Shown one piece after another: positions 1-64,000 of a stretch of 64,000 bases of DNA (position 1 is its first letter; the number at the start of each line of letters is the position of its first letter). Below the pieces are notes generated by a model. That model saw only the letters and a list, made by a program, of their open reading frames with translations, was not told where the DNA came from and searched no databases. The position numbers were made by a program, and so were the translations under genes. Source of the DNA: an uncultured Haloferula sp. (GTDB taxonomy: Bacteria; Verrucomicrobiota; Verrucomicrobiia; Verrucomicrobiales; Akkermansiaceae); contig CBFGTS010000005.1 of assembly GCA_965652295.1 (NCBI GenBank), positions 32,001 through 96,000 on the forward strand, read 5' to 3'.

Positions 1-2540
1 TGATTGATCGGCATGTAAAAGATGCCCTGGTTCACCGAGACGGGCGCGACGGCGCTCGCTCCCGCGTTGATGGAGAGCGACTCCACTGCGGCGGAGACTT
101 CGGCGGAGGTCATGGGAACGCCGGGCTGCCAGCTCCCGTTGGTCCATTGAGCCTTCAGAAAACGCACCAGGCACTGGGTGGGTGCGATGCCGGTGTCGGC
201 GATGGAGGGAGACGCCGCCGCCGGACGGCCGCGGTTGGTACCGGAGACGGTGGCAACGGTGGCAGTCGTTCCCGGCGTCATGTGCGTGACGGCAGCGCTG
301 CTCTGGTGGACGCGGACTTGCCCGCTCTTGTTGTAGACCAGGTGGAGGGAACCGTTGGCGGCGGCGATCACGGCATCCGGCAGGTGGTCGCCATCGAGGT
401 CCATCACCACCACATCCTGCACCGCGGTGCCTCCGTGGAGCACGACCGGCACGCTTTGGGTCCACGTGGCGGTGCGTTGGTTGAGGTAGAGCTTCAGGCC
501 GCTGGCGGTGGCGCAGAGGATGTCGTTCCAGCCGTCGCCGTTCCAGTCGGCCGCGGCGAGGCGGTGGATCGTACTGTCTGCGGCGGCTCCCATGAGCGGC
601 CAGTTGTAGGAAGGATGGGTGACGCGGAAGGTGGATTCGTTGATCGCGAAGATCGTCTCCAAGCCGTTGGTTGCCGGTGTGACATCCGCCATGATCACCG
701 CGCTGGAGATCCCGCCGGCCGGGGTATTCGCCGCGTCATCGACGGACCAGCCGCCGGGGGTGGCGTGCCGATATTGCGTGAAGTAGCCGGCACCGGCGGC
801 GGGAATGATCATGGCGGTTTCGAGCCGGCCTCCGGGAGCGGATTGACCCGCGGCGATCGCGCTCATACCCGAGTAGCCCGTGTCGATGTTTTCCGGCAGC
901 CAGCCGCCGCCGTTGCCGTCATTCTTGTAAAATCGCAGCGTCGAGCCCGAGTGGGCGAGCAGATCGTCGTCGCCGTCGGCGTCGATGTCCGCCCGCTGGA
1001 TGCCGCGGATGCCGGTCATGCTGCCGAGCCCCGTGATGTTCCAGGAGAAGCCCGAGCCGTTGTTGCTGTAGGCGCGGCTGATCAGGTTGGTGGTGGTCCA
1101 GGCGAGATCGGTGTGGCCGTCGCGATTGAAGTCGCCCGCCGCGATGCTGATCGGGATCAGACCGGAGGTGCTCACCGGCCAAGCGGCATTCAAGCCGCTG
1201 CCGTTGCCGCCGTACCAGAGCAGGCGTTTGCCGCCGCCATCGGCCACCACGAGATCGTCGCGTTGGTCGCCATTCACGTCGGCCTTTTCCAGGCGCACGG
1301 TGCCACTGGGCAGCGTGCCGGTCATGGCGGTGACGGATGCGGCCGGGCCCCGGTGCGCGCCGGTGTTTTCCAGCACGTTCCAGCCCGCGTCGTAGACGAT
1401 GTCGGAATCGCCGTCGCGGTCGAAATCGCCGACGCCCAGGCAGCTCGGAACGGTCGGGGCATTTTCGTTGCGAAGGACGACAGGCGAGGCGAACGAGCCC
1501 GCGCCGATGCCGCGCATCCACTCAACCTTGTGTTCGCGGTCGGAGAAGACGATGTCGGTCCGGCCGTCCTCGTCGAGATCACCGGCGGCGAGAAGCGCCC
1601 ACGCTTGCATGCCGGGGGCGGGCAGGTTGACGGCTGCCGCGAAGCCGCTGCCGGTGTTGCGGAACCAATGCATGGTGCCGTGATCGTTGGCGTCCGCGAG
1701 CACGTCGGGCCACCCGTCGTTGTCGAGATCGGCGACAACCGTGCAGGCAAAGTCGCTGCCGGGCGAACGTGTCACCACCGTCGACGCGGAGAAGGTTCCG
1801 CCATCATTGGTCAGCAGCACGAAACGACCGGTGGTCCATAGTGGATATTTGGAGTGCATTCCCTTCAAGCCGACGAAGGCAGCGATGTCGGGCCAGCCGT
1901 CGCCATTGAAGTCGGCGACCTCCAGTCGCTGCACCGTGTCGAATGAAGAGTAGATCGTCGTCATCGAGGTGCTGAAGTCGCCGTTGCCCGGATTCCAGCG
2001 GACGCGGACGTGGGGGAAGTTCTCGATCAGGTCCAGGTCACCGTCACGGTCGAGGTCAGCCAGTTTGATGAACGGCGCTTGCTCTCCCAGGGCGGTGACG
2101 ATCGAAGTGTGTTTGAAATGCCACCCGCGGGTGAACTGGCCGGCACCGTTGTTGAGGCAGGCCATGATACGGTAGTTGGGTTCCGGGCTGTTGTTGTAGG
2201 CCACCAGCGCGGAGCGGACGATGTCGATGTCACCGTCGCCATCAATGTCGCCCACCGCGCCCCGGCCATTGACGAAGGTCACCGGCCAATCCGGCTGGTA
2301 GGGATCATAATCGAAGGTGGGCAGGGTGGTCGTCGTGCCGACGGCACCGACGGTGGGATGCATGACTCGGTTGCCGCCGCGATAGACTTCCAAGGCCGGA
2401 TCATTGTCCGCTTGGAAGAGGAGGACTTCACCCTGATTGGAGGTGTCCGAAATCGAGGTGGTACGATGGACGAAGGGCCAGGCATGCACCGGGGCGGCGG
2501 CAAGCAGGAGACATGTCGGGATGAGTTGTTTCGGTATCAT
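1..2540 (-). CDS. Secreted FG-GAP/VCBS repeat (integrin-like beta-propeller) protein, running off the left window edge
   Basis: Absent from the ORF track because there is no stop in the window. Manual translation from the ATG at 2540 gives a signal peptide (MIPKQLIPTCLLLAAAPVHAW) followed by many GDxDGDGDxD-type repeats. The frame is still in register at position 3. Confidence 0.9.
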   Translation of the reverse strand, partial: MIPKQLIPTCLLLAAAPVHAWPFVHRTTSISDTSNQGEVLLFQADNDPALEVYRGGNRVMHPTVGAVGTTTTLPTFDYDPYQPDWPVTFVNGRGAVGDIDGDGDIDIVRSALVAYNNSPEPNYRIMACLNNGAGQFTRGWHFKHTSIVTALGEQAPFIKLADLDRDGDLDLIENFPHVRVRWNPGNGDFSTSMTTIYSSFDTVQRLEVADFNGDGWPDIAAFVGLKGMHSKYPLWTTGRFVLLTNDGGTFSASTVVTRSPGSDFACTVVADLDNDGWPDVLADANDHGTMHWFRNTGSGFAAAVNLPAPGMQAWALLAAGDLDEDGRTDIVFSDREHKVEWMRGIGAGSFASPVVLRNENAPTVPSCLGVGDFDRDGDSDIVYDAGWNVLENTGAHRGPAASVTAMTGTLPSGTVRLEKADVNGDQRDDLVVADGGGKRLLWYGGNGSGLNAAWPVSTSGLIPISIAAGDFNRDGHTDLAWTTTNLISRAYSNNGSGFSWNITGLGSMTGIRGIQRADIDADGDDDLLAHSGSTLRFYKNDGNGGGWLPENIDTGYSGMSAIAAGQSAPGGRLETAMIIPAAGAGYFTQYRHATPGGWSVDDAANTPAGGISSAVIMADVTPATNGLETIFAINESTFRVTHPSYNWPLMGAAADSTIHRLAAADWNGDGWNDILCATASGLKLYLNQRTATWTQSVPVVLHGGTAVQDVVVMDLDGDHLPDAVIAAANGSLHLVYNKSGQVRVHQSSAAVTHMTPGTTATVATVSGTNRGRPAAASPSIADTGIAPTQCLVRFLKAQWTNGSWQPGVPMTSAEVSAAVESLSINAGASAVAPVSVNQGIFYMPIN

Positions 2541-2771
2541 GGGAGCAGTGGGTTGGTGGACGCTGTCCCAGCAGGGCTTCGTCCATTTGCACCATGATGC
2601 AGGTTCTCCGGAATCGGGGTATCGGACTTCGGACCGATCAGAACCTGCTCGGAAAGAGCCTTCGATCCGACTTTGGGAGGATGACCTTTTCGGGCCATCC
2701 CGCTCGGCGGCAGGATGGTTTCACGCCGCGAAGCCGCGTTCACCGCGCGCAGAAGAAATCCGGGACGGGAT

Positions 2772-3188
2772 CTAACGGACCACCCGCGCCGCGCCGCGCA
2801 GCATCGTCTCCGCAATGAGCTGATAGAGCGACGTCCACGCCTGCCGGGTCGGCGGGTCGAAGTCTTTTCCGAGCACGCGGGAAAGCATCGTCAGCAGCGC
2901 TTCGCCAACGGTCGCGTAGTGCTCGGATTTCACCCCGTAACCTACGTGGCGGGCACCCAGCTCCTCCAGCGTCTCGTTCAACTCGTCCGTTTTTTCCAGC
3001 AAGCTCAACGCACTGGCCAGCATGTCCATCAGCTTGGCCGCCTGCAGCTCGATGTCGGTTTTGAACAGCGGCCGCAGCTTCGGATCGATCTCGAACAGCC
3101 GCTGGTAAAAGACCAGCGCGGCGACGTGGGACTGGCGCTCCACAAGGGAGAAGGTCTTGCGCAAACGGTGCTTTTCTTCGGGGTCCAA
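2772..3188 (-). CDS. Single-domain globin (flavohemoglobin-type globin domain)
   Basis: FYQRLFE (TyrB10), PLF (PheCD1), Q at E7 and LGARHVGYGV (HisF8). TTG start. Confidence 0.9.
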   Translation of the reverse strand: MDPEEKHRLRKTFSLVERQSHVAALVFYQRLFEIDPKLRPLFKTDIELQAAKLMDMLASALSLLEKTDELNETLEELGARHVGYGVKSEHYATVGEALLTMLSRVLGKDFDPPTRQAWTSLYQLIAETMLRGAARVVR

Positions 3189-3226
3189 AACGCACGAAGC
3201 CTGGCACGAATCGCAGGAGGCGGCAC

Positions 3227-3242
3227 TCCGACTTTAGTCGGA
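3227..3242. promoter_or_regulatory. 7-2-7 inverted repeat TCCGACT-TT-AGTCGGA, putative NarL/LuxR-family operator
   Basis: Perfect inverted repeat between the divergent globin and response regulator genes. A related copy lies at 2666-2692. Confidence 0.6.
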
Positions 3243-3285
3243 TGACAATTTCGCGGAATCGTGCAAGATGCCTCCCTCGTTGTCC

Positions 3286-3945
3286 ATGAAACGGATTCTC
3301 GTCATCGAAGACCAGGCCCCCATGAGGCGGAACATCGCGCTGATGCTTGAGATGGAGGGCTATGAGGTGCTGACCGCGGAGAACGGCCGCTTCGGCGTGG
3401 AGGCCGCCCGCCAGCAACGCCCGGACCTGGTGATCTGCGACGTCATGATGCCCGAACTCGACGGCCACGGCGTGGTACAGACGCTGCGCGCGGAGAGCGA
3501 AACCTCGACGCTCCCGTTCATTTTCCTGACCGCGTGCAGCGACAAGAGCCACGTGAGGATCGGAATGAACTTCGGCACGGACGATTACCTGGTGAAGCCG
3601 GTCGTGCGGGAAGACCTGCTCGCGGCCATCGAGGCGCGGCTGGCCCGGGCGGAAGCCATCGAGGCCCGGATGCAATCGGCGGGCGCTGAGGGCGGCTTCT
3701 ACCTGGACTTCAGCTCGCACCTGCCGCTCGTGGCGCTCGGCCTGACCAATCGGGAAGCGGAGGTCCTCCTGTGGGTCGCTCAAGGCAAGAGCAACGGCGA
3801 CGTCGCCGACATCCTCAGCATGAGCGAAAAGACCGTGAAGCAACACATGGGAAACATTTTCACCAAGCTCGGGGTGGAAAACCGCAATGCCGCCGCGCTC
3901 CGGGCGGTCGAGGTTTTGAGCGCGCCGCGAAGCCTCGGCGCGTAG
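3286..3945 (+). CDS. Response regulator (REC plus LuxR/GerE HTH)
   Basis: ILVIED...DVMMP...KP receiver motifs, followed by LTNREAEVLLWVAQGKSNGDVADIL..SEKTVKQH HTH. Confidence 0.93.
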   Translation: MKRILVIEDQAPMRRNIALMLEMEGYEVLTAENGRFGVEAARQQRPDLVICDVMMPELDGHGVVQTLRAESETSTLPFIFLTACSDKSHVRIGMNFGTDDYLVKPVVREDLLAAIEARLARAEAIEARMQSAGAEGGFYLDFSSHLPLVALGLTNREAEVLLWVAQGKSNGDVADILSMSEKTVKQHMGNIFTKLGVENRNAAALRAVEVLSAPRSLGA

Positions 3946-4221
3946 TGCGTGCATCGTGCATCTGCGCGAGACGTGATCATCACGAGAGAAGTGCATTTTC
4001 GCCAGGCTGGTTAGGCCCCGGAAGAGCATCCCGGCCACTGAATATTCGTCATTGCAGGATCAACCACTCTGGCGACGTGATTCCTTCAACGGGCCGGGCC
4101 GGACGGCTGAGGCCCCGGAGTTTTGGGATGAGCATTTGAGCGCCTCCGCTTCGACCGCCCGCGTTTGCGTAATCCGGATTGTTCTTGATCGGGCAGCTCA
4201 TATGGAAAGAGTCACAGGACC

Positions 4222-4845
4222 ATGAAGCATACTTTCCGATCTCTCTCGCAGTCTGTGATGCCTTGTGCGGCGATGTTTCTGACGATGGCCACCCACGTCC
4301 ACTCGGCGGTGCTGGTGAGCAATCTGTCAGGAACGGACAATGCCAGTGCTTCGCCCCAGAGCACCTTCTGGCTCGCCCAAGCATTCACGACCGACGACTC
4401 AAGCTACACGCTCGAAAGCATCACCATCCAAGGGTCCAACAGCTCGGGGGGCTCGCAGGTGTTCATCTATAGTGACAACGCCTCGCTGCCATCCATTTCC
4501 CTCGGCTCGGTTTCCACGGCTTCATTCGGAACTTCCTCCGGAACCTATGTCCTGCCGGTCCAGGGATCGGTGACCTTGGATGCCTCCCAGACCTACTGGG
4601 TCGTCTTTGCTCCCAACGATGTGAATTTCGGTCTCTGGGCGCGGACCACGGCATCGGGGAATCTGGACGGGCCGGGCACCATTCCCGACCTCCAGGCGTT
4701 CAGCACCAACGGCGGCGCTTCGTTTACCAGCACCGACATCACCAATTATCTGAAGTTCGAGATCAATGCGGTTCCGGAGCCAGCGACGGCGATGGTGGCG
4801 TCCTTGGGGCTTCTCTTGGTTGGCCGCCGCAGGCGGAACTCATGA
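4222..4845 (+). CDS. PEP-CTERM exosortase-sorted surface protein
   Basis: Signal peptide, Ser/Thr-rich body and C-terminal VPEP-TM-RRRR. Confidence 0.88.
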   Translation: MKHTFRSLSQSVMPCAAMFLTMATHVHSAVLVSNLSGTDNASASPQSTFWLAQAFTTDDSSYTLESITIQGSNSSGGSQVFIYSDNASLPSISLGSVSTASFGTSSGTYVLPVQGSVTLDASQTYWVVFAPNDVNFGLWARTTASGNLDGPGTIPDLQAFSTNGGASFTSTDITNYLKFEINAVPEPATAMVASLGLLLVGRRRRNS

Positions 4846-5122
4846 GACCTCCTGCCCGGCCCTGTCCATTCGGGCCACCTACCGAGCCCTGATCACGGGC
4901 ACCATTCCTGCCCAAGGTTGTTCCCTCGTGAATAACCTTGGGCTCTGTTTTGGGAGAGGGTCCGTGAGTTCGCTGCGGGCTACGGTCAACATAGTAGATC
5001 CCTTACCGGAGGAGCCGGTGGCATGCTCACCGAGCTGGTTTACAAACCGATTTCAGTGATCGAAACTCGACAATGTGTGGTGATTCCTATGAAAGGTCCT
5101 GCGTCAATCGACTTTGAGATAG

Positions 5123-5911
5123 ATGAAGATCTTACCTGGTGTTTGCATGGGCCTGGCGTGGTCGATTTCCGCGAGGGCGGAGCCGACCGTTCTTGTCTCT
5201 GAAAGCTTCGACTACGGTGCCGGCTCGTTGGCGGGCAAGGCCGGAGGGACGGGGTGGTCGAGCGCCTGGGTGAACGACTATGCTTCGGGAAGCTCCCTCG
5301 GTGTCAACTCCACCGGCATGTCTTATGCAGGGCTCGCCACGACGGGAGGCAGCGCGGTTTGGGCTTCCGGAGGCAACGGCATCAGCCAGGGCTCCCGCAC
5401 GTTCTCGCTGGTGAACAGCGGCATCGTTTACATCCAGTTCCTCTGTCAGTTCGGATCCACCAGCGGGGGCGGAACGCCGAATCTCCGGCTTTTCCATTCA
5501 GGAACGTTGACCGGCGGGCTCGGTGGCAACGGCGGAACCTACGGGAGTAAGATTTCCATCCTCAATGAATCCTTGAACGCCGCGTCCGATGGTTCGTCCA
5601 GCTCCTCGGCCAATCTGTCGGACTTGAATCTCGTCGTGGCGCGCATTGATTACTCATCGGAGACGACGCACCTGTGGGTGAATCCCAACCTGGGCACCTT
5701 TGATTATGACAGCCCGACCCTGCCGGATGCGATGTACGCCGGGTTTGCGCCAGCCTTTGATCAGGTGGCGTTTTATACCCGAAGTCCGGGGCAAATCGAC
5801 GAATTCCAAATCCTATCCATGACAGTTCCGGAACCTGCAACGATGTCGCTGCTGGCATGGGGAGCAGGTTTCGTCTTCACGAGGCGGAGGCGGCACCGGG
5901 AGGTCAGCTGA
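5123..5911 (+). CDS. PEP-CTERM exosortase-sorted surface protein
   Basis: Signal peptide, ESFDY..G.L.G..GG.GW..AW motif and C-terminal VPEP-TM-RRRR. Confidence 0.88.
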   Translation: MKILPGVCMGLAWSISARAEPTVLVSESFDYGAGSLAGKAGGTGWSSAWVNDYASGSSLGVNSTGMSYAGLATTGGSAVWASGGNGISQGSRTFSLVNSGIVYIQFLCQFGSTSGGGTPNLRLFHSGTLTGGLGGNGGTYGSKISILNESLNAASDGSSSSSANLSDLNLVVARIDYSSETTHLWVNPNLGTFDYDSPTLPDAMYAGFAPAFDQVAFYTRSPGQIDEFQILSMTVPEPATMSLLAWGAGFVFTRRRRHREVS

Positions 5912-6062
5912 CCGCTCGGGAACCTGGTGGAAGAAGGCTTCATCGTTGGTAGTCGATCCAGCACCTGAAGTGCCGGAAGCCGCCGCAACGCCGTGCATCC
6001 GAGGACGGCCAGCTGGCGATGGGAACCCAGGCGTGGGAAAAATGAGCTTGCGCGTATCGAAG

Positions 6063-6080
6063 TTTCAGTAATTACTGAAA
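6063..6080. promoter_or_regulatory. Perfect 18-bp palindrome TTTCAGTAATTACTGAAA, putative repressor operator
   Basis: Exact self-complementary AT-rich site 19 bp upstream of the first gene of a four-gene operon. Confidence 0.7.
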
Positions 6081-6099
6081 GCAGCGAAAGCAAATTGTG

Positions 6100-6555
6100 A
6101 TGAACCTGCTGCCCACTACCGAGAACATCGAAGTTTTTTACGACGGCCGCTGCGGGATGTGCTGCAGCTTCCACGAATGGATCCATCGGCAGCCGCGGGC
6201 CTTTGGAGTCGCGTTCATCCCCTACCAGTCGCCGGAGGCGGAACAGGTGTTTCCGGGATTGGGAACCCTGGATCCGGCGCGGGAGATGGTGGTGAGGACC
6301 GATGCCCACCAGATCTTCCGAGGGGCCGAGGCCTGGGTATGGTGCCTCTACAGTTGCGCGAATCATCAGGACACCGCCCGCCGTCTGGCCGGGCCGCGGC
6401 TGCTACCGGTCGCGATTCATGCCTGCCGCGTCCTGGCGGCCAATCGTCACGCGCTCAGCAAGATTTTTTTCCGGAAGAAGGACGAGCAGGTCCGGACGGA
6501 GCTGCATCGGATGAGCCCCGACAGCTGTACCGACGGCGTCTGTCCGACCCTGTGA
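6100..6555 (+). CDS. DCC1/DUF393 thiol-disulfide oxidoreductase-like protein
   Basis: N-terminal FYDGRCGMC (DxxCxxC) motif and a C-terminal C-x4-C. Confidence 0.82.
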   Translation: MNLLPTTENIEVFYDGRCGMCCSFHEWIHRQPRAFGVAFIPYQSPEAEQVFPGLGTLDPAREMVVRTDAHQIFRGAEAWVWCLYSCANHQDTARRLAGPRLLPVAIHACRVLAANRHALSKIFFRKKDEQVRTELHRMSPDSCTDGVCPTL

Positions 6556-6568
6556 TTTTTCCCTACCG

Positions 6569-6979
6569 ATGATGATGAATGCTTTGAATCTCGAAACTTC
6601 GTTGCGGGCCGCCGGACTGATGATGATGGGTGTGGTCGCGGCGAACTTTGTCGCGGCGAAGCGATGGAGATATCGACAGAATCTTGCGGACTGCGAGGTG
6701 ATGGTCCGTCAGGTTTTCCATGTTCACTGCGCGTATATCATCGCGCTCGTGGCAGCGTTGGCGCTTCTCTGCCTTGGATGGCCCGGGCTGTTGCTCGCGA
6801 ACGGGATGGGGCGGGTGCTCAGCAGTTTCTTCGGCGTCTTCTGGGCGAGCCGGGTGGTGGTTCAACTGACCTACTACGATGCGGAGACCCGCCGCCGTGA
6901 TCGGGGCTGGGATCTCTTTTTCCTCGGCGTCTTCGCCACCCTGAGCGCGATTTTCACTCTCACCGCGATCTACGGATGA
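6569..6979 (+). CDS. Hypothetical integral membrane protein (about 4 TM)
   Basis: Hydrophobic helices and operon context. Resembles the next gene (W-x2-R-x3-Q motif). Confidence 0.75.
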   Translation: MMMNALNLETSLRAAGLMMMGVVAANFVAAKRWRYRQNLADCEVMVRQVFHVHCAYIIALVAALALLCLGWPGLLLANGMGRVLSSFFGVFWASRVVVQLTYYDAETRRRDRGWDLFFLGVFATLSAIFTLTAIYG

Positions 6980-7419
6980 AAGAGCTGCTTGAAATCGGGC
7001 TGACCATCGGGGGCGGGGCTTTGGTGGTGCTATGCATCGCCAGCTTTTGGATTCCCCAGGCATTGGGTTGGCAGGAAAAGCTGGCAGGACTGACTCCGCT
7101 GATGCGCGAGTTGTGGTGGACCTATTCGATCTATGTCTGGAGCAGCCATGTGTTCTTCGCCGTGCTGGCGCTGGGGTTTGGCGATTGGTTGATGAGCGGC
7201 AGCGGAGCAGCGACGGCGATGGGCACCTTCATGCTGCTGTGGTGGTCGGTGCGGTTGTGGTTGCAATTCTTTGGCTTTGATTTCGAAGAGGTCGAGGAAA
7301 CCCCTGCCAACCGGGCCGCCAAGCACTTGCTGACCTTGCTCTTCATCGGGCTGGTCGTCCTTTATGGGAGTCTGGTGGCTTGGAACGCCGGTTGGATCGG
7401 GGGAGGAGGCCACGGGTGA
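6976..7419 (+). CDS. Hypothetical integral membrane protein (about 4 TM)
   Basis: ATGA overlap with the upstream gene, hydrophobic helices and WWSVRLWLQ motif. Confidence 0.78.
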   Translation: MKELLEIGLTIGGGALVVLCIASFWIPQALGWQEKLAGLTPLMRELWWTYSIYVWSSHVFFAVLALGFGDWLMSGSGAATAMGTFMLLWWSVRLWLQFFGFDFEEVEETPANRAAKHLLTLLFIGLVVLYGSLVAWNAGWIGGGGHG

Positions 7420-8345
7420 TCTGGGCGATCCCATGGTTGGTGGCCGCAGGGATCGCCGGCGGCCCGGCTTTGGCGAAGATCCGTCGGACATGGCTGCGAC
7501 GGCTGCTGGGCTGGGGCGCGCTGTCTGCGTTCGTGGCCGGGGCACATCTCGCCTTGGTGGATGCGGACCCGATTCTCCGGATGATCGGAATCTGCTGCGT
7601 GTTGCTCGGCGCGATGAAGGGGCTCGTCTACGCGGAGTGGGCCGGGCCGGGCTCCCAAGCCCTCACCCCTGCGCGATATGGGACTTTCGCGCTGCTGTGG
7701 TTCGGCATGGATCCCGCGAGCTTCCGGAAGCGCCGCGAGGGGCTCGATGGGAAGCGCGACGTCCATTTGGGCTTGCTGCTGACGGGGGTCGGGACCCTTG
7801 GCGCATGGCTGGTCTGGCGGATGGAGTGGCGTCAGATCTTCCTGATGTTTCTGCCCATGAGCCTTGGTTTTCACTTCGGTGCCCTGCGGGTGTTGAAAGG
7901 TGGCCTCCGGGCCGCTGGCTTTCCGGTGCGGACGCTGTTTCCCAGCCCTCTCGAAGCCCGGGGCATCGGCGATTTCTGGAGCAAACGATGGAATGTCGGC
8001 TACTCGCAGATGATGCAGCGTCTGGTCGGCCGACCGGTGGCGGCGCGGGCAGGGGAGCCGGCCGGCGTGATGGCGGTCTTTGTCGGCTCGGGCGTGCTTC
8101 ATGAACTCGCCATCACTCTGCCGGTCCAATCGGGATTCGGACTGCCGACGCTCTACTTTACCGTGCATGGAATGCTGACGCTGATCGAGAAACGCCGCGG
8201 ACGGGTCTTCGGTCGGCTTCCCGCCTTGCTCGCGGTGATCCTGCCCATGGGGCTGCTCTTTCCGCCGGTCTTTCAAAGGGAGGTGATGGCCCGATGCCTC
8301 AACCTGTTCGAAATTGCCGCAGATTGGCTGCTCCCGCGGAGATGA
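7416..8345 (+). CDS. Membrane-bound O-acyltransferase (MBOAT, wax-synthase-like)
   Basis: GTGA overlap start, DFWSKRWN motif, catalytic-His motif SGVLHE and multiple TM segments. Confidence 0.8.
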   Translation: MIWAIPWLVAAGIAGGPALAKIRRTWLRRLLGWGALSAFVAGAHLALVDADPILRMIGICCVLLGAMKGLVYAEWAGPGSQALTPARYGTFALLWFGMDPASFRKRREGLDGKRDVHLGLLLTGVGTLGAWLVWRMEWRQIFLMFLPMSLGFHFGALRVLKGGLRAAGFPVRTLFPSPLEARGIGDFWSKRWNVGYSQMMQRLVGRPVAARAGEPAGVMAVFVGSGVLHELAITLPVQSGFGLPTLYFTVHGMLTLIEKRRGRVFGRLPALLAVILPMGLLFPPVFQREVMARCLNLFEIAADWLLPRR

Positions 8346-8440
8346 CGAAGGGCAGCCACTCGGTGTGTCGTGTCGTAAGCGGAATGAGCCGTGGGCTTCC
8401 TCGATAGAGCGGCCGGAATTTTCCGCTGGCCCAGCGCTGA

Positions 8441-8920
8441 TCAACGGCGGTGGAGCCCTTCAGGCATCCAATCTTTCGGCATGGGACGGATCGCAGGTTC
8501 ATTCTTCGCCTTGGGAGATTCTTCCTCCCCATTCGACGAAGTGCCTTCCCCGCTTGCCAAGGCCGATGAGGCCGGCGACAGGGCGTTGAATCTGGCATTC
8601 TCCGCTCCGGCCATGACTTCGCCAGCCCGGTCTCCATCGCGGAAGCGGTCGATTCCAGCAAACGTGGCCGCCGCCAACACGCCGAGTAACAGGAGGCTGC
8701 CAAAACAGATTCGCCACCCGCCCATCAACTTCGCGGTCCAACCGCCGACTCTTCGGTCGCCGATGAGCCATCGTAGCACGAAATAGCCGATGCCGCCGGT
8801 GAGGGGACCAATCACGAATGGATCACACGCCAATGCCTCTCCACTTCGAATGATCTTCACCCCACCCAGCAGCATCCATAGCGCCAGAACAAAAATCAGC
8901 AGCGGCACGACGAGGTGCAT
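8441..8920 (-). CDS. Hypothetical membrane protein
   Basis: Three hydrophobic segments and a charged tail. No recognised motif. Confidence 0.45.
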   Translation of the reverse strand: MHLVVPLLIFVLALWMLLGGVKIIRSGEALACDPFVIGPLTGGIGYFVLRWLIGDRRVGGWTAKLMGGWRICFGSLLLLGVLAAATFAGIDRFRDGDRAGEVMAGAENARFNALSPASSALASGEGTSSNGEEESPKAKNEPAIRPMPKDWMPEGLHRR

Positions 8921-9048
8921 GGGCCGAATCGTGAACGCCTGCCCTGCTTCGACAAGCTATTAGGGGTGGCCCGGCTGCTTTCCTCAACATCCAGACGAGT
9001 GCCTCGTCACCCGAATCCCACGCCGGCCGGAAGCTGCCGCAACGCCGG

Positions 9049-9777
9049 TCAGTCGAAGCGGCGGTGCTCGAAGCGGAGGGTGCGGCATTCCTGGGTGACG
9101 GAGTTCACCATCTCGGGCGGGACTCCACCGGGGCATTTGGCGTCGATCGTGAGGGTGACCGCGACATCCGCACCGTGGAGCGCCAGGAGCTGGGAGATCA
9201 CCTGCTCCTCAATGCGGCTGGCATCAAAGGCCAGACGGGTCTCATCGAGCCTCACACTGCCTTGAAAACGGGTGGGCATTCGCGGCGTGCCGGCCGCTGG
9301 CGGCGGCGGTGAAGACGGGACGAACGGCAAGGGGTTCGCCGGCGCAGAAGCCAGCGGGGGAGGTGACGCCGCGAGGGCTGGAGGACGCGGTGGCGGTGGC
9401 GGTTGCCTGACGAATTTGCTGACTTTTTCCACCAGCTCATCCGGACTGAACGGCTTGGTCAGGTAATCGGCGACGCCGTATTCCTGCGCGCGGATCTTGT
9501 CGGTTTCGCCCTTCTGGGATGTGAGCATGATGACGGGGATGCCCGTGAGAGCCGGACGCCGGTGCCATTCCCAGAGGACGCCGGGGCCGTCGAGCTCGGG
9601 CATCAGACTGTCGAGAATCAGGACGCGGGGCGGGTTTTTCTCGGCCATTTCCAAGGCTTGGCGTCCGTTGTAGGCGGATTCGAGGGTAAAGCCCGCCACT
9701 CTGAGAAAATGCTCCACTACGCCGTGGATGATCTTGTCATCATCGGCCATAAGCACCCGGATTGGATTTTCCTTCAT
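9049..9777 (-). CDS. Response regulator receiver with Pro-rich linker and a C-terminal domain resembling the DUF499 ATPase C-terminus
   Basis: VLMADDD, LILDSLMP, MLTS and YLTKPF receiver motifs. Tail RFQGSVRLD..RLAFDASRI.EQVI..L...GADV.VTLTIDA..P.GVP...V..V...CRTL.F. Confidence 0.85.
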   Translation of the reverse strand: MKENPIRVLMADDDKIIHGVVEHFLRVAGFTLESAYNGRQALEMAEKNPPRVLILDSLMPELDGPGVLWEWHRRPALTGIPVIMLTSQKGETDKIRAQEYGVADYLTKPFSPDELVEKVSKFVRQPPPPPRPPALAASPPPLASAPANPLPFVPSSPPPPAAGTPRMPTRFQGSVRLDETRLAFDASRIEEQVISQLLALHGADVAVTLTIDAKCPGGVPPEMVNSVTQECRTLRFEHRRFD

Positions 9778-9896
9778 TGATACCCCCCATACGGACATCA
9801 GGCTTGCCTTTCAAGGTCTTTTGGTATTTTCGATTTCTTGATTATCGAACTTGAGTGGGTGCGCGTTGACCGGCTCGAAGCCGATTGCCACCATTC

Positions 9897-12800
9897 ATGA
9901 TGCGTGAAGCTGATGTCCCAGATCAAGCGACGGAGGAAAGTCCGCCGCCGGTGCGTTCATTGAAACGCAAGGTGCTGGTCCCACTGATCGCGATCGGCTC
10001 GGCGGTGGCGTTGGTGACCTTGTGGGGGATTCATGAAGCGGCCCACCGGCAGTTGCTGGAAGAGCTGGACCAGCGGTCCGAACTGATCGCCAACTCGGTG
10101 AAACAGGCGGCGGACACTTCGTCCGACGCCGCCGAACTCCAGCGGCTCGTCACGGCGCTTGGAGCCCACGAGGAGGTCCGCCTGATCCTGGTCACCGGTG
10201 GCAGCCCACCGCAGGTGGTTGCGACGACGCGGCCCGGGTGGCTCGGCATGGCGGTCGATGACCTCCCGCCGGAGAGCTTGCCGGACGATTTTGTGAACGC
10301 GGGGGCCTCACAGGAAGCACGGCAGCACCTCGGCGCGGGGGCTTTCAGCACGACGAGGACGCTGGAGGGTGGAGCCGGGACGACCGGCGATCCGGTGGTG
10401 ATGGTGTCGCTCGATCCCCGCCCCACCTACCTTGAGATCCGCCGTTTCGTGACCCGGATGAGCCTCGGTTTGCTGGCGGTGCTCGCAGCGCTGGCGGCGG
10501 TGGGGTTCTGGTTGTTGAGCCAACATGTGCTGGTTCCGGTCAGGAGTCTCCGCAAATTCATCGAACACCGGCAAGATGATGGGGAACGGTACTGGTCCAA
10601 GGCGGCGACGCATGACGAGCTGGGACTGTTGGCGCGGACCTTGAGGGACTCACTGGAGCGGACGGATGCGGCGCTGAACGACCTGAAGAACTACAAAACC
10701 GCATTGGACGCTCACGGGATTGTCTCGGTGATCGATCTGCACGGCCGGATCACCCACGCCAATGATCATCTGTGCGAGATCAGCGGGTATTCCCGGGAGG
10801 AGCTGCTGGGGGAAAGTTCCCGGATTTTTTATTCAGGCCACCATCCGAAGGAGTTCTTCAGCGAAATGTGGTCTACGATTTCGGAGGGCGGGGTGTGGGA
10901 TGGCGAGATTTGTGACCGGGCCAAGGACGGCACGCTCTATTGGACGACGACGACGCTGGTGCCGATGGTGGGACCCGACGGAGTCGCGCGGCAGTTCATC
11001 GGCATCGCCAAGGACATCACCGAGCGCAAGCGGATGGAACAGGAGCTCGCCTGCGAACGGGATCTGCTGCGGAACCTGCTGGAGCATTTCCCGGATGTGA
11101 TCTACTTCAAGGACCTCCACTCGCGCTTCACACGGGTGGGTCGGGCCTACGGAGAGCGGCTCGGCCTCGACGATATCAACGAGCTGGTGGGGAAGACGGA
11201 TGCTCATCTTTTTACCGAGGAGCACGCCCGAGCCGCCTTCGAGGACGAGCAGCGGATCATCCGCACCGGAGAGCCGGTGCTGAACCGTGTCGAGAAGGAA
11301 GAATGGAAAGGGGAGGCGGGTCGCATCACCTGGGCGCTCAGCACCAAGCTGGCCCTGCGGGACAAGGACGGGACGATCATCGGAACCTTCGGGATTTCCA
11401 AGGACATCACCGCCATCAAGGAGGCGGAGCTGGAGCTGGAGCAGGTGAACCGCAGAATGCTGGAGGCCCATCAGGAGCTGAAGGCCAGCGAACAGCGCTT
11501 CCGAACGCTGAGCGCGACCGCGCCGGTCGGGATTTTCGAAGCTGACCGCGAAGGGATCTGGACCTATGTCAATTCTTGGTGGGAGGTGATCTCCGGGCGG
11601 ACGCTGGACGAAGCGGCCGACGACGGTTGGCGGCGGATGGTGCATCCGGAGGACGAGTCGCGGGTCTACGCCGGATGGCGAGCGGCCATCGACGCGGCCG
11701 GGGAGTTCGACAGCGAGTTCCGCTACCGGCGGCCGAGCGGCGAAATCCGGTGGGTCCACGCGCGCAGCGTGCCGATCCGCTCGGAGGAGGGCGAGCTGGC
11801 CGGATTCGTGGGGACGGTGAAAGACATCACCGCCCAGAAGCTCGTGGAAAACGAGCTGCGCGCGTCGGAGACGAGATTCCGCTCGGTCACCCAGTCGTGC
11901 CACGACGCGATCATCTCGGTCGATGGCGACGGCAAGATCGTATTTTGGAACCGCGGGGCGACGACCACCTTCGGCCACCGCGAGGAAGAGATCGTCGGGA
12001 AACACCTCGAGGCCCTGGTCCCGGAGCGTTTCCGCCAGCTTTGCCGGGACGGGCTGGCCGATGTGCGCGCCGGAGACGAACGCGGGCTGCTCGGGAAGAC
12101 GATCGAGTTCACCGGGCTGCGGATGGATGGCAGCGAGTTCCCGGGCGACTTCTCGCTTTCGACATGGAGCAGTGACGAAGGCGTATTCTACACCGGGATC
12201 GTCCGTGATATCACCAGCCGGAAGCGGACGGAGCGGGCTTTGCTGGAGGCCAAGGAAGAAGCGGAGCAGGCGAGCCGGACGAAGAGCGATTTCCTGGCCA
12301 ACATGAGCCACGAAATCCGGACTCCGATGAACGGAATCCTCGGCATGACCGGTCTGGCTTTGGAAACCGAGCTGACTCGCGAGCAGCGCGAATACCTGAC
12401 GATGACCCGCAGCTCCGCGGAGTCCCTGCTGCGTCTGATCAATGACATTCTCGACTTTTCCAAGATCGAGGCGGGCAAGCTCGAGCTTGAAACGATCGGA
12501 TTCAGTTTGCGCGATTGTATCGGTGACACACTGAAGCCGCTGGGACTGCGCGCCGACCAGAAGGGGGTCGAGCTGACCGCTCGCATTCCACCCGAGGTGC
12601 CGGATCAGGTGCTCGGCGATCCGATGCGGCTGCGGCAGATCCTTGTCAACCTGACCGAGAACGCGATCAAGTTCACGCCGGAGGGGGATGTGATGGTGCG
12701 TGTCTCGATGGATGCTCCGGCCGACAACGGGCATGAACCGATGTTCCACTTTTCCGTCTCGGATACCGGCATCGGTATCCCGGCAGAGAAGCAAGCGTTG

Positions 12801-14189
12801 ATCTTCGAGGCCTTTTCCCAAGCGGACGGGACCACCACCCGGCACTTCGGTGGGACCGGTCTCGGGCTCGCGATTTCCTCCGAGCTGGTTCGGAAGATGA
12901 AAGGCGAGATATGGGTCGAGAGCGAGGTCGGCCGTGGCACCACGTTCCATTTCACCGCCCGACTTTCAATCCAGGACGAGGGCGCGGAGAGCGCCGTCGA
13001 GACCGGTCCCAATTTGGAAGGGATGCGGGTGCTGGTGGTGGACGATCACCGGGAAAGCCGCCAAATCGTGGGAGAGATGCTGGCCAACTGGCGGCTGGCC
13101 CCGGTACTGGCGGCCGATGGCGAGCATGCCCTGGAGGAAATGAAAAGGGCTGCGGATGAAGGCCGGCCGTTCGGCCTAGTGATCATCGACGGGGTGATGC
13201 CGGAAATGGACGGGTTCGCGCTGGTCGAGAGGGTCCGCCGGGAGTCCGCGCTGGGTGGGGCGATCGTGATGGTTCTGGCGCCGGCCATGCCCGCCGGTGT
13301 CGGGCAGCGCTGCCACGATCTCGGAATCGCGGCGATGGTGACCAAACCCGTGGCCCAGTCGGAGCTGCTCGATGCGATCCTGGTGGCGGTTGACGGCGGA
13401 AAGACCTCTCCCGCGAGCAAATCGCCCGCGCCATCGGCACCCGACAGCGCGGCCGGATTGCGGATCCTCCTCGCGGAAGACAATGTGATCAATCGCGCCG
13501 TGGTCACCGGCATGCTGGAGAAAGATGGCCATGTGCTGATTCATGCCACCAACGGTCGGGAAGCCGTGGAGATTGCCAGTTCCGATCCGGAGATCGACGT
13601 GATCCTGATGGACGTGCAAATGCCCGAAATGGACGGACTGGAAGCCACCCGGCGGATCCGCGGGCTGGAGCAGGCCGGCGCACGGCATATCCCGATCGTC
13701 GCGATGACCGCCCATGCGATGGCCGGCGATCGCGAACGCTGTCTGGAAGCCGGCGTTGATGAGTACCTCGCCAAGCCGGTGCGGAAGGAAAGCTTGCTCA
13801 ATGTGCTGGCCGGCATCAGCGGAACAGGTGGGGTTTCCAGTGCCACGGCGGAAGATCCGTCGGCGGCTTTCACCCGCGCCAGCCTGCTGGCAAAGTTTGA
13901 CGAAAACGAAGAGCTGGTGTCCCACCTCGCCGGGTTGTTCATGGAGAACACGCCACGGCTGATGGATGATCTCCGCGAGGCCATCGCCGCAGGGGATCCG
14001 CCCGCGCTCTACCGCACGGCTCATGCGCTGCTCAGCTCGCTCGGCGCTTTCGGAGCGGACGAGGCCCATCGGATCGCCCGCGAACTGGAGGAACTCGGAC
14101 GATCGGGATCGGTCTCAGGCGCGGAAAAGCTCTTCGCCGCCCTCGAAGGAGAGGTGGCGACGATCTATCGGGCGCTCAAGCCGGACTGA
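9897..14189 (+). CDS. Hybrid sensor histidine kinase (TM/HAMP, 4 PAS, HisKA, HATPase, 2 REC, HPt)
   Basis: FLANMSHEIRTPMNG, NAIKFT, DTGIG and GGTGLGL motifs, two receiver domains and a terminal AHALLSS HPt. Confidence 0.95.
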   Translation: MMREADVPDQATEESPPPVRSLKRKVLVPLIAIGSAVALVTLWGIHEAAHRQLLEELDQRSELIANSVKQAADTSSDAAELQRLVTALGAHEEVRLILVTGGSPPQVVATTRPGWLGMAVDDLPPESLPDDFVNAGASQEARQHLGAGAFSTTRTLEGGAGTTGDPVVMVSLDPRPTYLEIRRFVTRMSLGLLAVLAALAAVGFWLLSQHVLVPVRSLRKFIEHRQDDGERYWSKAATHDELGLLARTLRDSLERTDAALNDLKNYKTALDAHGIVSVIDLHGRITHANDHLCEISGYSREELLGESSRIFYSGHHPKEFFSEMWSTISEGGVWDGEICDRAKDGTLYWTTTTLVPMVGPDGVARQFIGIAKDITERKRMEQELACERDLLRNLLEHFPDVIYFKDLHSRFTRVGRAYGERLGLDDINELVGKTDAHLFTEEHARAAFEDEQRIIRTGEPVLNRVEKEEWKGEAGRITWALSTKLALRDKDGTIIGTFGISKDITAIKEAELELEQVNRRMLEAHQELKASEQRFRTLSATAPVGIFEADREGIWTYVNSWWEVISGRTLDEAADDGWRRMVHPEDESRVYAGWRAAIDAAGEFDSEFRYRRPSGEIRWVHARSVPIRSEEGELAGFVGTVKDITAQKLVENELRASETRFRSVTQSCHDAIISVDGDGKIVFWNRGATTTFGHREEEIVGKHLEALVPERFRQLCRDGLADVRAGDERGLLGKTIEFTGLRMDGSEFPGDFSLSTWSSDEGVFYTGIVRDITSRKRTERALLEAKEEAEQASRTKSDFLANMSHEIRTPMNGILGMTGLALETELTREQREYLTMTRSSAESLLRLINDILDFSKIEAGKLELETIGFSLRDCIGDTLKPLGLRADQKGVELTARIPPEVPDQVLGDPMRLRQILVNLTENAIKFTPEGDVMVRVSMDAPADNGHEPMFHFSVSDTGIGIPAEKQALIFEAFSQADGTTTRHFGGTGLGLAISSELVRKMKGEIWVESEVGRGTTFHFTARLSIQDEGAESAVETGPNLEGMRVLVVDDHRESRQIVGEMLANWRLAPVLAADGEHALEEMKRAADEGRPFGLVIIDGVMPEMDGFALVERVRRESALGGAIVMVLAPAMPAGVGQRCHDLGIAAMVTKPVAQSELLDAILVAVDGGKTSPASKSPAPSAPDSAAGLRILLAEDNVINRAVVTGMLEKDGHVLIHATNGREAVEIASSDPEIDVILMDVQMPEMDGLEATRRIRGLEQAGARHIPIVAMTAHAMAGDRERCLEAGVDEYLAKPVRKESLLNVLAGISGTGGVSSATAEDPSAAFTRASLLAKFDENEELVSHLAGLFMENTPRLMDDLREAIAAGDPPALYRTAHALLSSLGAFGADEAHRIARELEELGRSGSVSGAEKLFAALEGEVATIYRALKPD

Positions 14190-15405
14190 CCGCCGCCGGT
14201 TCCTTCTTATAGACGTCCGAACGGATCAGAATCATCCCTGCGGCCGCGAGACCCGTCACTCCGCACAAGAGCCACAACATCTCCGGGCTGCGGGCGAAAA
14301 CCCAGAGTCCGATCATCGGACCCACGCCGATCGCCGTGTTCCAGCTGAAGCCGAGCACGCCCATGTAGCGGCCCCGCATGCTCTCGGGTGCGAGATTCGC
14401 GACGTAGCTGCTACTGATGGGCATGGCGATCATTTCGCCGATCGTCAGCACCACGATCGATGTGATCAACATCGCCGGCCCTGCACCAAAAGCCAGCAAA
14501 GCGAGACCGAGTCCGGTCAGGGCGTAGCCGAAAGCCATCGCCCGTTGCGGATCCAGACACCGCGTCCAGTTCGTCAGCGGGAGTTCCAGGAAAACGATCA
14601 TGATCCCGTTGAGCCCCAGCAGAAAACCAAATGCCCGTTCGTCGAGGCCCGAATGTTCCGTGACCTGGAGCCCCAGCGTGCTGCTCGTCTGCCAGAAAAC
14701 GATCGCCACCAGAAACGACGCGACCGTCGCCCGGATGAACGCCCCGTTCCTCCGGATCGAGGACAGCGCCGGCCCCCAGCCCGCGGCCGACGTGGCTTTC
14801 GTTCCGATCCCACGGGCCAGTCCGAAAAGGATAATGAACCCCAGGACTGCCGTTGTTCCGGCATCCACGATGAACAGCCAGAAAAACGACGACGCGGCGA
14901 CGAGCCCCGCCGTCATCATGCCCAGCGCGAACGCCAGATTGATGGTGAATCGCTGCACCCCGAACGCCCGCACCCGAAGGTCCCTGCCGATCAGATCCGC
15001 GACCAGCGAACTACTGGCAGGATAGTACAAACAGGTCATCAGCCCCGAGAGGAAAGCTCCCGAAACAAACGCGAACTCCGTCCGTGCGATGCTCAGCAAC
15101 AGCATCGTCGCCGCAGCTCCGAAGCAGGAGATCAGCAACGTTGGTTTCCGTCCGATCTTGTCCGCGAGGTACCCGCCGAGGATCGAGGCGCAGAAGCCGC
15201 CCGCGCCATAGGCGGCGAGCGCGTAGCCAGTCACCGACGGCGTGAAACCGAGCTGGCGCAGATAGATCGCCAGGAATGGAATCACGAAATGTCCGAACCG
15301 ATTGATGAACGTGCCTGCCATCAGAAGATAGAAGGGTTTCGGCAATCGTTTCAGATCGGCGGCCAGGCTTGTTCTGGTCGTGGACGGCGTGTCGTTGGTG
15401 CTCAT
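14176..15405 (-). CDS. MFS transporter (drug:H+ antiporter-like, about 12 TM)
   Basis: Motif A GYLADKIGRKP and APESMRGRYMG in the C-terminal half. Confidence 0.92.
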   Translation of the reverse strand: MSTNDTPSTTRTSLAADLKRLPKPFYLLMAGTFINRFGHFVIPFLAIYLRQLGFTPSVTGYALAAYGAGGFCASILGGYLADKIGRKPTLLISCFGAAATMLLLSIARTEFAFVSGAFLSGLMTCLYYPASSSLVADLIGRDLRVRAFGVQRFTINLAFALGMMTAGLVAASSFFWLFIVDAGTTAVLGFIILFGLARGIGTKATSAAGWGPALSSIRRNGAFIRATVASFLVAIVFWQTSSTLGLQVTEHSGLDERAFGFLLGLNGIMIVFLELPLTNWTRCLDPQRAMAFGYALTGLGLALLAFGAGPAMLITSIVVLTIGEMIAMPISSSYVANLAPESMRGRYMGVLGFSWNTAIGVGPMIGLWVFARSPEMLWLLCGVTGLAAAGMILIRSDVYKKEPAAVSPA

Positions 15406-15414
15406 TTCCGTGCG

Positions 15415-15450
15415 AAAACAAAAAACCCGCTCACCTGGTGGGGTGGCGGG
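15415..15450 (-). terminator. Intrinsic terminator in the MFS 5' leader (attenuator)
   Basis: On the minus strand CCCGCCACC-loop-GGTGAGCGGG is followed by TTTTTTGTTTT, ending about 10 nt before the MFS ATG. Confidence 0.7.
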
Positions 15451-15482
15451 GCTCATGAAATAGAAGATCTGCTTCTATCAGG

Positions 15483-15629
15483 TCAGGTCGGAAGGACCTG
15501 TCGTTCACGATGCCCCGCGCTGGGAATGAGGTGGAGATAACCTCGGACGGTCATCTTCAGCCACGATGGCGCGCCCTCATCTCCGCGAAGGCGGGAGATG
15601 GAATGGAAGCGCTGAGACATGGCGGACAT
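15483..15629 (-). CDS. Putative 48-aa leader peptide (uORF) of the MFS gene
   Basis: MSAMSQRFHSISRLRGDEGAPSWLKMTVRGYLHLIPSAGHRERQVLPT*, located between a TTGACC -35-like site (15662-15667) and the leader terminator. Confidence 0.4.
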   Translation of the reverse strand: MSAMSQRFHSISRLRGDEGAPSWLKMTVRGYLHLIPSAGHRERQVLPT

Positions 15630-15746
15630 CGGAAGCGGGAGAATGATACGGAAACCGGCAGGGTCAATCTAAAACGCGATTCCGGACGAGGTCATCATGG
15701 ACTGCGCGCCCGGCCCACCCGCGGGATCGTCTGTTACGGCAGCTCC

Positions 15747-16751
15747 TCACCTCTCCTCCGCCACCACTGCCTTTGCCTCGCTCCATTTCATGTGATGAGA
15801 ACGCATGGCCCACCAGCCAGCGGGCAACAGGATCGCCGCCTGCACGGCGTGCATGACCAGTGAATAACCCAGTGCCTCCTCTTTCCCCACACCATACAGC
15901 GCCAGCGCGGCGATGCATCCGGCCTGGAAGGTGCCGAGGAAGCCGGGCGGCCCTGGCGCGGCCACCGCCAATGCCACCAACACCATCACCGCCAGGCCAG
16001 CTTGCGGAGGAGCATCGAGTCCCATCATTGGCAGGCCGGCCGCATACATCCCCGCGAAAATCCCCCACACCCCCAGTGTTCCTCCCACCGCCAGCAGCCA
16101 GCGGCCGGGGGATCTCACGGCTCCGACACCTTCCAAAATTCCGCCCGCGAGGTGACCAAGCGCCGCCCGCCATTTAGGAGAACCCGGGCCCGTCGGAAAC
16201 CACGAGGCACACCAACGTTCGAAGGTTTTCCGCAGCACATACACCGCCGCCAGACCGACGATCCCCGCCAGGGCCATCACTCCGAGCCCGCGCGCTCCCG
16301 CCGCCAACCAGTCCGGCACCGCTTCCGCTCCCGCCACAACCCAGGCCAGCGCGCCGATCACCGTCACCGCGTCGAGCACCCGCTCGACCACCAGGCTGCC
16401 GAGCGCCGGCGCGAAACGCAGCCCGCCCCACCGCCCGATCATCCACGCCCGTGCCAGTTCGCCGGCACGCAGCGGCATGACAAAGGCCACCATGAACCCT
16501 CCGAAGCTTGCTCCGAGCCGGGCTCCGAAATCGACACGCTTCGGCAGCAACAGACCCCATCTCCAAGCCCGCAGCCAGAAGCTCGCAAGATAAAGGAGCG
16601 CCACCACCGCCAGCCATGGCCACCGCAGATCCGCGATGGCCTCGGCCAGCCGACGGAAATCCATCTGCCGCAGCATCCACACCGCACCTCCGACCAGCGC
16701 GAGCGCCACCACGCCCGCCCCCCACCGTTGACCTTTCGACGCCCCGCTCAC
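15747..16751 (-). CDS. Lysylphosphatidylglycerol synthase TM domain / flippase-like protein (UPF0104)
   Basis: LRAWRW, MPLRAGELAR, LVVERVLD and APGPPGFLGTFQ motifs. GTG start inferred. Confidence 0.85.
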   Translation of the reverse strand: MSGASKGQRWGAGVVALALVGGAVWMLRQMDFRRLAEAIADLRWPWLAVVALLYLASFWLRAWRWGLLLPKRVDFGARLGASFGGFMVAFVMPLRAGELARAWMIGRWGGLRFAPALGSLVVERVLDAVTVIGALAWVVAGAEAVPDWLAAGARGLGVMALAGIVGLAAVYVLRKTFERWCASWFPTGPGSPKWRAALGHLAGGILEGVGAVRSPGRWLLAVGGTLGVWGIFAGMYAAGLPMMGLDAPPQAGLAVMVLVALAVAAPGPPGFLGTFQAGCIAALALYGVGKEEALGYSLVMHAVQAAILLPAGWWAMRSHHMKWSEAKAVVAEER

Positions 16752-16845
16752 GTGCGGTACTCTCCGCCTTTTCCCACCAGCCTCACAAGCGGGAAGCAAC
16801 ATGGCCCGCCGGCGGTGATGCCGGCGGGCCATGAGAGTTCCGTTC

Positions 16846-20036
<3,191 letters not shown>

Positions 20037-20053
20037 GGTGGGGAGGCCGGCTT

Positions 20054-20902
20054 TCAGGTTTTGAAATCACGGAGCTGGAAGGCCAGCAGGCCGATGACGA
20101 AAAAGGTGACATCAAGGCCACCAAGGAAGGCGTAGGCTTCGGCGAGCTTCGGCCAGGAGATGTCCATCTCGAAAAGATACACCCAGCAACTCATCCGCCA
20201 GGTGATGAACCAATGCTCGAAGGGCTGGAAGAAAGGGAAGTTCTGCAGGATCATGTCCACGAACAGGATCGCCAGCGTGAGAATGGTCGCCGCGGCCGGT
20301 TTGATGCGGAAGCAGGAGAACATGAACGCCAGCGTCGAGAGCGTGATCATGCTCACCCCGATGCCCGCCGCGCCGAGCGCGATGCGGGTGATGCCCTCGC
20401 CCCACTCGGGATAGACGGCGAACACCTTCATCTTCGGCTCGGCGATGAAGAGCCCACCCTCCCAGCCGACGGCGATGACCGCCATCAGGTAGCCGGTGAT
20501 GCCGACGAAGAACACGAAGGAGAAGGTGTAAAGCGCGGTGGCGGTCCATTTCACCAGCAGCAGCCGGGCGCGGGAGATCGGCCGGGAAAGTACCAGCCGC
20601 AGGTTGCCATCCTCGGTTTCCTTCGCCACCACATCCCCCGCCACCAGGGCGAAGAAGATCGAGCCGAGCAGGAACATGCTCAGCAGCATGACCATGAAGG
20701 TGAGCGTCAGGGAGCTGAAGTAGAAGTCGGACTCGTAGCCGTTCCGCTCCATCAATTTCCGCATGTAGAGCTGGCCGTCGCTCAGGCGATAGACCAGCAC
20801 AATGATCAACTCCATGATGAGGAACGCGCCGTAACCCATGTAGGTCCGCGGGCGGGCGAAAAGCTTGCGAAGTTCGCCGCGAAGTTGTCGGAGAAACATC
20901 AT
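20054..20902 (-). CDS. ABC-2 type transporter permease
   Basis: ETEDGNLRLVLSRPISRARLLLVKW motif and about 6 TM. Confidence 0.9.
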   Translation of the reverse strand: MMFLRQLRGELRKLFARPRTYMGYGAFLIMELIIVLVYRLSDGQLYMRKLMERNGYESDFYFSSLTLTFMVMLLSMFLLGSIFFALVAGDVVAKETEDGNLRLVLSRPISRARLLLVKWTATALYTFSFVFFVGITGYLMAVIAVGWEGGLFIAEPKMKVFAVYPEWGEGITRIALGAAGIGVSMITLSTLAFMFSCFRIKPAAATILTLAILFVDMILQNFPFFQPFEHWFITWRMSCWVYLFEMDISWPKLAEAYAFLGGLDVTFFVIGLLAFQLRDFKT

Positions 20903-21786
20903 CGGGTGATTTCAAGATAAAGGTCTTCGAGCGAACGCCGGACGGGAGCAAAGGCGGAGACGCGGATGTGGAGGCCGACGAGGGCCGCCACCATGACCGC
21001 CGGATCGACCTCCTCCGGCAAGGTGATCCGGCCGGGCCGGAGCACCTTGCAGCCCTGGAGTTCGAGAAAGGGGAGAGCGGCGGCCATCGGTTCGAGGTCG
21101 ATCTCATAGATCCGCTCGTCGCCCCCGATGTCCGCCACACGGCCCTCGAAGACCCGACGGCCGGCCTTGAGGATGGCGACGCGATCGCACATCTGCTCGA
21201 CCTCGCCGAGCAGGTGGGAATTGAAGAGCACGGTCATTTTCTCGCTCTCCCGCAGCTTGAGAACGAAGTCGCGGAACCACTTGATGCCTTCGGGATCGAG
21301 GCCATCGGTCGGCTCGTCGAGCAGCAGTACACGCGGCATCGGCAGCAGCGCCTGGGCGAGCGCCAGCCGCTGGCGCATGCCGTGGGAATAGGTCCGCACC
21401 TTCGAGCGGATACGCTCGGAAAGCCCGACCATGTCGACGATCCGGGCGGCCTCGTGTGGATCGAACTTCGCCGAGTAGTTCACCAGGATCCGGAGATTCT
21501 CCCATCCACTAAGGTACTCGTAGAAGCTGGGTGCCTCGAAGATCGAGCCGACCCGCTTGAGAGCGCTGGCGCGCTCCCGCTGGACGGAAACGCCACCGAT
21601 GGTCGCCTCCCCTTCGTCGGGTGCCACCATGCCGAGGACGATGCCGAGCGTGGTGCTCTTGCCCGCGCCGTTGTGACCGAGCAGGCCGTATATTTCGCCT
21701 TCCGCGACGGAAAACGAGACGCCCTCCAGCGCCGGCTTGCCGCCGAATTTCTTGTGCAGGTTCGCCACTTCCAGCATCGTGCTCAT
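20899..21786 (-). CDS. ABC transporter ATP-binding protein
   Basis: Walker A GHNGAGKST, signature YSHGMRQR and Walker B LLLDEP. Confidence 0.95.
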   Translation of the reverse strand: MSTMLEVANLHKKFGGKPALEGVSFSVAEGEIYGLLGHNGAGKSTTLGIVLGMVAPDEGEATIGGVSVQRERASALKRVGSIFEAPSFYEYLSGWENLRILVNYSAKFDPHEAARIVDMVGLSERIRSKVRTYSHGMRQRLALAQALLPMPRVLLLDEPTDGLDPEGIKWFRDFVLKLRESEKMTVLFNSHLLGEVEQMCDRVAILKAGRRVFEGRVADIGGDERIYEIDLEPMAAALPFLELQGCKVLRPGRITLPEEVDPAVMVAALVGLHIRVSAFAPVRRSLEDLYLEITR

Positions 21787-22319
21787 TCGTCCACCGAGAA
21801 GTTGATTTCGTTCGAGGCGGACCAATCGGCGTAGAGGATGTTCGTCCCCAGATTCTCGCCGCTGCCCTCGTGCCAGTTCTCCTTGTCGTAAACGAGCGGG
21901 ATGCTCTCGACCTCCTTGTTTCCGAAAAACTCCAACCGCCCGAGGCGTCGGCCGCTGACCACCGGGTTCCAGCCGTAGCTCGATCCGGTTTTCTCGAACT
22001 CGCCGTCGTCGGCCGGGCAGTGGAAGACTTCTGGGTTCTGGAGGTAGGGCGCGAGCTCGACCTCCAGCACGTCCATGTACTCGCCCTTTTTCTCGCGCCC
22101 GGCGGAGAGGTCGGGCATCCGCTGGCCGTGCTCCTGGGTGTAGGTTTCCAGCGCCACGGCGATCTGGCGGAGGTTGTTGATGCAGCTCGCCCGGCGGGCC
22201 GAACGGACAGCGGAGCGGACAAGGGGAAACGAGAGCCCTGCCAACGCGACGATGATCAGCAGCGCCACCAGCAATTCGGTCAGGGTGAAGCCCCGCGCTC
22301 TGTCACGTCCGGGCTTCAT
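21783..22319 (-). CDS. Prepilin-type N-terminal cleavage/methylation protein (PVC pseudopilin)
   Basis: RGFTLTELLV, C.NNLRQI..A, FHCPAD and a C-terminal H...NILYADW variant of the H-X9-DG motif. Confidence 0.88.
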   Translation of the reverse strand: MKPGRDRARGFTLTELLVALLIIVALAGLSFPLVRSAVRSARRASCINNLRQIAVALETYTQEHGQRMPDLSAGREKKGEYMDVLEVELAPYLQNPEVFHCPADDGEFEKTGSSYGWNPVVSGRRLGRLEFFGNKEVESIPLVYDKENWHEGSGENLGTNILYADWSASNEINFSVDE

Positions 22320-22939
22320 TCACGCATGGGGAATTCGTTGCCGCTGAGCCCTTTCATCACGCCGTCCATGGCCTCCATCAACGGCGCGAGATCGAGCTTG
22401 GTATCGGCCCCGGCTTTCTCGAAATACGCGCGCATTCCCTCCTCGGTCACCCGCGCCAGCAACTCCTCGCTGACTTCACGGGCCCGCTGCATTTCCTCCT
22501 CGGTCCGTCCGTCCTCGATTTCGGCAAGCGCGTCATCCACGATCTTCTGACGCTCGGCTGGCGTCATCGCATCCACGGCTTTCATGAAGGTCTCCATGGA
22601 GGCGCGGATGGTCAGCTCGACGAAGCGCTCCTTTTCGGCGTCCGTCAGCTTCGCGAACATGTCCTCGCCGATCCGCTGTTCGCGGGCACGCTGGCGCTCG
22701 GAGAAATCGAGCCGGTTGAACATGCCGGCGATCTCCAGGAGTTCGCGTTCGCGTTCGGCATCGGACACCCCCTCCGGAATGCCATCCGACCAGTTCTCGA
22801 AGCTGGCATCCTCGATCGCCCGCTCGATGTTCTCGGCCGTGACCCTTTTCGAACCCGCGTAGTGGCGGATGCCGATGACCACCGCCCAGACCAGGAGGAG
22901 CCCGAGAACCGCGCGCAGGATGACCGTGCTTTTCGCCAT
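22316..22939 (-). CDS. Hypothetical membrane-anchored helical protein
   Basis: N-terminal TM and acidic helical body. ATGA overlap with the next gene. Confidence 0.75.
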   Translation of the reverse strand: MAKSTVILRAVLGLLLVWAVVIGIRHYAGSKRVTAENIERAIEDASFENWSDGIPEGVSDAERERELLEIAGMFNRLDFSERQRAREQRIGEDMFAKLTDAEKERFVELTIRASMETFMKAVDAMTPAERQKIVDDALAEIEDGRTEEEMQRAREVSEELLARVTEEGMRAYFEKAGADTKLDLAPLMEAMDGVMKGLSGNEFPMRE

Positions 22940-22983
22940 GCGAGCCTAGACTAGACGCGATCCGTCCGCGCGCAAGCCGACGA

Positions 22984-24525
22984 CTAACGCCGGAAACCCG
23001 CTTTGAGTTCGGCGAGAGTCGTGGCTTTCAGGGCCAAGGCGAGAGCACCGTAGGAGGCCGCGCCGCCCGCGACCAATGCGAACATGGCCGCAAACCGCTG
23101 CCACTGCGCGCCGCCAAACCACGGGTCCAGCCATCCGCGGAGAAACCAGACCACCACGCCCATCGCGCTGGCGGCGACGAAGATCCGCAGGAGCTGGGAG
23201 CGTCGCCGGGCACCGAGGCCCAGCCGCCCATGCAGTCCGATTGCAAGCATGATCACGTTCACCCAGCCGGCCAAGCTGGTCGCGATGGCGATGCCGATGA
23301 AACCGACGAAGCGGAAAAGCACCAAGCTGCCGATCGCGTTGGTGAGCACCGTGACGATGGCGATCTTCATTGGTGCCTTGGTATTCTCCCGGGCGAAATA
23401 CCCTGCCTGTAGTACTTTCACCAGCACGTAGGCGGGAAGTCCGAGGGCGAAACAGGCGAGAGCCATCGAAACCGGGGCGGTCGCCCCATCTGCCGCAAAC
23501 TCACCACGCTCGTAGATCGGAGCGACGAAGGCGGACGGCGTGACGACAAAGGCAATCATCGCGGGCAGCGTGATGAGCATGGAAAGCAGGACCCCCTGAC
23601 CGATCGTATCGTTCGCCTCCAGCTCCCTGCCCGAGCGGAGCAGACGGGTGATTTCCGGCAGCAAAACGACGCCAAAAGCGGCACCAATCATGCCGTTGGG
23701 GAGTTGGAAAAGGCGGTCTGCAAAGTTAAGACTGCTGATGGCGGCTTTCTCGGAAGAAGCGATGGCGGTTCCGACCACGAGATTGATCTGCTGGATACCC
23801 GCGGCCACCACGCCGGGACCCATGAGGATCAGCAGCCGGCGGATGCGTGGAGTGAGTTCCGGCATCTTCGGCAAGATATGGATACCCAATTTCCACACCG
23901 CCGCCCACAGAAGAAGAAGTTGAGCGAAGCCAGCGGCACACACCGACCATGAAACGGCAGTGCCGATAAGCTCGAGCTCGCCACGCCAGTGGAAGACCGG
24001 AACGAGGATCCCGAGGACCACCAGCATCAGCACGTTCAGAAGCACCGGTGCGAACGCAGGCAGGGAGAATACCTTCAGGGTGTTGAGCACGCCGCTGAGG
24101 TGAGCGGAGAGTGCCATGCAAAGCAGATAGCTGAACATGATCCGTGCGTAAGCAACGGTCAGCTCGTACATTTCCGGTCCGGCCGCCGGGACCAGTATCC
24201 GCGCAAACCACGGCATGGCGGGAATCAGGATGACGGTGGCGATGAGCAACACGCCGCCAAGCCAGGTGAAAGCGTTGCGGGCGAAGCGGTGGGCGGCTTC
24301 TTCGTTTCCCTCCGCGAGTTCACGACCGAAGAGTGGCACGAAAGCGGAGTTGAACGCGCCTTCGCCGAAGATCCGGCGGAACATGTTCGGCAACCGGAGA
24401 GCGGCGTAGAACGCGTCGGTGACGACACCCGTGCCAAGGAACGCGGCCATGAACATTTCACGGATCAAGCCGAGGACGCGGCTCATCATGGTGAATCCGC
24501 CAACCGTGAACAGGGATCGGAGCAT
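22984..24525 (-). CDS. murJ: Lipid II flippase MurJ
   Basis: SRVLGLIRE, RLPNMFRRIFGEGAFNSAFVP and ADRLFQLP motifs. Confidence 0.96.
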   Translation of the reverse strand: MLRSLFTVGGFTMMSRVLGLIREMFMAAFLGTGVVTDAFYAALRLPNMFRRIFGEGAFNSAFVPLFGRELAEGNEEAAHRFARNAFTWLGGVLLIATVILIPAMPWFARILVPAAGPEMYELTVAYARIMFSYLLCMALSAHLSGVLNTLKVFSLPAFAPVLLNVLMLVVLGILVPVFHWRGELELIGTAVSWSVCAAGFAQLLLLWAAVWKLGIHILPKMPELTPRIRRLLILMGPGVVAAGIQQINLVVGTAIASSEKAAISSLNFADRLFQLPNGMIGAAFGVVLLPEITRLLRSGRELEANDTIGQGVLLSMLITLPAMIAFVVTPSAFVAPIYERGEFAADGATAPVSMALACFALGLPAYVLVKVLQAGYFARENTKAPMKIAIVTVLTNAIGSLVLFRFVGFIGIAIATSLAGWVNVIMLAIGLHGRLGLGARRRSQLLRIFVAASAMGVVVWFLRGWLDPWFGGAQWQRFAAMFALVAGGAASYGALALALKATTLAELKAGFRR

Positions 24526-24546
24526 GGAAGAAGTCGGTGAGAAACG

Positions 24547-25572
24547 TCAGCCCACCGAGGCGCGGCGGAGCCGGTCCATAATGGCTTGGCCGAGACCCAT
24601 GTCGCTGATCGGCTCGGCGACGATGAAGTCGAGCCCGGCTTCGTCGAGAGTCCGCATCACGTGGAACAGGCGCACGGCCGCTTCGGCGAGTTTTCCGCTG
24701 CCGGGGCTGAGCGATTCGACCATCGCCCAGTCGTGGAGCTTCAGGTAGCCGGCCTTGGGGTCCTCCTTGTAGCTGAGGAGGCCGTATCGCTTGCCAGGCT
24801 CCGGTTTGAAGTCAGCCGGTTTGTCGAACATCAGCAATGGAGTACGAGGAGCATAGTGGCTGGCGAGCTGGCCGGGGGCCTCGGGGGAATCGATCAGGCG
24901 CTTCTTTTCGACAATGACACGGCCGAAATTCTGAAGCTCCTTTTTGGTGATCGGTCCCGGGCGCAGGATGTGAAGCTCCGGCCGTTTCTCGCCGGGCTCG
25001 ACGCGGACGATGGTGCTCTCCAGCCCGTCGCGGCACGCCCCGGCGTCGACGATGAGCGGGATCCGGCCGCCGAGTTCCTTCATCACGGCACTGGCGGAAG
25101 TCGGGGAAATCCGGCCGAAACGGTTGGCACTGGGAGCCGCGATCGGGCGACCGAGCTCCTTGCCGATACCACGGAAGACCTTACTGGCGCTTTGACGCAC
25201 GGCGACGGTCGGGTGGCCGCTGGTGACGAGATCCGGAACGCGGTCGGTCTTCGGCAGGACGAGGGTAAGCGGGCCCGGCCAGAAGGCGGACATGAGCTTA
25301 CGGATGGTGGGCTCGATCTCCTCGGGAATGGTCGCGACATCCTCAAGCTGCTTGACGCTGGCGATGTGGACGATGAGCGGATCGAAGCTGGGCCGTTCCT
25401 TGACCTCGAAAACCTTGGCCACGGCCTCGGGGTTGAAGGCATCCGCCGCGAGGCCATAGACGGTCTCGGTGGGCACCGCGACGACCTCACCCTGCTCCAA
25501 CAGCGCGGCGGCTTCACGGACGGCGTCCTTCATGTCGTCGTCTTCAGCCTGGATGATGCGGGTGTCGGGCAC
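24547..25572 (-). CDS. tsaC: L-threonylcarbamoyladenylate synthase (Sua5-type, with C-terminal domain)
   Basis: VPTETVYGLAAD, K.RPSFDPLIVH, AAPSANRFG and PGQLASHYAP motifs. GTG start inferred. Confidence 0.93.
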   Translation of the reverse strand: MPDTRIIQAEDDDMKDAVREAAALLEQGEVVAVPTETVYGLAADAFNPEAVAKVFEVKERPSFDPLIVHIASVKQLEDVATIPEEIEPTIRKLMSAFWPGPLTLVLPKTDRVPDLVTSGHPTVAVRQSASKVFRGIGKELGRPIAAPSANRFGRISPTSASAVMKELGGRIPLIVDAGACRDGLESTIVRVEPGEKRPELHILRPGPITKKELQNFGRVIVEKKRLIDSPEAPGQLASHYAPRTPLLMFDKPADFKPEPGKRYGLLSYKEDPKAGYLKLHDWAMVESLSPGSGKLAEAAVRLFHVMRTLDEAGLDFIVAEPISDMGLGQAIMDRLRRASVG

Positions 25573-25632
25573 GCGTTTGGGATAGTCGGACGTGGCGCAG
25601 GCGGCAAGCCGGGGTTTGCGTCGGGAACGGCC

Positions 25633-25850
25633 TGGGAATAACCCGGGGTTCGTTCGGGAGAAAGTTCGGGCCCTCCTCGCGGATGGCGGGACGCTCACGG
25701 TTGTGAGGGGGTTTTCCCACAGCTTTCATAGGCGTGGAATCCCCGGGGCTGTAAGTGGAACCTGGATTCTTCCCGCTTATCCACACGACTAAGATGAAGA
25801 TGTTTGGGTGGTTCCAAAAGATCTCATCTTCTACTCTGTGAGGAACTTCG
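25633..25850. other. Candidate replication origin (DnaA boxes plus relatively AT-rich segment)
   Basis: Perfect TTATCCACA at 25777-25785, one-mismatch boxes at 25713-25721 and 25633-25641 (reverse) and an AT-richer tract at 25790-25840. parS cluster about 5.5 kb away. Confidence 0.5.
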
Positions 25851-25853
25851 GGT

Positions 25854-25940
25854 GGAGGAGCGGCGGAACGTGTCCGCCAGGAGTGGTCGCTGTCGGCGGT
25901 CTTCCCCCGGTGATTCCCGGCGAACCGGTTTCGCTGCTCC
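25854..25940 (+). repeat. REP-doublet (REPIN-like) element, copy 1
   Basis: GGAGGAGCGGCGGAACGTGTCCGCC...GGCGAACCGGTTTCGCTGCTCC, homologous to 52974-53060 (reverse). Confidence 0.65.
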
Positions 25941-25971
25941 GTTTCAGCGAGCAGCAAACCTGAAGGGGGCC

Positions 25972-26007
25972 AAAAAGAAGCGGCACCCGCCGGAGTGGGT
26001 GCCGCTT
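25972..26007 (-). terminator. Intrinsic terminator after pdhC
   Basis: AAGCGGCACCC/GGGTGCCGCTT stem followed by a T tract on the minus strand. Confidence 0.85.
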
Positions 26008-26033
26008 GGAGAATCATCGTTCGTGAAGAGACG

Positions 26034-27338
26034 TTAGATGAGCATCAGGGCGGGCTGCTCAAGGAGCTTTTTCATTTCCGCGAGGAACTGGGCCGCGACG
26101 GCCCCGTCGACGACGCGGTGGTCGCAGCTGATGCCGAGGTTCATCCGCAGGCCGGGAACGATCTGGCCGTCCTTGACGACGGGCTTTTCGATCGCGCCCC
26201 CGACGCTGACGATCAGGGCCTGAGGCGGGTTGACAATAGCATCGAAGGATTCGACGCCCCAGGCACCGAGGTTGGAGACGGTGATGGTGCCGCCGTCGAA
26301 CTCGCTCGGTTTGAGTTTTTTGTCCTTGGCGCGGGCGGCCATGTCCTTGACCTCCTTGGAGATCTGGAGGAGCGACTTGGTCTCGGCGTTCTTGATGACG
26401 GGAGTGACGAGGCCGTCCTCGACGGCGATGGCGACGGACATGCCGACACTGGCGAACTGGACAATCGAGTCGCCGGCGAAGGAGGCATTCACGGCGGGCA
26501 CGGCCTGGGCGGCGTTGATGGCGGCTTTGAGGACGAAGTCGTTGACCGAGTACTTGTTGCCGTGGGTCTGCTCGGCCTGGGTGTTGACCTGCTTGCGCAG
26601 CGCCATCAGCGGTGCCATGTCGACTTCCGCGTGGAGGTAGAAGTGGGGGATGGTCTGCTTGGAGAGCAGGAGGCGCTCCGCGATGATCTTGCGCATCGAG
26701 CTGAGCGGCAGGGTCTGGTCGCCTTCTTTCGCGGTCGGCTGGATGGCTTGGGGAGCGGGTGCAGGAGCCGGTGCGGAGGATTTCGCCTTGGCGGCGGCGG
26801 CAAGACCGGCGGCAGCGCTGGCCTGTGAGCTTTTCGGAGCGGGAGCGCCTTTGGCGGCTTCGACGTCGGCCTTCACGATGCGGCCGGCGGGGCCGGAGCC
26901 CTGAAGTGTGGAAAGCTCGACTCCGTTCTCCGCGGCGATTTTACGGGCGAGGGGCGAGGCTTTGATGCGGTCACCGGATTCGGTCGTCGCCTCGGCCTTG
27001 GATGCCGGCGTTTGCGGGGCGGGGGCGGCTTGTTGTTCGGCGGGCTTGGCAGGAGCAGCTTCGGCTGCCTTCGGAGCCTCGGGTGATGCGGTTCCGGCAT
27101 CGTCGCCATCAAGCACGGCGAGGACGCCACCGATGGGGGCCTTTTCGCCTTCCTGGACGCGGATCTCGGTGATGGTGCCTTCGTCGAACGCTTCCATTTC
27201 CATGGTCGCCTTGTCGGTTTCGACTTCAGCGACGATGTCGCCGATCTCGACGCTGTCGCCGACCTGCTTGTGCCATTTGATGAGAGTACCCTCGGACATG
27301 GTGTCCGAGAGCTTGGGCATTTCGATGTTGATAGCCAT
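26034..27338 (-). CDS. pdhC: Pyruvate dehydrogenase E2, dihydrolipoamide acetyltransferase
   Basis: Lipoyl motif ETDKATME, E3-binding ASPLARKIA and catalytic DHRVVDGA. Confidence 0.96.
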   Translation of the reverse strand: MAINIEMPKLSDTMSEGTLIKWHKQVGDSVEIGDIVAEVETDKATMEMEAFDEGTITEIRVQEGEKAPIGGVLAVLDGDDAGTASPEAPKAAEAAPAKPAEQQAAPAPQTPASKAEATTESGDRIKASPLARKIAAENGVELSTLQGSGPAGRIVKADVEAAKGAPAPKSSQASAAAGLAAAAKAKSSAPAPAPAPQAIQPTAKEGDQTLPLSSMRKIIAERLLLSKQTIPHFYLHAEVDMAPLMALRKQVNTQAEQTHGNKYSVNDFVLKAAINAAQAVPAVNASFAGDSIVQFASVGMSVAIAVEDGLVTPVIKNAETKSLLQISKEVKDMAARAKDKKLKPSEFDGGTITVSNLGAWGVESFDAIVNPPQALIVSVGGAIEKPVVKDGQIVPGLRMNLGISCDHRVVDGAVAAQFLAEMKKLLEQPALMLI

Positions 27339-27428
27339 GGATTGAGTGAGGAAAGGGGCTGCGCCGGGAGGCTTGCCCGAAGCGGGGGTCAAATCCAGCG
27401 TTTTCGGAGATGCTGAGCTTGCGGTGGG

Positions 27429-27466
27429 AAAAAGAAAGCGGAGCTCGGCATGACCGGGCTCCGCTT
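27429..27466 (-). terminator. Intrinsic terminator after the Cys-rich lipoprotein gene
   Basis: AAGCGGAGC(T)CGG/CCGGGCTCCGCTT stem followed by a T tract on the minus strand. Confidence 0.8.
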
Positions 27467-27499
27467 GGAAAGCAGGGTTGGAAAATCAGATGATCTCGC

Positions 27500-27889
27500 T
27501 CAAGGGGCGATCGGCTTCATCGTCGGGATCAGGCCAATATGCGGGCTGCCGGAGGCACCTTGGGCGGTGGCCATCTTGCGGGCGGCCTCGGTGTTGGAGC
27601 CGCAGCAGCCTTCCTTGAGGCAGTAGAAGCGGACGCAGCTCGGGCACTTCACGAAGACCTTCCTGGTGCGCTCTTTGTAGCGGGGAACTTTCTTCTCGGT
27701 GACTTCGACGAGGCCGGACTTGGCGTCGATCACCTTTTCTTCGCGGACGATGTCGTAGCCGCAAGCCTTGGCTTGGTAGGTTTCCGTCTTCACGCCGGAA
27801 AAGAAGTTCCGCACGCCAAACATGGAGCAGCAGGAGCTGAAGCCGAGGGAGAGGGCTACGAGCGACAGGAGCAGGGTCAGGTTTTTCAT
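27500..27889 (-). CDS. Cys-rich putative lipoprotein
   Basis: Signal peptide ending LGFSS-CC, plus CPSC, C and CC residues. Strong GC3 codon bias. Confidence 0.75.
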   Translation of the reverse strand: MKNLTLLLSLVALSLGFSSCCSMFGVRNFFSGVKTETYQAKACGYDIVREEKVIDAKSGLVEVTEKKVPRYKERTRKVFVKCPSCVRFYCLKEGCCGSNTEAARKMATAQGASGSPHIGLIPTMKPIAP

Positions 27890-27910
27890 GTGAATCAGTA
27901 AGATGAAGGG

Positions 27911-27985
27911 TCAGAAGAGGCAGCAGCAGGACGAGACCGCGAGGCACGCCATGGTGATGATGACAAGACGGACGAGGTTGAACAT
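27911..27985 (-). CDS. 24-aa micro-ORF consisting of a lipoprotein signal peptide plus CCCLF
   Basis: MFNLVRLVIITMACLAVSSCCCLF*. Nearly all codons end in C/G, and a promoter-like element lies directly upstream. Confidence 0.6.
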   Translation of the reverse strand: MFNLVRLVIITMACLAVSSCCCLF

Positions 27986-27992
27986 TGTTGGA

Positions 27993-28020
27993 ATGCTACG
28001 GTTGGCGGGATCGCTGGCAA
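27993..28020 (-). promoter_or_regulatory. Sigma70-like promoter (TTGCCA-N16-TAGCAT) for a probably leaderless transcript
   Basis: The -10 hexamer ends 7 nt before the micro-ORF ATG. Confidence 0.55.
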
Positions 28021-28054
28021 CGAAAAAGCTTGGTCGTGACGGAGTTGGTCGCGT

Positions 28055-29041
28055 TCAGCCCATGGTCAGCACGCGCTCGATGATGCGCCGCGGGTTCGGA
28101 AGCTGTTCGGGCTCGACGAAGGGCGAGTAGATCGCCGGGGCGTCGCGGGTGGTGACGCGTTTGATCGGCGCGTCGAGGTAATCGAAGGCCTCGTCCTGGA
28201 TGATGTGCGAAACCATGGCGGAAACGCCGCCGAAGCCCTTGGATTCGTCGACCAGAACGACGCGGTTGGTTTTGCGGACGGTGGCGAGGATCGCCTCGAC
28301 ATCGAGCGGCCGGATTGAGCGGAGATCGAGCACCTCGGCGGAAATGCCGTGTTCTTCCTTGAGTTTCTCGGCAGCGGCGAGCGCGTGGAGGACGGAGCGG
28401 CCATGGGCGATGAGGGAGACGTCGGAGCCCTCGCGCTTGAGGTCGGCCTTGCCCAACGGAACGACGTGATCGCCCTCGGAGGGGTCGGGAACCTCGCCGG
28501 AGGTGCCGTAAAGGAGGACGTTCTCCATCACGTAGACCGGGTCGTTGTCGCGGATCGCGGCCTTGATCAGTCCTTTGGCGTCGGAAGGGGTCGCGGGCAC
28601 GCAGACCTTGAGGCCGGGGAAGGACGCGAACAGGGCCTCGGGCACGTGGCAGTGGGTGGCGCCGACGTTGTTGCCGCCGTTGGCGGGGCCGCGCATGACG
28701 ATCGGGACATTAATCAACCCGCCGGACATGTAGCGGACGCAGGCGGCGTTGTTGACGAGCTGGTCGAAGGCGACGGAGTGGAACGACCAGAACATCAGCT
28801 CCATGACCGGACGGACGCCGAGCATGGAGGCGCCGACGCCCATGCCGATGAAGCCGGCTTCGGAAATCGGGGTGTCGACGACGCGCTTGTCGCCCCACTT
28901 GGCCCAGAGGCCTTCGGTGACCTTGTAGGCGCCGTTGTACTGGGCCACTTCCTCGCCGAGGATGACGACGTTCTCGTCGCGGGCGAGTTCCTCATCAAGG
29001 CCTTCACGGAGCGCTTCGCGGTAAGTCAGGGTGCGGGACAT
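28055..29041 (-). CDS. pdhB: Pyruvate dehydrogenase E1 beta subunit
   Basis: GEEVAQYNGAYKVT, DTPISEAGF and DLRSIRPLD motifs. Confidence 0.96.
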   Translation of the reverse strand: MSRTLTYREALREGLDEELARDENVVILGEEVAQYNGAYKVTEGLWAKWGDKRVVDTPISEAGFIGMGVGASMLGVRPVMELMFWSFHSVAFDQLVNNAACVRYMSGGLINVPIVMRGPANGGNNVGATHCHVPEALFASFPGLKVCVPATPSDAKGLIKAAIRDNDPVYVMENVLLYGTSGEVPDPSEGDHVVPLGKADLKREGSDVSLIAHGRSVLHALAAAEKLKEEHGISAEVLDLRSIRPLDVEAILATVRKTNRVVLVDESKGFGGVSAMVSHIIQDEAFDYLDAPIKRVTTRDAPAIYSPFVEPEQLPNPRRIIERVLTMG

Positions 29042-29093
29042 CGGGGATGGTGTTCGGGAGTCGGTTGCGAACTACTAGATCTTTCGTAGAAAA

Positions 29094-30170
29094 TCAATCG
29101 GTGAAGAAATGGCGGCCGGTGCGGGACGCCTCGGTGTCGTGGTCGCTCTCCCAGTAGACGTCCTCCATGATGGATTCGACGGTGGGGGCGGGGGCGTTCT
29201 CGGCGAATTCGACGGAGGCGGCGGCCTCCTGCTTGGCGGCCTGGTCGATGTCCTTGATGAGGTCGTCGTTCAGCACGCCCTCGTCCACGAGGCGGCGTTC
29301 CCAGAGGCGGATGGGATCGTGGTTCTGCTTGTAGTTCTCGATCTCCTCCGGGGTGCGGTATTTCTTGTGGTTCGCGTCGGCAATACTATGGCCGTAGTAA
29401 CGATAGGTGGCGATCTCGAGGATGGCGGGTTTGCCCTGCTTGCGGGCGCGCTCCATGGCGATGTGGGTCTTGGCGCGGACTTCGTAAATGTCTCCGCCGT
29501 TCACCAGATCCCAGTCCATGTCGTAGGCTTCGGCGCGCTGGGCGAGGCAGCCTTTGAAGGCGGACGAGCGCTTCTGGGAGGTCCCCATCGAGTAGCCGTT
29601 GTTCTCGATGATGTAGACGACCGGCAGCTCGAAAAGGGCGGCGATGTTGAGGGATTCGTGGTAGGCGCCCTGGTTGACCGCTCCGTCGCCCAGATAGCAG
29701 AGGGCGCAGCCTTCGAGGCCCTTGTACTTCAAGCCGTAGGCGAGGCCGAGACCGAGCGGGGTCTGGCCGGCGACGATCCCGTGACCGCCCCAGTAGTTTT
29801 TGTCCGGTGCGAAGAAGTGCATCGAGCCGCCCTTGCCCTTCGAGCAGCCGGAGGCCTTGCCGTAGAGCTCGGCCATGCACTCGTTCATCGACATGCCGAC
29901 GGAGAGGGCGTGGGCGTGGCAGCGGTAGGCGGTGATGTTGTGATCGTTCTCGCCGCAGAGCGAAAGGGTGCCGACGGCGACGGATTCCTGGCCGATGTAC
30001 AAATGGAGGAAGCCCCCCATTTTCCCTGCGTTGTAGTACTTCAGCGCGGCTTGCTCGAACCGGCGGATGCGCACCATCTTGCGGTAGAGCTCGACTTTCT
30101 GGTCGGCGCTCAGCGCCTGGTTGACGGGAGAGCCCGCGAAATCGAGCTGCTGGGATTCGGCGGAAAACAT
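29094..30170 (-). CDS. pdhA: Pyruvate dehydrogenase E1 alpha subunit
   Basis: GFLHLYIGQE, GKGGSMH, TPP motif GDGA...ENN and TYRYYGHS. Confidence 0.96.
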   Translation of the reverse strand: MFSAESQQLDFAGSPVNQALSADQKVELYRKMVRIRRFEQAALKYYNAGKMGGFLHLYIGQESVAVGTLSLCGENDHNITAYRCHAHALSVGMSMNECMAELYGKASGCSKGKGGSMHFFAPDKNYWGGHGIVAGQTPLGLGLAYGLKYKGLEGCALCYLGDGAVNQGAYHESLNIAALFELPVVYIIENNGYSMGTSQKRSSAFKGCLAQRAEAYDMDWDLVNGGDIYEVRAKTHIAMERARKQGKPAILEIATYRYYGHSIADANHKKYRTPEEIENYKQNHDPIRLWERRLVDEGVLNDDLIKDIDQAAKQEAAASVEFAENAPAPTVESIMEDVYWESDHDTEASRTGRHFFTD

Positions 30171-30220
30171 AGGCGCAGGGGACTTAGGACGGGCGTTGGA
30201 TGGAGGCAAGGTTTATCCGA

Positions 30221-30790
30221 TCATGAAGGGCGCACGGCCGGGACGGAGGAAGAAGCGGGCAGGGCGAGAGGACGCAGGGCCGCGACAAAGACGGCGGTGA
30301 AGAGAAGGTTGGCGGCAGCGAGATTGCGGAAGAAGACCCAGGTGGGAGCGAAACCTTGGGGGCCGGTCCACTGCGCTTGGAGGAAGCCGATCGCGGTTTT
30401 CGGGTAAAGCGGATCGGCGGCGAAGGAGACGCAGTTGCTGACGAAGTAGAATGCGGCGGCGGCGAGCAGCGATCCGCCGAGCACCGCGGCGGTGGAGGGG
30501 CGACTGCGCAGGAAGAGGCCGAGGGCGATCGGTCCGGCGAGACCCGCGAGGATGCCGATGTGGTGGACGCCGAGGACGGGGTAGCCTTGCAGAAGGCTGA
30601 CGAGCGGATCGGTGACCAACCACGCACCCACTGGCAGGAGCCAGGCGGAGCGGCCGCGGAAGAAGATGAGACCACAGAGGAAGACCGCCGGGAGGGGCGA
30701 GAAGTTGGGCATGAACCCGGTCGCGCTGATCACGCGGAAGACGACCAGAAGACCGACGAGTAATACCGAAGCAAGCCATGTCGTGCGCAT
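30221..30790 (-). CDS. DUF6580-like small membrane protein (possible ECF-type vitamin transporter S-component)
   Basis: PNFSPL.A..L motif, FYFVSN, YPKT..G and about 6 TM. Confidence 0.7.
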
Positions 30791-30874
30791 GCCTCTTCGA
30801 TGCCGCAGGTTGGAGGCCGGGGCGAGTCGAAAATGTTCGCCAGCTGGTGCGAATTCCGTCATTCCACAAGGGAA

Positions 30875-31264
30875 ATGGCACTGAGCGACTGGTTCCGGCA
30901 GGCCTGGGAGGTGCGTGAGCGGGCCTATGCGCCGTACTCCGGGTTCCGGGTTGGAGCGGTGGTGGTGGGTGAAGCAGGTGGGGTGTTTGTGGGATGCAAC
31001 GTGGAGAATCTTTCCTATGGGCTCACCCAGTGTGCCGAGCGGGTGGCGATCGGGGCCGCTGTGGCGGCCGGGGAGCGAAGGATCGTGACAGTGGTGGTGG
31101 TCGCCGACACCGCTGCTCCGGTTTCACCCTGTGGTGCCTGTCGGCAGGTGATGGCGGAATTCGGAGATCCTGAGATTTGGTTGGTGAACCGTGGAAGCTC
31201 GGAGAAATTCCGGCTGAGCGAGCTGCTCCCTCGGGCGACCACCGGGATTCTCGACAAGCCTTGA
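30875..31264 (+). CDS. cdd: Cytidine deaminase
   Basis: [22 protein letters not shown] and PCGACRQ motifs. Confidence 0.95.
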
Positions 31265-31275
31265 AAAGGCCGAAA

Positions 31276-31291
31276 TGTTCCACGTGGAACG
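31276..31291. other. parS site (intergenic)
   Basis: TGTTCCACGTGGAACG matches the bacterial parS consensus TGTTNCACGTGNAACA at 15 of 16 positions. Confidence 0.88.
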
Positions 31292-31343
31292 TGTGACGGG
31301 GCCCTTGTTTCCTCGAAAACCCCTGCTAGCGTCGCGGCCCCGC

Positions 31344-33203
31344 ATGTTTCGCTACCCGAAATCCTACGATGTTCTGGTGATCGGCGCCGGCCACGCCGGC
31401 GTTGAAGCCGCCCTCGCTGCCGCCCGCCTCGGGGCCGAAGTGGCCGTGTTGACCCAGAACCTGGACACCGTGGGGCAGATGTCCTGCAACCCGGCGATCG
31501 GGGGACTGGCCAAAGGCCACATGGTCCGGGAGATTGATGCTTTGGGCGGAGCGATGGGCCTCAACACCGATGCGACGGGCATCCAGTTCCGGATGTTGAA
31601 CGCCTCGAAAGGGCCCTCGGTCCGGGCGCCCCGGGCCCAGTGCGATAAGAAGGCGTATCAGTTCCGGATGAAGTGGGTGCTGGAGAGCACTCCTGGGATC
31701 GATCTTCACCAGGGAAATGTGGCCGAGCTGTGGGTGGAGGACGACGTGATCCTAGGGATCCGCACCTCCTTGGGGATGGAGATTTCAGCGAAGGCCGTCG
31801 TGCTCTCCGCCGGAACCTTCATGCGGGGACTGATGCACGTGGGGCTGCGAAATGAGAAGGGTGGACGGATGGGGGACGCGACTTCGACCGTTTCCGACTC
31901 GCTCAAGGCGCTCGGGTTCCACGTGGAACGTTTCAAGACGGGAACGCCCTGTCGTTTGCTCGGGCGGTCGCTGGACTTTACCCGATGTGAGCGGCAGGAG
32001 GGCGATGACCCTGCACCGCGCTTCTCGTTTCTTTCCGATACGCTCGATCCGGGCGAGGAGGAGCTTTTTACGTTGAACGCTTGGGGCCGATCGACGTTCC
32101 ACGTGGAACAATCGCCCTGCTGGATCACTTACACTTCTCCTGCCACGCACGAGATCATCCGAGGGAATCTCGATCAGTCGCCGATGTACTGCGGAGTGAT
32201 CGAAGGCGTCGGGCCGCGCTACTGCCCCTCGATCGAGGACAAGGTGGTCCGATTCGCGGAGAAGGAGCGTCATCAGGTGTTTCTGGAGCCCGAAGGCCGG
32301 CACACGCACGAATACTACGTGAACGGTGTCTCCACCTCCTTGCCTTATGAGGTCCAGTTGGCCTTCTTGCGGACGATCCCGGGATTGGAACACTGCCAGA
32401 TCCTGCGGCCCGGATATGCGGTGGAGTACGATTACTGCCCGCCTACCCAGCTTCACCCGACGCTGGAGACCAAGCGGGTGGAGGGGCTTTATTTCGCCGG
32501 GCAGATCAACGGGACCTCCGGCTATGAGGAAGCGGCGGGCCAAGGACTGATCGCCGGAGCCAACGCCGCGCTTAAAGCTGCCGGAAAAGCGCCGTTCCTG
32601 CTGCGACGGGATGAAGCTTATCTGGGCGTGATGATCGATGACCTTGTCACGAAAGGCTGCACGGAGCCATACCGGATGTTCACCAGCCGGGCGGAGTTCC
32701 GTCTGCTGCTGCGCCAGGACAACTGCGACCTGCGACTCACCCCCCGTGCGGCGGAGGTCGGCCTCGCCTCAGGTGAAAGGGTGGAGAGGGGGGCGAAGAA
32801 GCAGGCTGAACTTGACCGGGCCCTGGAATTCGGACGCACGGCAGTGCATCAAGGGGTGAAGCTCGATCACTGGTTCCGGCGGATGGAGAACCGTTGGGAA
32901 GATCTGCCTCAGGAAATCCTCGGCGAGTTCCACGTGGAACATTGGCCGCTGATCGAGACGGAATTCAAGTATGAGGGCCACCTCCAGCGCCAGCAGGTGC
33001 AGGTGGAGCGGATGGCTCGCGCCGAGGACAAGCGGATCCCTGGAGCCTTGGATTATCAGGCCATTCCGGGTCTGAAAATCGAGGCGAAACAGCGCTTCTC
33101 GGAGATTCGCCCCGCCACTTTGGGCCAGGCCGGACGGATTCCGGGCATCACGCCTGCGGATGTCGCGGTGCTCGCGGTGTGGCTGGAAAAGGGGCGGCGT
33201 TGA
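31344..33203 (+). CDS. mnmG: tRNA uridine-5-carboxymethylaminomethyl modification enzyme MnmG/GidA
   Basis: [30 protein letters not shown] and [16 protein letters not shown] motifs. Confidence 0.98.
31915..31930. other. parS site inside mnmG
   Basis: GGTTCCACGTGGAACG. Confidence 0.85.
32095..32110. other. parS site inside mnmG
   Basis: CGTTCCACGTGGAACA. Confidence 0.85.
32926..32941. other. parS site inside mnmG
   Basis: AGTTCCACGTGGAACA. Confidence 0.85.
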
Positions 33204-33209
33204 GCCGGT

Positions 33210-33614
33210 TCAGGCGTTCATTCCCCACTCCTTCGGCAGCCTCACGGGCTTGCCTTCGGGCATTTGAACCAGTGCCAGCGCCTGTCGGGCGGTGACCAGC
33301 AGGGTGTCGTCGCTTTCCCGGCGCATCTCGAACTCGCACCAAAACCTGGCCCGCAGCACTTCACCGAGCGTGCCGCGGATGACCAGCCAGTCCCCGAGTC
33401 GGGCCGGTCGTCGGTAGTCGATCTCGGTCCGGGTCACGACCGGAAAGAGCCGGGTTTCGGCCATGGTCCTCAAGTCCATGCCGAGCTTCGCCGCCAGCCG
33501 GGTCCGGCAGGTTTCGATCATCCGCAGGTAGGCGATGTTGTGGACGACCTGACCGCAGTCGGTGTCGAAAAACATGACTTCTTCGCGGGTGACATATTCG
33601 ATGGGCGGGTTCAT
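33210..33614 (-). CDS. Acyl-CoA thioesterase (4HBT/YbgC hotdog family)
   Basis: DTDCGQVVHNIAYLRMIE.CR and EIDYRRPARLGD motifs. Confidence 0.9.
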   Translation of the reverse strand: MNPPIEYVTREEVMFFDTDCGQVVHNIAYLRMIETCRTRLAAKLGMDLRTMAETRLFPVVTRTEIDYRRPARLGDWLVIRGTLGEVLRARFWCEFEMRRESDDTLLVTARQALALVQMPEGKPVRLPKEWGMNA

Positions 33615-33708
33615 GCCCAGATCCTCAGCACAGGGCGGGGGAGGGGCAATTTCCAATCCTGCGGCCGGATGCAAAGGCGGCTTGCCGCGGCACGTATCGC
33701 TTCGCAGC

Positions 33709-35409
33709 ATGAGGGCCATGAGGGGTTTTGCGATCTGGCTGGCGACCGCCTTGGCGGTCCATGCCGGATTCGTGCCGCCGGATGAAGGCCGCGCTCCGTT
33801 CCGACGTGAGGCTCTTCCGGTGGACTCCACCACCCTGGGTCTCTTGTCCACCGAACTCGTGGCGCAGTTGCCTTCGGAGAACGAAGGACCGTCCACTCTT
33901 CGACGGGCGGCGCAGATCCTCGGGCTCGCGCTGGCTCTCGATCCCGGCAACCGGCTGGCGCGCGATTGGATCACAAAGCTGGGCGACGGTGAGGAGCTTC
34001 CCACCGGGGATCCACCGGGCTTTTCCGCCCGGGGAGTCGAGGCCGCCCAATGGCTGGCAAGTCCGGAGGCCGGCGAGCAGGCCGCGGTTTTCATCGGCTA
34101 CCTGCACGATGTGTTGAGGGACGAAGCAGGCACCGAGGAAGCGGACTGGACCGGTTGGGTGGCTGCCACGAATGCATTCGAGGATCCGCCGGACGCGGAG
34201 GAGGAGATCGGCCCTCCCGAGGAAAAGTCTCAGGCTCCCACGGGGCCCGTGCCGAAGTTGGCCCGGATTGGCATCCGTGTGCCGGTTCAGTGGGGTGGCG
34301 ATCACGGAGTCACCCTTCTGACGCTCAACCTGCACGCTTACGCTGCTCCGGAGGGGGAGCCATCGCCGGTTCTCCTGAAAATCCCCGCGATGATCCAAAA
34401 GAAGCCCGGTCCTTTGCAGGCTCAGGCCCGCCAGTGGATCGACGGGCATTTCGGAAAGACCGGGAAGCCGCCGGTGAGGTTCGATTATTCCGTGGCGGAA
34501 GCGACGACCTTGCAGCCGAGGTCGACGGCAGCCGTGCCCGCGGCCGCCCTTCTGTTGGCGCACGCGGCCTTCGCCGGTCATGAAATCGAAGCTGCGGACG
34601 CGGTGGTTCTGGCTGCGGTGGCTGCGGATGGTAGCCTCACCACGCCACCTCTTTTCTGGGACATCCTTCGTGGCTTGCCCGATGGCGGAGGAGCTCGGCT
34701 GATCGTTCCGGCGGCTGCGGCGGAGATGCTGCCGGCGATGTTGACGCTCGATCGATCGGAGTTTTTCCTTGAGCATCAAGTCCTTACAGCCAACTCCTTG
34801 GAGGAGGCGGTCGCGCTCGCCGGGGGACAAGAGGTTCCAGGCCTGGCGGAGGCGGAGACGCTCTTCCACGACGTCAGGGAAGGGAAGGGAACGAGGTCGG
34901 CCGGCAGCTACTTCGCCCTGAACGCGACTCGCCAGAAGCTGCTGCGTGCGGCTTCGCTCCATCCCGCGCATGCCTCGGCCCGACTCCTGGCCCTACGAGG
35001 CACTTCCCAGTGGCCTCGCCGACTCTCGCGGGAAATGTACGCCCGGGAGATCCGGGCGGCGGTGATGTCATTGGAGAGTGCGCTATCCGCGGTATGGACG
35101 GACGAGGATTTCGACCTCCGCAGCCTTCTCGAAGCCGACGCGCGTTGCCGCGAGAAACTCGCTGTCATTGAGAACCTCTGCGAGTCCGTGGAGTACCGCG
35201 ACGAGCTCCACAACCTCGCCTTCAACACGTCGAAGTCTCTGGGAACTCTCGCCGGGCAGATCCGGCGGAACGAGAGAGACTCCGTCTACGCAGGGGGGAG
35301 CGCCTCCCAGTTCGCGCGTCCCGTCTACCGGGCTTTCCGGGAGGCGGTCATCACCCTCACGGCTGCCGCCGGCGACGGGGACGATTTTCCGTTGCCTCAG
35401 AAACGTTGA
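33709..35409 (+). CDS. Exported hypothetical protein with a degenerate Lon-protease (S16)-like segment
   Basis: Signal peptide. A central segment resembles the Lon C-terminal domain pattern without a clear catalytic dyad. Confidence 0.7.
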   Translation: MRAMRGFAIWLATALAVHAGFVPPDEGRAPFRREALPVDSTTLGLLSTELVAQLPSENEGPSTLRRAAQILGLALALDPGNRLARDWITKLGDGEELPTGDPPGFSARGVEAAQWLASPEAGEQAAVFIGYLHDVLRDEAGTEEADWTGWVAATNAFEDPPDAEEEIGPPEEKSQAPTGPVPKLARIGIRVPVQWGGDHGVTLLTLNLHAYAAPEGEPSPVLLKIPAMIQKKPGPLQAQARQWIDGHFGKTGKPPVRFDYSVAEATTLQPRSTAAVPAAALLLAHAAFAGHEIEAADAVVLAAVAADGSLTTPPLFWDILRGLPDGGGARLIVPAAAAEMLPAMLTLDRSEFFLEHQVLTANSLEEAVALAGGQEVPGLAEAETLFHDVREGKGTRSAGSYFALNATRQKLLRAASLHPAHASARLLALRGTSQWPRRLSREMYAREIRAAVMSLESALSAVWTDEDFDLRSLLEADARCREKLAVIENLCESVEYRDELHNLAFNTSKSLGTLAGQIRRNERDSVYAGGSASQFARPVYRAFREAVITLTAAAGDGDDFPLPQKR

Positions 35410-35493
35410 TCGTCCGGAATTCCGGACTTCAGGATTTCCTTGCAATCGCGGGGCTGCCAGCGCCCATTCGAGACCTCACCCCACCCCTCTGAC

Positions 35494-36957
35494 ATGAACC
35501 GCGGATTCCGAAGCTTCCTGGTGCTGATCGGTGTGTTTCTCGGCACCTTTGCGGCGGTGTTCCTGATCCGCAATGGCCCGGCCGGGCTGAAGCAATTCTT
35601 TGGAGCCGGCGAGAACCGCAATGGCTATCGCCCGGAGACCTACACGCTGCCGGAAGCCGCCCCATTGGATCTGGGGGATGTCGAGCTGCTCAACCGGCTT
35701 AACGAGGAATACGCCAAACTGACCGACGCGGTGGTGAAATCCGTGGTGAGCATCGATACCAGCGGCGTGCGCGCCGAGCGGCTGCTGGATGGCTTCGGCC
35801 GCCAGCTCATCCGCCCGGTCCCGACTCAGGGGCAGGGCTCCGGAGTGATCGTCACCCACGAAGGCCATATCGTGACCAACCATCACGTTATCAAGGACCA
35901 ACAGCAGATCGAGGTGACCCTTCACAATGGCGACAAGCACAACGCGGTGCTGGTCGGCGACGACCCGCTGCTCGATATCGCCGTTTTGAAAATCGAAGGC
36001 GAGGGTGATTTCAAACCGCTCAAGCTGGGCGATTCGGCCACCGTGCGTCGCGGGCAGATCGTCTTTGCCGTCGGCAACCCCTTCGGCTTGGGCGAGACCA
36101 TCACCCAAGGGATCATCTCCGCGGTGGAACGCTCCGTTTCCGATACCCAGCGCGACCTTTTTCAAACCGACGCGGCCATCAACCCCGGGAACTCCGGCGG
36201 GCCTCTGGTCAACCTGCGTGGCGAGGTCATCGGCATCAACTCGGCCATCTACCGCCCTGACGAACGGGTCAACTCGGGCTTCCAGGGCGTCGGTTTTTCC
36301 ATCCCTTCGAATGAAGTCATGACCGCACTCGAAACGATCCTCGAGCGCGGCAGGCCGATCCGCGGATACCTCGGGGTGCGGATGAAGGATCTCGACCCCT
36401 ATGTCCGCCGCCAGCTCGGGTATCGGGAAACAGGAGCCATGATCGAATCGGTCGGGCCCGGTTCGCCGGCGGAGCTTGCCGGGCTCCAGCCACTGGACGT
36501 GGTCCGGGTCTACGATGGCAAAAGGGTGGAAAGCGTCACGGCTCTGCTCAACATGGTCCAACGCTCGAAGGTCGGCGCGAAGGTACCCCTCGAAATCTGG
36601 CGCGCGGGCGAGATTCTCGAGCTCCAGGTGACCATTGCCGAGGCCGGCACCCAGGCCGCGGTGGCCCAGACCCGGAACCTCGACGAGATCTTCGAAAAAG
36701 TCGGAATCACCCTCGGGCCGGAACGGTCGGATCGGCCGGGCATTGAAATTGCTGCCGTCGCTCCCGGTTCGCTGGCCGAGGGCCACCTGCAGGCCGGCGA
36801 CCGGATTGTCGCCTTGAATGGTTTCGCCGTCCGTTCCGCCGTCGATTTCCGCCGCCAGCTTGCGGCCTCCGTCGCGGCGCAGCCGACGGCCCTCCAGATC
36901 GTGCGAGGCAACGTTTCCGGCCGCGTCACCCTTCCGCCGCTGAATACCTCGCGATAA
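35494..36957 (+). CDS. HtrA/DegP-family serine protease with PDZ domains
   Basis: GSGVIV, VTNHHV, DIAVLKI and QTDAAINPGNSGGPL motifs, plus two PDZ-like regions. Confidence 0.95.
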   Translation: MNRGFRSFLVLIGVFLGTFAAVFLIRNGPAGLKQFFGAGENRNGYRPETYTLPEAAPLDLGDVELLNRLNEEYAKLTDAVVKSVVSIDTSGVRAERLLDGFGRQLIRPVPTQGQGSGVIVTHEGHIVTNHHVIKDQQQIEVTLHNGDKHNAVLVGDDPLLDIAVLKIEGEGDFKPLKLGDSATVRRGQIVFAVGNPFGLGETITQGIISAVERSVSDTQRDLFQTDAAINPGNSGGPLVNLRGEVIGINSAIYRPDERVNSGFQGVGFSIPSNEVMTALETILERGRPIRGYLGVRMKDLDPYVRRQLGYRETGAMIESVGPGSPAELAGLQPLDVVRVYDGKRVESVTALLNMVQRSKVGAKVPLEIWRAGEILELQVTIAEAGTQAAVAQTRNLDEIFEKVGITLGPERSDRPGIEIAAVAPGSLAEGHLQAGDRIVALNGFAVRSAVDFRRQLAASVAAQPTALQIVRGNVSGRVTLPPLNTSR

Positions 36958-37017
36958 ACTTCCCGCCCCTTACGCGTTTCCTTTCGCGGAAGCCGACTTC
37001 CAACTCGTCAACCAACC

Positions 37018-38343
37018 ATGCGCCAGCAAGCACCGATTCTCATCTTCGCACTCATCCTCGGCGCTCTTGCCAGCTTTCTCTTCCTCCACCGCTGCTCCGG
37101 TCCCCGTCCGCCCCTCGAGCCTTCCGTGATGCCGACAGTGGAGGAAAAGCCCACCGTCCCGGAAGAGCCGGCTCCTCCGGCGATCCCCGAGATGCAGGAG
37201 AACGAAGTCGATGCCGCCACCGCCTCGCTCCCCGAGGAAGCCGGGCCGGGGAAACTCAGCCGGAATCCGGGCCGCTTGATTCAGGAAATCGGTAGCGCGC
37301 TTGAGGCCGGGGACCTTGAGACCGTCGGCAAGCTGATCGGCAGTGCCGCGCTCACGCCGGAAGTCCGTGAACGGCTTACCGCCCTCGCCGCCGCCGGTGC
37401 GCTGAAGTTGAAGCAACCGGACGCCGCCCATGAAATCGGCGAGATGGAGGTAAACGCCCGCTCCCGTTGGTCGCTCCAGCTTGAAGGTGCCGAGGCGGGC
37501 CGCGACCGGATCATCTTCGATCTCGTCCGCGAAAGTGCCGGGTGGAAAGTCTCCCGGCTCACGCTTCCCCCCGCCGAAGGCGAACCGGTGCCGAAAGCCG
37601 TGGTCCTCGATCCGCTCGGCATCACCGACGCCTTCCTCCAGGCGACGCTCCGCCAGGATTTCGAACTCGCGAAAGAATTCGTCGATACCACCGCCGTGTC
37701 CGATGCCAAGATCGCCGGCCTATGCATCCTGTTTGAAGAAGGAGACTATCGGCTCAGGCCCGAAAAACCGTTGCGGGGGATATTCGAACGCGAGGACGCC
37801 GCCGGATTCCTCGCCCACGTGCTCGCCGGAGACAGCGATGCCCTGGCCCAGTTCTCCGTTACCCTCGGCAAATCTCCCGAGGACGGCTGGCAGCTCACCG
37901 AGATCAACCTCGACGAACTCCTTGCCGACTACGCTGCGCGCTTTGCCGGAGGCGACGTCTACTACACCCCGCTGCTCAAGAATCCCAAGGGGGGCGACAC
38001 CTTGGTGCTCTACTTCGATTTTGATGCCGATACGCTCTCGCTCCGCACCGAGCGCCAGCTCGAGATCGTCGCCGACATCCTGCGCCTCGATCCCGGGAAA
38101 AAGCTCACCATCTCCGGTCACACCGACGCCCTGGGCAGCGAGGGATACAACGAGGCGCTCTCCGCCCGCCGAGCCGCTGCGGTGAAGGAACTCCTCGTCC
38201 GCAACGGCGTGGCCGAGGAACAGATCGTGACCCTCGCCAAGGGCCAGAGCCAGCCGCGCCGCCCGAATTTCACCGAATCCGGCGATGACAATCCTTCCGG
38301 CCGCCGTGCCAACCGCCGATCGGAGATCTATCTCGATTTCTGA
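37018..38343 (+). CDS. OmpA-family peptidoglycan-binding domain protein
   Basis: C-terminal YFDFD, SGHTDALGS..YN..LS.RRA and GRRANRRSEI motifs. N-terminal anchor. Confidence 0.9.
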   Translation: MRQQAPILIFALILGALASFLFLHRCSGPRPPLEPSVMPTVEEKPTVPEEPAPPAIPEMQENEVDAATASLPEEAGPGKLSRNPGRLIQEIGSALEAGDLETVGKLIGSAALTPEVRERLTALAAAGALKLKQPDAAHEIGEMEVNARSRWSLQLEGAEAGRDRIIFDLVRESAGWKVSRLTLPPAEGEPVPKAVVLDPLGITDAFLQATLRQDFELAKEFVDTTAVSDAKIAGLCILFEEGDYRLRPEKPLRGIFEREDAAGFLAHVLAGDSDALAQFSVTLGKSPEDGWQLTEINLDELLADYAARFAGGDVYYTPLLKNPKGGDTLVLYFDFDADTLSLRTERQLEIVADILRLDPGKKLTISGHTDALGSEGYNEALSARRAAAVKELLVRNGVAEEQIVTLAKGQSQPRRPNFTESGDDNPSGRRANRRSEIYLDF

Positions 38344-38366
38344 ACTACGTCACTTGTAGTATTTCC

Positions 38367-39191
38367 ATGACCCCTCCTCGCGTCCATCCCGTCACCATCG
38401 CGCTCGTGCTCCTGGCGGCCTGCCTGCTTGGATGGGTTCTCCTGCGCGAGCCTGTCGCCCGGCTGCCGCAGGTCGAGTCGTTGGCGAATTTCCAGACGGC
38501 CGACGCCCCGCTTTTCCTGCCGGACGATGGCAACCCGAGGCACCGTCTCCACCTGCTTTCCGCCTGGGACCTCGCGGCACTTCCCCGTGCCGCTCGCTTC
38601 GACGCCCCCATGGGAGCGGCCAATGGAGCGCTGACCTACAACGCCCAGAAATTCTGGGAAATGAACGACGCCCGCGGCGGCCACCACACCGGCGACGATC
38701 TCAACGGCATCGGCGGCATGAATACCGATCTGGGAGACCCTGTCACCGCCGCCGCGGACGGGGTGGTCGTCTACGCTGGCGAGCCTTCGCCCGGATGGGG
38801 GAACACCGTCGTCCTCGCCCACCGTGTCGGGGACGGCCGCGTGCTCCAGACCATGTACGCCCACATGCACGAGATGGACGTCGCGCTCGGAGCCTTGGTG
38901 GCCCGGGGCGAGCGGGTCGGCAGCGTCGGCACCTCCAACGGCTACTATCCCGCCCATCTGCATTTCGAAATCCGGGAGAGCGACGGCGTGGACATCGGTG
39001 CCGGCTACAGCATGCAGCCGCTCAACCGCCTCAATCCCGAGGCCACCGTCGCCGCCCTCCGCGGTGCGCCGGAAGACCGCCCCGCGCCCTCGCCGCTGCC
39101 TCTCGCGCTTCATCGCGATCAGCCATGGAACCGCATGGAACTCTCGCCGGAGGACGCTGCGCGTCTCGGTGAGATCATGCAGGAGAGGTAG
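38367..39191 (+). CDS. M23 family metallopeptidase
   Basis: HTGDD (HxxxD), YAH and AHLHFEIR motifs. Confidence 0.9.
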   Translation: MTPPRVHPVTIALVLLAACLLGWVLLREPVARLPQVESLANFQTADAPLFLPDDGNPRHRLHLLSAWDLAALPRAARFDAPMGAANGALTYNAQKFWEMNDARGGHHTGDDLNGIGGMNTDLGDPVTAAADGVVVYAGEPSPGWGNTVVLAHRVGDGRVLQTMYAHMHEMDVALGALVARGERVGSVGTSNGYYPAHLHFEIRESDGVDIGAGYSMQPLNRLNPEATVAALRGAPEDRPAPSPLPLALHRDQPWNRMELSPEDAARLGEIMQER

Positions 39192-39500
39192 AATCGGCCG
39201 CCAAAAAAAGTGCTGCCAGGGAACCGCGGCAAATCCGGACAAACTACCGTTGCTCCGATCAAGGCCTGGCGGGGTTCGCCTGCCGAACCTCCACGGCCCC
39301 TGACAGCAGGCGCAGTCAACATGCGTGCCTGCCGGCGTGCAACGGCTTTTTCGGCCTCTGGTTTCCTCCGGCGGGCGTCTGGAAAAGATCTCGCGGATTG
39401 GCGGAACACCCATCGGGGATGGCGAAATCATGATTCCGGGCAGAGTCCTCGTGTTCAGCGGGCTCCGGTCCCTTCGCATCAACCCATCAAAACCCCGATC

Positions 39501-40274
39501 ATGATGAATCCCACGATCCGCACCTCATCCCTCGCCGCCTTCTGCGCCGCTTGTGGCATGGTTTCCGCCGGTACCCTCGTCCCCGACTTGAGCGACGGCT
39601 CCGCCATTTATTCCACAACCGTCCGCGGTTCCACCGGTGTTGACGTTTACCCGGCTCCGGTGCTCGCCAACGGAATGACCCTGGCAGCCCGGTTCACCCC
39701 CTCCGCCGCCGACATCACCAACAGCGCCTCCGGTGCCGTGGCGATCCTTGAAACCGGTGGCACCACCAGCGGCACCGGTCTCTGGCTCATCAACGGCAAC
39801 GTGTGGTTTCTCAGCAGCTCGGGAAACCAGAACGCGTTTCCCACCGGCCCCAGCGACCTCGATGGCAGCAACAACGCGATCGGCGTCCAGCTCGGAACCG
39901 TGGCCGCCGGAGTCCAGACCGACATCTTCGCCTCTTTCGACACGGCCAACGCGACGATCCTCGTCGGCCAGAACGGTTCCTACAGTGATTTCACACTCAC
40001 CGGCGTGACCGGCGGCTGGAACTGGACGGGCAATGATACGGTGAGCTTTGGAGACCTGGCATTGGACCAGCCCAGCGCGGGTATTTTCGGTTTCCGCGGC
40101 GGTCTCACCGACAACAACACCGCAGGCTTGTTCTACACCAACAGCGCGATCGCCCTGGACGGCACCGTGTCCCTCGGCCAGGTGTTCAACGCGGTCTCCA
40201 CCGTGCCGGAGCCGACCTCCGGTCTGCTGGCGCTCGGTGCCTTGGCGGCCACCGCCATTCGCCGCCGCCGCTGA
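39501..40274 (+). CDS. PEP-CTERM exosortase-sorted surface protein
   Basis: Signal peptide and C-terminal VPEPTSGLLALGAL...RRRR. Confidence 0.88.
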   Translation: MMNPTIRTSSLAAFCAACGMVSAGTLVPDLSDGSAIYSTTVRGSTGVDVYPAPVLANGMTLAARFTPSAADITNSASGAVAILETGGTTSGTGLWLINGNVWFLSSSGNQNAFPTGPSDLDGSNNAIGVQLGTVAAGVQTDIFASFDTANATILVGQNGSYSDFTLTGVTGGWNWTGNDTVSFGDLALDQPSAGIFGFRGGLTDNNTAGLFYTNSAIALDGTVSLGQVFNAVSTVPEPTSGLLALGALAATAIRRRR

Positions 40275-40283
40275 TTCCCTGGT

Positions 40284-41276
40284 TCAGAGCACCAGCATGC
40301 AGTCGCCATAGCTGTAGAAACGGTAGCGCTCGCGCACCGCTTCCCGGTAGGCCTTCAACACCAATTCCCGCCCGGCGAGTGCGCTGACCAGCATGATCAG
40401 CGTGCTTTCCGGCAGGTGGAAATTCGTCAGCAGGGCGTCCACCACGCGGAACTCGTAAGGGGGATAGATGAAGATGTCCGTCTCGCCCCGCTGCTCGGAT
40501 TCCGGAATTTTCGGAACCGCGTCGGAGCGCCCGAGGTGCTCGAGCACGCGGGTGACGGTCGTGCCCACGGCGACCACCCGGCCGGCGCGGTTGATACGAC
40601 CTGCCGCCTCCTTGGACAGAACGTATCGCTCCGAGTGCATCACGTGTTCCTCCGGCCGCTCCGCGCTCACGGGTCGAAAGGTGCCGACGCCGACGTGCAG
40701 GGTCAGGAACGTATGATCAAAACCGGCCAGCATTTCCGGTGTGAAATGCAGCCCCGCCGTGGGTGCGGCGATCGCCCCTTCCTCCCGAGCATAGACGGTT
40801 TGGTAGCGTTCACGGTCCGATGGCTCGTCGTCGCGTCCCATGTAGTGCGGTAGCGCCAGGTGCCCGTGTTGGTCCAGATCGATCCCGCCTTCCCAGCGGA
40901 TCAGGCGATCGCCGTTCTCGAAGGTTTCTACGACAGTTCCCGTAATTCCGCCGACCGTCAGCGTGCGGCCCGGTCTCATCTTCTTCCCCGGGCGCACCAG
41001 GCACCGCCACTCGGTGGGCGAGGGACGGTCGAGACACAGCAGCTCGATTTTTCCGTCGTCGGAGAACACCCGTGCGGGGATCACCCGGGTGTCGTTGAGC
41101 ACCAGCAGGTCGTCGGGTGCCAGGTAGGCCGGGAGGTCGCGGAACATCCGGTGCTCGATGACGCCCGTGCCGCGGTGGATCACCATCATCCGCGAGCCGG
41201 AGCGATCTTCCAGCGGTCGCGAAGCGATCAGCTCCTCCGGCAGGTCGTAGTGGAAATCCTTTGTCGTCAGCCCCAT
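40284..41276 (-). CDS. queA: S-adenosylmethionine:tRNA ribosyltransferase-isomerase
   Basis: DFHYDLPEELIA, AAPTAGLHFT, TNFHLPESTL and YRFYSYGDCM motifs. Confidence 0.97.
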   Translation of the reverse strand: MGLTTKDFHYDLPEELIASRPLEDRSGSRMMVIHRGTGVIEHRMFRDLPAYLAPDDLLVLNDTRVIPARVFSDDGKIELLCLDRPSPTEWRCLVRPGKKMRPGRTLTVGGITGTVVETFENGDRLIRWEGGIDLDQHGHLALPHYMGRDDEPSDRERYQTVYAREEGAIAAPTAGLHFTPEMLAGFDHTFLTLHVGVGTFRPVSAERPEEHVMHSERYVLSKEAAGRINRAGRVVAVGTTVTRVLEHLGRSDAVPKIPESEQRGETDIFIYPPYEFRVVDALLTNFHLPESTLIMLVSALAGRELVLKAYREAVRERYRFYSYGDCMLVL

Positions 41277-41370
41277 GCGCCTCGTCTACCCGCACCAGCA
41301 CCGCCTGCCAAGCGGAGGTGACAACGACCTCGCCCCTTGCACTCCGGGCGGGATGGCCTAGGAAACACCC

Positions 41371-43482
41371 ATGCATCCTTTTCTCGCCGAAAGCTTCCAC
41401 GTCCGTTGGTCCACGCTGGTGGCCACAGCCATCGAGCCGGACATCCGGCACGCCCTTGAGCTGGCGAAGGAAAACATCCGCGCCATCGCCGAACAGGACC
41501 CCGCCACGGCCAGCTACGAATCCACCTTCGGAGCGCTTGAGGACGCCACCGAGCTGCTCGACCGCGGCTGGGGCCGGCTGAACCACCTGGATTCCGTCTG
41601 CGACTACCCGGAGCAGCGCGCGGCGCTGAATGCGATGCTGCCGGAGGTATCCGAGTTCTATTCCTCCATTCCGCTCGACCCGAAGCTGTGGTCGATCCTC
41701 CACGCCTTCGGCGAATCGGCGGCCGTCGATCAGCTCGATCCGATCCGCCGGCGCTTCGTCGAGGAAACGATGCAGGATTTCATCCAGGCCGGGGCCAATC
41801 TGCCCGCCGAGGACAAGGAGCAGGTCGCCGCCATCCAGGCGGAGCTTTCCAAGCTGACCAAGAAATACTCCGAGCACGTGCTCGACTCGACCAATGCCTG
41901 GGAGCTGGTGATCGAAGATGAGACAAAGCTCGCCGGTCTGCCGGAATCCGCCAAGGCTGCCGCGTTGGCCAATGCCAAGACCAAGGGGTTGGCCACCGAC
42001 GACAAGCCCGCCTGGAGGTTCACGCTGCAGTTTCCCTCGATGTTCCCGGTGATGCAGCATCTCGATGACGACGGCATCCGCCGCCAGGTTTGGGAAGCTT
42101 CGGTCGCCATCGCCTCGGAGGACGACCGTGACAACACGCCGCTGGTTTGGAAAATCCTCGAGCTGCGGCAGAAGAAGGCCGAACTTCTGGGCCACCCGCA
42201 TTTCCCGGACCTCACGCTGCTCCGGCGGATGGCGAAAAACGGCGAAACGGCGCTCAAGTTCGTCGAAGACCTCCACGACCGGATCGCCGCTCCTTTCGAA
42301 AACGAATGCCGCGAGCTCGCTGCCTACAAAGCCGCCAAGGCCGGGACCATCGAGCAGCCGCTGGAGCCGTGGGAAACGGCCTACTGGGCGGAGAAGCGCC
42401 GCAAGGAGCAGTACGATCTGGATGACGAGGCGCTGCGCCCGTATTTCCCGGTGGACCGCGTGATGGCCGGCATGTTCGAGCTGAGCTCGAAGCTGTTCGG
42501 CATCCGCATCGAAGAACGGGAAGCCTCGTACTTCGAGCACGGCCAGCGGCCGGAAGGCAGCGAGGCGATCGAGGTCTGGCACCCGGAGGTGAAATTCTAC
42601 GACTTGCACGACGCCACCAGTGGCGAGCATCTCGGCTCGTTTTACGCCGACTGGCACCCGCGCGAGCCGAAGCGCGGCGGCGCGTGGATGAACTGTCTGG
42701 AAACCGGCCTGCCACCGCATGATGGCAAGCCGCGCAAGCCGCACCTCGGCCTGATCACCGGCAACATGAGCCCGCCGGTCGATGGCAAGCCCGCCCTCCT
42801 GACCCACAACGAGGTCGAGACGATCTTCCACGAATTCGGCCACCTGCTCCACGGCCTGCTCAGCGAAGTGCCGGTGCGCTCGCTGGCCGGCACGAACGTC
42901 CCGTGGGATTTCGTCGAGCTGCCTTCCCAGATCATGGAGAACTTCTGCTGGGACCGCGCCTCGCTCGATCTCTTCGCCCGCCATCACGAGACCGGCGAGC
43001 CGATCCCGGACGAGTTGTTCGACCGCATGATCGCCGCCCGCAACTACATGAGCGCCTCCGCCTTCATGCGGCAGCTCGCATTCGGGAAACTGGACCTCGA
43101 ATTGCACCTCCACCTCGACCGCTATGCCGGGCGGGATCTCGACGAGGTCGATGCCGAAATCCTGGCAGGCTACAAGGCGCCACTCGCCTCGCCCGTGCCG
43201 AGCATGGCTCGCCGCTTCGGTCATCTTTTCGGTTCCCCGACCGGCTATGCCGCCGGCTATTACTCCTACAAATGGGCGGAGGTACTCGATGCCGACGCCT
43301 TCACCCGTTTCCAGGCAGCCGGCGTGATTTCGGAGGAAACCGGCCGCGAGTTCCGCGAGCATATTCTTTCGAAAGGCAACTCCGTGCCCGTGGACGAGCT
43401 CTACCGCCGCTTCATGGGCCGCGATCCCGAGCTGGAACCCCTGCTCGCCCGCAGCGGCCTGGTGGCGGAACTCCTCGCCTGA
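41371..43482 (+). CDS. prlC: M3 family oligopeptidase A
   Basis: FHEFGHLLH, WDFVELPSQ.MEN and YAAGYYSYKWAEVLDADAF motifs. Confidence 0.93.
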   Translation: MHPFLAESFHVRWSTLVATAIEPDIRHALELAKENIRAIAEQDPATASYESTFGALEDATELLDRGWGRLNHLDSVCDYPEQRAALNAMLPEVSEFYSSIPLDPKLWSILHAFGESAAVDQLDPIRRRFVEETMQDFIQAGANLPAEDKEQVAAIQAELSKLTKKYSEHVLDSTNAWELVIEDETKLAGLPESAKAAALANAKTKGLATDDKPAWRFTLQFPSMFPVMQHLDDDGIRRQVWEASVAIASEDDRDNTPLVWKILELRQKKAELLGHPHFPDLTLLRRMAKNGETALKFVEDLHDRIAAPFENECRELAAYKAAKAGTIEQPLEPWETAYWAEKRRKEQYDLDDEALRPYFPVDRVMAGMFELSSKLFGIRIEEREASYFEHGQRPEGSEAIEVWHPEVKFYDLHDATSGEHLGSFYADWHPREPKRGGAWMNCLETGLPPHDGKPRKPHLGLITGNMSPPVDGKPALLTHNEVETIFHEFGHLLHGLLSEVPVRSLAGTNVPWDFVELPSQIMENFCWDRASLDLFARHHETGEPIPDELFDRMIAARNYMSASAFMRQLAFGKLDLELHLHLDRYAGRDLDEVDAEILAGYKAPLASPVPSMARRFGHLFGSPTGYAAGYYSYKWAEVLDADAFTRFQAAGVISEETGREFREHILSKGNSVPVDELYRRFMGRDPELEPLLARSGLVAELLA

Positions 43483-43551
43483 TCCGGGCGAGCTTCTGGC
43501 GTCATCGAGAGCTTGCCATGCCGCCCTCGAGTGGGCTTGGATGGCAGGATC

Positions 43552-44976
43552 ATGAAAAAGTCCGCCTTCCTCCCGGGCAGGGTTTTCCTCTTTCTGACCT
43601 CCGTTCTGTCGGCCGGCGACCTGGCCGACATCCAGCTTGAGATGACGAAGGTGGTTGATCTGCCCTTTGTCGCCACCGACCTCAAGGCCCCTCCCGACGG
43701 AAGCAACCGGCTGTTTGCTCTCAGCACGAGCGGCGAGATCCGCATCATTGATCTTGAAGCCGGTAGCGTCTCGGCCACGCCATTCATGCAGGTCCCGGAC
43801 GTCCTGCTCGGAGCCGGGGAACGCGCGGCCTACTCGCTGGCGTTTCACCCGGACTACACCAGCAACGGTTTCTTCTACGTCCACCATGCCATTTCGGGAA
43901 ACCCGATTGCCGGTGCAACCACCGGCAACCGCATCGTCCGCTTTCAGGCCACCGATACCACGACCGCCGATCCGGGCAGCGCGCTGGTTCTTCTGGAGAC
44001 CGACAAGTACTCCAACTTCCACTTCGGAGGCACCCTCGAGTTCGGGCCCGACGGGTACCTCTACGTCGCCATCGGCGATGACGAACGTTTCGGAGGGAGT
44101 CCGCAGGAGCTCTTCAACCTCATGGGGAAGATCCTTCGTCTCGACGTCGATATGCCCTCGGGAGGCCGCAATTACGGGATCCCCGCCGACAACCCGGTGG
44201 CGGCAGGGACTGGCTTTCAGGAGATCCTCATCAGGGGTTTGCGTAACCCGTGGCGTTTCTCGTTCGACCGTGACACGGGTGCGCTCTGGATCGCGGATGT
44301 CGGCGAGGATGGTTGGGAGGAGATCAGCCGCATCGAGTCCTACACCTCCCCTTCTTCACCCCCGGACTGCGGGTGGCCCTACTACGAAGGGAACGAGGTT
44401 TTCGATGCCTTTGCAACGGTCCCGGTGGATCCCGTGCCGCCGGTCCACGTGTACGGTCACACCGGCACGCCTCCAAACCGGAGCGTGACCGGCGGCTACG
44501 TGTATCGGGGCTCACGCTTTCCACGCATGCAGGGCGTGTATTTTTTCGGTGACTACATCACGGCGAGCATTTCCGGTCTCGAACATGACGGCACCTGGAC
44601 CGCCCGCGAGCTGGCGGATCATCCGAATTTCGAAACCATCACCACCTTCGGCGAAGACGCGGTGGGCGAGCTTTATGTTGCTCTGTCACTTGGTGTTTAT
44701 CACTTGGGAGACACCCTCGAAACCACCTCCGAGACTCTTGTGGTCGTGGACGCTGGCATCAATGTCTCCGGGTTCTTCCAAGTCACCGTGACCGGGACGC
44801 AGGAAGCCTCGCTCCAGCTTCAGCGCCGCGACGATCTCGGCTCGGGATCTTGGGAGAACATCGGCGGCCCTGTGGTCGTCGGCTCCACGGATGTGACCTT
44901 GACCGATATCACCGGAACCGTGCCGTCTCTCCTCCACCCCCGGCGCTTCTACCGCGTCATGCAGACCCTCCCCTGA
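43552..44976 (+). CDS. PQQ-dependent glucose/sorbosone dehydrogenase-family secreted protein
   Basis: AFHPDY..NG.FY, H.GG.LEFGPDGYLY, GLRNPWRFSFD and DVG...WEEI motifs, plus a C-terminal ...RRFYRV tail. Confidence 0.88.
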   Translation: MKKSAFLPGRVFLFLTSVLSAGDLADIQLEMTKVVDLPFVATDLKAPPDGSNRLFALSTSGEIRIIDLEAGSVSATPFMQVPDVLLGAGERAAYSLAFHPDYTSNGFFYVHHAISGNPIAGATTGNRIVRFQATDTTTADPGSALVLLETDKYSNFHFGGTLEFGPDGYLYVAIGDDERFGGSPQELFNLMGKILRLDVDMPSGGRNYGIPADNPVAAGTGFQEILIRGLRNPWRFSFDRDTGALWIADVGEDGWEEISRIESYTSPSSPPDCGWPYYEGNEVFDAFATVPVDPVPPVHVYGHTGTPPNRSVTGGYVYRGSRFPRMQGVYFFGDYITASISGLEHDGTWTARELADHPNFETITTFGEDAVGELYVALSLGVYHLGDTLETTSETLVVVDAGINVSGFFQVTVTGTQEASLQLQRRDDLGSGSWENIGGPVVVGSTDVTLTDITGTVPSLLHPRRFYRVMQTLP

Positions 44977-45051
44977 GCAGGGCACGCCGGCCTTGCCGAA
45001 AAGGGGTCGAGGCGCTTACGTCGGGTTCCGACCGACCCCGACCTTTCTTTC

Positions 45052-45672
45052 ATGCGCACCGGCATCCTCTACCTCGTCTCCGGTCCTTCGGGATCGGGGA
45101 AATCCACGCTCTGCCGTCGGTTGGAATCCGAAGGCGAGGCGGAGTTCTCCGTTTCCTGCACCACCCGCCAGCCGCGCGAGGGGGAGGTAGGCGGGCGCGA
45201 TTACCACTTCATCGATCGGGCCGAGTTCGACCGGCGGGTTGCCGCGGGCGATTTCGTTGAGCATGCCGAGGTCCACGGGAATTGCTACGGCACCCTCCGT
45301 AGCGAAGTGGTCGAGCGTCTCAAAGCGGGCATCGACGTGGTCATGGACATCGACGTCCAGGGGGCGGCGCAGGTGCGCGCTTCGCAGGACCCGCTGATCC
45401 GCCTCGCCCTGGTGGATCTCTTCGTCATGCCGCCGAACGAGCGCGAACTCGCCGCCCGCCTCAAGGGCCGCGCGACGGACAGCGACGAGGTCATCGAGCT
45501 GCGCTTGCGCAACGCCATCGAAGAAATGGCCCACTGGGACGAGTACCAGTACCGCCTTGTTTCCGCGACCCGGGAGGAGGACTACGTCCGTTTCAAGGCG
45601 CTGCTCCTCGGCGAACGGCTGCGGGTTTCGAGATTGGAAGACGGACAGGAAGAGCCCAGCATCCACCCATGA
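45052..45672 (+). CDS. gmk: Guanylate kinase
   Basis: SGPSGSGKST, SCTTRQPREGE..G.DYHF and DIDVQGA motifs. Confidence 0.96.
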   Translation: MRTGILYLVSGPSGSGKSTLCRRLESEGEAEFSVSCTTRQPREGEVGGRDYHFIDRAEFDRRVAAGDFVEHAEVHGNCYGTLRSEVVERLKAGIDVVMDIDVQGAAQVRASQDPLIRLALVDLFVMPPNERELAARLKGRATDSDEVIELRLRNAIEEMAHWDEYQYRLVSATREEDYVRFKALLLGERLRVSRLEDGQEEPSIHP

Positions 45673-46193
45673 ACATCGTCGTCGGCATCACGGGATCGAT
45701 CGCGGCCTACAAGGCGGCGGAGCTGGCTTCGCGGCTGGTCAAGGCAGGGCACCGGGTGGATGTGGCGATGACCCGGGCGGCCACCGAGTTCATCGCGCCG
45801 CTGACGTTGCAGACGCTGACCCAGCGGCCGGTGCTGGTAAGTCTGGAGGATGAGAAACAGAGCTGGAAACCGGGCCACATCGAACTGGCGGATGAGGCGG
45901 ACCTGCTGCTGGTGGCTCCGCTCTCGGCCAATACGCTCGGCAACTTCGCCCACGGATTGGCACCCGATCCGTTGTCGTCGATCTACCTGGCGCTGCCGCG
46001 TACGACGCCTGTCGTACTTGCGCCGGCGATGAACGGCAAGATGTGGCTTCATCCCGCGACACAACGGAATGTGGCGCTTTTACGGGAGGATGGCTGCCGT
46101 TTCATCGGCCCGGCGGAAGGCCAGCTCGCCTGCGGATATGAGGGAATCGGGCGGATGGCGGAAGTGGACGAAATCCTCGCAGGCCTGCCCTGA
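45669..46193 (+). CDS. coaC: Phosphopantothenoylcysteine decarboxylase (stand-alone CoaC flavoprotein)
   Basis: GITGSIAAYKA, HIELAD, APAMN..MW and LACG..GIGRM motifs. No CoaB half. Confidence 0.88.
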   Translation: MNIVVGITGSIAAYKAAELASRLVKAGHRVDVAMTRAATEFIAPLTLQTLTQRPVLVSLEDEKQSWKPGHIELADEADLLLVAPLSANTLGNFAHGLAPDPLSSIYLALPRTTPVVLAPAMNGKMWLHPATQRNVALLREDGCRFIGPAEGQLACGYEGIGRMAEVDEILAGLP

Positions 46194-46199
46194 GGCCGA

Positions 46200-47816
46200 T
46201 CAGGCCTCTGCCGCGACGGGGGCGGGCGCGAGTTCGGCGGCGAGCAGGCAGACATCGTCGTCGAAACGGTTTTCCTCGGCGTGGGAAAGCACGGTGCGGA
46301 CGATGTGTTGGAGGGAGTCCTCCAGTGGGAGGTCGCGCGTTTCCACCGCGGCTTCGGCGAGGCGGTGCTCCATGAAGGCCTGGCCGGACTCGTCCTCGGC
46401 CTCGGTGATGCCGTCGGTGAAAAGCAGCAGCCGCTGGCCGCAGTGAAGCGGCTCGGTCATGGTAGGGAAACGGGCGTCGGGGATGAGCCCGAGACCGGGT
46501 CCGCGCTGGGACTTCTCCGAGGAAAGGGTGGTGATGTTTTTCTCCCCGATCAGTAGCGCGCAGGGGTGGCCGGCGCAGGCGCAGCGGATCTCGGCCTCAC
46601 CGAGATCGATCACCGCATAGTAGGCGGTGGCGAACATGGTGATGCCGGCGCGCTCGAAAATGGCGGAGAGGCCGCGGTTGAGGCCGGTGAGGAACTTCGA
46701 GGGATCTGTGGCATTGCGGCGCTCTTTTTCCAGAAGTCCGCGGAGCATCGCCACGACCAGAGCGGAGCGGACGCCGTGGCCCATGACGTCGCAAACCAGC
46801 AGGCCGACGCGATCGGTTCCCAAGGGAACGATCTCGAAAAAGTCGCCGGCAAGCCCGGAGATGGGCAGGTAACGGGAAGCGAAATTGAGGGTGAGCCCGC
46901 CTCCGGAAACCTCCGGGACCTCGGGCCGGGCGAAGGCCTGCTGGATCTCGCGGGCGAGGTGGACTTCCTCCTCGTAGGCTTGGTTGCGTTCCGCGAGTTC
47001 GCGGGCGAGCGCGGCGGTTTGCTGCTCGGCAAGGACCAGCTTGGTGACGTCGCTCGAGACCCCGAAGGTGCCGCGCATGTTGCCGTTCTTGCCGATCCAG
47101 GGGAACTTGGAGGTGAGCACCCATGTGGTCTGGCCGTCCTCGCGGACTTCTTCTTCGAGCTTGCCGGTGATCGGAGCGCCGGTGGCCATGATCTGCTTCT
47201 CGTCGGTCTCGGCCTCCTCCCAGTGGGCGGCGGCGAAAATGTCGCGGTCGTGTTTGCCGACCATGTCCTTCGGGTGCTCGAACCCGTTCCACTGGGCCAT
47301 CTTGTTGTTGACCACCATGAAGCGGGATCCGCTGTCTTTGAAGTAAACCATCAGGGGCACGTGGTCGATGAGGTCGCGCAGCAGGTGGCGCTCCTCGTCG
47401 ATCTGCGCTTCCGCTTTTTTACGGCGGGAAATGTCGATCATCGACCCGGCGATGCGCTTGGCCTCGCCCTTGCGGTCGCGGACGACCGCGCCACGGATTC
47501 TCAGCCAGAGCCAGTCTCCGGAGCCGGTGCGGACGCGGCTGTCGACGCCGAAAATCTCCGGCCCGCCCTGGCTCAGGGCACCGCGCAGGTTGGCGGCGAA
47601 GCTTTCCTGATCGTCCGGATGGATCGAGGTGTGGGGCGGAAGGAAGATGTTCGGCGGCCGCCGGTCGCCACATTCGAGGAACTCGAGGATACGGCGGGAA
47701 TAGTAGATATCCTCGCGGTCCGTCCACCAGTCCCAGATGCCTTCGTTCGAGGCGCGGAGGGCGAGTTCGAGCCGGGGGTCGGACGAGTCCGGCGTAGTGT
47801 CCGGTGGTGGCGTCAT
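46200..47816 (-). CDS. PAS-PAS-SpoIIE (PP2C) serine phosphatase
   Basis: AGDFFE, CDVMGHG, CAGHP, FTDGITEA and DDVCLL motifs, with two PAS/PAC domains. Confidence 0.92.
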   Translation of the reverse strand: MTPPPDTTPDSSDPRLELALRASNEGIWDWWTDREDIYYSRRILEFLECGDRRPPNIFLPPHTSIHPDDQESFAANLRGALSQGGPEIFGVDSRVRTGSGDWLWLRIRGAVVRDRKGEAKRIAGSMIDISRRKKAEAQIDEERHLLRDLIDHVPLMVYFKDSGSRFMVVNNKMAQWNGFEHPKDMVGKHDRDIFAAAHWEEAETDEKQIMATGAPITGKLEEEVREDGQTTWVLTSKFPWIGKNGNMRGTFGVSSDVTKLVLAEQQTAALARELAERNQAYEEEVHLAREIQQAFARPEVPEVSGGGLTLNFASRYLPISGLAGDFFEIVPLGTDRVGLLVCDVMGHGVRSALVVAMLRGLLEKERRNATDPSKFLTGLNRGLSAIFERAGITMFATAYYAVIDLGEAEIRCACAGHPCALLIGEKNITTLSSEKSQRGPGLGLIPDARFPTMTEPLHCGQRLLLFTDGITEAEDESGQAFMEHRLAEAAVETRDLPLEDSLQHIVRTVLSHAEENRFDDDVCLLAAELAPAPVAAEA

Positions 47817-47871
47817 GGAGGTTGAATCAAGCAGACGGCCGGGCATCCGGCAAAACCTTTCCCCGGCCCGG

Positions 47872-48408
47872 TCAGCGGGGTTTCTCGAGCCATTCCCGGG
47901 TCAGCGGGCCGAAGTAGGCTTGCTCGGAAATGTCGGTCAACAGCATGCCTCCGGGGCCGAAGAACTTCCACTCGTGGCAGCCGTAGCAGAGCTGCAGCAC
48001 GCGGCGGGTGCCGGAGGAGGTCCAGACGATCGCATAGTCGGGATGGAACCCGGCGCAGGTGGTTTTCGGCCCCCAGGCTTGGTGGGATTCCGGGTCTTTG
48101 TAGAGATCGAGGACCCGCTCGATGTCTCCGCGCGGGACGCCCACGGGTTGTTCGAAGAACTTGAATCCTTCGATTTCAATCCAGCCGCCCTTTGCCACCT
48201 GCTGGTCGTAGGTGGCTCTTTGCGCCTCGGGATGGGCGAGGCCGCGATAGACCTTGGCATTCGAAGTATTTCCGAAATCGACCACCGCCTGCTGATGCGC
48301 GCGCGTCTCGACATCGCGCAGCGGAATTCCGCCGGACCAGCACGTGGATCCGGCGCAGGAGACGAGCAGGGCACAGACGGCCGGGAAAACCAGGAAGACC
48401 ACTTTCAT
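47872..48408 (-). CDS. Hypothetical lipoprotein
   Basis: LLVSC lipobox-like signal, CAGFHPDY and CYGC motifs. Confidence 0.65.
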   Translation of the reverse strand: MKVVFLVFPAVCALLVSCAGSTCWSGGIPLRDVETRAHQQAVVDFGNTSNAKVYRGLAHPEAQRATYDQQVAKGGWIEIEGFKFFEQPVGVPRGDIERVLDLYKDPESHQAWGPKTTCAGFHPDYAIVWTSSGTRRVLQLCYGCHEWKFFGPGGMLLTDISEQAYFGPLTREWLEKPR

Positions 48409-48708
48409 GGCTCCGAATCTACCGCCGGGCCGGTCGCTGGCAACGGGTGAGTGGGAATGGGGTGGATGCCGGTCTCATCGCCTCCCGCCTCAGGAAACAA
48501 TTCCTGTGAGATTTTCTTCGCATTCTTCCGGAAGAAATGGCCGCCGAACTAAACTTCGAAGGGGCTGGAGGGGGTGTTGGGTGGCGTTGCCGTCAACCCA
48601 CCACTCCCGCATCAGGGTTATTCCTGGTGCGGAAGGAAGCGGGTTGCCGGCAACCGACGTCAGAACGAAGTCGCCTGATGGCACAACCCAGACTCTCGGA
48701 CCCAGACT

Positions 48709-51700
48709 ATGAAACCCAAGACAAGCTTCCTGCGCCCGCTTGGGCGGGGAGGGTATTTCCGCCGTAGAGCGAAGCCAGCCCGTGGATTCGCGTTGGTGAC
48801 GGTCACCATGCTGATGGCCCTGACCGCCATGCTGGCCATCGCGATGTTGAGCCTCGGCACGGTGGTGCTGCGCGGGAGCCGACATGGCGAAGCCCGCCAG
48901 GTGGCGGACTCTAATGCCCGCCTGGCATTGATGCTGGCGATGGGGGAACTCCAGAAGAACCTGGGCGATGATCGCCGCATCACCGCGGATGGCTCGATTC
49001 TTCTTGAGAACGATAATCCGGAGGATCCGCCGCCTGGAAGCGCGATGGTGGGGGTGTGGGAGTCCGACTACAGCACGATTTCCGAGGATGAGCGTGGCGG
49101 CGTGCCCGACTACGGCGGGCGGAAGGACGAGCATTTCCTGCGCTGGCTGATCTCCTCGGGGGATCCACTCGCGCTGGAGGACCCGGACTTCCAACCGCCG
49201 GTTGACGCGGAGGAGGCGGCGCTGCTCTATGGCAGGACGTTGGATGGGTTCGATCTCTACGGCGAGCTGGTGAAGGTGGGCGAGGACCACGTTCCGGGGG
49301 CCTACGCGTGGGCGGTGACCCAAAACGGTACCAAGGCGCAGATCAACGTGGGCAACGATGTGGAACGTCGCCACGTCAACGACGCGCTTGAAGCTCCGAC
49401 ACGGCCTAACGTCGAGGTGTCCGGTCTGGCATCGCAGCCGGAAGAGGGCTGGCACAAGCGGCGGGAGAGGCTCCTGAATATGGATCAGGCGTTGCTCGAT
49501 GAAGACCTCGGCATCGATCCTGCGGAGCGCGGCGAGGTCGCGCGCTCTTACACGACGGCATCCTATGGCGTGCAGGCGGACGTCACCCGCGGAGGCCTCC
49601 GCAAGGACCTGTCGCTCGCCTTCGAGCTCTCTGATTCGGATTTCAGAAGCGACTCGCTCGACGGCATTTCCAATCCGTTCGTTTCGGGTGAGGGTCCGGA
49701 TGGGGAGCGGCCGCTTTTCGAGCCCAACACCGATGGCGGGCCGGTCTCGATCGACGTGAACTACGGCCCCTTCAGCCTTGCCAATATTTTCAAGACCGGA
49801 GCCCCGCCGACCTTCCAGTCGCTGCGTTCGCATTACCGGATTTACAAACATACCTATCGATCAACCGGCGGCACGACCGCTTTGGCAAGACCGGTGACCA
49901 GCAGCTACTACCGGGACCGTACACCCCGCGGGACCGAGACCGGGATCCAACCGATCCTCGACCGGTTGCTGATGGCGTTCAGTTTGAGCGTCCAAGGTGG
50001 CGAAATGAACGTCGTGATCACGCCGGTGATCACCCTTTGGAATCCCTATAGCGTGGCGATCGAAGCGGAAGGCTTCGTGGCGTATCCATGGATGGACTTT
50101 CCCATTCACATCCAGTGGGAAATCTCCGGCTCGAGCCGGGTCAACAAAGGCAGTCACTTGAGCACCTTTCTCGGGAACAAGTATGTGAATCAGGGACACG
50201 GCCGGCAGGAGACGCCGTACTTTTACTTCGAGCTGACGGAGGACGGGCAGGGAGGCACGGATCAGCTCATTCATCTTGAACCCGGAGAGGTGAGGGTCTT
50301 CAAACCGGCTGACAAGACCCCGGTCCCGTTCACCCGCCAACCTCCTACGGCAACGGAGCAGGCGAAATACCAGGTGCTGACCTGCCGGATGCGGCCCGCG
50401 GCTCCGGGCGAAGCCGTCGGAAACTCCGGAGGGATCGCGATTTCCATGGAAAACTCATTCAAGCCGGAGAACAACCTCGGCGTGAGGTTCACGGGAAGGG
50501 AGTCGGTGAAGACCACCTTCTCGCTGGACGTCAGCCAATACCACTATCACGTCTCGCTGGAAGACGCCGGACGGATGAAAAGCGGCAGGCCGGATCAGTG
50601 GAACAAGATCCTCGACGCCCAGGTCCGCAGCGGCAGCCAGGCGAACATTCAGTTCACCTCGCCGAGCTACTCATCGCGCGCGCTGATGTCAGTGCCGCAG
50701 ATGGTCGGCGTGTTGGAGACCTTCCACCGCACCGCCGCGCAGGGCCGCAGCCAGCTTTCGGACATCGTCTACACCGTGAATCCCCAGCAGCGGTACGTGA
50801 ACGGTTATCTCTCCAGCGTTTCCGGCGTGGGCATGTCCCCGCACTACGAATCCAGCCTGCGGCAGGCGGCGGATTTCGCGGCTGTGAATTTCCAAACCAC
50901 TCCGGATGGTGAACGCTCGTATTACGGCGAGTCGAATGCCCCGCCCGGTGGAAGAGACTACCTGTCGTTTTTCGATCTGCCGGTGCGGCCGCCCATCTCT
51001 CTGGGCGTCTTTCAGCATGCCAACGTGATGGACACGGTCTTCGGACCCGCCAACACGATCGGAAACTCGTGGGCTTCCCCTTACATCAAGCGCACCGACG
51101 TGCGCTCGGTGCTGAGGCGCTCGGCCCTGGGTGACGTCATCAAACCCCGCGGCCTCGGCATCTACGATGGCTCCTATCTCATCAACAATGTCCTCTGGGA
51201 CGGCTATTTCCTTTCGTCCATCAGCCCCGACTCGACGCCCGGTTCCAGCGGCGGAGCCACGGCATGGGAGGAGGAAACCGCGCAAGTGACCCGCGATCTG
51301 GACGAAGTCATCGAGGAATGGGTGGAGAACTCCGCTCGCCGCCCCCTCCGCAACCCCCGCAACGTCCTTCACAAGGGTGGCTACAGCGATGAAGAGATCA
51401 TCGACCGGCTCACCGGCAGCAGTGGATTCGCCATGGCCGCCGCCCACCTGCTCACAGAAGGCAGCTTCAACGTGAACTCGACCCGGGTCGACGCGTGGAA
51501 GGCGATGCTGGCCAGCCTGCGCGGGCAGGAGTTCGAGTTGGAAAGCGGCACCGAGGTGGATCCCTCGAACGCCAGCCTGATGCCGCGTCTGACCCGGCCT
51601 ACAGGCGGGGCCAACGACCAGTGGAACGGCTATCGTCAGCTCAGTGATGATGAGATCGAAAATCTCGCCGAGAGGATCGTCACCGAAGTCCGCGAGCGTG

Positions 51701-52170
51701 GGCCGTTTTTCTCCCTCGGCGATTTCGTCAACCGCCGCCTCATGAACAACGAGACCGGGTTGAAGGGTGCCCTGCAGGCGGCGATCGACAATGCGGGCCT
51801 GAATTCCTCCGCCACCGTCGCCACCTTTTCCCGCGGAAACTACCCGGAGGGCAGCAACATCCCGGAAGCCGATACCGGGGTCGGCACCCCCGGCTGGCTC
51901 ACCCAGGCGGATGTCCTCACCTCCCTCGCTCCCGTGATGGCGGTGAGGTCGGACACCTTCACCATCCGCGCGTATGGCGAAGCTCACGACGCTCAAGGTC
52001 GAGTCCTCGCCCGCGCATGCTACGAAGCGGTCGTACAGCGGGTGCCGGAGTGGCTCGACCCGAGCGATCCGCCTGAAGCGGAGCTTGAGGAGCTTTCCGC
52101 TCTCAACCAGCGCTTCGGACGGAGATTCAGGATTGTTTCGACGCGACAGATCCCCGCCGCTCTCTTATGA
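48709..52170 (+). CDS. Large pilin-like/PilX N-terminal protein (Verru_Chthon cassette protein A-like)
   Basis: RGFALVTV..LM, ANARLAL..A.GELQ..LGDDRRITA, G.FNVNST...AW and C-terminal RSDTFTIRAYGE...FGRRFRIVS. Confidence 0.85.
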   Translation: MKPKTSFLRPLGRGGYFRRRAKPARGFALVTVTMLMALTAMLAIAMLSLGTVVLRGSRHGEARQVADSNARLALMLAMGELQKNLGDDRRITADGSILLENDNPEDPPPGSAMVGVWESDYSTISEDERGGVPDYGGRKDEHFLRWLISSGDPLALEDPDFQPPVDAEEAALLYGRTLDGFDLYGELVKVGEDHVPGAYAWAVTQNGTKAQINVGNDVERRHVNDALEAPTRPNVEVSGLASQPEEGWHKRRERLLNMDQALLDEDLGIDPAERGEVARSYTTASYGVQADVTRGGLRKDLSLAFELSDSDFRSDSLDGISNPFVSGEGPDGERPLFEPNTDGGPVSIDVNYGPFSLANIFKTGAPPTFQSLRSHYRIYKHTYRSTGGTTALARPVTSSYYRDRTPRGTETGIQPILDRLLMAFSLSVQGGEMNVVITPVITLWNPYSVAIEAEGFVAYPWMDFPIHIQWEISGSSRVNKGSHLSTFLGNKYVNQGHGRQETPYFYFELTEDGQGGTDQLIHLEPGEVRVFKPADKTPVPFTRQPPTATEQAKYQVLTCRMRPAAPGEAVGNSGGIAISMENSFKPENNLGVRFTGRESVKTTFSLDVSQYHYHVSLEDAGRMKSGRPDQWNKILDAQVRSGSQANIQFTSPSYSSRALMSVPQMVGVLETFHRTAAQGRSQLSDIVYTVNPQQRYVNGYLSSVSGVGMSPHYESSLRQAADFAAVNFQTTPDGERSYYGESNAPPGGRDYLSFFDLPVRPPISLGVFQHANVMDTVFGPANTIGNSWASPYIKRTDVRSVLRRSALGDVIKPRGLGIYDGSYLINNVLWDGYFLSSISPDSTPGSSGGATAWEEETAQVTRDLDEVIEEWVENSARRPLRNPRNVLHKGGYSDEEIIDRLTGSSGFAMAAAHLLTEGSFNVNSTRVDAWKAMLASLRGQEFELESGTEVDPSNASLMPRLTRPTGGANDQWNGYRQLSDDEIENLAERIVTEVRERGPFFSLGDFVNRRLMNNETGLKGALQAAIDNAGLNSSATVATFSRGNYPEGSNIPEADTGVGTPGWLTQADVLTSLAPVMAVRSDTFTIRAYGEAHDAQGRVLARACYEAVVQRVPEWLDPSDPPEAELEELSALNQRFGRRFRIVSTRQIPAALL

Positions 52171-52874
52171 AACCTGCTGCCGTGTTTCCGATCCGCCGAC
52201 TCTCCATGCTCCGCCTGCTTCTGACGCTCCTTTTCCTGAGTGGGACGAGCCACGCTCTCACGGTTCGTTTCCTCGCTTGGGATGATGCCGTCGCCACCCG
52301 CAAGGTTGTCGCCGCTTCCGTCGGCTCCGCCGGCCAGGAGATCCGGAACCTTCATCCGCTCAAACGGAGCGACCCCGTTTCCATGACTCCGGTGGAGGGT
52401 GCGTTGATCCTGCAGACGCCGGACAGGGCGAGCGAAGGCGACAAGCCCGCGGAAATGACGGTCAGCCTCCCATCATCGATCAAGCAACCCTTGGTCATCC
52501 TCATGCCGGATCCAAGGGCACCCACGGGCCTCCGGGGATTCGCGCTGAATGACAGCCCGGAAGGGTTTGCCTGGGGATCCTATCGGATGATCAATGCGAC
52601 TCCCAAGCCCCTCAATCTGGCCTTTGGCAAAAAGCGTCTGCGTCTGCCGACCGGCTGGAAAGTGGTGGACATCGACACCGACGGGGAAGGTTCCCAGTCG
52701 ATTTGGATGTCTACCGCCGACCAGCCGGACAAGCCCCTCTACACCAACGTCTGGGAGACCTCACCGCACATCCGCCGCCTGGTTTTCATCGTCCCCGGCA
52801 CGGATGCCCGCCTCGGGCCGCTGGGCCTCAAGATCATTCCCGAGGATCGGCGGACGGTGGCGGCGGAAGAGTGA
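52167..52874 (+). CDS. Exported hypothetical protein coupled to the cassette A-like gene
   Basis: ATGA overlap, signal peptide and beta-rich body. Confidence 0.72.
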   Translation: MKPAAVFPIRRLSMLRLLLTLLFLSGTSHALTVRFLAWDDAVATRKVVAASVGSAGQEIRNLHPLKRSDPVSMTPVEGALILQTPDRASEGDKPAEMTVSLPSSIKQPLVILMPDPRAPTGLRGFALNDSPEGFAWGSYRMINATPKPLNLAFGKKRLRLPTGWKVVDIDTDGEGSQSIWMSTADQPDKPLYTNVWETSPHIRRLVFIVPGTDARLGPLGLKIIPEDRRTVAAEE

Positions 52875-52973
52875 GCGGCGTCGGGTTTCCCGCAGGAAGA
52901 ATAGTCCTGAGTTGATCCTTCGCTGGAGGACATGCGGAGTGATAGCAATACCGGTCGCGTCCGTCAGAACGCC

Positions 52974-53060
52974 TAGAGCGGCGAAATGCGTTCGCCGGGA
53001 CCTACCTGAGAAGACCGGCTTCCCCAATCACTCTCGGCGGACGCGTTCCGCCGCTCCTCC
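52974..53060 (-). repeat. REP-doublet (REPIN-like) element, copy 2
   Basis: The reverse strand reads GGAGGAGCGGCGGAACGCGTCCGCC...GGCGAACGCATTTCGCCGCTCTA. Lies between convergent genes. Confidence 0.65.
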
Positions 53061-53082
53061 CCGGCCGCGAGAGGACGTGGCG

Positions 53083-54099
53083 TCAGCTGGAGTGCCGGCG
53101 CGTGATCTCGGTGATGGCCCAGGCGGCATGCTCGGCGACGAGGGGATCGGGCCCGGCGGCGGCTTCGCGCAGCACGGGGAGATCGTCGGGTGTGCCGGTG
53201 TTGCCGAGGACGACGCAGGCGTTGCGTTTCAGTCGCGGGAGCTTGATGCGCTTGATCGGGCTGCCCTTGAAAATGCGGCTGAAGTCCTCCTGTTCTAACA
53301 GAATAATGTCGCGAGCGCTCAGGTCGAAGATCGCCTCGCGGGCGTGAAAGGTGGTTTCTTGGGAGATTTGGGCGAAGCGGTTCCACGGGCAGACTTCGAG
53401 GCATTCGTCGCAGCCGTAGAGGCGGTCGCCGATGGCGCGGCGGAATTCCTCGGGGATCGCGCCCTTGTTCTCGATGGTGAGGTAGGAAATGCAGCGCCGG
53501 GCATCGACGCGGTGCGGTGCGGTGATGGCGTGGGTGGGGCAGGCGTCGAGGCAGCGGGTGCATTTCCCGCAGTGATCGCCGAAAGGTGCGTCGGGCTCGA
53601 GTTCGAGCGTGGTGAGCAGTTCGGCGAGGAAGAACCACGCGCCGAGCCGGCGGTGGATCTGGACGGTGGATTTCCCGTTCCAGCCGAGCCCCGCGTCGGT
53701 GGCGAAGTCGCGTTCGAGTACCGGGCCGGTGTCGACGTAATACCGCTGCTCGCCGCCGAGCCCGGTCATGGTTTCGTGGAGCGCCTTCAGTTTCGCTTCG
53801 ATGAGATCGTGGTAGTCGTCGTTCCACGCGTAGCGGGCGATCCGGTAGCCGGAGGGCGGGTTACTACCGGGGTAGTAGTTGAGCGCGAGGGTCACGACGG
53901 ACCGGCAGCCGGGAAGGACCTCGCGGGGGTCGGTGCGGCGGTGCGGGTTGCGCTCCAGCCATCCCATCCCTCCATGGCAGCCGTCGGCGATCCAGCGCTC
54001 GAAGGCGTCGGCGTGGGTCGCGCGGCCGGCGGCGGCGATCCGGCAGTCGTCGAAGCCGAGATCGGCGGCGGCTTGCTTGATGGTGCGGGCGAGGGACAC
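53083..54099 (-). CDS. queG: Epoxyqueuosine reductase
   Basis: YVDTGPVLERD, CGKCTRCLDACPT, RCISYLTIE and GCDECLEVCPWN motifs. Confidence 0.96.
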   Translation of the reverse strand: MSLARTIKQAAADLGFDDCRIAAAGRATHADAFERWIADGCHGGMGWLERNPHRRTDPREVLPGCRSVVTLALNYYPGSNPPSGYRIARYAWNDDYHDLIEAKLKALHETMTGLGGEQRYYVDTGPVLERDFATDAGLGWNGKSTVQIHRRLGAWFFLAELLTTLELEPDAPFGDHCGKCTRCLDACPTHAITAPHRVDARRCISYLTIENKGAIPEEFRRAIGDRLYGCDECLEVCPWNRFAQISQETTFHAREAIFDLSARDIILLEQEDFSRIFKGSPIKRIKLPRLKRNACVVLGNTGTPDDLPVLREAAAGPDPLVAEHAAWAITEITRRHSS

Positions 54100-54179
54100 G
54101 GGACGGAGCCATCAACGCCCGGGCGGGGCGCTTCGCCAAGGGATTTGACACTGCGGATTCAGCGCGATTGGGTCGCCCC

Positions 54180-55103
54180 ATGAGAACGGGCATGGCAATC
54201 ATCGGTGGAATGCTGGCTTTCGGGGCGGCGGGCGCGGAAACCATCGGCACCTACAACATCCGCTACGACAACCCCGAGGACCGCGCGCACGGCAGGGCGT
54301 GGACCCAGCGTGCGCCGGTGGTGGCGGGCGTGATCCGTTTCCACGGCTTCGATGTCGTGGCCACGCAGGAGGGCTTCCGCCACCAGATCGACGATCTGGC
54401 GAAGCTGCTGCCGGAACATGCGGTCTCGATGCACGGCCGCGACGATGGGGCGGAAAAAGGCGAACAGATCGCGATTTTTTTCCGTGAGTCCGCCTACCGC
54501 CTGGCGGACGAGGGACGCTTCTGGCTGTCGCCGACTCCGGAGGAGCCGAGCCGCGGCTGGGATGCGGACCTTTTCCGGATGTGTGGCTGGGTGAAGCTGG
54601 AGCCGACCGATGGACGCCCTGATTTCTTCGTGTTCAGCGTGCATTTCGATCACCGCGGCGAGCAGGCACGGCAGGAAAGCGCGAGGCTGGTGCTGCGGAA
54701 GATCGACGAGATCGCCGGCAGCTCACCGGCGTATCTGGTGGGCGATTTCAATGCCGACCAGGCGAGCGCCACGCACCGCATCCTCGAGGAATCCCCGCGT
54801 TTCACCGATGCCTTTGGCTTGGCGGACATCCGCTATGCGCCGAATGGCACGATCAACCGCTTCGACCCGCAGGCGGTGACGGAACACCGCATCGACCACG
54901 TGTTTGTGCCGGAGGGGGCGCGGGTGCGGCGCTTTGGCATCCTCACGGACACCTACCACACGCGGGTCGAGGAAACCTCGGAGACCGGCGGTCCGCCGAG
55001 CGTCCCGAAGGAGGTGCGCTTTGGCGGCGGATACGCGACGCAGCTCCCCTCGGATCACTTCCCGGTGCTGGTGGAGTTGGTGGCACCGACGGGGAATTCG
55101 TGA
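54180..55103 (+). CDS. Endonuclease/exonuclease/phosphatase family exported protein
   Basis: TYNIRYD, QEG, GDFNA, RIDHVF and SDHFPV motifs. Confidence 0.9.
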   Translation: MRTGMAIIGGMLAFGAAGAETIGTYNIRYDNPEDRAHGRAWTQRAPVVAGVIRFHGFDVVATQEGFRHQIDDLAKLLPEHAVSMHGRDDGAEKGEQIAIFFRESAYRLADEGRFWLSPTPEEPSRGWDADLFRMCGWVKLEPTDGRPDFFVFSVHFDHRGEQARQESARLVLRKIDEIAGSSPAYLVGDFNADQASATHRILEESPRFTDAFGLADIRYAPNGTINRFDPQAVTEHRIDHVFVPEGARVRRFGILTDTYHTRVEETSETGGPPSVPKEVRFGGGYATQLPSDHFPVLVELVAPTGNS

Positions 55104-55152
55104 TCAGGCCGGGGAGCTTGCAAAAGTATCTTCGGAGATCCACGGTGAACTC

Positions 55153-55347
55153 GTGAGCATTCAGGAAATTCGGGCCGAAATCGAGTCGCTTCCCGCGGAG
55201 GAAAGAAAGCGCCTCGCGGCCTTCCTCGTCTCGTTGCGGCACAAGGAACTTGCGGAATACCGGACCCGTCTAGGTCGCAAGATCGATGACAAGGTCACTG
55301 AGAATTGGGTGACCCTTGAAGAGCTCGATCAACGGCTCGAATCGTGA
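55153..55347 (+). CDS. Putative antitoxin (addiction-module component)
   Basis: 64 aa with IESLPAEER..LA..L and W.TLEEL..RL patterns, 3 bp upstream of a RelE/ParE-like gene. GTG start. Confidence 0.65.
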   Translation: MSIQEIRAEIESLPAEERKRLAAFLVSLRHKELAEYRTRLGRKIDDKVTENWVTLEELDQRLES

Positions 55348-55350
55348 GTC

Positions 55351-55605
55351 ATGAGGTATAAGCTCCTCGTTTCGATCGACGTGGTCGAATTCCTCGAACG
55401 GCTTCCGTTGAAAACCCGGAAGAGCATTCGCAATGCGATTGCCGCCATTGGCGACGATCCGCTCGGCATGGCTGATGCAGAGGAATTCGATGACGTCGGC
55501 CGACAGCTCCAGATCGCCATCGCGGGCGACTTTGCTTTCACCTATTGGATCGATGACGCCGATCGGCATGTGAAAATCCTCGATCTCCACGCCGCCGACC
55601 GCTGA
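55351..55605 (+). CDS. Putative RelE/ParE-fold toxin
   Basis: 84 aa with the pattern Y.L.....V.EFL..L....R..I...I..I..DP ... GDF...Y.IDD....V.IL. Confidence 0.65.
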   Translation: MRYKLLVSIDVVEFLERLPLKTRKSIRNAIAAIGDDPLGMADAEEFDDVGRQLQIAIAGDFAFTYWIDDADRHVKILDLHAADR

Positions 55606-55685
55606 CGGTCCAGCTGGCATGGTTTCAACTTCCTCCCGACGCAGCTGGCCCTCGCGCTTGCTCACCTCCGAAGGGCCGCGGCAGC

Positions 55686-56228
55686 TCAGTGAGCAAAGTG
55701 GTAGCGGGCGCTTTCGAGGATGCCGCAGGCGGTTTCCTCGGGGTCGAGTCCGGCGGTTTCGACCTCGAGGTCGGCGGCGGCGTGGTAGAGTGGCAGGCGT
55801 TGGTCGAGCAGCGCCTGGATGCGGGCCTGCGGATCGTCGGTTTCGAGCAGCGGGCGATCGCGGTTGCGGCTGGTGCGCTCGAGGATCACTTCGACCGGGG
55901 CTTGCAGCCAGACGACGTATCCGAGCTGCTTGAGCAGCGTGCGGCTGCGGCGGCGGGTGACGATGCCGCCGCCGGTGGAAATGATGCGCTGGGGACCGGG
56001 CGCGGCGAGTTCGTGAAGCACGGCGGCTTCAACGAGGCGGAAGTACGATTCGCCCCGCTCCGCGAAAATCCGCGAAATGGGCATGCCGGCCTTTCGCTCG
56101 ATGCGCTGGTCGAGATCGACGAACTCACAGCCGAGCATCCGTGCGAGGATGCGGCCGATGGTCGTCTTCCCACAGCCCATGAAGCCGATGAGGACGATGT
56201 TTTTCGGTGGGCCTGAGGCCGGGTTCAT
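55686..56228 (-). CDS. aroK: Shikimate kinase
   Basis: IVLIGFMGCGKTT, GE.YFR, STGGG and RPLL motifs. Confidence 0.95.
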   Translation of the reverse strand: MNPASGPPKNIVLIGFMGCGKTTIGRILARMLGCEFVDLDQRIERKAGMPISRIFAERGESYFRLVEAAVLHELAAPGPQRIISTGGGIVTRRRSRTLLKQLGYVVWLQAPVEVILERTSRNRDRPLLETDDPQARIQALLDQRLPLYHAAADLEVETAGLDPEETACGILESARYHFAH

Positions 56229-56352
56229 GGGGTGATCGTAGGGGAGCTGGCGACGGACGTCGAACATCGAACTTCGAGGTTGATCGGGCGGGAGCGGTCG
56301 TTCACACCGTGTCCATCCGCCGGCCCGGCGCAACCGTCCGGGTGGCCCTTGC

Positions 56353-56979
56353 TTGAGCACGAATCGTTCCGAGTTGTTGATGTCGTCGGTGGTCGAGGGT
56401 CTGGTGACCCGCGGCTGGGTGTGCCTGGATGGTTTTCTGGAGGAAACGGAGGCGCGCGAGCTGGCGGCGGAGAGCCTGGAAGCCTGGGAGTCCGGCGATT
56501 TCCGTCAGGCGGGTGTGGGCCGCGGAGCCGAGCGCGTGGTGCGGGAAGACATCCGGCGCGACCACGTGCTGTGGCTGGATCCGGAAACGGCGGGCCCGGC
56601 GGCGGCGAAATACCTCGCCCTGCTGGAAGAGCTGCGGATGGCGATCAACCGCGAGCTTTTCCTCGGGCTCTTCGAGTATGAGGGGCACTTCGCGGTCTAT
56701 CCGTCCGGTGCGTTTTACAAGGCGCATCTGGATCGCCACAAGGGCACCGCCGACCGCGTGGTGACGGCGATCCTTTATCTCAATGACGGCTGGCAGCCGG
56801 AGCACGGCGGGCGGTTGAAGATCTGGACCGAGCCCGGCAAGCAGGACGGCCCGTGCGAATACGTCGAGCCGCGGCTCGGCACGCTGGTCGTGTTTCTGGC
56901 CGGCGAGTATTGGCACGAGGTCGAGGTGGCGCGGGAAACGCGGATGAGCGTGACGGGCTGGTTCCGCGTGCGGAGCTGA
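56353..56979 (+). CDS. 2OG-Fe(II) oxygenase (prolyl-4-hydroxylase/PHD-like)
   Basis: DIRRD...W, YKAHLD, LYLN..W...GG.L, WHEV and R.SVTGW motifs. Start uncertain (56353 or 56380). Confidence 0.88.
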   Translation: MSTNRSELLMSSVVEGLVTRGWVCLDGFLEETEARELAAESLEAWESGDFRQAGVGRGAERVVREDIRRDHVLWLDPETAGPAAAKYLALLEELRMAINRELFLGLFEYEGHFAVYPSGAFYKAHLDRHKGTADRVVTAILYLNDGWQPEHGGRLKIWTEPGKQDGPCEYVEPRLGTLVVFLAGEYWHEVEVARETRMSVTGWFRVRS

Positions 56980-57023
56980 TGCGGGCTTGATGGACCGCGG
57001 CCGGCCGCGGATGCTGGGCGGCG

Positions 57024-57269
57024 ATGACGGCTGAATGCACGGCGGCGGCGGTGGTGGAAATGCTGCGGGACGAGGGGCTCGTGGACCTTCCGTCGGGGAC
57101 GGGCGCGGAGACGGACCTATTCGATGCCGGGCTGGACTCGATGGCGGTGATGCAGCTCATCGTGATCGTCGAGGAACGCTGGGGCGTGAGCCTGGGTGTA
57201 GCGGACGCGCACCGCGAGGCGCTCGGCACCCCGGCGAGGTTGGCGGAAACGATCAACGCCCGGCGATGA
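57024..57269 (+). CDS. Acyl/peptidyl carrier protein
   Basis: DLFDAGLDSMAVMQL phosphopantetheine attachment motif, 81 aa and acidic. Confidence 0.85.
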   Translation: MTAECTAAAVVEMLRDEGLVDLPSGTGAETDLFDAGLDSMAVMQLIVIVEERWGVSLGVADAHREALGTPARLAETINARR

Positions 57270-58429
57270 AAGCGGACGTGTTGGTCATCGGCGGCGGCAG
57301 TGCCGGGCTGGCCGCGGCCGTAGCCGCGGCGAGGACCGGGGCGCGCACGTTGCTGGTGGAGCGCCACGGCTTCTGCGGCGGCATGGGTACGGCGTCCCTC
57401 GTACATACTTTCTGCGGCTTGTACCTCCAGGACACGGACGAGCCGGAATTCGCGAACCCCGGTCTGGCGGAGGAAATCGGTCGGCGCATGGAAGCACGGA
57501 CCGGCCTGCCGGCGGTGAAAATGGGCCGCGTGTGGGTGTTGCCACAGCACCCGGTCGAGTTCGCCGCGCTGGCCGATGAGATGCTGCGCGAGGCGGGCGT
57601 GGAGGTGCTTTTCCACAGCGAACTGGTCCGCCTGGAGCCGGCTTGGAAGGCGCAGGTCGCCTGCCGTGGTTCGGTTTTCGAGATCGAGGCCGCGGCGGTG
57701 GTCGATGCCAGTGGCGATGCGGTTGCTGCGGCGGCGCTCGGTGCGGTCCATGAGTTGACGGAGCCGGCCCGCCTGCAACGTCCGGCCTACGTCTGTGGCA
57801 TCCAAGGTGTGAGGGGGCCGGTCGCCGGGCTGGAACTCGCCGGGCGGATCGTCGAGGGCATCCGTGCCGGCGATTTGGACAAGGACGCGCTGGGCATGCA
57901 TTTCCGCGCCAGCGGGCGGCCAGGTGAGGTCTTCGCCACGCTCGATCTGACAGGGGTGGAAGCGGGCGAGTACGATCCTACTTCACCGCATTGTCTGGCG
58001 ACGCTGGAGTCGACCGGCCGACGGGTGGCGCGGGCGGTGGTGGGCCACCTGCGCGCGAACGCTCCGGGCTGGGAAGGGGCTTATGTTTCCCACTGGCCGG
58101 CGCGGGCGGGCGTGAGGGAAAGCCGCCGCTGGGTCGGCGAGGAGGTGCTCACCGGTGCCGAGGTCATGGCTGGCCGTCGTCGCGACGACGAAGTGGCTCT
58201 GGCGAGCTGGCCGCTCGAGCTGCGGGAAACGAACCGCGGGCCGAAATTGCGTTACCCCGAGGTCGCGGCCGGCATCCCGCGTGGAGCTTTGATGGCCAAG
58301 GGTTTCGAGCGGCTTTTCGTCGCCGGTCGGTGCCTCTCCTGCGATCACGAAGCCCAGGCTTCGATCCGGGTCATGGGAACGTGCTTCGCCACCGGTGAAG
58401 CAGCCGGCAGGATGGCCGTGGAGCGGTAG
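57266..58429 (+). CDS. FAD-dependent oxidoreductase
   Basis: DVLVIGGGSAG, VDASGDA, GVRESRR..G, VAGRCLS and RVMGTCFATGEAAG motifs. ATGA overlap with the ACP gene. Confidence 0.9.
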   Translation: MKADVLVIGGGSAGLAAAVAAARTGARTLLVERHGFCGGMGTASLVHTFCGLYLQDTDEPEFANPGLAEEIGRRMEARTGLPAVKMGRVWVLPQHPVEFAALADEMLREAGVEVLFHSELVRLEPAWKAQVACRGSVFEIEAAAVVDASGDAVAAAALGAVHELTEPARLQRPAYVCGIQGVRGPVAGLELAGRIVEGIRAGDLDKDALGMHFRASGRPGEVFATLDLTGVEAGEYDPTSPHCLATLESTGRRVARAVVGHLRANAPGWEGAYVSHWPARAGVRESRRWVGEEVLTGAEVMAGRRRDDEVALASWPLELRETNRGPKLRYPEVAAGIPRGALMAKGFERLFVAGRCLSCDHEAQASIRVMGTCFATGEAAGRMAVER

Positions 58430-58471
58430 GCTCACTTCTGTGCCGAACCGCTCCACGTTTGCTTCCGGTGT

Positions 58472-59368
58472 TCATTGATCGCCGGCGGCGTCCTTCAAAT
58501 AGTCGCGCCATTGTCCGTGAGTTTTGATCTCGCCCGCACGCTCCCACCCGTATCCGGCGGCCCAGGACACCTGGCCCTTGTCGTCGGTCTTGGTGAGAAA
58601 TAGCGCGTGGCTCTCGTCGGGCTTGCCTGATTTGGTCTCCTTGTAGTCGAGAATGTCGGCGGGATCCATGACCACACCGGTGCCGAGGTCGGAGTCGTCG
58701 ATCTTTTCCCAGCAGCTCATCCAGCCTTCGCGGGCATTGCCGGCGGCCTTGGCCTTGCCGTCGTGGGTGGTGATGCCGACGGCCATCGGCAGGCCCGCCG
58801 CAAGCTCGCCGTCTTTCCAGGTGGTGGCGACCACGTGAAAGAGGCGCTCGCCCAGAGCGATGCGGATGCGCTTGGTCTGCTTGTAGGTGTGGCCGCCGTG
58901 ACTCCACTTGTAGTCGAGTTCGAAGACCGACTCCTGGGGTTCGCTTTTCAGCACTTTCCAGCTGACGTAGGTTTCGGTGTTCACCACCTGGTCATCGACC
59001 CACAAACCGATGCCGCCGCAGCCGAGCGACGAGCCGACGTGATACGGATCGTAGCCTTCTCCGTGGTCGGTGTGGTAGCTCTTGCCCTCTTTTTCACCCT
59101 TGTACCACTTGTCGATGATCGGGTAGTCCACGCGCTTGAGCCAGCAGTCGATGCCGCCATTTTCCGTGCCATCCCGCAGGGCCGGGCCGTAGGCGCGGAA
59201 GGCGACCTTGTCGTTTTCCCAGGCGAAGTCGTCCGAGCGCTCGGGCACGAAACGGGCGAAGGTGCGCGGCGCGGCATCGGACTGGGCGGCCGAAGGGCTG
59301 GTCAGGGATACCAGCGCGGAGAGGGCCAGGGCGACGGCGTGGAAGCGGGTTTGAGTTTTCATGAGCAT
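58472..59368 (-). CDS. DUF4861-like exported protein
   Basis: RFVPER.DDFAWEND.VAFR.YGP, G.D.WLKR and YH.DHGEG.D.YHVG.SLG.GG motifs, plus a signal peptide. Confidence 0.8.
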   Translation of the reverse strand: MLMKTQTRFHAVALALSALVSLTSPSAAQSDAAPRTFARFVPERSDDFAWENDKVAFRAYGPALRDGTENGGIDCWLKRVDYPIIDKWYKGEKEGKSYHTDHGEGYDPYHVGSSLGCGGIGLWVDDQVVNTETYVSWKVLKSEPQESVFELDYKWSHGGHTYKQTKRIRIALGERLFHVVATTWKDGELAAGLPMAVGITTHDGKAKAAGNAREGWMSCWEKIDDSDLGTGVVMDPADILDYKETKSGKPDESHALFLTKTDDKGQVSWAAGYGWERAGEIKTHGQWRDYLKDAAGDQ

Positions 59369-59631
59369 GGGTTTCGGAGTCTTCGGTTCAGGAAACGGCA
59401 GACCCTATTCGGGTGAATGTCCCGGATGAGGCAAGCCAAACCGGCCCACGACGTCAGCAGATCCGCTTCCGATGAGGAGACTGGGCGGGAGTGGGCGTCT
59501 CCGGATCTACAGACGCACACGGATGTTTGACCGACCTGGGAGAAGGTGAAAACCTGGTCCGACGAATGGGTTCGGTTTCCAGTAGCGACACGGGTCCCAT
59601 AGGTTTTGGCGCGCATTATTCGACAGTATCG

Positions 59632-60333
59632 ATGCAACAAGAAGCACTCATCCAAATGTTTGATCGGCAGGCGCAGTCCTACGACCAGCAGTGGAATGAC
59701 CTGGCCCCAATCAACAGCACTTTGCATTTGTTGACGGAAAGCGTCCTCTCCGGTCTACCGTCGACGGCGCACATTCTTTGCGTAGGGGCAGGAACGGGAG
59801 CCGAAATTCTACATCTAGCCCAAAGGTTCCCGACCTGGAAATTCACCGCGGTAGAGCCGTCAGTCCAGATGTTGAACGTTTTCCGAGACAAAGCAGAGAA
59901 GCATGGAATTCGATCACGATGCGTTTTCCACTCGGGATACCTTGACTCACTGCCGGTGCGCGAGGGATTTGACGCTGCCACCGCATTTCTGGTTTCTCAA
60001 TTCATTCTGGACAGGAAAGCCCGCGCGGCGTTTTTCCAGGGCATTGCCCGGCGGCTTCTTCCGGGAGGATTTCTCGTTAGTTCCGATTTGTCGTCAGATC
60101 TGGAGACGACGGGGGGCCAGAGCCTGTTGGAGCTCTGGTTTAAGGTGATGAGCAGAGGAGGGAGCTCGGACGACGGCATTCGCAGGATGCGAGATGCCTA
60201 CGTCAGGGACGTTGCGGTCCTGCCTTCCCGAGAGGTCGAGGAAATGATGGCGGACGGCGGATTCGAGCCGCCGACTCTCTTCTATCAAGCCGGGATGATT
60301 CGCGCTTGGTATGCGAAGCGATCGTCAAGCTAG
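59632..60333 (+). CDS. Class I SAM-dependent methyltransferase (CmoA-like)
   Basis: ILCVGAGTGAE motif I, AVEPS..ML and L.PGG motifs. Lower GC3 than its neighbours. Confidence 0.85.
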   Translation: MQQEALIQMFDRQAQSYDQQWNDLAPINSTLHLLTESVLSGLPSTAHILCVGAGTGAEILHLAQRFPTWKFTAVEPSVQMLNVFRDKAEKHGIRSRCVFHSGYLDSLPVREGFDAATAFLVSQFILDRKARAAFFQGIARRLLPGGFLVSSDLSSDLETTGGQSLLELWFKVMSRGGSSDDGIRRMRDAYVRDVAVLPSREVEEMMADGGFEPPTLFYQAGMIRAWYAKRSSS

Positions 60334-60459
60334 CCGGACCATGTCGCATGGTTCCGCCGCAAAAATAGGTTGGGAGCATGCCTCGCAGGTGCTCGCTGTC
60401 AGGCAGCCGGAGCGTGCACTTAGGACGGCCGGGTTCCCCGGTGACGACGACAGCCGTGG

Positions 60460-60900
60460 TCAAGACCCCGTGCGGCCTTCGTCGAGATCGAGGAACTCGA
60501 ACATCGTTTCCACGGTTCCGGGGGGCAGTCCGGCTTCGGCGAGGCGTTTGTGAAGGGTTTCGGTGCCGGCATCCCGCCAGCCGCGCTTGGTCATGAAGGC
60601 GTTCCAGATTTCCAACTCCTCGTCACTTGGCCGACGGCCGTGGGTGAAGGCCCAAGCGAGGATCTCCTCATCGGTTCCGCCTTTGAGGGTTTCCGCGGTC
60701 AGTTCGTCGTAATCGATCTGAAGGAAGCGGCAGCACCGCGAATCGAAGGTCGTCGGGTAGGCATTGCCCAGGCTGGCGATCCAATCGGCCGGCAGTTCAC
60801 CCGCGGCGTGCAGGCGGATCTTGTCGAGCATGCGCCCGAAATAGACGAGGCCACCGAGGGTTTCGTGAGGACTGCGTAAACCGGGGATGTTGGTGGGCAT
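60460..60900 (-). CDS. DUF5069-like protein
   Basis: LRSP.E.LGG.VYFGRM.DKIRL...G.LP and D.DEGR motifs. Confidence 0.75.
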   Translation of the reverse strand: MPTNIPGLRSPHETLGGLVYFGRMLDKIRLHAAGELPADWIASLGNAYPTTFDSRCCRFLQIDYDELTAETLKGGTDEEILAWAFTHGRRPSDEELEIWNAFMTKRGWRDAGTETLHKRLAEAGLPPGTVETMFEFLDLDEGRTGS

Positions 60901-61049
60901 GGCGGAGAGAGTTTGTGAAGGCGTGCGTTTGCGGCAAGGCGGATTTGCGGCCAGCAGGCGGGGTCCAGGTTTCCAGAGCCACCTGATTGGGGGATGGTCA
61001 GGGAGTGAAAATGCGGCACTGTAGATTTGACCCGCTCTCCAAACCCTTG

Positions 61050-64000
61050 ATGCCCCTCCCTCGCTCCTTTCTATACTTCATCGGTTCCGCCGTGTTGCCG
61101 CTTACGGCGCAGGTGGTGATCCACGAGGTCCATTACGACCCGGCGGATGAGACCAGCCGGGAGGAATTCATCGAACTCCACAACCCGGGCGAGTCGGCCA
61201 TCGATCTCTCCGGATGGAGCCTGGCCGACGCGGTGGACTTCGTGTTTCCCGGCGGGACGCAGCTTCCGGCGGGGGGATACCTCGTGATCGGCGAGGACCC
61301 GACCACGCTGGCCTCGGTGTATGGCGTCGCGGCTCTGGGACCGTGGGAAAAGGGTCTCAGCAACGAAGGAGAAACGATCACGGTGCTGGACGGAGCGGCA
61401 TCGGTCGTGGACGAGGTGAGCTACAAGCCGGGTTTTCCGTGGCCGACCGGCGCGCGCGGCGGGGGCGGCTCGATGGAGCTGGTGAATCCTGCGCTCGACA
61501 ATGACCTCGGCGGATCGTGGCGCACCTCCGGCTCTCCGCCGGTACCGCCGGTGGTGGTGACCTACGTGCCGGAAGCCAGCACGGCGTGGAGGTACCGGAA
61601 GGGCACTTCGGAGGCTTCGAGTCCGATGGACGAATGGCGCGCGACGACTTTCGTGGAGGACGCCACCTGGTTGAGCGGGCAGGCACCGGTGGGCTACGGG
61701 GATGGGGACGACAACACGGTGCTGGGAGACATGCGCTTCAATTACTCCACCGTGTATCTGCGGCACGAGTTTTTGGTGGACCCGGAGGAAATGCCGGAAC
61801 AGCTGGTGTTGCGGATCTATGTGGACGATGGCGCGGTGGCGTGGATCAACGGGGCGGAGGTGGCGCGTGTGTTCGTCGGCGACGGCCAGCTCGGCTACGA
61901 TGCGACGGCGACAAACCACGAGGCCGAGTGGGTGGAGGTCGCCATTCCCAATGCCAACACCTTTCTGGTGGGGGGAACCAACGTGCTGGCAATTCATGCG
62001 GTCAACCAGCAGCTCGACAGCTCGGATTTCTCGATCGACGCGGACCTGGCGACACCCGACCCGGAGGAGGTGGGCCCGGCACCCACACCGGGCGCGCCCA
62101 ACTCGTCGCATTCGGTGGCGGTGCCGCCGCAGATCCGTCAGGTCGATCACGCCCCAGAGTCCCCGCTCTCCGGCGAGGCGGTTGTGGTGACCGCCAAGGT
62201 GACCGACCCCCAAGGCGTGGCGTCGGTGAGTCTGCTTTACCAGATCGTGGAACCGGGAGCCTACATCCGCCTGACCGATGCCGCCTACGAAAGCAACTGG
62301 GCGGCCTTGGCGATGAACGACAGCGGGACGGACGGCGACGCGGTGGCGGGCGACGATGTGTACTCCGTGACCGTGCCCGGAAGCGTGCAAGCGCACCGCC
62401 GGCTCATCCGTTACCGCATCGAAGCTGAAGACACCGATGCCCATGGCTTGACCGTGCCGTACGCGGACGATGGGCAGCCGAACTTCGCTTGGTTCGTTTA
62501 TGATGCCTACCCATCCTGGAGCGGTCGCTTCACGCCCGCCTCTCCCCAGCAAACCTTTCCTGCCGGCCTGATGGATGATCTTCCGGTGTACCAGGTCATC
62601 GCGAACAACACCGACGTCATCAACTCGCAATACAACGGCAGCTTCGACGGCGTTCACATGCCGGGCACGCTGGTTTATGATGGCGTGGTTTACGACCACA
62701 TCCGCTTCGAGAACCGCGGCGAGGCATCGACTTATCGATCCGGGAAAAACAAGTGGCGCTTCCATTTCAACCGCGCCCGCCGCTTCCAGGGGCGCGACGA
62801 TTGGGGGAAGAAGTACGATTCCACCTGGACGAAACTCAACTTGAACGCCTGCGCCTCGCCCTGGGCGGCGGTGAACCGGGGGATGGCGGGCCTGGATGAG
62901 GCCGTTTCCTTTCGGCTCTACGATCTCGCAGGGGTACCGAGTTCACGGACTCACCATCTTTCCCTCCGGGTCATCGATGACGCGGCGGAGACCGATCCGG
63001 CGGACCAATACGAGGGGGATCTCTGGGGGCTGTATCTGGCGGTGGAACAGCCGAACGGATCGTTTCTCGACGACCGCGGACTTGAAGACGGGAATATTTA
63101 CAAAATCGAAGGAGGCTCGGGCGACAAGAAGGAGCAGGGGAACACGCAGACGGTTGATTCGTCGGATTGGAACAGCTTCTACAGCGCCTCGGACAGCGCG
63201 CAGACGGAGCAATGGTGGCGGGATCACATGGACATGCCGACCTACTACTCAATGCGGGCGATGAACCGCCTGACCGGCAACGTCGACCTCCGCTATGGCT
63301 TCAACCATTATTTCTATCATGAGCCGACGACCGACCGTTGGGTGCCGATGCCCTGGGATCTGGACATGATGTACATTGCCGAGACCCATTGGTCCGGCGT
63401 GATCCGTCAGCAGAACTCGGTATTGAACCACTCGGCGCTCGCGTTGGAACTCCGCAACCGATGCCGGGAAGTCCTCGACCTCATGGCCTCGGACGCGTCG
63501 CCGACCGGCGGTCAGATCGGTCAATTGTTCGACGAGTACGCCCAGATGGTGAACCCCACCGGACAAGCGCAGACCTGGGCGGATATCGACGCCTTTCTCT
63601 GGAACTACCATCCCCGTAGCCAGGGTAATCCGGACAACCATTCGGGGCAGACGAATCATAAGGGGAACTTCTACTATTCGCCCTTCACGGACTCGAGAAT
63701 CGGCGGAGACTACGTCCGGACCTTGGTGTCGCAGGATCACGAGGGTTTCGTGCGTTATCTCATCGACTACACGACGGACACTTTTCCCGGAACGGGTTGG
63801 TCTCCGGGCAACGGCATTCCCGCCGGCTATGGCTTCGAGTATCTCAGCCTGGAGGCTGCCGATCCTCTGATTCCGAACACGCCGGTCATCGCCTACACCG
63901 GAGAGGGCGGCTACCCGACGAACGGGCTGTCCTTCAGCAGCAGCGCGTTTTCCGCCCCTGGCGGTGGGGGAAGCTTCGGCAGGATGCGGTGGCGCATCGC
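61050..64000 (+). CDS. Large secreted lamin-tail-domain / CotH kinase-family protein, running off the right window edge
   Basis: Absent from the ORF track because there is no stop in the window. Manual translation gives a signal peptide, VVIHEVHYDP...EFIELHN...DLSGW (LTD), then RG..S...K.KWRF.FN, GLYLAVEQ and PWDLD (CotH). Confidence 0.88.
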   Translation, partial: MPLPRSFLYFIGSAVLPLTAQVVIHEVHYDPADETSREEFIELHNPGESAIDLSGWSLADAVDFVFPGGTQLPAGGYLVIGEDPTTLASVYGVAALGPWEKGLSNEGETITVLDGAASVVDEVSYKPGFPWPTGARGGGGSMELVNPALDNDLGGSWRTSGSPPVPPVVVTYVPEASTAWRYRKGTSEASSPMDEWRATTFVEDATWLSGQAPVGYGDGDDNTVLGDMRFNYSTVYLRHEFLVDPEEMPEQLVLRIYVDDGAVAWINGAEVARVFVGDGQLGYDATATNHEAEWVEVAIPNANTFLVGGTNVLAIHAVNQQLDSSDFSIDADLATPDPEEVGPAPTPGAPNSSHSVAVPPQIRQVDHAPESPLSGEAVVVTAKVTDPQGVASVSLLYQIVEPGAYIRLTDAAYESNWAALAMNDSGTDGDAVAGDDVYSVTVPGSVQAHRRLIRYRIEAEDTDAHGLTVPYADDGQPNFAWFVYDAYPSWSGRFTPASPQQTFPAGLMDDLPVYQVIANNTDVINSQYNGSFDGVHMPGTLVYDGVVYDHIRFENRGEASTYRSGKNKWRFHFNRARRFQGRDDWGKKYDSTWTKLNLNACASPWAAVNRGMAGLDEAVSFRLYDLAGVPSSRTHHLSLRVIDDAAETDPADQYEGDLWGLYLAVEQPNGSFLDDRGLEDGNIYKIEGGSGDKKEQGNTQTVDSSDWNSFYSASDSAQTEQWWRDHMDMPTYYSMRAMNRLTGNVDLRYGFNHYFYHEPTTDRWVPMPWDLDMMYIAETHWSGVIRQQNSVLNHSALALELRNRCREVLDLMASDASPTGGQIGQLFDEYAQMVNPTGQAQTWADIDAFLWNYHPRSQGNPDNHSGQTNHKGNFYYSPFTDSRIGGDYVRTLVSQDHEGFVRYLIDYTTDTFPGTGWSPGNGIPAGYGFEYLSLEAADPLIPNTPVIAYTGEGGYPTNGLSFSSSAFSAPGGGGSFGRMRWRI

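Follow-up and report, generated by a model that had tools for sequence, protein, structure and literature searches.

Among the smallest known lipoproteins are the colicin lysis proteins (PF02402) and the entericidins, which have mature forms of about 20–30 residues and a single Cys. The micro-gene of the current study resembles theirs in encoding a short prolipoprotein-like product; theirs are processed by the standard lipoprotein pathway, and the same is predicted here. DAG-RiPPs are RiPP-lipoprotein hybrids in which a co-encoded MNIO enzyme modifies the core, and they were mined at 50–160 aa (PMC13056109). Common to both are a ribosomal precursor with a lipoprotein signal (here judged by sequence only), Cys in the core and the host's Lgt, LspA and Lnt, but the micro-precursors have only 23–30 aa, with a core of 4–9 residues, and no modifying enzyme lies adjacent, unlike the systems set out in the main text of that report (PMC13056109), in which the string "Verrucomicrob" does not occur. 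In mycobacteria, polycysteine attenuators were described in which a leaderless sORF pairs with the downstream ribosome-binding site (10.1101/834739). The micro-gene likewise has consecutive Cys codons in a short, presumably first, ORF, and a -10 element stands 6–10 nt from the ATG at 48 of 50 loci; it differs from the attenuators as outlined there in that it shows no predicted pairing with the downstream start beyond that of controls, has no Cys-metabolism genes downstream and carries a conserved export signal (10.1101/834739).

Braun's lipoprotein (Lpp) was reported as confined to part of the Gammaproteobacteria (10.1101/2021.05.31.446380), and in Methylacidiphilum an abundant Lys-ended lipoprotein, WP_009060351, was reported from the peptidoglycan fraction (PMC10260701). 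Both are small, abundant lipoproteins with an N-terminal Cys and a C-terminal Lys for which a role in tying the outer membrane to peptidoglycan was proposed or shown (PMC10260701), and two small lipoproteins encoded by the host genome of the micro-gene, here called B1 and B2, match them in these terminal residues. Unlike Lpp, B1 and B2 are not helical but rich in Pro, with clusters of Cys, and the LPP family (PF04728) had no match in the host genome, which is 98% complete (the E. coli control was positive). The micro-peptide itself, unlike Lpp-type tethers, has no Lys. The chlamydial proteins OmcA and OmcB come from the same superphylum; OmcA is a small Cys-rich lipoprotein with a similar ambiguity between signal peptidases I and II (SPI and SPII), and the OmcA/OmcB envelope complex was described as giving structure (PMC2811131). 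OmcA is a 9 kDa protein, whereas the product predicted here is a pentapeptide, and no chlamydial Cys-rich family appeared in Pfam scans of the partner protein, the micro-peptide or B2.

No description of such micro-lipopeptide genes was found in the literature (largely open-access, main texts), and in one review (PMC12648545) the word "lipoprotein" occurs 0 times. On this point the preliminary description, which knew of no equivalent system, was upheld in the Pfam, NCBIfam, Rfam, PDB fold and literature searches.

The micro-gene and its surroundings

The window is the whole stretch of DNA analysed, 64,000 nucleotides from an uncultured Haloferula sp. Its features at this locus are as follows.

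28055..29041, (-) strand: pdhB, upstream flank, outside the unit (PF02779, PF02780)
27993..28028, (-) strand: promoter-like site with a T-run, TTGCCA (28020–28015), 16 nt and TAGCAT (27998–27993) (promoter scan)
27911..27985, (-) strand: micro-gene, a 24-aa prolipoprotein-like ORF ending SSCCCLF (ORF reading and comparison)
27929..27985, (-) strand: signal peptide (residues 1–19) with lipobox V-S-S (putative cleavage)
27914..27928, (-) strand: predicted mature peptide CCCLF (sequence comparison)
27890..27910, (-) strand: spacer of 21 nt between micro-gene and partner, unstructured, with no Shine-Dalgarno motif (comparison)
27500..27889, (-) strand: partner lipoprotein, 129 aa, with signal, CC-x-MF start, long beta-hairpin and CxxC-C-CC cluster
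27429..27466, (-) strand: intrinsic-terminator-like hairpin and U-run (folding against shuffles)
26034..27338, (-) strand: pdhC, downstream flank, outside the unit (PF00198, PF00364, PF02817)

A self-contained unit between pdhB and pdhC had been proposed, and its location was borne out by the Pfam domains of the flanking proteins. Re-reading of the sequence, a promoter scan and folding likewise confirmed the 24-codon ORF, the 129-aa partner 21 nt further on, the promoter and the terminator. TTGCCA-N16-TAGCAT was the sole promoter-like site found by the scan in 27200–28400 (shuffle mean 0.3), and its TAGCAT ends 7 nt 5' of the micro-gene ATG. The terminator-like hairpin (27466–27429) had a folding energy of -25 kcal/mol (z -3.66) that was equalled in 0 of 200 shuffles, and it was absent from the output of a consensus terminator scan. 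Rfam gave a single match, far below the gathering score.

The appearance of the micro-ORF alone is at the chance rate genome-wide, as 3 short ORFs with a signal-II-like start and no more than 10 mature residues were counted in the host genome, and 4 and 3 in two shuffled genomes. Among all of these, real and shuffled, only the real micro-ORF was accompanied by a promoter. The case therefore rests on comparison across relatives. The C/G-ending codons to which attention had been drawn were found (GC3 of 0.92, versus 0.85 in the partner, in a genome of 63.5% GC), but they are a weak sign of coding. The micro-peptide had no match in Pfam or NCBIfam, and the exact sequences of four micro-peptides were absent from a collection of 15 billion proteins (4 of 4 tried); genes of this size lie below annotation cut-offs, so that the whole class may have been overlooked.

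Conservation in Haloferula and Luteolibacter

Partner loci were fetched from Haloferula/Luteolibacter (genera g1, 27 loci, and g5, 23 loci) and from other genera (60), 110 in all. A micro-ORF was present upstream of the partner, at a distance of 10–95 nt, in all 50 loci of the first group and in none of the 60 others. These ORFs have 23–25 codons, and S-C-C-C is invariant. The mature forms are CCCLF (40), CCCMF (4), CCCL (3), CCCM (2) and CCCLFS (1), and the stop codons, TAA in 36 and TGA in 14, exchange between relatives. K or R occurs near the start in all 50 peptides and D or E in none. All 414 core residues are uncharged and are A, L, V, C, G, I, T, S, M or F; in 46 of the peptides the mean GRAVY of the core was 2.43, with a minimum of 1.87. 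The promoter pattern was matched at 48 of the 50 loci, with the hexamers kept while the spacer drifts. Genera with the partner gene only had a similar site 10–12 nt 5' of the partner ATG, wherever the pattern matched.

Rates of substitution were estimated from 46 of the 50 loci, using 21 of 23 pairs that shared no sequence (two distant pairs were dropped). Omega was 0.38 for the micro-gene signal and 0.06 for the CCC tail, compared with 0.30 for the partner signal and 0.135 for two partner anchors, and the shifted frames of the micro-ORF showed no excess of pS over pN. In neutral simulations (20,000 runs at each of two distances), an open frame with a clean core and SCCC[LM] survived in 0.35% and 0.005% of runs. 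The loci are kin and not independent, and the omega and simulation figures are to be read as descriptions, not as significance tests. An exact DNA pattern searched over 185,579 genomes gave 62 matches, of which 50 were a micro-ORF with partner (overlapping the 50 loci above), while the remaining 12 had neither signal nor partner.

The preliminary description had made its reading dependent on conservation of the frame with synonymous changes, and this is what the relatives display. The micro-gene is almost certainly a selected gene whose signal chemistry and Cys tail are both maintained. The opposing idea, that the ORF is a chance frame or a decayed duplicate of the 5' end of the partner gene, could draw on a visible DNA likeness between the two, on partners that begin with CCC[LM][FL] in genera g12 (11 of 11) and g13, and on two broken copies in Rubritalea (g11). 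Conservation among the relatives refutes it: the frame, its start and stop and the CCC persist in 50 of 50 loci through synonymous change and TAA/TGA exchange, omega is below 1, and the 12 pattern matches outside the group had neither signal nor partner. The 38 further copies at unrelated loci, described below, also argue against a decayed duplicate, which we consider practically eliminated.

Micro-genes at other loci

Outside Haloferula/Luteolibacter, a micro-gene was accepted if a signal peptide was followed by 4–9 residues with at least three Cys and a stop codon. Such genes turned up at loci unrelated to this one in another 38 genomes, from genera g10, g11, g12, g15, g17 and g19, giving a total of 88 genomes in eight genera, with a mature part that always has 4–9 residues and at least three Cys. 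K or R was present in 37 of the 38 further peptides and D or E in none. In profile searches, 19 of 42 g10 genomes had a stand-alone micro-gene (CCCW in 8, CCCL in 7, CCCF in 3, CCCLF in 1). Two of 31 g15 genomes had one, as did single genomes of g17, g19 and g12, and two more were found in Rubritalea beyond the B clusters described below. Stand-alone CCCLF or CCCMF genes occur in g10, g15 and g17, and the CCCLF tail is common to g1, g5, g10 and g12. The number of Cys is kept while their spacing varies among genera (CCC, CCGC, CGCGC). Cultured species of Haloferula, Luteolibacter and Rubritalea carry the genes.

The g10 and g15 micro-genes are remote from the partner gene and from the B cluster alike. 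The next gene in g10 is another unrelated gene or one that, from its N-terminus, we take to be glnB-like, and in one genome (G090) a MarC-family gene is the neighbor. In another (G070, 95% complete) the micro-gene stands alone between pdhB and pdhC, with no match to the partner. The proposed pairing of the two genes was therefore upheld only in part: the micro-gene precedes the partner at 50 of 50 Haloferula/Luteolibacter loci, but the pairing is not dedicated, since micro-genes occur apart from the partner in six genera and G070 lacks the partner match. Similarly, the pdh neighborhood varies: pdhB and pdhC flank the unit in the window, but many partner loci lack pdhB.

Profile searches did not find the micro-gene in 20 g20 genomes, in 29 of 31 g15 or in 23 of 42 g10 genomes. 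No accepted micro-gene was present at the fetched loci of 5 g10, 28 of 30 g15 (one of them, L343, with a doubtful candidate) and 9 of 9 g20, and no short micro-gene frame was seen among the matches listed for 17 Akkermansia-type genomes. Since the micro-gene was not found in many genomes, including (among the matches listed) those of Akkermansia, where B2 is matched in 24 of 24, it is an accessory element and not an obligate subunit. The micro-genes are a real, previously unannotated gene class, an extreme variant of the lipoprotein kind. That their peptides are shorter than any lipoprotein found described can be put forward only tentatively.

The scatter of loci also argues against a cis-acting leader. 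According to that explanation, the micro-ORF senses Cys: a ribosome stalled on CCC would regulate the gene downstream, with the peptide arising only incidentally. Features in its favor are a leader of no more than a few nt, a run of three Cys codons close to the stop, a next gene rich in Cys and the use of TGC in 148 of 150 tail codons, compared with 271 of 288 downstream Cys codons of the partner; this bias could also reflect codon optimization of a highly expressed gene, and TGT accounts for 17 of 43 codons in Rubritalea. The predicted pairing between partner start and ORF was 0.126, versus 0.133 in synonymous controls, and was higher than the controls at only 19 of 50 loci; the Cys tract was paired downstream at above 0.5 in 0 of 50. 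The spacers are mostly 10–30 nt (range 10–95), contain G at 74 of 1114 nt and have an SD-like word in 0 of 50. Moreover, the downstream genes differ by genus, none seen is for Cys synthesis, Rubritalea interleaves Gly (CGCGC), and the signal chemistry is conserved although a leader has no need of it. Cys-sensing control of this kind is highly improbable.

Cells can release small acylated peptides in vesicles, and the tail varies by genus, as might be expected of a lipopeptide released as a signal or antagonist between cells. Within two genera the tail is nearly invariant, however, CCCLF recurs in distant genera (g1, g5, g10, g12), and no receptor, transporter or immunity gene was present among the neighbors seen, which makes a released product very unlikely as well.

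Partner lipoprotein and B cluster

The partner was matched in 189 of 301 genomes of the family; neither the 218 genomes searched from other families of the class nor the genus Akkermansia (g3) gave a match. Among its homologues, Lys57 is present in 63 of 68 sequences, and the Cys residues at 20, 21, 82, 85, 90, 95 and 96 in 58–66 of 68. The structural model (pLDDT 67.8) has strands at 30–55 and 60–81, which places Lys57 at the predicted tip of a long beta-hairpin with the Cys cluster at its base. No PDB match at Z >= 2 was obtained with this model (VIA-align, 48,161 chains), and Pfam did not identify the partner; no chlamydial family was among the matches of the 68 partner sequences. The nearest named relatives are Haloferula proteins (87–88%). 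Profile searching against 1.84 billion representatives produced 96 matches, of which two long, weak ones (P0212, P0215) are repeat sequences, and an Atlas family search with the partner and B2 ranked unnamed Verrucomicrobiota clusters first. Pfam gave no support to a suspected resemblance between the partner and planctomycete YTV repeats.

Three metatranscriptome runs, available as contigs only, contained short contigs, 99–100% alike, that overlap parts of the partner gene. No contig spans 27904–28035; since such contigs can show neither a transcription start nor its absence, they are neutral in this respect.

A scan of the host genome revealed B2, a second small CCC lipoprotein (contig C25, 31897–32046), with B1 as its neighbor (31666–31782). 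B2 was matched in 172 of 201 family genomes (E <= 0.05), and its profile in 24 of 24 Akkermansia genomes; outside the family there were weak matches only. No Pfam family named B2; PF02402 was a weak feature match (0.87, rank 14). The small Pro-containing lipoprotein ORFs at 85 B loci number 197, of which 188 have a C-terminal Lys. TAA stops were used by 171 of 197 B genes and 36 of 50 micro-genes, versus 330 of 3278 long ORFs in the host genome, a preference that suggests high expression of both groups. In one genome (G014) the partner gene is immediately followed by the B cluster. Across 18 B clusters in Rubritalea, the micro-gene is intact in 12 (CCGCM, CGCGCG and variants), broken in two and missing from four; the intact micro-genes sit between Lys-ended genes of the cluster, as also at locus L289. 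The host genome has 11 matches to the YkuD family of L,D-transpeptidases. This second cluster of Lys-ended Cys lipoproteins, out of sight of the preliminary description, supplies the functional context. The cluster, judged by its residues, is a candidate for Lpp-free outer-membrane anchoring in the Akkermansiaceae, including the gut symbiont genus Akkermansia.

Processing of the micro-peptide

Genes for Lgt, LspA, Lnt and LolA are present in the host genome. The V-S-S-C of the window fits the strict lipobox consensus [LVI][ASTVI][GAS]C (PMC6952399); of the 50 Haloferula/Luteolibacter orthologues 18 fit and 32 miss, and 20 of the 50 partners fit. S at -1 and C at +1 are invariant in the 50 micro-peptides. 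At position -3, 27 of them have A or S, which is also compatible with signal peptidase I. This position is L in 14 of 19 g10 and 10 of 14 Rubritalea micro-peptides and in 54 of 102 long lipoprotein-like ORFs of the host, and A, S or G in all 44 pattern matches for B1/B2 of the same genus group. Lipidation and cleavage by Lgt and LspA appear probable. Should the predicted processing take place, the standard pathway for lipoproteins would be making a lipid with a gene-encoded head group of 4–9 residues.

The peptide might instead be exported with no action of Lgt or LspA, either as an uncleaved 24-aa helix with a periplasmic Cys tail (MgrB-like) or as (S)CCCLF released by signal peptidase I. A small residue at -3 in 29 of 50 Haloferula/Luteolibacter genes, Ala at -4 in 44 and an extra Cys at -6 in 28 are in line with such a form, and the signature is ambiguous, with predictors reported to rank SPI over SPII wrongly for chlamydial OmcA (PMC2811131). 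The same report gives OmcA as a proven lipoprotein despite the prediction (PMC2811131), which tells against this alternative. In addition, S(-1)-C(+1) never varies, position -3 is L, M or F in 19 of 19 g10 genes and L in 10 of 14 of Rubritalea, and the signal part drifts like the signal of the partner, unlike a binding helix. A non-lipidated product is consequently unlikely.

Thiol chemistry of the host

None of the families PF02600, PF07884, PF13462 and PF01323 (DsbA, DsbB and VKOR families) was found in the host genome, which carries a DsbD-type reductant. Among 41 family genomes, DsbB was found in 0 and VKOR in 16, the host not among them. Exported Cys-containing proteins showed no bias towards even numbers of Cys (0.48, in a crude gene set). 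The suggestion that the micro-peptide is a disulfide partner needs revision, as no catalyst was found among the families sought. The earlier reading holds in part: it stands as regards a real, selected gene with signal chemistry, a conserved promoter of its own and Lgt, LspA, Lnt and LolA in the genome, and is to be revised as regards dedicated pairing and the disulfide option. Chlamydia was reported to have a DsbA/DsbB pair (PMC6752827). This pair was not found in the host genome, nor was VKOR, and the OmcA model is therefore not directly transferable; an enzyme-catalyzed disulfide mesh as in Chlamydia had no support, given that DsbA, DsbB and VKOR were not found in the host and that no even-Cys bias was seen. 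Any links would have to be metal-bridged or uncatalyzed.

That no Dsb oxidase was found adds weight to a non-lipidated form, as discussed above, and to two further explanations. In the first, lipid-CCCLF would act alone as a membrane-bound buffer for metal or thiols (Cu, Zn or similar). Retention of three Cys despite varied spacing (CCC, CCGC, CGCGC), the presence of a reductant in a host in which no disulfide catalyst was found, and the stand-alone position of the gene in g10, g15 and g17 are all consistent with a chelator. The neighbors seen, on the other hand, are pdh genes, glnB, a MarC-family gene and the B cluster, with no metal transport or resistance genes, and placement inside the Lys-ended cluster of Rubritalea and before the Haloferula/Luteolibacter partner points to a shared function. 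We regard a solitary buffer as rather unlikely.

In the second, the Cys next to the anchor would also be acylated, yielding a ribosome-templated, multiply acylated, lipid-like membrane component. A Cys cluster at the membrane surface is present in every member, no oxidase would be needed, and the host genome has a second Lgt-like gene adjoining a Tes-like radical SAM gene. The second Lgt-like gene is on another contig, however, and no Cys micro-gene was seen in the stretches listed. We know of no bacterial precedent for a multiply acylated ribosomal Cys product, and extra acylation of this kind is quite unlikely.

Proposed role in the cell envelope

The partner, B1 and B2 all start with a Cys cluster and have Lys far from the anchor, at the C-terminus in B1 and B2 and at the predicted hairpin tip in the partner. 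The micro-gene stands in front of the partner in two genera and within the B cluster in another, and this placement links it to these lipoproteins. The reading preferred here, with a probability of roughly 0.4, is that the micro-peptide, lipid-CCCLF, is a two-thiol linker in an envelope mesh of Cys lipoproteins that is tied to peptidoglycan through Lys; given lipidation, such a linker role would be an even bet.

The proposed course begins with a leaderless or nearly leaderless transcript, from which the prolipoprotein of the micro-gene would be translated and then exported. Lgt would place diacylglycerol on Cys20 and LspA would cut off the signal of 19 residues; a third chain may be attached by Lnt. 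The product, lipid-CCCLF, would anchor two free thiols to the membrane while lacking Lys, and would be the smallest member of a Cys-cluster set, specific to the family, that includes the partner, B1 and B2. By way of metal-thiolate bridges or uncatalyzed disulfides, its thiols may connect the Cys-cluster lipoproteins at the surface of the membrane, and the Lys ends of the mesh would be bound to peptidoglycan, by a presumed bond, in place of Braun's lipoprotein.

Extended to the family, the linker reading describes a possible though doubtful scaffold of the Akkermansiaceae envelope, in which Lys-ended B1/B2 and the Lys-tipped partner would tie the outer membrane to peptidoglycan while lipopeptides of 4–9 residues cross-link them by metal-thiolate bonds with no Dsb oxidase. 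An equally speculative element of this scaffold is that the micro-genes encode unmodified ribosomal lipopeptides and were placed repeatedly beside the genes they serve.

Origin of the micro-gene

The mature partner starts with CCCLF, CCCLL or CCCMF in g12 (11 of 11), CCCMF in g13, CCGLF in g17, CCGMF in g18 and mostly CCSMF in Haloferula/Luteolibacter. As far as these residues indicate, the tail of the micro-peptide is homologous to the mature start of the partner, and a 5' duplication of a partner-like gene at some point is likely. A recent duplication in the ancestor of Haloferula/Luteolibacter was initially favored because of the CCC[LM][FL] starts in g12 and g13 and the promoter before the partner in the single-gene genera. 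This version is weakened by the stand-alone genes of g10, g15 and g17 and by the tree position of g12. Both quick trees, one of the partner (calculated without L093, L095, L097 and L106) and one of pdhB (62 of 77 rows), leave g12 unresolved or nested among g5, so that the g12 partner may be a later fusion. In the pdhB tree, g1, g5 and g12 group together (95) and Rubritalea falls with g10, a grouping which implies that the micro-gene has moved or has arisen more than once.

Lys-ended lipoprotein cluster

Besides the micro-gene (the 24-aa prolipoprotein-like ORF), the analysis yielded a separate finding in its own right, a two-gene cluster located in the source genome (G000) as follows:

Contig C25, 31666-32046 (locus L175, 3167-3547), + strand: B1 (39 aa) and B2 (50 aa), small Cys-cluster lipoproteins with a C-terminal Lys

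This cluster was widely kept in the family, Akkermansia included, and its products are candidate analogues of Braun's lipoprotein.

Translation start

The start regions, comprising the spacer between micro-gene and partner (window 27890-27910) and its orthologs, were G-poor, and an SD-like word occurred in none of the 50 loci, which suggests from sequence that initiation in this family is SD-independent.

Variant and broken copies of the two genes

Internal deletions were found in the g12 partners of G012 (L304:1437-1635) and G088 (L305:1500-1803), one of which lacked the entire Lys-tipped hairpin and the other the CxxC-C-CC block. In locus L093 (G194, g10) the partner gene was interrupted after its first 30 codons, and it was left out of the micro-gene counts.

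Two Rubritalea (g11) micro-genes, in the B clusters of L224 and L226, were broken, one having no start codon and the other being out of frame with its start codon, reflecting either decay or assembly error. In G019 (g19; L294:1400-1649), a further short ORF for a Cys-cluster lipoprotein came after a nine-residue micro-gene. The micro-peptide of L142, a record titled Prosthecobacter that also has the partner, was identical to that of L150, titled Luteolibacter; this is probably a naming issue.

Disulfide machinery

Searches of the whole source genome gave no match to the DsbA, DsbB and VKOR families; DsbD was found. Across 41 family genomes, DsbB was found in none and VKOR in 16.

Second Lgt-like locus and other short ORFs

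Three further features were recorded in the source genome:

Contig C10 (L371:2080-4444), + strand: operon-like run of a radical SAM gene, a 119-aa membrane protein and a second Lgt-like gene
Contig C10, 40815-40967, - strand: lipoprotein-like ORF of 50 aa that contains runs of Thr and lies on the opposite strand from the radical SAM gene, some 600 nt upstream of it
Contig C21, 58107-58280, + strand: short lipoprotein ORF

The radical SAM gene was Tes/TrsS-like, scoring below curated cut-offs, and the membrane protein ended in a hydrophobic Cys-containing tail. Short lipoprotein ORFs were likewise seen in L292, L297 and L303, and these, together with that on C21, may be entericidin-like.
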